A stretch of DNA of 14,851 nt from an archaeon (GCA_035289485.1 DATDXA010000038.1:1-14851), one strand, 5' to 3'; shown: positions 1 through 14,851, counted from the stretch's first letter. Notes: generated by a model not told the origin, from the sequence alone. Made by a program: numbers and translations.

Positions 1-47
1 ATGAGCCTATCGACTATCTTTTCAACAAAATCGTTACTATACATCAT
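1..47 (-). CDS. 5' end of a gene running off the left edge (MMYSNDFVEKIVDRL...), possibly a transposase N-terminal HTH
   Basis: The minus strand reads GGAGGAG-ttccca-ATG ATG TAT AGT AAC GAT TTT GTT GAA AAG ATA GTC GAT AGG CTC. The SD is strong and 6 nt upstream, and the frame stays open to the edge. The YSxxFxxKIV pattern resembles transposase HTH starts, but only 15 codons are visible. Confidence 0.4.
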   Translation of the reverse strand, partial: MMYSNDFVEKIVDRL

Positions 48-92
48 TGGGAACTCCTCCTTGTTTTTCCAAACAAAAAGATGGAGTTCCCA
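48..92 (-). promoter_or_regulatory. stem-loop sequestering the ribosome binding site of the edge ORF
   Basis: TGGGAACTCC (48-57) and GGAGTTCCCA (83-92) form a perfect 10-bp inverted repeat. An inner stem TTGTTT/AAACAA (61-66/71-76) closes a GGAA (GNRA) loop on the minus strand. The 3' arm contains the GGAGG SD. Confidence 0.6.
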
Positions 93-134
93 CCTCAAAA
101 CCCTTACTTCAAAGCGGGGTCATATCCGCTGTCA

Positions 135-236
135 CTAAACAATTACGTCGCCAAATCGTGCCAGGCTAAGAGGATTTTTCGACCGGGTGTTTGCATAGTA
201 GGCACGATGAAGGGCACGTACATCGGGTGATGGCAT
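135..236 (-). pseudogene. 33-aa ORF (MPSPDVRALHRAYYANTRSKNPLSLARFGDVIV), possibly a gene truncated by the IS
   Basis: ATG at 236 has an AT-rich TATA-like stretch about 30 nt upstream. Its TAG falls within the first bases of the putative IS end. Confidence 0.25.
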
Positions 237-376
237 ATTACCACATATAATTATGTTTTTGGAGTATTTAATTCGGGTAGAATTGTATTTTGAATATAAT
301 AAAACCGGAACCCTGATTTGAGGCTCGGGGCCGCCACCAAGAGCCTTAAAATAACCAATAATACTAATTTAGTCCT

Positions 377-1291
377 ATGAGCGAACCCATGAAAATCGTA
401 TTCCTTGGCACAAGCGCTAGCGTGCCCACAAAGGACAGGAACCTTAGCAGCGTAGCCATCCGCTTCATGGGCGAGTGGATGCTCTTTGACGCCCCGGAAG
501 GGACGCAGAGGCAGATGATGAAGGCGGGGGTTAGCTACCTTAAAATCAACCATGTGTTTATTTCGCACCTGCACGCAGACCACATACTCGGGCTTGGAGG
601 ATTGCTTGCCACAATGAACATCCACGGCAGGGACTGGCCGCTTACAGTATACGGGCCTAAGGGAATTGAGGAAGTTGTGCAGATGAGCATGAAACTTGCG
701 ATGCTCGCGCCCGGCTTTGAAGTGAAATGCGTTCGCGTGAAGAAAGGCATTGTTCTGCAGGCGGAAAAATTCAGCGTCGAAGCAACGCCGCTTCGCCACG
801 AGGTGGAGTGCTACGGGTATGTGTTTACTGAAACAGATAAGGAAGGAGAGTTCAACAGGCAGAAAGCACTCGCTCTCGGAGTCCCGGTAGGCCCGCTCTT
901 TAGCGAGCTGCAAAGCGGCAAGAAAATAAAAATCGGGAACAAGACCGTGAAGCCTGAAGATGTGATGGACAAATCAAAGGCGCGCAAGGGGCGGAAAATA
1001 TCACTGGTGTTTGATACCGCGCCCTCAAAAGAATACCACAAGGCGATTGCGGACTCGGATATATTGATACATGAATCCTCGTTTCTTGAAGAGCTCAAGG
1101 CCCGCGCGCACGAAACCATGCACTCGACAGCGCGCGATGCCGCACTTGCGGCAAAGCAATCAGGGTGCAAAAAGCTTGTGCTCTTCCATCTGAGCGCCCG
1201 GCACAAGGACGATGAAAAGTTCGAGAACGAGGCGCGTGCGGAATTTCACAACGTTGCGGTTGCGGAAGATTTGATGGAAATAGAGCTGTGA
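377..1291 (+). CDS. rnz: ribonuclease Z (tRNase Z, short form)
   Basis: LGTSASVPTKDRN P-loop, HLHADH metal motif, flexible arm with GVPVGP, and HES, HST and HLSARH motifs; 304 aa. Confidence 0.96.
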   Translation: MSEPMKIVFLGTSASVPTKDRNLSSVAIRFMGEWMLFDAPEGTQRQMMKAGVSYLKINHVFISHLHADHILGLGGLLATMNIHGRDWPLTVYGPKGIEEVVQMSMKLAMLAPGFEVKCVRVKKGIVLQAEKFSVEATPLRHEVECYGYVFTETDKEGEFNRQKALALGVPVGPLFSELQSGKKIKIGNKTVKPEDVMDKSKARKGRKISLVFDTAPSKEYHKAIADSDILIHESSFLEELKARAHETMHSTARDAALAAKQSGCKKLVLFHLSARHKDDEKFENEARAEFHNVAVAEDLMEIEL

Positions 1292-1292
1292 A

Positions 1293-1379
1293 GTCAAGCC
1301 CATCGAGTCCTCAAGGACGAAGATGGGGTGCTTCCTCCCGACAAGCAGGTCGGGCTTGGCACCGGCACCGAACCCTGCT
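1293..1379 (+). ncRNA. structured intergenic element, copy 1 (hairpin plus pseudoknot motif)
   Basis: Hairpin CCCATC-GA-GTCC-TCAA-GGAC-GAA-GATGGG (1299-1327) is followed by GCTT-CCT-CCCGAC-AAGC-AG-GTCGGG (1330-1354). The latter is 19/25 identical to 6588-6612, with only compensatory differences. Confidence 0.55.
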
Positions 1380-1414
1380 GAGAAATATAAACCAAACTTA
1401 AAACAAAATCATGA

Positions 1415-1759
1415 ATGCGAAAAGATAGGGAACAACTCATTGAAGAAATAATAGACTCAGGCAATAAGATTATTGGAAGGATTGTCTTCACGCAAGACTA
1501 CTTGTCATTTGAAGCATTCTCTATCGGGCTGATTTCAATCATAAATGAAAAACCCGCAGAGATAATTCGTTTTGACTGCTCTATAAGAGAAAAGGTTAAT
1601 GTCCATAGGTTTTACAATAACCCTCCGACCAAGCACTACCTTGATTTGGAAAAAACCCCGGAAACCGCCCTTGAACTTTGGAATATCATCAGGGCAAACT
1701 GGCACGAATATTTGAGCAAATATAAGGAAAATCATAAGATAACCGATAAAGTTATATAA
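1415..1759 (+). CDS. hypothetical protein, TumE/DUF6516-like putative toxin
   Basis: 114 aa with EIIRFD...VHRFY and a C-terminal NWxxY, typical of small proteins encoded upstream of HVO_A0114-like HTH genes. AT-rich, with a TATA-like AAATATAA at 1383-1390. Confidence 0.55.
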   Translation: MRKDREQLIEEIIDSGNKIIGRIVFTQDYLSFEAFSIGLISIINEKPAEIIRFDCSIREKVNVHRFYNNPPTKHYLDLEKTPETALELWNIIRANWHEYLSKYKENHKITDKVI

Positions 1760-1760
1760 C
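1744..1760 (+). promoter_or_regulatory. candidate BRE/TATA promoter for the HTH gene
   Basis: CGATAAAG-TTATATAA lies about 30 nt upstream of ATG 1790. GTTATATAAC (1751-1760) is a perfect palindrome. Confidence 0.5.
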
Positions 1761-1789
1761 AGTATAAGTCAATTTAGTAGGCGATTCAA

Positions 1790-2143
1790 ATGAAAAAACT
1801 GAAAATCAAATTAGGCGGCGATGCAGCCAGGGATTTTTCCGAAATACTGCGCAGCCCATCCAAGGGCGAACCTGGAACCCGCGCATTGTACATCAAAAGC
1901 ACCAAAGAGCTTTATGAACTCTTTTCGCCAAAGAAAATTGAGATGCTCCGTTTATTGCTCTCTTACAATGGCAAGCCACAGATGATTACCGAAATAGCAA
2001 GGAAAACTCAAAGGAAGCAGGAGGCAGTGAGCCGCGATGCCATCGCACTGGAGCACTGGAACCTAATTGAAAAAATCCGTAAGGGCCGAACTGCGCTGCT
2101 GAAAGCAAAATACGACACCCTCGAAATCAGTCTCGCGCAATAA
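1790..2143 (+). CDS. winged-HTH DNA-binding protein (HVO_A0114-like), putative antitoxin
   Basis: LFSPKKIEMLRLL...ITEIARKTQRKQEAVSRDAIALEHWNLIE HTH pattern; 117 aa; directly follows the putative toxin. Confidence 0.7.
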   Translation: MKKLKIKLGGDAARDFSEILRSPSKGEPGTRALYIKSTKELYELFSPKKIEMLRLLLSYNGKPQMITEIARKTQRKQEAVSRDAIALEHWNLIEKIRKGRTALLKAKYDTLEISLAQ

Positions 2144-2192
2144 ATCTGTGCTGAGCAACCTATTTATTCCCCATTCGCTATAATTTCTTCTC

Positions 2193-2915
2193 ATGCAGGC
2201 GATAATCATGGCGGCGGGGCGCGGAGTGCGCCTGCGGCCAATCACAGAAAGGGTTCCAAAATGCATGGTAGCGGTAAAGGGCAAGCCGCTTCTTGAACGC
2301 GTGCTCACAAGCGTGATTTCTGCAGGAATCACGGAACTGAACCTTGTTGTGGGATATAAAAAGGAAATCATTGAGGACCACTTCGGCCCGAAATTTGAAG
2401 GCGTGAAAATAACCTATTTTGTCCAGCAAGAGCCAAAGGGAACAGCGCACGCCGTGAGCCTTTTGCAGGATTACATCAAAGGAAAATTCTTCGTTGCCAA
2501 TGCGGATGTGCTTGCAAGCACAAGAGATTACAAAAGGCTTATTCGGGTTGATGAGGATGAGGAGTTCAATGGGCTTGTGCTCGCGCGCAAAGACCCCGAG
2601 CCATGGAAATACGGAGTGATCAAAACAAAGGGCAACATGGTCGATTACATTGTCGAAAAGCCAAACCCTGACAAGGAGCCAAGCAACCTTGTGAATGCTG
2701 GCATTTACCGCTTCGATTCGGATTTCATGGACGCGGTGATGGCGACCGGCCTTTCGCAGCGCGGGGAATACGAGCTCGTGGATTCGATGAGAAATTATAT
2801 TGCGGCGGGAAAAAGGGTTGATTGCGTGCGCTGCGAGGACAAGTGCGTGGATATTTCAGACATTGAGGATCTCAAGATGGCGAACCAGATGGATGAGGCG
2901 ATTTTTCCCAAATAA
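2193..2915 (+). CDS. sugar-phosphate nucleotidyltransferase (RmlA/GlmU-like NTP transferase domain only)
   Basis: AAGRGVRLRPITERVPK signature plus QQEPKGTAHA, YGV, VEKP, NAGIY and RGEYEL. There is no C-terminal hexapeptide domain. Confidence 0.92.
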   Translation: MQAIIMAAGRGVRLRPITERVPKCMVAVKGKPLLERVLTSVISAGITELNLVVGYKKEIIEDHFGPKFEGVKITYFVQQEPKGTAHAVSLLQDYIKGKFFVANADVLASTRDYKRLIRVDEDEEFNGLVLARKDPEPWKYGVIKTKGNMVDYIVEKPNPDKEPSNLVNAGIYRFDSDFMDAVMATGLSQRGEYELVDSMRNYIAAGKRVDCVRCEDKCVDISDIEDLKMANQMDEAIFPK

Positions 2916-2925
2916 AATTTTTTAA

Positions 2926-3615
2926 TCAGGGGGTTTTGAAAATCTGCCCGGGCTTTAGCACCACAGGAATTGTCTTGAGTATGCTCTTTTCTATGCGCGC
3001 CTTGAAATCATTCGCATCCGCCTGGATAGTGTCAAAAGAATTGTAATGCATTGGGATTACATATTTTGGCTTCATTGTCTTTGTCGCGCGCACGGCATCA
3101 ATTACATCCATTGTTGAACTCCCGCCAATCGGAAGTATTGCAATGTCACTTTTTATTTCTGAAAAAGAATCCATAAGCGCGGAATTTCCGGCGAAGAAAA
3201 CCGATTCATCATCCTTTTGGAAAATATAGCTTACAGGATAGAAAGAATTCGGATAATGAGCCCCGCTAACAGAGATTTTTACGCCGCGCAGGTTGAATGA
3301 ATCGCCCACTTTTACGTTGTGCTTTAGTTCGCTTGGCAAATCAAGCTCATTCAGAACGGATTCGTGGCCAACGACAACTGCTTTATCGCGGTTTGCGATA
3401 ATATTTACCGCTGCCTTGTCGAAATGGTCAAAGTGCTCGTTGCTCACGCAGATGGCATCAATGCCGGTAATCTTGTCCGCGCTGAGCGGGCACTTTGCAA
3501 GCACCTTGAAGGTAGTCTCTCCTTCTGGCAGCCCGATAAAAGGGTCGACAAGGATATTCACGCCGTCAAAAGAAATTTTGAAAAAAGAGTGCCAGAGGTA
3601 TTGTACCTTCATCAT
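2926..3615 (-). CDS. metallo-beta-lactamase-fold hydrolase (UPF0173-like)
   Basis: HSFF, ILVDPFI, SNEHFDH, AH, LPIGGSSTMD and IPMHYNSF motifs. The start may be the second Met (3612). Confidence 0.88.
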   Translation of the reverse strand: MMKVQYLWHSFFKISFDGVNILVDPFIGLPEGETTFKVLAKCPLSADKITGIDAICVSNEHFDHFDKAAVNIIANRDKAVVVGHESVLNELDLPSELKHNVKVGDSFNLRGVKISVSGAHYPNSFYPVSYIFQKDDESVFFAGNSALMDSFSEIKSDIAILPIGGSSTMDVIDAVRATKTMKPKYVIPMHYNSFDTIQADANDFKARIEKSILKTIPVVLKPGQIFKTP

Positions 3616-3735
3616 TCCACAATAAGAGTAACAGTTCTGTGGTATTTAAGTGTTTCCGGTGGGAAAAACGAAAAAATGCAGCTGGGGAGCGCATGAAAAT
3701 ATTTTCCTGTGCTATTCCGGAAAAATTTCCGCGCC

Positions 3736-3776
3736 TGCCAAAATGCCAAACCAAGGGGCGAACCTTGCCAAACCAA
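3736..3776. repeat. direct repeats TGCCAAA(CCAA) in a divergent promoter region
   Basis: TGCCAAACCAA at 3744-3754 and 3766-3776 (22-bp period), plus TGCCAAA at 3736-3742. Confidence 0.5.
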
Positions 3777-3813
3777 TAAACATTTAATAGCCAAGCGGGG
3801 CAATAATAATTGC

Positions 3814-4596
3814 ATGAAAAGAATGGCAATAGTGCTGCTGATTATTTTGCTCTCGCAAGTGGCAGCGGCTCTAAAAGTCGACAAGCTCGAGATAGAAGTG
3901 GTTGTTGATGGAGAGGGTTTTGCATCCGTTACTGAAAACTATTTCCTCTCATTCATAAGCGATTTTGAATTCAATGATTTCAAGCAGAATGCGAACAAAA
4001 ATTCGGCAAGCCTGAGCGTTTGGCAAGCCAGTTATGATTTCTTCAAGCCACATTTCACAGAATCCGCCGGGAACAAAATCACATCATCTGGAATAATTTT
4101 TGATGAAACATCAAAGACGCTCCAGCTAAAATACGGGCTCACGGAAAAATTCGCAACCCTGCTGACAAGCGAACAGAGAAGCGACACATATTCCATTCCG
4201 GATTCCGCGCTTGCGGCATTCAACATTGCAGGAACAATTGTGATACCTGAAAATACGAGAATAGTAATAAGGCTGCCGGAAAACACGGAAGTTGACACAG
4301 AAAAGCTCCCGGACAAAGTTGAAGTGGCATTTGGCAATCAGATAGTTCTAAACGGCATTCAAAGCAACTCAATCAATATACAATACAGCCTGTTAAAGCC
4401 CATAGCGCCGAAAAGCGATGAAATAGTGCAGGGAATTTCCAACACATACATTTTCGCGCCGCTTGCGGTGCTGCTTCTCATCGGCACATATGCCAAGCGC
4501 GAGGAAATAGAGAAGATTGTTGAGGACTACATTGTGAACCACTCGGAAATGAAGCCGCGCGAATCCGAGGAAATAGAAATAGATTTCGGGAAATGA
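3814..4596 (+). CDS. hypothetical secreted/surface protein with C-terminal membrane anchor
   Basis: Start re-assigned to ATG 3814 because MKRMAIVLLIILLSQVAAA is a signal peptide. The body looks beta-rich, followed by TM helix YIFAPLAVLLLIGTYA and an acidic tail. Confidence 0.8.
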   Translation: MKRMAIVLLIILLSQVAAALKVDKLEIEVVVDGEGFASVTENYFLSFISDFEFNDFKQNANKNSASLSVWQASYDFFKPHFTESAGNKITSSGIIFDETSKTLQLKYGLTEKFATLLTSEQRSDTYSIPDSALAAFNIAGTIVIPENTRIVIRLPENTEVDTEKLPDKVEVAFGNQIVLNGIQSNSINIQYSLLKPIAPKSDEIVQGISNTYIFAPLAVLLLIGTYAKREEIEKIVEDYIVNHSEMKPRESEEIEIDFGK

Positions 4597-4598
4597 AT

Positions 4599-5021
4599 TC
4601 ATTTTTTCTTTTTCTTAAAACTCCTGTGCTTTTTTATCTCGCCGTGCATCGCCCCTGAAAAATCCGCCCCGATTTTTTTGAGGATGTTCTGGACGCTGTA
4701 ATCGTCCGTGAGCACGGTGAATTTTTGCCCGCGGCCCTTGAACTCCGAGGCGAGCGCAACAATGGAAATGTCGGCTTCGCTTAGGCGGGTTCCGGACTGC
4801 CCGCACTTTTCGGTGGTTTTCTGTATCGAAAGCGGGCAGGGGTCCTGAATAATGAGTGAACCGGTGGACGCGGCATTTTCCGCCAAGAGGCGGCTTCGAA
4901 AATCACGCCATTCCGCAAACACCTTTGAAGTGGTGTAATGCTTGTTTTTGGCGTCAAATGAGAAAAGCTCGTCATTTAGGAGCGCTGAGGCGTCAAGAAG
5001 GTAAATCATCACAATTGCCAT
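4599..5021 (-). CDS. nob1: Nob1-family PIN-domain endonuclease (no zinc ribbon)
   Basis: YLLDASA, VFAEWRD, LSEADISIVALA and LTDDYSVQN form the Nob1 PIN signature. The start may be at 5009 (MIYLLD). Confidence 0.85.
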   Translation of the reverse strand: MAIVMIYLLDASALLNDELFSFDAKNKHYTTSKVFAEWRDFRSRLLAENAASTGSLIIQDPCPLSIQKTTEKCGQSGTRLSEADISIVALASEFKGRGQKFTVLTDDYSVQNILKKIGADFSGAMHGEIKKHRSFKKKKK

Positions 5022-5079
5022 TTAGAAGAGGCTGTTGAACGCTTTTAATTTTATTGATGCACTAATATGAAGTGTTTGC

Positions 5080-6540
5080 ATGGATTTGAAGGCAATTGCA
5101 GCGGCCCTTAGTGACATTGAAAAGAAAACCCTGCGCGCGCTCACAAAAGAGCCGGCTTCGCTTGAAGAGGTTTCTTCTAGGGCCGGAATAGGGATTGATT
5201 CGGTGCGCCGCGCATCATCATGGCTTTCTGAAAAGGGACTTGCTAAAACAGACGAAAACAAAACGAAAAAACTTGTTCTGACATCTGCGGGGAAGGACGC
5301 GCTTGATCGGGGCCTTCCGGAAAAGAGGCTTTTGCAAAAGCTTTCTGAAAAAGGCGCGCTTGATTTTCTCTCAGCCAAGGAACAAACAGGCCTTGGAGAG
5401 CAGGAATTTAACGCAGCACTTGGAGTGAACAAGCGCAAGGCATTCATTGCAATACTGCGCTCTCAGCCCCCGAAGATTGAGATTACTGAAGTCGGAAAGG
5501 AATTCCTCCCGCAGAAAACCCCAGAAGAAAAGGCGCTTTTGGAAATTTCAAAATCCGGAAAAGCCGACGCTTCACTTGCAAAAGAACTAATTACGCGCGG
5601 GCTTGCAGAGGAGAAGGAAGAATCTGCATGGAAAATGAGCGCAACTAAGGAGGGGGAGAATGTTCTTGAGCTAAAGGAGTTCTCAGCGCAGCGCGCATAC
5701 AATATCGAAGACCCTGTGCCAAAAATTCACATAGGAAAAAAGCAGCCATATATCCAGTTCCTAAACACCATCCGCAGAAAGCTCACGGAGCTCGGATTTA
5801 AGGAAATGGAGGCGCCCCTAATTGTTCCCGAGTTTTATAATTTTGATGTGCTCTTCCAGCCGCAAAACCACCCCGCGCGCACATGGACCGATACTTACCA
5901 ACTCAAGGCGCCCAACAGCGGCAAACTAGCCGACAGAAGAGCGGTGCAGGCGATTAAGGCAGCGCACGAAAACGGGGGAGTTTCAGGCTCGAGCGGATGG
6001 GGGTATAGGTGGAGCGAGGAAATTGCATCAAGAATTATGCCAGCGGCACATGGCACGGCGCACACGGCAAGGCAGCTCACAAAAATCACACAAAAAGACA
6101 TACCTTGTAAGTACTTCACAATTGCAAGATGCTTCAGGCCCGATGTTTTGGACGCCACGCACCTTATTGAATTCAACCAAACAGATGGCTTCATACTTGG
6201 AGATAACCTCAATTTCCGCCACCAGCTCGGCGTTCTTGAGCAATTCGCAAAGGAAATCGCGGGAGCGCAGGAAGTAAAATTCCTGCCGGATTATTATCCT
6301 TTCACAGAGCCCTCTGTGCAGCTCTCCGCAAAGCACCCAACGCTTGGATGGGTTGAGCTTGGAGGCGCCGGGATGCTGCGCCCGGAAATTCTCAAAAACC
6401 TTGGAATAAACTGCATGGGCTTTGCATGGGGAATAGGAATTGACCGCCTTGCGATGTTTAAGCTCGGGATAAAAGACATCAGATATCTCTTCTCGGATAA
6501 CCTTGAGTGGCTGCGCAAAACTCCTCAGGTGATTGAATGA
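5080..6540 (+). CDS. pheS: phenylalanine--tRNA ligase alpha subunit (archaeal type)
   Basis: N-terminal winged-helix extension, NFDVLFQPQNHPAR, RCFRPDVLDATHLIEFNQ, YYPFTEPS and GIGIDRLAM. Confidence 0.98.
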   Translation: MDLKAIAAALSDIEKKTLRALTKEPASLEEVSSRAGIGIDSVRRASSWLSEKGLAKTDENKTKKLVLTSAGKDALDRGLPEKRLLQKLSEKGALDFLSAKEQTGLGEQEFNAALGVNKRKAFIAILRSQPPKIEITEVGKEFLPQKTPEEKALLEISKSGKADASLAKELITRGLAEEKEESAWKMSATKEGENVLELKEFSAQRAYNIEDPVPKIHIGKKQPYIQFLNTIRRKLTELGFKEMEAPLIVPEFYNFDVLFQPQNHPARTWTDTYQLKAPNSGKLADRRAVQAIKAAHENGGVSGSSGWGYRWSEEIASRIMPAAHGTAHTARQLTKITQKDIPCKYFTIARCFRPDVLDATHLIEFNQTDGFILGDNLNFRHQLGVLEQFAKEIAGAQEVKFLPDYYPFTEPSVQLSAKHPTLGWVELGGAGMLRPEILKNLGINCMGFAWGIGIDRLAMFKLGIKDIRYLFSDNLEWLRKTPQVIE

Positions 6541-6632
6541 AGCAGGAAATGGTATTGCCTCTGTCCCTTCGCAGAAGGGACAAGTCCGCTCCCTTCCGAG
6601 GAGCAGCTCGGACGCCACAGGTGATTGAATGA
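6520..6632 (+). repeat. duplicated pheS 3' end (direct repeat, 92-bp period)
   Basis: ACTCCTCAGGTGATTGAATGA (6520-6540) vs ACGCCACAGGTGATTGAATGA (6612-6632): 19/21 identical, last 15 identical, and both read TPQVIE*. Confidence 0.85.
6562..6617 (+). ncRNA. structured intergenic element, copy 2 (hairpin plus pseudoknot motif)
   Basis: Perfect 9-bp hairpin TGTCCCTTC-GCA-GAAGGGACA (6562-6582), then GCTC-CCT-TCCGAG-GAGC-AG-CTCGGA (6588-6612), then CGCCA. Confidence 0.55.
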
Positions 6633-6645
6633 GAGGTGAAATCTG

Positions 6646-8301
6646 ATGCCGACAATTAATATCAGCAAAAAGGATCTCGAAACCCTTCTTGGAAAAAAAC
6701 TTTCAATGCAGGAGCTTGCGGACGCGCTGCTTTATGTGAAGGGGGAAATTGACGGCGCAGAAGGGGACAGCATAAAAGTGGATGTTAAGGAAACCCTGCG
6801 CCCGGATCTTTGGAGCACCGAAGGAATCGCGCGCGAACTCCGAGCGAAGATGGGAATGCAAAAAGGGCTCCCGGATTACAAGGTTGCAAAGGCGAAAGTT
6901 TCCTGCACAATAGATCAGACAGTTGAAAATGTGCGGCCGTTTATTGCCTGCGCAATAGTGCGCAACGTAAAAGTTACGGAAAATTTTCTTATACAGATGA
7001 TACAGCTGCAGGAGAAAGTGGGAACAAGCTTTGGCAGAAAAAGAAAAGAGGCCGGAATTGGATTGTACGATTTTGAAAAGATGACTCCGCCGGTTTTCTA
7101 CAGGGGTTATAAGGACAAGGAAATAGAATACGTCCCGCTCGAATACAAGGTGAAAATGCGCCCAAGCGAAATACTTTCTCAGCACCCCAAAGGAAAAGAA
7201 TTTGGGCACCTGCTGAAAGGATTTGACAGGTATCCGATTGTGATTGATTCGGCTGGAGTAGTGGCATCCATGCCGCCCATAATCAATTCCGAAGCCACAG
7301 GAAAAATCACGGAAAAAACAAAAGACATTTTCATCGAATCCACAGGATATGATTGGGAAAAGGTCAATATTGCGCTTAAGGTCATATGCATGGCCCTTGC
7401 AGATAGGGGCGGAAAAATAGAGGGCGTTAAAATAATTTTCCCGAAAACAAAAACGTACCCAAAAAAGCCGATTGAAACGCCCTTTTTTGGCACAAAAAAA
7501 ATCACCGTGCCCATAGATTATTTCAGGCAGGTCTCCGGGCTTGAACTTACGGAAAAGCAGCTCGTGCCGCTGCTTGAGCGCGCGAGATACTCGGTGAAGA
7601 AAAAGGGCGCATCACTCGAACTTGAGTACCCTGACTTTCGCAATGACATAATGCACCCAGTTGATGTTGTTGAGGACATGCTAATTAGCTATGATTACAA
7701 CAAAATCGTCCCGCAAAGGCCAAAGCTTGCGGTCGTAGGTGAAGAGCTTAAGCAAACCGCATACATTGACAAGATCCGTGATGTTTGTGTTGGAATGGGA
7801 TTGCAGGAAGTTCTCACGTTCAATTTGACTTCGCGCGAAAAGCAGGAGAAGATGGTTTTACTAAAGGGCGAGGAGTTTGTTGAGATTGCAAACCCTGTTT
7901 CAACTAACTGGAGCATACTGCGCAAAAATATTTACCCCGAGCTTTTGGAATTTCTCTCCAAAAACAAGCACGCTGAATACCCGCAGGGGATATTTGAAGT
8001 GGGAACAGCGCTCGCACTTGACAGTTCAAGCGATATCAAGACAAGGCAGATGAATAAGCTCTGCATTGTAATGTCCGGGCGCGAGTTCGGGTTCACGCGG
8101 ATAAAATCGGTGTTCGAGGCGGTTTGCCACGAGCTTGGAAAGAAATGCACACTTAGCGCAACGAGCAATCCTTCGCTTAAGGATGGCAGGCGCGGAGCAA
8201 TCGGCGGAGATTCGAAAGGAATACTCGGAGAACTCTCAGAGCAGGTTGCGAAGAACTTCGGACTTGAGAATGCGGTTGTTGTTCTGGAAATGGAAGTTTA
8301 A
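6646..8301 (+). CDS. pheT: phenylalanine--tRNA ligase beta subunit (archaeal type)
   Basis: MPTI start, RPDLWSTEGIAREL, SMPPIINS and RNDIMHPVDVVED. SD GAGGTGA upstream; follows pheS. Confidence 0.98.
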   Translation: MPTINISKKDLETLLGKKLSMQELADALLYVKGEIDGAEGDSIKVDVKETLRPDLWSTEGIARELRAKMGMQKGLPDYKVAKAKVSCTIDQTVENVRPFIACAIVRNVKVTENFLIQMIQLQEKVGTSFGRKRKEAGIGLYDFEKMTPPVFYRGYKDKEIEYVPLEYKVKMRPSEILSQHPKGKEFGHLLKGFDRYPIVIDSAGVVASMPPIINSEATGKITEKTKDIFIESTGYDWEKVNIALKVICMALADRGGKIEGVKIIFPKTKTYPKKPIETPFFGTKKITVPIDYFRQVSGLELTEKQLVPLLERARYSVKKKGASLELEYPDFRNDIMHPVDVVEDMLISYDYNKIVPQRPKLAVVGEELKQTAYIDKIRDVCVGMGLQEVLTFNLTSREKQEKMVLLKGEEFVEIANPVSTNWSILRKNIYPELLEFLSKNKHAEYPQGIFEVGTALALDSSSDIKTRQMNKLCIVMSGREFGFTRIKSVFEAVCHELGKKCTLSATSNPSLKDGRRGAIGGDSKGILGELSEQVAKNFGLENAVVVLEMEV

Positions 8302-8346
8302 CCCGAAAAGGAAAAGAATTAATAAAGCCAAATCGGTAGTTACATA

Positions 8347-8523
8347 ATGAAAAGAAAACCAATTGGACATTCTTCTATGCGAAAGCCTACTGACAGATTA
8401 GGCATAGGGGATTTCATCGGATATGGTCACATACAATTTTCTCCTGAGAAAAAACCGCATTTGTATCTGCGACTCAAACCAAAGAAATCAACAGCAAGAG
8501 TCACATCTAATGATAAAAAGTAG
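8347..8523 (+). CDS. small basic hypothetical protein (58 aa), below the ORF-track cutoff
   Basis: MKRKPIGHSSMRKPTDRLGIGDFIGYGHIQFSPEKKPHLYLRLKPKKSTARVTSNDKK* fills the pheT-rfcL gap without overlap. A TATA-like AATTAATAAA lies about 25 nt upstream. Confidence 0.5.
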   Translation: MKRKPIGHSSMRKPTDRLGIGDFIGYGHIQFSPEKKPHLYLRLKPKKSTARVTSNDKK

Positions 8524-8549
8524 AATTGAATTGCCAGATACCATGCTTT

Positions 8550-9956
8550 TCAGAACAGCTTTGTCTGATTCCCGGTGCGCGGCCCTGCGGGCTCATCATC
8601 CGAATCAGGAACCTCTTTTTTCACTTCTTCTAAATCTTCATTCACTTCGCTAGCTTCTGCAAATGGAGCGGGTTTTGGCCGCGCGTTCTGGCCTAAAATC
8701 TCAGAAACCTCGGCAAGAATTGATTGCACCTTTTTTGTTTCGGGCGTGGTGTCCAGCAGGAACGCAAGCTCTTTCTCCTCAAGGCCAAAAGAGGCTGTGA
8801 GCGCAACCGCACTCTCTCGGTTTTCAAATATCATTTTCAAATATGGCAAATCCGCGGAAATCACCTTGCGCGATGAGGAGTTTGTCAATTTTCCTATTTT
8901 GAGGCCGAGCTGTTTTTTCATGTTGCGAAGGCCTGAAGTTTTAGAGAGCATCGAGAGAAGCCCCGGAAACTGATACATCACAAAATCGTTCGAAGGCTTT
9001 TGCTTTGAGAGAGCAACGCCCTCGGCTGCGAGTTCGGTTGAGTACTTGAGAAAGCCCCAATGCTGCCTGTTGTAAATTCTGCCATTGAAAACATCCGCGC
9101 GCGAAAGCCTGTCGAACGCGAGAGCCACATCATCGGCATTTGAATACTGCCGCGGAATATTTTCCTCGACCCACTGAAAGAGCATGTCGTTACTCAAATC
9201 GCTTTGCGAGCGCATGCTTCGAATTTGTGCAAAATCCATTCCCTTGAAAATGGCTTTCATTATGCCAAAAACTTTCTGCTGGCGCTCTCGATAGGAGAGA
9301 GATTTTGCATCTTCCATTGAAACATTTCCCGCGAACGCAAGAGTTTCAAGGTCAAGAAGAGCAGAGCGCATATCCCCTGAAGAATTTCGCGCAAGCTCTT
9401 TTATTGATTCTGGGTCGTAAGTGATTTTTTCAATTTTTAAAATTTGTTCAAGGCGCTTTGCAATTGATAAGTAATTTATTTTCTTGAATTCAAATGCTTT
9501 GCAGATAAAACGGAGTGCTGAAATTGTTTTGTCTGAAAAAATGTCGGTTGCGGTGAGAATTACCGGGTTTTGCGCATTTTTAACAATTGAAGCGATTGCG
9601 GAGGCTCCGCCCCTATCACGTGAAGTGAGAGCGTCAACTTCATCTAAAAGAACAAGCCTTCGTGAGGCAAACATTGAGGCGTTCTGCGAAGCGGTCCCTG
9701 CAATCCGCTCAATCGAATCTTTCGAGCGCAAATCAGAGCTATTCAGCTCAACTACATCCCACTTGAACTGCTTTGCAATAAGGTATGCAAGGCAGGTTTT
9801 CCCAGAGCCGGTCTGCCCCCAGAGAAGAAGAGGCGGCTGCTTTTCACCCGCGTTCCACTTCTTTGCCCACTCCTCGGCCTTTTGCGCAATTTCGGAGTTA
9901 CCAATGAACTCATCAAAAGAAGAGGGAAAATACTTTTCAGTCCACATCTGCGCCAT
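8550..9956 (-). CDS. rfcL: replication factor C large subunit
   Basis: WTEKYFP, Walker A GQTGSGKT, ELNSSD, Walker B DEVD, GDMRSA, WVEENIP and a C-terminal PIP-box-like QTKLF. Start re-assigned to MAQMW at 9956. Confidence 0.95.
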   Translation of the reverse strand: MAQMWTEKYFPSSFDEFIGNSEIAQKAEEWAKKWNAGEKQPPLLLWGQTGSGKTCLAYLIAKQFKWDVVELNSSDLRSKDSIERIAGTASQNASMFASRRLVLLDEVDALTSRDRGGASAIASIVKNAQNPVILTATDIFSDKTISALRFICKAFEFKKINYLSIAKRLEQILKIEKITYDPESIKELARNSSGDMRSALLDLETLAFAGNVSMEDAKSLSYRERQQKVFGIMKAIFKGMDFAQIRSMRSQSDLSNDMLFQWVEENIPRQYSNADDVALAFDRLSRADVFNGRIYNRQHWGFLKYSTELAAEGVALSKQKPSNDFVMYQFPGLLSMLSKTSGLRNMKKQLGLKIGKLTNSSSRKVISADLPYLKMIFENRESAVALTASFGLEEKELAFLLDTTPETKKVQSILAEVSEILGQNARPKPAPFAEASEVNEDLEEVKKEVPDSDDEPAGPRTGNQTKLF

Positions 9957-9991
9957 GAAACAAAAAGGCGTGAAAAGCAATAAAAGGGAAT

Positions 9992-11128
9992 TCATTTGCT
10001 TTGCAAATCGATTTCCTTTAGCAGCATATCTTTCGGCGCGGAAACTGAGTACTCCTTGGATTTGCCCATATTTCCAAGCGAAATTGCGCGCACTAAAACA
10101 AGCCCCTGCTTTTCAAGCTTTGCAAGGATTTCGCGAAGGCGCCTCTCCTTTAATTCATTGCCTTTTTTTGAGGAGTAAATTTCGTGGATTTTCCCCGAGA
10201 GCACCGGCTGGCTTTGCGCGATTATGCGTAGGAGCTCAAGCTCATCTTTTGCAAGGTGCTTGAGCCCTTTTAGAAGCGAAACAGCGCCAACGTCAGCGAA
10301 CGCGCCTTTGAGGTCCGCAACCGTAACTTTTCCGGTGTTCGCGCGCTCAGCTGCCCTTCCGGCCTTGAGCAGCGATTCAAGCGCCACTCTGCAATCCCCG
10401 CCGGATTTTCCGGCATTAGCGGCAGCAACCCCTATCACATCCTTTTCAAGCGCGCCTTTAACGAACGCTTTTTCTGCGCGCTCCGATAGAATTGATTTGA
10501 GCTGCGATGGAGTGTAAGGCTCGAAAATAAGTGTCTGCTCGGCTAGAGAGCTGCGTATGCGCGGGTCAAGCTTTGCCGTGAGTTCTGAATCATTTGAAAT
10601 CATCACAATGCCAAGGCGCAGCTTTTCGTATTCTACTATGCGCAAAAGATCGTATAGGAGCTTTGCATTATCCTCAGTGAGCATAAGCTGGTCGACTTCA
10701 TCTAGCACAACAATCGGAGTGAAACTGCACTTGCGCAAGGACTCCACAAGCTTTGTGAAAATCTCATCGGTTGCAAGGCCGCGGCGCGGGACAACCGCCC
10801 CGATGAAATTTGCAATCGCTGCGAGAACCGAGGGGCGGGAATTGTACTCAAAGCAATTTAGGTATATGCTCTTTGCGCGATCGTGAGATTGCTCAAGCTC
10901 ACGGAGCACATACTTTGCGCACACGGTTTTTCCAACTCCTGTTGGGCCTGCAAGGAAGATATTCATCGGCTTTCTTCCCTGAAGTATTGGCCTAAAGCAG
11001 TACGCAAGCGAATCCAGTTCATTGTCCCTGTGCGGGAGCTTTTCTGGAATGAACTCCGGGTAGAGAAAGCGCTCATCTAAGAATACATTGCGCTCTGTTG
11101 CTGCTTGGGAGAAAAGTCCTTTTGGCAT
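9992..11128 (-). CDS. cdc6: Orc1/Cdc6 replication initiator
   Basis: PEKLPHRDNE, Walker A GPTGVGKT, YLNC, Walker B LDEVD, LDPRIRSSL, FEPY, GDCR and a C-terminal winged helix. Confidence 0.96.
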   Translation of the reverse strand: MPKGLFSQAATERNVFLDERFLYPEFIPEKLPHRDNELDSLAYCFRPILQGRKPMNIFLAGPTGVGKTVCAKYVLRELEQSHDRAKSIYLNCFEYNSRPSVLAAIANFIGAVVPRRGLATDEIFTKLVESLRKCSFTPIVVLDEVDQLMLTEDNAKLLYDLLRIVEYEKLRLGIVMISNDSELTAKLDPRIRSSLAEQTLIFEPYTPSQLKSILSERAEKAFVKGALEKDVIGVAAANAGKSGGDCRVALESLLKAGRAAERANTGKVTVADLKGAFADVGAVSLLKGLKHLAKDELELLRIIAQSQPVLSGKIHEIYSSKKGNELKERRLREILAKLEKQGLVLVRAISLGNMGKSKEYSVSAPKDMLLKEIDLQSK

Positions 11129-11243
11129 ATGGAGTAAATAACGCTTTTCCGGTTATTAAAAAGCACGCAGTGCCGCACCGGCACCGAGGTGTCTGCAAAG
11201 CAATATATTCGCGCAAAAACCAAAGTACCACTAGGCTCATATA

Positions 11244-11304
11244 GGTGGGAAAGAGTTAGGGGGAACCAGACTGCTTTTAATTCACCCCCCCTTAACTCCC
11301 AATC
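11244..11304. repeat. G-string inverted repeat upstream of cdc6 (candidate origin/ORB-like pair)
   Basis: GAGTTAGGGGG (11253-11263) is inverted against CCCCCCCTTAACTC (11285-11298) in a 213-bp non-coding gap next to cdc6. Confidence 0.4.
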
Positions 11305-11341
11305 CTTCCTTGCGAAAATCCCGCCTAAGCCGGAGCAACAC

Positions 11342-12079
11342 TTATTGGGCGATTTCTGGCTCTAGGAGCACTGAGAGCTTTTCAGAAAAATCAAAAAACT
11401 TTTCCCTGTTTTCACGTGCACGCGAAAGTTTTTTTAGCGGATTATTGAAAATGGCCTTAATTTTCCCGGGGTTTTTTGACATCACAATTATCCGGTCGCC
11501 AAGGGTTATTGCTTCCTCGATGTCGTGGGTAACCAGTATTATCGGCATTTTTTCCACCTTGTGTATTTCAAGCATCAAGCTAGCCATCTTCCTGCGCGTT
11601 ATGGCATCAAGCGCCGCAAAGGGCTCATCCATCAGGAGAATTTTTGGCTTATTTGCAAGCGCCCTTGCAAGAGCAACCCTTTGCTGCATCCCGATAGAGA
11701 GCATGAAAGGGTAATGATTGCCAAATTCAGAGAGCCCGACTTCTAAGAGGAGTTTTTTATGGTCGGCCTTTTCCCCTGAGAGGGAAGGCCCAAATGAAAT
11801 GTTTGACTCTGTGTCCATCCACGGGAACAATGATGGCTTTTGAAAAACTATTCCCACGGATTTTGAAGGGCCTTTTATTTCGGCGCCTTCGAAAATTACC
11901 TTTCCCTCATCCGGCTTTGAAAAACCCGCAATAAGCCCAAGAAGGGTTGATTTGCCACAGCCGCTTGGCCCGAGAATTACGGTGATTCCCTCATTGCAGC
12001 GCAGGCTTACATCATCAAGGGCTGTGAATCTTTTGCCATTGCTGCTAAAGTGCTTTGAAACCTTGGAAATATGCAGCAT
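11342..12079 (-). CDS. NitT/TauT-family ABC transporter ATP-binding protein
   Basis: Walker A GPSGCGKS, VFQ, LFPW, LSIGMQQR, LLMDEPFAALD and VTHD. Confidence 0.95.
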   Translation of the reverse strand: MLHISKVSKHFSSNGKRFTALDDVSLRCNEGITVILGPSGCGKSTLLGLIAGFSKPDEGKVIFEGAEIKGPSKSVGIVFQKPSLFPWMDTESNISFGPSLSGEKADHKKLLLEVGLSEFGNHYPFMLSIGMQQRVALARALANKPKILLMDEPFAALDAITRRKMASLMLEIHKVEKMPIILVTHDIEEAITLGDRIIVMSKNPGKIKAIFNNPLKKLSRARENREKFFDFSEKLSVLLEPEIAQ

Positions 12080-12877
12080 CTAAATCACCCTGTTCTTTTC
12101 AGCCCAGCCAAAAAGCGATGCATTTGCAAACCGCAATGATTTGTCCATAACAAGGCCAATTAGCAAAGTCAGAAGCAGCAGCCCGAACAGTTCGCCCGTG
12201 TGCAAAAATCTTTGTGCAAGAATTAGGCGATGGCCAAGCCCGGAAGTTGCCGATACAACCTCTGCCATAATTACAATGGCCCATGCTGCGCCCAGTTCAA
12301 TGCGTATAATCTCGACAAGATCTGGAAGAATTTTGGGAAAAACAACTTTAATGAGCGCATCATGCCATGAAGCGCCAAGTGAATATGCAACATAGAGATA
12401 TTCTTTCTCAATTGAAGCTGCGGCATTTGAAATGTAGAGTGTTGCAAATGGAAGAGTTCCGAAAAACACTATGAAATATTTTTGCTCTTCTCCAAGGCCA
12501 AGCCAGAGAATTGAAATCGGGACAATTGCAGCCGATGGAATGTAGCGAAAGAGGCTAAGAAGCGGCTCGAAAAAATTGCTGAGTTTTCTTGAACTGCCTG
12601 AAAGTATTCCAACCGGAATTGCAACAGCCATTGCGAGAATAAAACCTGCAAAAAGCCTTGCAATTGATGTGGCGGCATCTGAGAGGACATTACCTTGCAG
12701 CAAAAGGGCGGCGAGTTCTGAAACCGTGTCCCAGGGCGATGCAAAAAACTGCGGCGCTATGGCTCCTGAAAATGTAAAAATTCCCCAAAAAGTGAGCATG
12801 CAGGCAAGGCCAAGAAAATAAAATTTGCTACCCTGGCCTTTTGCCTGCGTGCCCTGGGTTTTTTCCACTGAACTCAC
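12080..12877 (-). CDS. NitT/TauT-family ABC transporter permease
   Basis: Multiple TM helices, RYIPSAA, an EAA-like loop (YVAYSLGAS) and AEVVSATSGLG. Confidence 0.93.
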   Translation of the reverse strand: MSSVEKTQGTQAKGQGSKFYFLGLACMLTFWGIFTFSGAIAPQFFASPWDTVSELAALLLQGNVLSDAATSIARLFAGFILAMAVAIPVGILSGSSRKLSNFFEPLLSLFRYIPSAAIVPISILWLGLGEEQKYFIVFFGTLPFATLYISNAAASIEKEYLYVAYSLGASWHDALIKVVFPKILPDLVEIIRIELGAAWAIVIMAEVVSATSGLGHRLILAQRFLHTGELFGLLLLTLLIGLVMDKSLRFANASLFGWAEKNRVI

Positions 12878-13839
12878 TTCCCAAGTTCGCGCACAATTGA
12901 TTGGTCTATTAGCGCGTTTACATCAACCGGGGCGCTAATCATTCCATCCTGCACCGCAATCTGGTTTATTTCTTCTGCAAGAGAATAAATCGGCCCATCG
13001 AAAAAGGCCTTTGCCTCCTGCAGCGAGTTCCATCTAAGTGTTGCGGAAATCTCCCTGAATTCCTCCGGCGTCATGGAGTAATGCGCTGACATTATGCGGT
13101 ATGACTCGCCTGGATTTGTTGCAATGTACTGCTGCGCATCTATCCACGCTTCAATGAATGCCTTTATTGCAGGCCTTTTGTTTTGCAACGCAGCAGGAGT
13201 TGGAGCGACAACATCCACAATTTTTCCGGGAACATCTGCGCTTGAGACAAGTATTTTGCCCCCGGAACTTGCGGCGGCTTTTGAAAGCCATGGCTCCCAG
13301 GTGCACGCGGCATCCACATCACCATTGAAAAAAGCCGCGCCCGCTTCATCTGCCGGGATGTCAAGGAACTGCACACTGTTTTTTTCAATTCCCTGTTTTT
13401 CCATCAGGCTGCGCAGGAAAAAATATGCGGGAACGCCAATCTGGCACGCAACTTTTTTCCCCTCAAGGCCTTTTAGCGTTGCAATTGATTGCTTTGAAAT
13501 TACGCCATCTGCTCCGAGAGATTCATCTAACATGTAAACGAACCGTTGCTCGCTGCCTGCCCCAACATCGACTATGCCCATATCAACCGTGTGCAGCACG
13601 ATGTCAGCGTTGCCGCCTGCAAGCATTGCCCGAACTTCCGATTGCCCTTCAATTTCAAGTATTTTAACATCAATACCCCTTTGCGCAAAAAAGCCTTTTT
13701 CCTGCGCAATATAGAGCGGGCCATAGCCAACCCATGTTGGCGAAACAACTACAAGCCCTGTTGCCTCACGCGGCGCGCCTGCGCATCCTGCAATTAGGAT
13801 TGCAAAAGCCGCCAGCGCGAAAATTTTCATATTGCCCAT
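12874..13839 (-). CDS. SsuA/THI5-like ABC substrate-binding lipoprotein
   Basis: Lipobox LIAGC, WVGYGPLYIAQEKGFF, DESLGADG and TWEPW; 4-bp overlap with the permease. The substrate cannot be determined. Confidence 0.92.
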   Translation of the reverse strand: MGNMKIFALAAFAILIAGCAGAPREATGLVVVSPTWVGYGPLYIAQEKGFFAQRGIDVKILEIEGQSEVRAMLAGGNADIVLHTVDMGIVDVGAGSEQRFVYMLDESLGADGVISKQSIATLKGLEGKKVACQIGVPAYFFLRSLMEKQGIEKNSVQFLDIPADEAGAAFFNGDVDAACTWEPWLSKAAASSGGKILVSSADVPGKIVDVVAPTPAALQNKRPAIKAFIEAWIDAQQYIATNPGESYRIMSAHYSMTPEEFREISATLRWNSLQEAKAFFDGPIYSLAEEINQIAVQDGMISAPVDVNALIDQSIVRELGK

Positions 13840-13891
13840 TTTTCTAAAACCCCCTTTTACGAGATAGCTGCACGCGGAGTTATTAGAGATT

Positions 13892-13919
13892 TGTCGTCTT
13901 TCTTACGACACTTTTAAAA
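13892..13919. promoter_or_regulatory. palindromic operator candidate next to a TATA box
   Basis: TGTCGT-N7-ACGACA (13892-13910) lies immediately before TTTTAAAA (13912-13919), between the divergent ABC operon and trmB. Confidence 0.55.
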
Positions 13920-13943
13920 CGCTTTTGGGGGTGAATTAGCTGC

Positions 13944-14690
13944 ATGGACTTAAAGCCACTTGAGCACATCGGCCTTAGCAAAAACGAAACGGAGCTTTAT
14001 TCAATTCTTTTAAGAAGCGGCCCTTCATCGGCGAGTGCAATATCGGAAAAATCAGGAATGTACAGGCCCTATGTGTATGATACGCTTGAGAGGCTGCTTG
14101 AAAAGGGCCTTGTGAATTTTGTAGTAGAATCCAAAAAGAAAATATATTCCGCTTCGCGCCCCGAAAAGATACTTGAGCTAATAGAGGAGCGCAAGCAGGA
14201 AATAGAATCGCTGCTCCCCGAACTTTCAGCACTTGCAGATGCCAAACAGGCTCAAACCAATATCAGCGTCATTAGGGGAAAGGAGGTTGTTGGGACTGTG
14301 ATAAAAACCGCCCTTGAGAAATTGCGCAAGTATGGAGGCGAAGAGCTTATTTTGGGTGTTGATGACGCGCTCTATGTAAAGCACGCCCCTGTGCAAATCA
14401 AAAAATACATTGCGGCAATTGAGAAGGAAAAATTGCACGAACGTGTCATTTCAAGCGAGGAGATGAAGGCATTTGTTGGCGGGAAAACAAGCCATTACAG
14501 GTTCCTTAGCAAGGAATTTTTTAACCCAACCGCAATACACATAGCAGGAAACTGCGTGTGCATGATAATGTGGACCGAGCCTCTTATTGGCATTATAATT
14601 GAGAGCCCCGATGCTGCGGATGCCTATAGAAAGTACTTCAATTTGCTCTGGAAAATTGCAAAACCCAAGAAGTGGAAACGCAATGCCTGA
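13944..14690 (+). CDS. TrmB-family transcriptional regulator
   Basis: GLSKNETELYSILL...ISEKSGMYRPYVYDTLERLLEKGLV wHTH, a coiled linker, and a C-terminal effector domain ending YFNLLW. SD GGGGTGA. Confidence 0.92.
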   Translation: MDLKPLEHIGLSKNETELYSILLRSGPSSASAISEKSGMYRPYVYDTLERLLEKGLVNFVVESKKKIYSASRPEKILELIEERKQEIESLLPELSALADAKQAQTNISVIRGKEVVGTVIKTALEKLRKYGGEELILGVDDALYVKHAPVQIKKYIAAIEKEKLHERVISSEEMKAFVGGKTSHYRFLSKEFFNPTAIHIAGNCVCMIMWTEPLIGIIIESPDAADAYRKYFNLLWKIAKPKKWKRNA

Positions 14691-14711
14691 GAACAGATTG
14701 GCTAACCAAAA

Positions 14712-14851
14712 TGTGTTGTCCTGATTTAATGTCCTCTCTGTGTTTCATGTTGGGTCATCGTCCTTTTATGCTTTGTCCAAGAACGCCCTTATGGGCGTTC
14801 TGAGTGAGCCGTTTTCTAGGCTCATGTGTGGTCTGCGTTCGTTGTAGTACT
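14712..14851 (-). mobile_element. right end of an IS481/IS3-type insertion sequence
   Basis: A transposase C-terminus is followed about 50 nt later by a TGT-starting terminus (TGTGTTGTCCTGATTTAATGTCC read inward). The exact end is uncertain by a few bp. Confidence 0.6.
14766..14851 (-). CDS. transposase C-terminal fragment (integrase core, IS481/IS3-like), partial
   Basis: The minus strand from 14849 reads YYNERRPHMSLENGSLRTPIRAFLDKA*, matching the YNxxRPHxSL...TP motif of DDE integrase cores. Confidence 0.85.
   Translation of the reverse strand, partial: YYNERRPHMSLENGSLRTPIRAFLDKA

Follow-up and report, generated by a model that had tools for sequence, protein, structure and literature searches.

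MIRUs are bacterial (mycobacterial) intercistronic units of 50-100 nt that lie in sense orientation in operons, often in tandem, with their edges at stop and start codons. SINEs are non-autonomous, come from or are tied to small structured RNAs, and combine an exact 3' junction with a ragged 5' junction, occasional microhomology, target duplications of variable length and a sense bias in transcribed regions; we know of no SINE-like retroposon in archaea. H-type pseudoknots serve as operators and Shine-Dalgarno (SD)-sequestering riboswitches, as in the E. coli rpsO/S15 operator, SAM-II and preQ1. REP/BIME and REPIN sequences are described as abundant short structured extragenic repeats, which are co-transcribed in operons, mobilised in trans and thought to affect mRNA stability (PMC2817692, PMC3116915). 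MITEs such as Correia, ERIC and RPE are described as small non-autonomous interspersed elements that are co-transcribed and sometimes lie in frame inside genes (PMC10969869).

Whereas REP is a simple palindrome without target duplication, the archaeal element analysed here joins an asymmetric hairpin to a pseudoknot, carries duplications of 10-46 nt and is unlinked to Y1. It is small and interspersed like MITEs, with one copy in frame inside the S15 coding sequence, but has neither terminal inverted repeats nor a fixed-length duplication or a matching transposase. As with MIRUs, its copies are short sense units between operon genes, often tandem, with edges touching the stop and start codons of their neighbours; MIRUs, however, are bacterial and, to our knowledge, have no covarying pseudoknot, tRNA-end insertion or long target duplications. 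With SINEs it shares its non-autonomous nature, a small structured RNA-like body, a 3' junction that is exact and a 5' one that is ragged, with occasional microhomology, target duplications of variable length and a sense bias in transcribed regions, but it lacks an A-rich tail, and a search of 23 genomes (63-95% complete) gave no reverse transcriptase. In about ten of 62 copies, a compact H-type pseudoknot that includes the SD abuts the start codon, reminiscent of pseudoknot operators and riboswitches; those are single-copy and gene-specific, whereas the archaeal element has about 30 copies with varied neighbours, most of them without the SD. The element itself seems to be undescribed.

Two hairpin-pseudoknot copies in the window

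The window is a stretch of 14,851 nt of archaeal DNA (GCA_035289485.1 DATDXA010000038.1:1-14851), in which the initial annotation had singled out two 25-mers, GCTT-CCT-CCCGAC-AAGC-AG-GTCGGG at 1330-1354 and GCTC-CCT-TCCGAG-GAGC-AG-CTCGGA at 6588-6612, the first lying 39 nt beyond the TGA of rnz (1289-1291), the second 48 nt beyond that of pheS (6538-6540). We confirmed letters and distances, as well as the agreement of the 25-mers at 19/25 positions, with six differences that amount to three compensatory swaps (S1.4, S2.1 and S2.6). Rather than the whole unit, for which it had been taken, the 25-mer is the 3' module of a larger unit of 50-130 nt, of which this compact H-type pseudoknot makes up the 3' third. 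The hairpins preceding the 25-mers (1299-1327 and 6562-6582) do fold as described; instead of being unrelated, the two correspond to a single structural module within one larger element.

All parts of both copies lie on the plus strand. The leader of copy 1, GTGAAGTCA (1288..1296), overlaps the rnz stop codon; the family consensus for this part is GYGAAGYMA. It is followed by a 5' module (1297..1329; predicted fold -31.1 kcal/mol, z -3.1), in which P1 (1297-1304 with 1322-1329) encloses an internal loop of GA (1305-1306) opposite GAA (1319-1321) and a P2 hairpin (1307-1318). The H-type pseudoknot (1330..1354) consists of S1 (1330-1333 with 1343-1346), L1 CCT (1334-1336), S2 (1337-1342 with 1349-1354) and L3 AG (1347-1348). 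Copy 2 has a simplified 5' part (6541..6587), made up of a variable leader (6541-6561), a hairpin that lacks P2 (6562-6582) and then AGTCC as linker (6583-6587), and its pseudoknot (6588..6612) pairs 6588-6591 with 6601-6604 in S1 and 6595-6600 with 6607-6612 in S2, again with L1 CCT and L3 AG. A 15-nt direct repeat flanks this copy, upstream at 6526..6540 (the pheS end including its TGA) and downstream at 6618..6632, and stretches to 18 nt with one mismatch (6523-6540, and from 6615 downstream). Behind the downstream repeat come the Shine-Dalgarno of pheT and its ATG (6646).

Across the family, the order of parts is leader GYGAAGYMA (moderately conserved in 62 members), 8-bp stem P1, GA/GAA internal loop, an optional P2 or larger three-way extension, and the pseudoknot. 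In the latter, S1 has 4 bp and S2 6 bp, L1 is C-rich and 3 nt long, L2 is either absent or replaced by an inserted hairpin, and L3 has 2-3 nt and begins with A. Over 29 copies, L1 measures 3 nt and L3 2 nt (3 nt in three copies), lengths of the usual order for H-type pseudoknots. In the alignment of 62 members, 93.8% of 1,230 pair cells are paired, versus 68.3% in shuffles (0/500 as good) and 30-41% in slid controls, and 19/21 pairs show changes on both sides, among them 7/8 pairs of P1 and all six of S2 (97.5% paired). S1 had been absent from the covariance model used to build this alignment; it is 95.5% paired, and 4/4 of its pairs covary. The proposal of a selected H-type pseudoknot was thus borne out, as both interleaved helices covary, S1 without having been modelled. 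Among the 62 members, the unpaired nucleotides of GA/GAA, L1 and L3 hardly vary; several well-paired copies, window copy 2 among them, have no GA/GAA module, and the peripheral helices vary between copies in modular fashion.

Recurrence across one genome and its relatives

The scan with a covariance model suggested by the initial annotation yielded 32 copies at E<0.01 in the 1.16-Mb archaeal genome. At E<=1 the number rises to 36, including one spurious overlap on the antisense strand; a descriptor search returned 11 matches. The genome holds 21 perfect 4+6 bp pseudoknots of exactly this geometry, and 13 of these have CCT; five Markov-1 random genomes gave 1-4, none having CCT, so that the repeats exceed chance. 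The model also matches 19/22 same-family genomes. Across the phylum its distribution is patchy (46/151 genomes), with multiple copies in families f1, f2 and f29 and none in f3 (0/15), f20 (0/12) and f22 (0/17). Near-identical copies stand far apart in the genome, with identities of 100% over 51 nt, 96% over 55 nt and 93% over 60 nt, copy 2 being 100% identical over 51 nt to a copy on contig C57, and units also occur in head-to-tail arrays. The pseudoknot of copy 1 is nearest to that of a tRNA-Trp leader copy (96% over 24 nt) and the pseudoknot of copy 2 to that of a tRNA-Lys leader copy (96% over 26 nt).

Empty sites and flanking duplications

The pheS-pheT junction is empty in three congeners (G002, G005, G006) and occupied by different family members in G000, G001 and G003, and downstream of rnz similarity ends at the gene's end in 5/5 congeners; no empty-site allele from the same population was seen. 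Flanking duplications of 10-46 nt reach a score of at least 10 in 18/62 copies versus 2.1% of 3,782 mismatched flank pairs, and were also detected when the host genome was analysed alone. The remaining 44/62 copies have no recognisable duplication, and none flanks the tRNA-linked copies; some insertions duplicate tRNA 3' ends. In 16/18 duplicated copies the downstream duplication begins +0 to +2 from S2', and the upstream one ends 0-54 nt before P1, giving a SINE-like junction, with a variable-length duplication, an exact 3' and a ragged 5' edge.

The duplications and the patchy distribution are marks of insertion rather than of a conserved regulon, and the element appears to land at gene and tRNA edges, duplicating some of its landing site. 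The best reading of these data is a small mobile structured repeat partly co-opted by its host. We consider it probable, with ample room for doubt, that the copies make up a family of mobile elements, small, non-autonomous and specific to their lineage within DPANN-type archaea, whose unit is a folded single strand, most likely of RNA. Of the alternatives offered by the initial annotation, the core of a small mobile repeat family is the one favoured by the copy number (32+), empty orthologous sites, flanking duplications and patchy distribution; the observation itself was correct, and understated.

Genomic context and host function

The initial annotation had left the strand open. Pairing indeed does not settle it, with wobble counts (G.U 24 vs A.C 20) that favour neither strand, but context does, since the upstream neighbour lies on the same strand as the element in 26/34 cases and it is on the given strand that the element adjoins tRNA 5' ends and start codons. 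Only 3/36 copies run antisense to both neighbours. Most copies are sense-oriented within core operons; operons that hold copies are rpoB''-rpoB'-rpoA', NusA-S12-S7, S15/S3Ae, L24e-NDK-dUTPase, S9-RpoN, Rpp29...L14 and PheRS alpha-beta. Such a setting also speaks for a cis-regulatory RNA module of the host, which could act as translational operator, as protein-binding pseudoknot or as 'punctuation' in mRNA processing/stability. Highly expressed operons and tRNA leaders would have acquired it many times over, its copies spreading via ordinary duplication and recombination and selection retaining each locus. We regard this explanation as rather unlikely. Pfam naming of 50 flanking ORFs gave many unrelated functions and no common one; the neighbours are not specifically tRNA-handling genes, as had been supposed, and include RNA polymerase, ribosomal proteins, NDK, SufBC, HMG-CoA reductase, PCNA and transporters, which leaves a dedicated regulator of tRNA-handling genes unsupported and speaks against a riboswitch or gene-specific leader. 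Copies moreover stand where two genes converge, with 3/36 antisense to both of them, inside the S15 coding sequence and in arrays, and the empty sites of congeners, the target duplications and the patchy distribution weigh against a module retained at each locus.

Other features speak for a host role. The element is flush with a start codon in 12/62 copies, two of them doubtful TTG calls, and most of the roughly ten that end at a start codon hold an SD-like GGAG(G) in S2/S1'/L3 of the pseudoknot; in 9/62 copies a normal SD and start lie farther downstream. Its 3' end is flush with tRNA +1 (spacer -2 to +1) in 6/62 copies (about six or seven). The leader copies of tRNA-Trp and tRNA-Ile(UAU) recur upstream of the same tRNAs in other genera, where the helices differ in sequence but are fully compensated and a promoter box is conserved, and this recurrence without duplications would be fitted equally well by an old host function. 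The near-invariance of the unpaired GA/GAA, L1 and L3 nucleotides is, in addition, what a protein or tertiary contact would predict.

A possible route of spread

For the mobile structured repeat favoured here, orientation and the conserved promoter box at the tRNA-Ile locus suggest co-transcription with host genes in the sense direction, and covariation suggests that the transcript would then fold. Its 3' end would fall exactly at the last S2' base, given that tRNA +1, start codons, the next array unit and the downstream duplication copy all start at the S2' edge at the DNA level. At tRNA loci RNase P may free the element with this exact 3' end, as we infer from the established function of RNase P in tRNA 5'-end processing and from the presence of both RNase P RNA and Rpp29 in the genome. 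Judging by junction anatomy, the element's 3' end would prime the copying into a break with staggered ends at the boundary of a gene or tRNA, leaving a target duplication of 10-46 nt and a ragged 5' junction. Resident copies would be tolerated or co-opted as tRNA 5' leaders and intercistronic spacers, and in about ten cases the element would be the translation-initiation region itself, with the Shine-Dalgarno held in S2/S1'/L3. A more specific version, which we put forward tentatively and hold to be unlikely, is a SINE-like archaeal element with tRNA-leader masters, in which a polymerase other than a canonical reverse transcriptase, or one from outside the cell, would copy a stable hairpin-pseudoknot RNA, released by RNase P cleavage at tRNA +1 with an exact 3'-OH, into staggered breaks where genes meet. 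If true, no interspersed repeat spread through RNA would have been known from a prokaryote before.

Mobilising enzymes and known families

None of the enzymes searched for was linked to the element, and their absence is not proven because the assemblies are incomplete (63-95% complete). RVT_1 was found in 0/23 same-family genomes, leaving a SINE-like retroposon without a reverse transcriptase in these incomplete assemblies; Cas1 was not found in the incomplete host assembly, and the only match to TnpB (PF07282) there is sub-threshold (17.4 bits), so that the nuclease gene expected with a TnpB/IscB omega-RNA was not recognised in it. Y1_Tnp occurs in 9/23 family genomes and as a gene fragment in the host genome, which is in line with a single-stranded DNA transposon end or REP-like unit whose one DNA strand would be read by an HUH (Y1/RAYT-type) transposase, the sense bias arising from replication direction. 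The element's strand asymmetry and defined edge would suit such a unit, and the wobble counts show no preference for RNA over DNA. This explanation is nevertheless improbable: an element lies within 1.5 kb at only 1/10 Y1 loci, no Y1 transposase was found in three genomes with 16-19 copies, and 10-46 nt duplications are frequent here, whereas IS200/IS605 and REP elements are known to insert without target duplication. REP/REPIN-RAYT was rejected as a class on the same counts of Y1 genomes and loci, which show no regular co-occurrence with, or flanking by, the repeats. A MITE was rejected too, since there are no terminal inverted repeats (the partner of S2' is S2 and not the element's 5' end, and the leader columns have neither a complementary nor a covarying partner, with a maximum mutual information of 0.35) and the duplications are not of the fixed length left by a DDE transposase.

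As in the initial annotation, the pseudoknot could not be matched to a known RNA family; Rfam 15 gave 0 matches in the window at the gathering threshold and, for nine element loci at E<=10, only adjacent tRNAs and noise; hammerhead, twister, pistol, hatchet, HDV, riboswitches and HEARO gave no score at or near the gathering threshold. A kink-turn (L7Ae site) requires tandem G.A pairs with a three-nucleotide bulge on their 5' side, in the same strand; here the only extra base is one A, 3' of GA, because covarying pairs 24-115 and 25-114 fix the P1 register. The hammerhead ribozyme has a conserved three-way-junction core, of which only GA...GAA is present, the third strand being missing. The least probable explanation, a self-cleaving ribozyme or other nuclease signal cut exactly after S2' to give mature tRNA 5' ends and leaderless mRNAs, could draw on the flush 3' edges at tRNAs, start codons and array units, the invariant GA/GAA loop and conserved loop nucleotides, and a modular helix variation resembling natural ribozymes, but no Rfam ribozyme family matches even at E<=10, well-paired copies such as window copy 2 lack the GA/GAA module, RNase P RNA is enough to explain the tRNA ends, and many copies (9/62) have a normal SD and start farther downstream.

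The 24-nt tail that follows copy 1, CTTGGCACCGGCACCGAACCCTGC (1355..1378, plus strand), is a separate short repeat, found behind three copies of the element and twice standing alone, and could pair with L3+S2' in competition with S2.

The window pseudoknots are the 3′ part of a larger element

The initial annotation described a 25-nt pseudoknot motif in two places in the window, downstream of the RNase Z gene rnz (377-1291; copy 1) and between pheS (PheRS alpha, 5080-6540) and pheT (PheRS beta, 6646-8301; copy 2). The letters of both 25-mers, their identity of 19/25, the resolution of their six differences into three compensatory swaps (one in helix S1, two in helix S2) and the distances of 39 nt and 48 nt to the preceding stop codons were all correct. 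Analysis of the flanks of the first 11 matches revealed that the 25-mer makes up the 3′ third of a larger element, and further copies, obtained with BLAST and a looser descriptor, likewise carry it inside such a unit. The hairpins preceding the two pseudoknots, at first regarded as unrelated, both proved to be the P1/P2 module of this element, which is complete in copy 1 (1297-1329) and simplified, without P2, in copy 2 (6562-6582).

A consensus alignment of 10 canonical copies gave the order leader GYGAAGYMA, stem P1, GA, hairpin P2, GAA, 3′ strand of P1, S1, L1, S2, S1′, L3 and S2′. P1 comprises 8 bp, of which the second or third is often non-Watson-Crick, while L1 reads CCT or ACC/TCC/CCC, and L3 AG, AA, TT and others. 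Both GA (59/61 and 58/58) and GAA (48/52, 46/48 and 55/57) are near-invariant and unpaired, as are the C-rich L1 and the initial A of L3. Variant types carry an extra hairpin between S2 and S1′, or a domain of ~50 nt that separates GA from the last A of the loop, resulting in a three-way junction. Mutual information identified no partner for the leader, and a leader:S1 pairing predicted in copy 1 lacks conservation.

A 24-nt motif containing GGCACC twice (1355-1378 in the window) lies directly 3′ of three element copies, on contigs C38 (the window), C4 and C5. It is also found without the element at C27:297-320 and C5:18838-18857, and in the congeners G002 and G005. Behind copy 1, the motif is predicted to be able to pair with L3 and S2′, in competition with S2.

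Both pseudoknot helices are maintained by compensatory change

A scan for this fixed geometry over the complete 1.156 Mb genome returned 21 perfect 4+6 bp pseudoknots, 13 with the CCT loop, compared to 1-4 each, and none with CCT, in five random Markov-1 genomes, which excludes chance. A covariance model (R1) built with P1, P2 and S2, leaving out S1, gave 36 genomic matches at E≤1, one of the weakest being a spurious antisense overlap, and 32 at E<0.01; the further copies that the initial annotation had proposed to look for thus exist, and they were also found in relatives. Hand-anchored parsing of 36 loci (35 model matches and one from BLAST) showed 29 without an insertion in L2, among which there are 25 distinct helix sequences. 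In these, 244/250 cells are paired, with at least two Watson-Crick types at 9/10 pairs.

In an alignment of 62 members from this genome and its relatives, which was fitted to P1, P2 and S2 and is thus biased in favour of those three helices, 93.8% of 1,230 cells were paired compared to 68.3% in shuffles (0/500 shuffles as high). Both-sided changes were observed at 19/21 pairs, and the covariation score was 0.62 versus 0.19, with slid controls at 30-41%. S1, although absent from the model, is 95.5% paired and covaries at 4/4 pairs, indicating that the pseudoknot is real, and bearing out this fold as opposed to two alternative hairpins. Counts of wobble-type pairs favoured neither strand (24 G·U versus 20 A·C). 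Both helices have been maintained by compensatory change over ~60 sequenced copies from many genera, and therefore selection reads a folded single strand. Transposase-driven MITEs have no need of such a selected fold.

Copies reside mainly in core operons and have a sharp 3′ edge

The association with tRNA-handling genes suggested by the initial annotation turned out to be a coincidence of the window. Pfam analysis of 50 flanking ORFs identified mainly core operons as neighbours, namely rpoB''/rpoB'/rpoA', NusA-KH/S12/S7, S15 and S3Ae, L24e/NDK/dUTPase, S9/RpoN, Rpp29...L14, PheS/PheT and SufC/SufB, besides HMG-CoA reductase, PCNA, MCM and a V-ATPase subunit. Based on gene calls from a crude codon-usage caller (85% coding), the element and its upstream neighbour share a strand in 26/34 cases. 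Only 3/36 copies are antisense to both neighbours, and these adjoin LemA/M48, a glycosyltransferase and an EamA transporter. Downstream of one copy, an MCM helicase gene (C51:284-3817, locus L040) encodes an intein splicing domain.

The last base of S2′ forms a sharp boundary. Four copies in the genome stop within ~1 base of tRNA +1 (Trp, Lys, Leu and Ile-UAU), and in other genera copies likewise end at +1 of apparently the same tRNAs, with different but compensated helices. The Ile-UAU loci share a TATA-like box ~50 nt upstream of P1; at this tRNA (C36:4669-4743 and, in relatives, loci L048 and L064) an element copy forms the 5′ leader, with the box conserved, in two genomes of the genus. Among the 62 members, six directly adjoin a tRNA, and a 3-nt spacer separates a seventh (L072) from one. 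A further 12, including two doubtful TTG calls, abut a start codon, most of the others of this group carrying GGAG(G) in S2/S1′/L3 at proper spacing. A separate Shine-Dalgarno sequence and start codon lie further 3′ in 9/62, and 35/62 are located at gene 3′ ends, in duplications or in arrays. RNase P RNA (91.6 bits) and Rpp29 are present in the genome, and copies at tRNA loci would therefore be transcribed 5′ leaders, which RNase P would set free with an exact 3′ end. Transcription of the copies, their folding in vivo and their processing are predicted here from sequence.

One copy, at C31:79457-79517 (minus strand; locus L025:1986-2049), has a broken S2 and is embedded in frame within the N-terminal coding region of S15. 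Pfam S13_N matches this gene only from residue 28, and an intergenic copy on C18 shares 96% identity with the S15 copy over 55 nt.

The element bears the marks of insertion and spread

The pheS-pheT junction consists of a few bases, empty of the element, in the congeners G002, G005 and G006. The G001 and G003 junctions hold other family members, of the ACCT...AGGT type, whose S1′ and L3 form the Shine-Dalgarno sequence and whose S2′ terminates at the pheT start. In the comparison with all five congeners, similarity on the downstream side of rnz ceases at the gene end. Copy 2 is flanked by a perfect 15-nt direct repeat (6526-6540 and 6618-6632; 18 nt if one mismatch is allowed). Overall, flanking repeats scoring ≥10 were detected for 18/62 copies, one of them an array artefact, and 15 score ≥12, compared to 2.1% and 0.5%, respectively, of mismatched flank pairs (n=3,782). 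The duplications are 10-46 nt long and include gene tails with stop codons, Shine-Dalgarno/start regions and tRNA 3′ ends. The downstream repeat begins 0-2 nt past S2′ in 16 of these 18 copies, while the distance from the end of the upstream repeat to P1 is 0-54 nt, most commonly 23 nt; leader-like microhomology at the junction was seen in two cases.

Near-identical copies occur at distant sites: copy 2 matches a copy on C57 with 100% identity over 51 nt, and other pairs share 96% over 55 nt and 93% over 60 nt. Head-to-tail arrays are also present, and at locus L225 (contig C5 of G005) an array behind a gene tail comprises at least three units, each a gene-tail copy plus element. The element was detected in 19/22 genomes of the same family (2-27 matches each) and, patchily, in 46/151 genomes of a phylum-wide sample, with whole families lacking any match (0/15, 0/12 and 0/17 genomes). 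DNA contigs from four non-source sequencing runs contained no empty-site allele; they end inside copy 2 or traverse copy 1.

Empty sites, duplications, near-identical copies, arrays and patchy distribution indicate an inserted, spreading element, and the compensated helices across subfamilies and genera, the sense bias and the 3′ edge at RNA features indicate that selection sees its sense-oriented folded strand. These two sets of observations favour a mobile element with a structured intermediate. The element is thus, on balance, probably a non-autonomous mobile element whose intermediate, most likely RNA, has an exact 3′ end, and we favour the view that the host tolerates resident copies and has co-opted some of them as leaders of tRNAs and as regions of translation initiation. 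The operon context and the Shine-Dalgarno variants would be accounted for by a module with a purely host-regulatory role, but this reading leaves the insertion marks unexplained, and we consider it unlikely.

Comparison with known RNA families and mobile systems

In agreement with the initial annotation, no known RNA family was matched, either in the window at the Rfam 15 gathering threshold or at nine element loci at E≤10, where adjacent tRNAs and noise were the sole hits. A kink-turn reading of the GA/GAA loop was rejected, as the P1 register fixed by covariation leaves one extra A 3′ of GA, an arrangement unlike that of kink-turns. A hammerhead fragment lacks the remaining core, and by inspection the boxes of C/D-box and H/ACA sRNAs are absent. 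A TnpB omega-RNA was dismissed because no TnpB gene was found in the genome, an incomplete bin. A casposon-type duplication of 14-15 bp disagrees with the variable duplication lengths and with the failure to find Cas1 in the same incomplete bin.

No RVT_1 reverse transcriptase was detected in the 23 family genomes, all incomplete bins. Y1 transposase genes occur in 9/23 genomes, unlinked to the element, and a Y1/RAYT link was therefore rejected; one such IS200/IS605-type gene fragment lies at a contig end (C40:8017-8184, locus L100), again unlinked. A single-stranded-DNA repeat of the HUH type is possible but improbable, and so is a ribozyme cleaving at the sharp 3′ edge. In viral contigs, a 14-base pattern gave at least 115 matches, and none of 80 loci checked was a real member according to the model.

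Bacteria have well-known small interspersed repeats, which are simple palindromes or relics of inverted-repeat transposons; unlike these, the archaeal element has a covarying pseudoknot. Nothing resembling it was seen among the archaeal omega-RNAs in passages of PMC12558985, and a search of the main texts of open-access articles found no description of such an element.

The proposed mobile element presents an insertion signature without a recognisable enzyme, in an ultra-compact archaeal genome. Its exact 3′ edge, ragged 5′ edge and duplications of 10-46 nt would point to a copying mechanism undocumented in archaea. Assemblies break at its copies, and it rewires intercistronic regions of essential operons (RNA polymerase, ribosomal proteins, PheRS), providing Shine-Dalgarno sites and tRNA leaders. 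With the covariance model, it could be annotated and entered into RNA family databases.

In distant families, at loci L079 (genome G032) and L080 (genome G038), the 5′ module or the pseudoknot is found with another partner module beside tRNA genes, for instance with a plain hairpin flush with the tRNA or next to a convergent tRNA. This hints at modular evolution.
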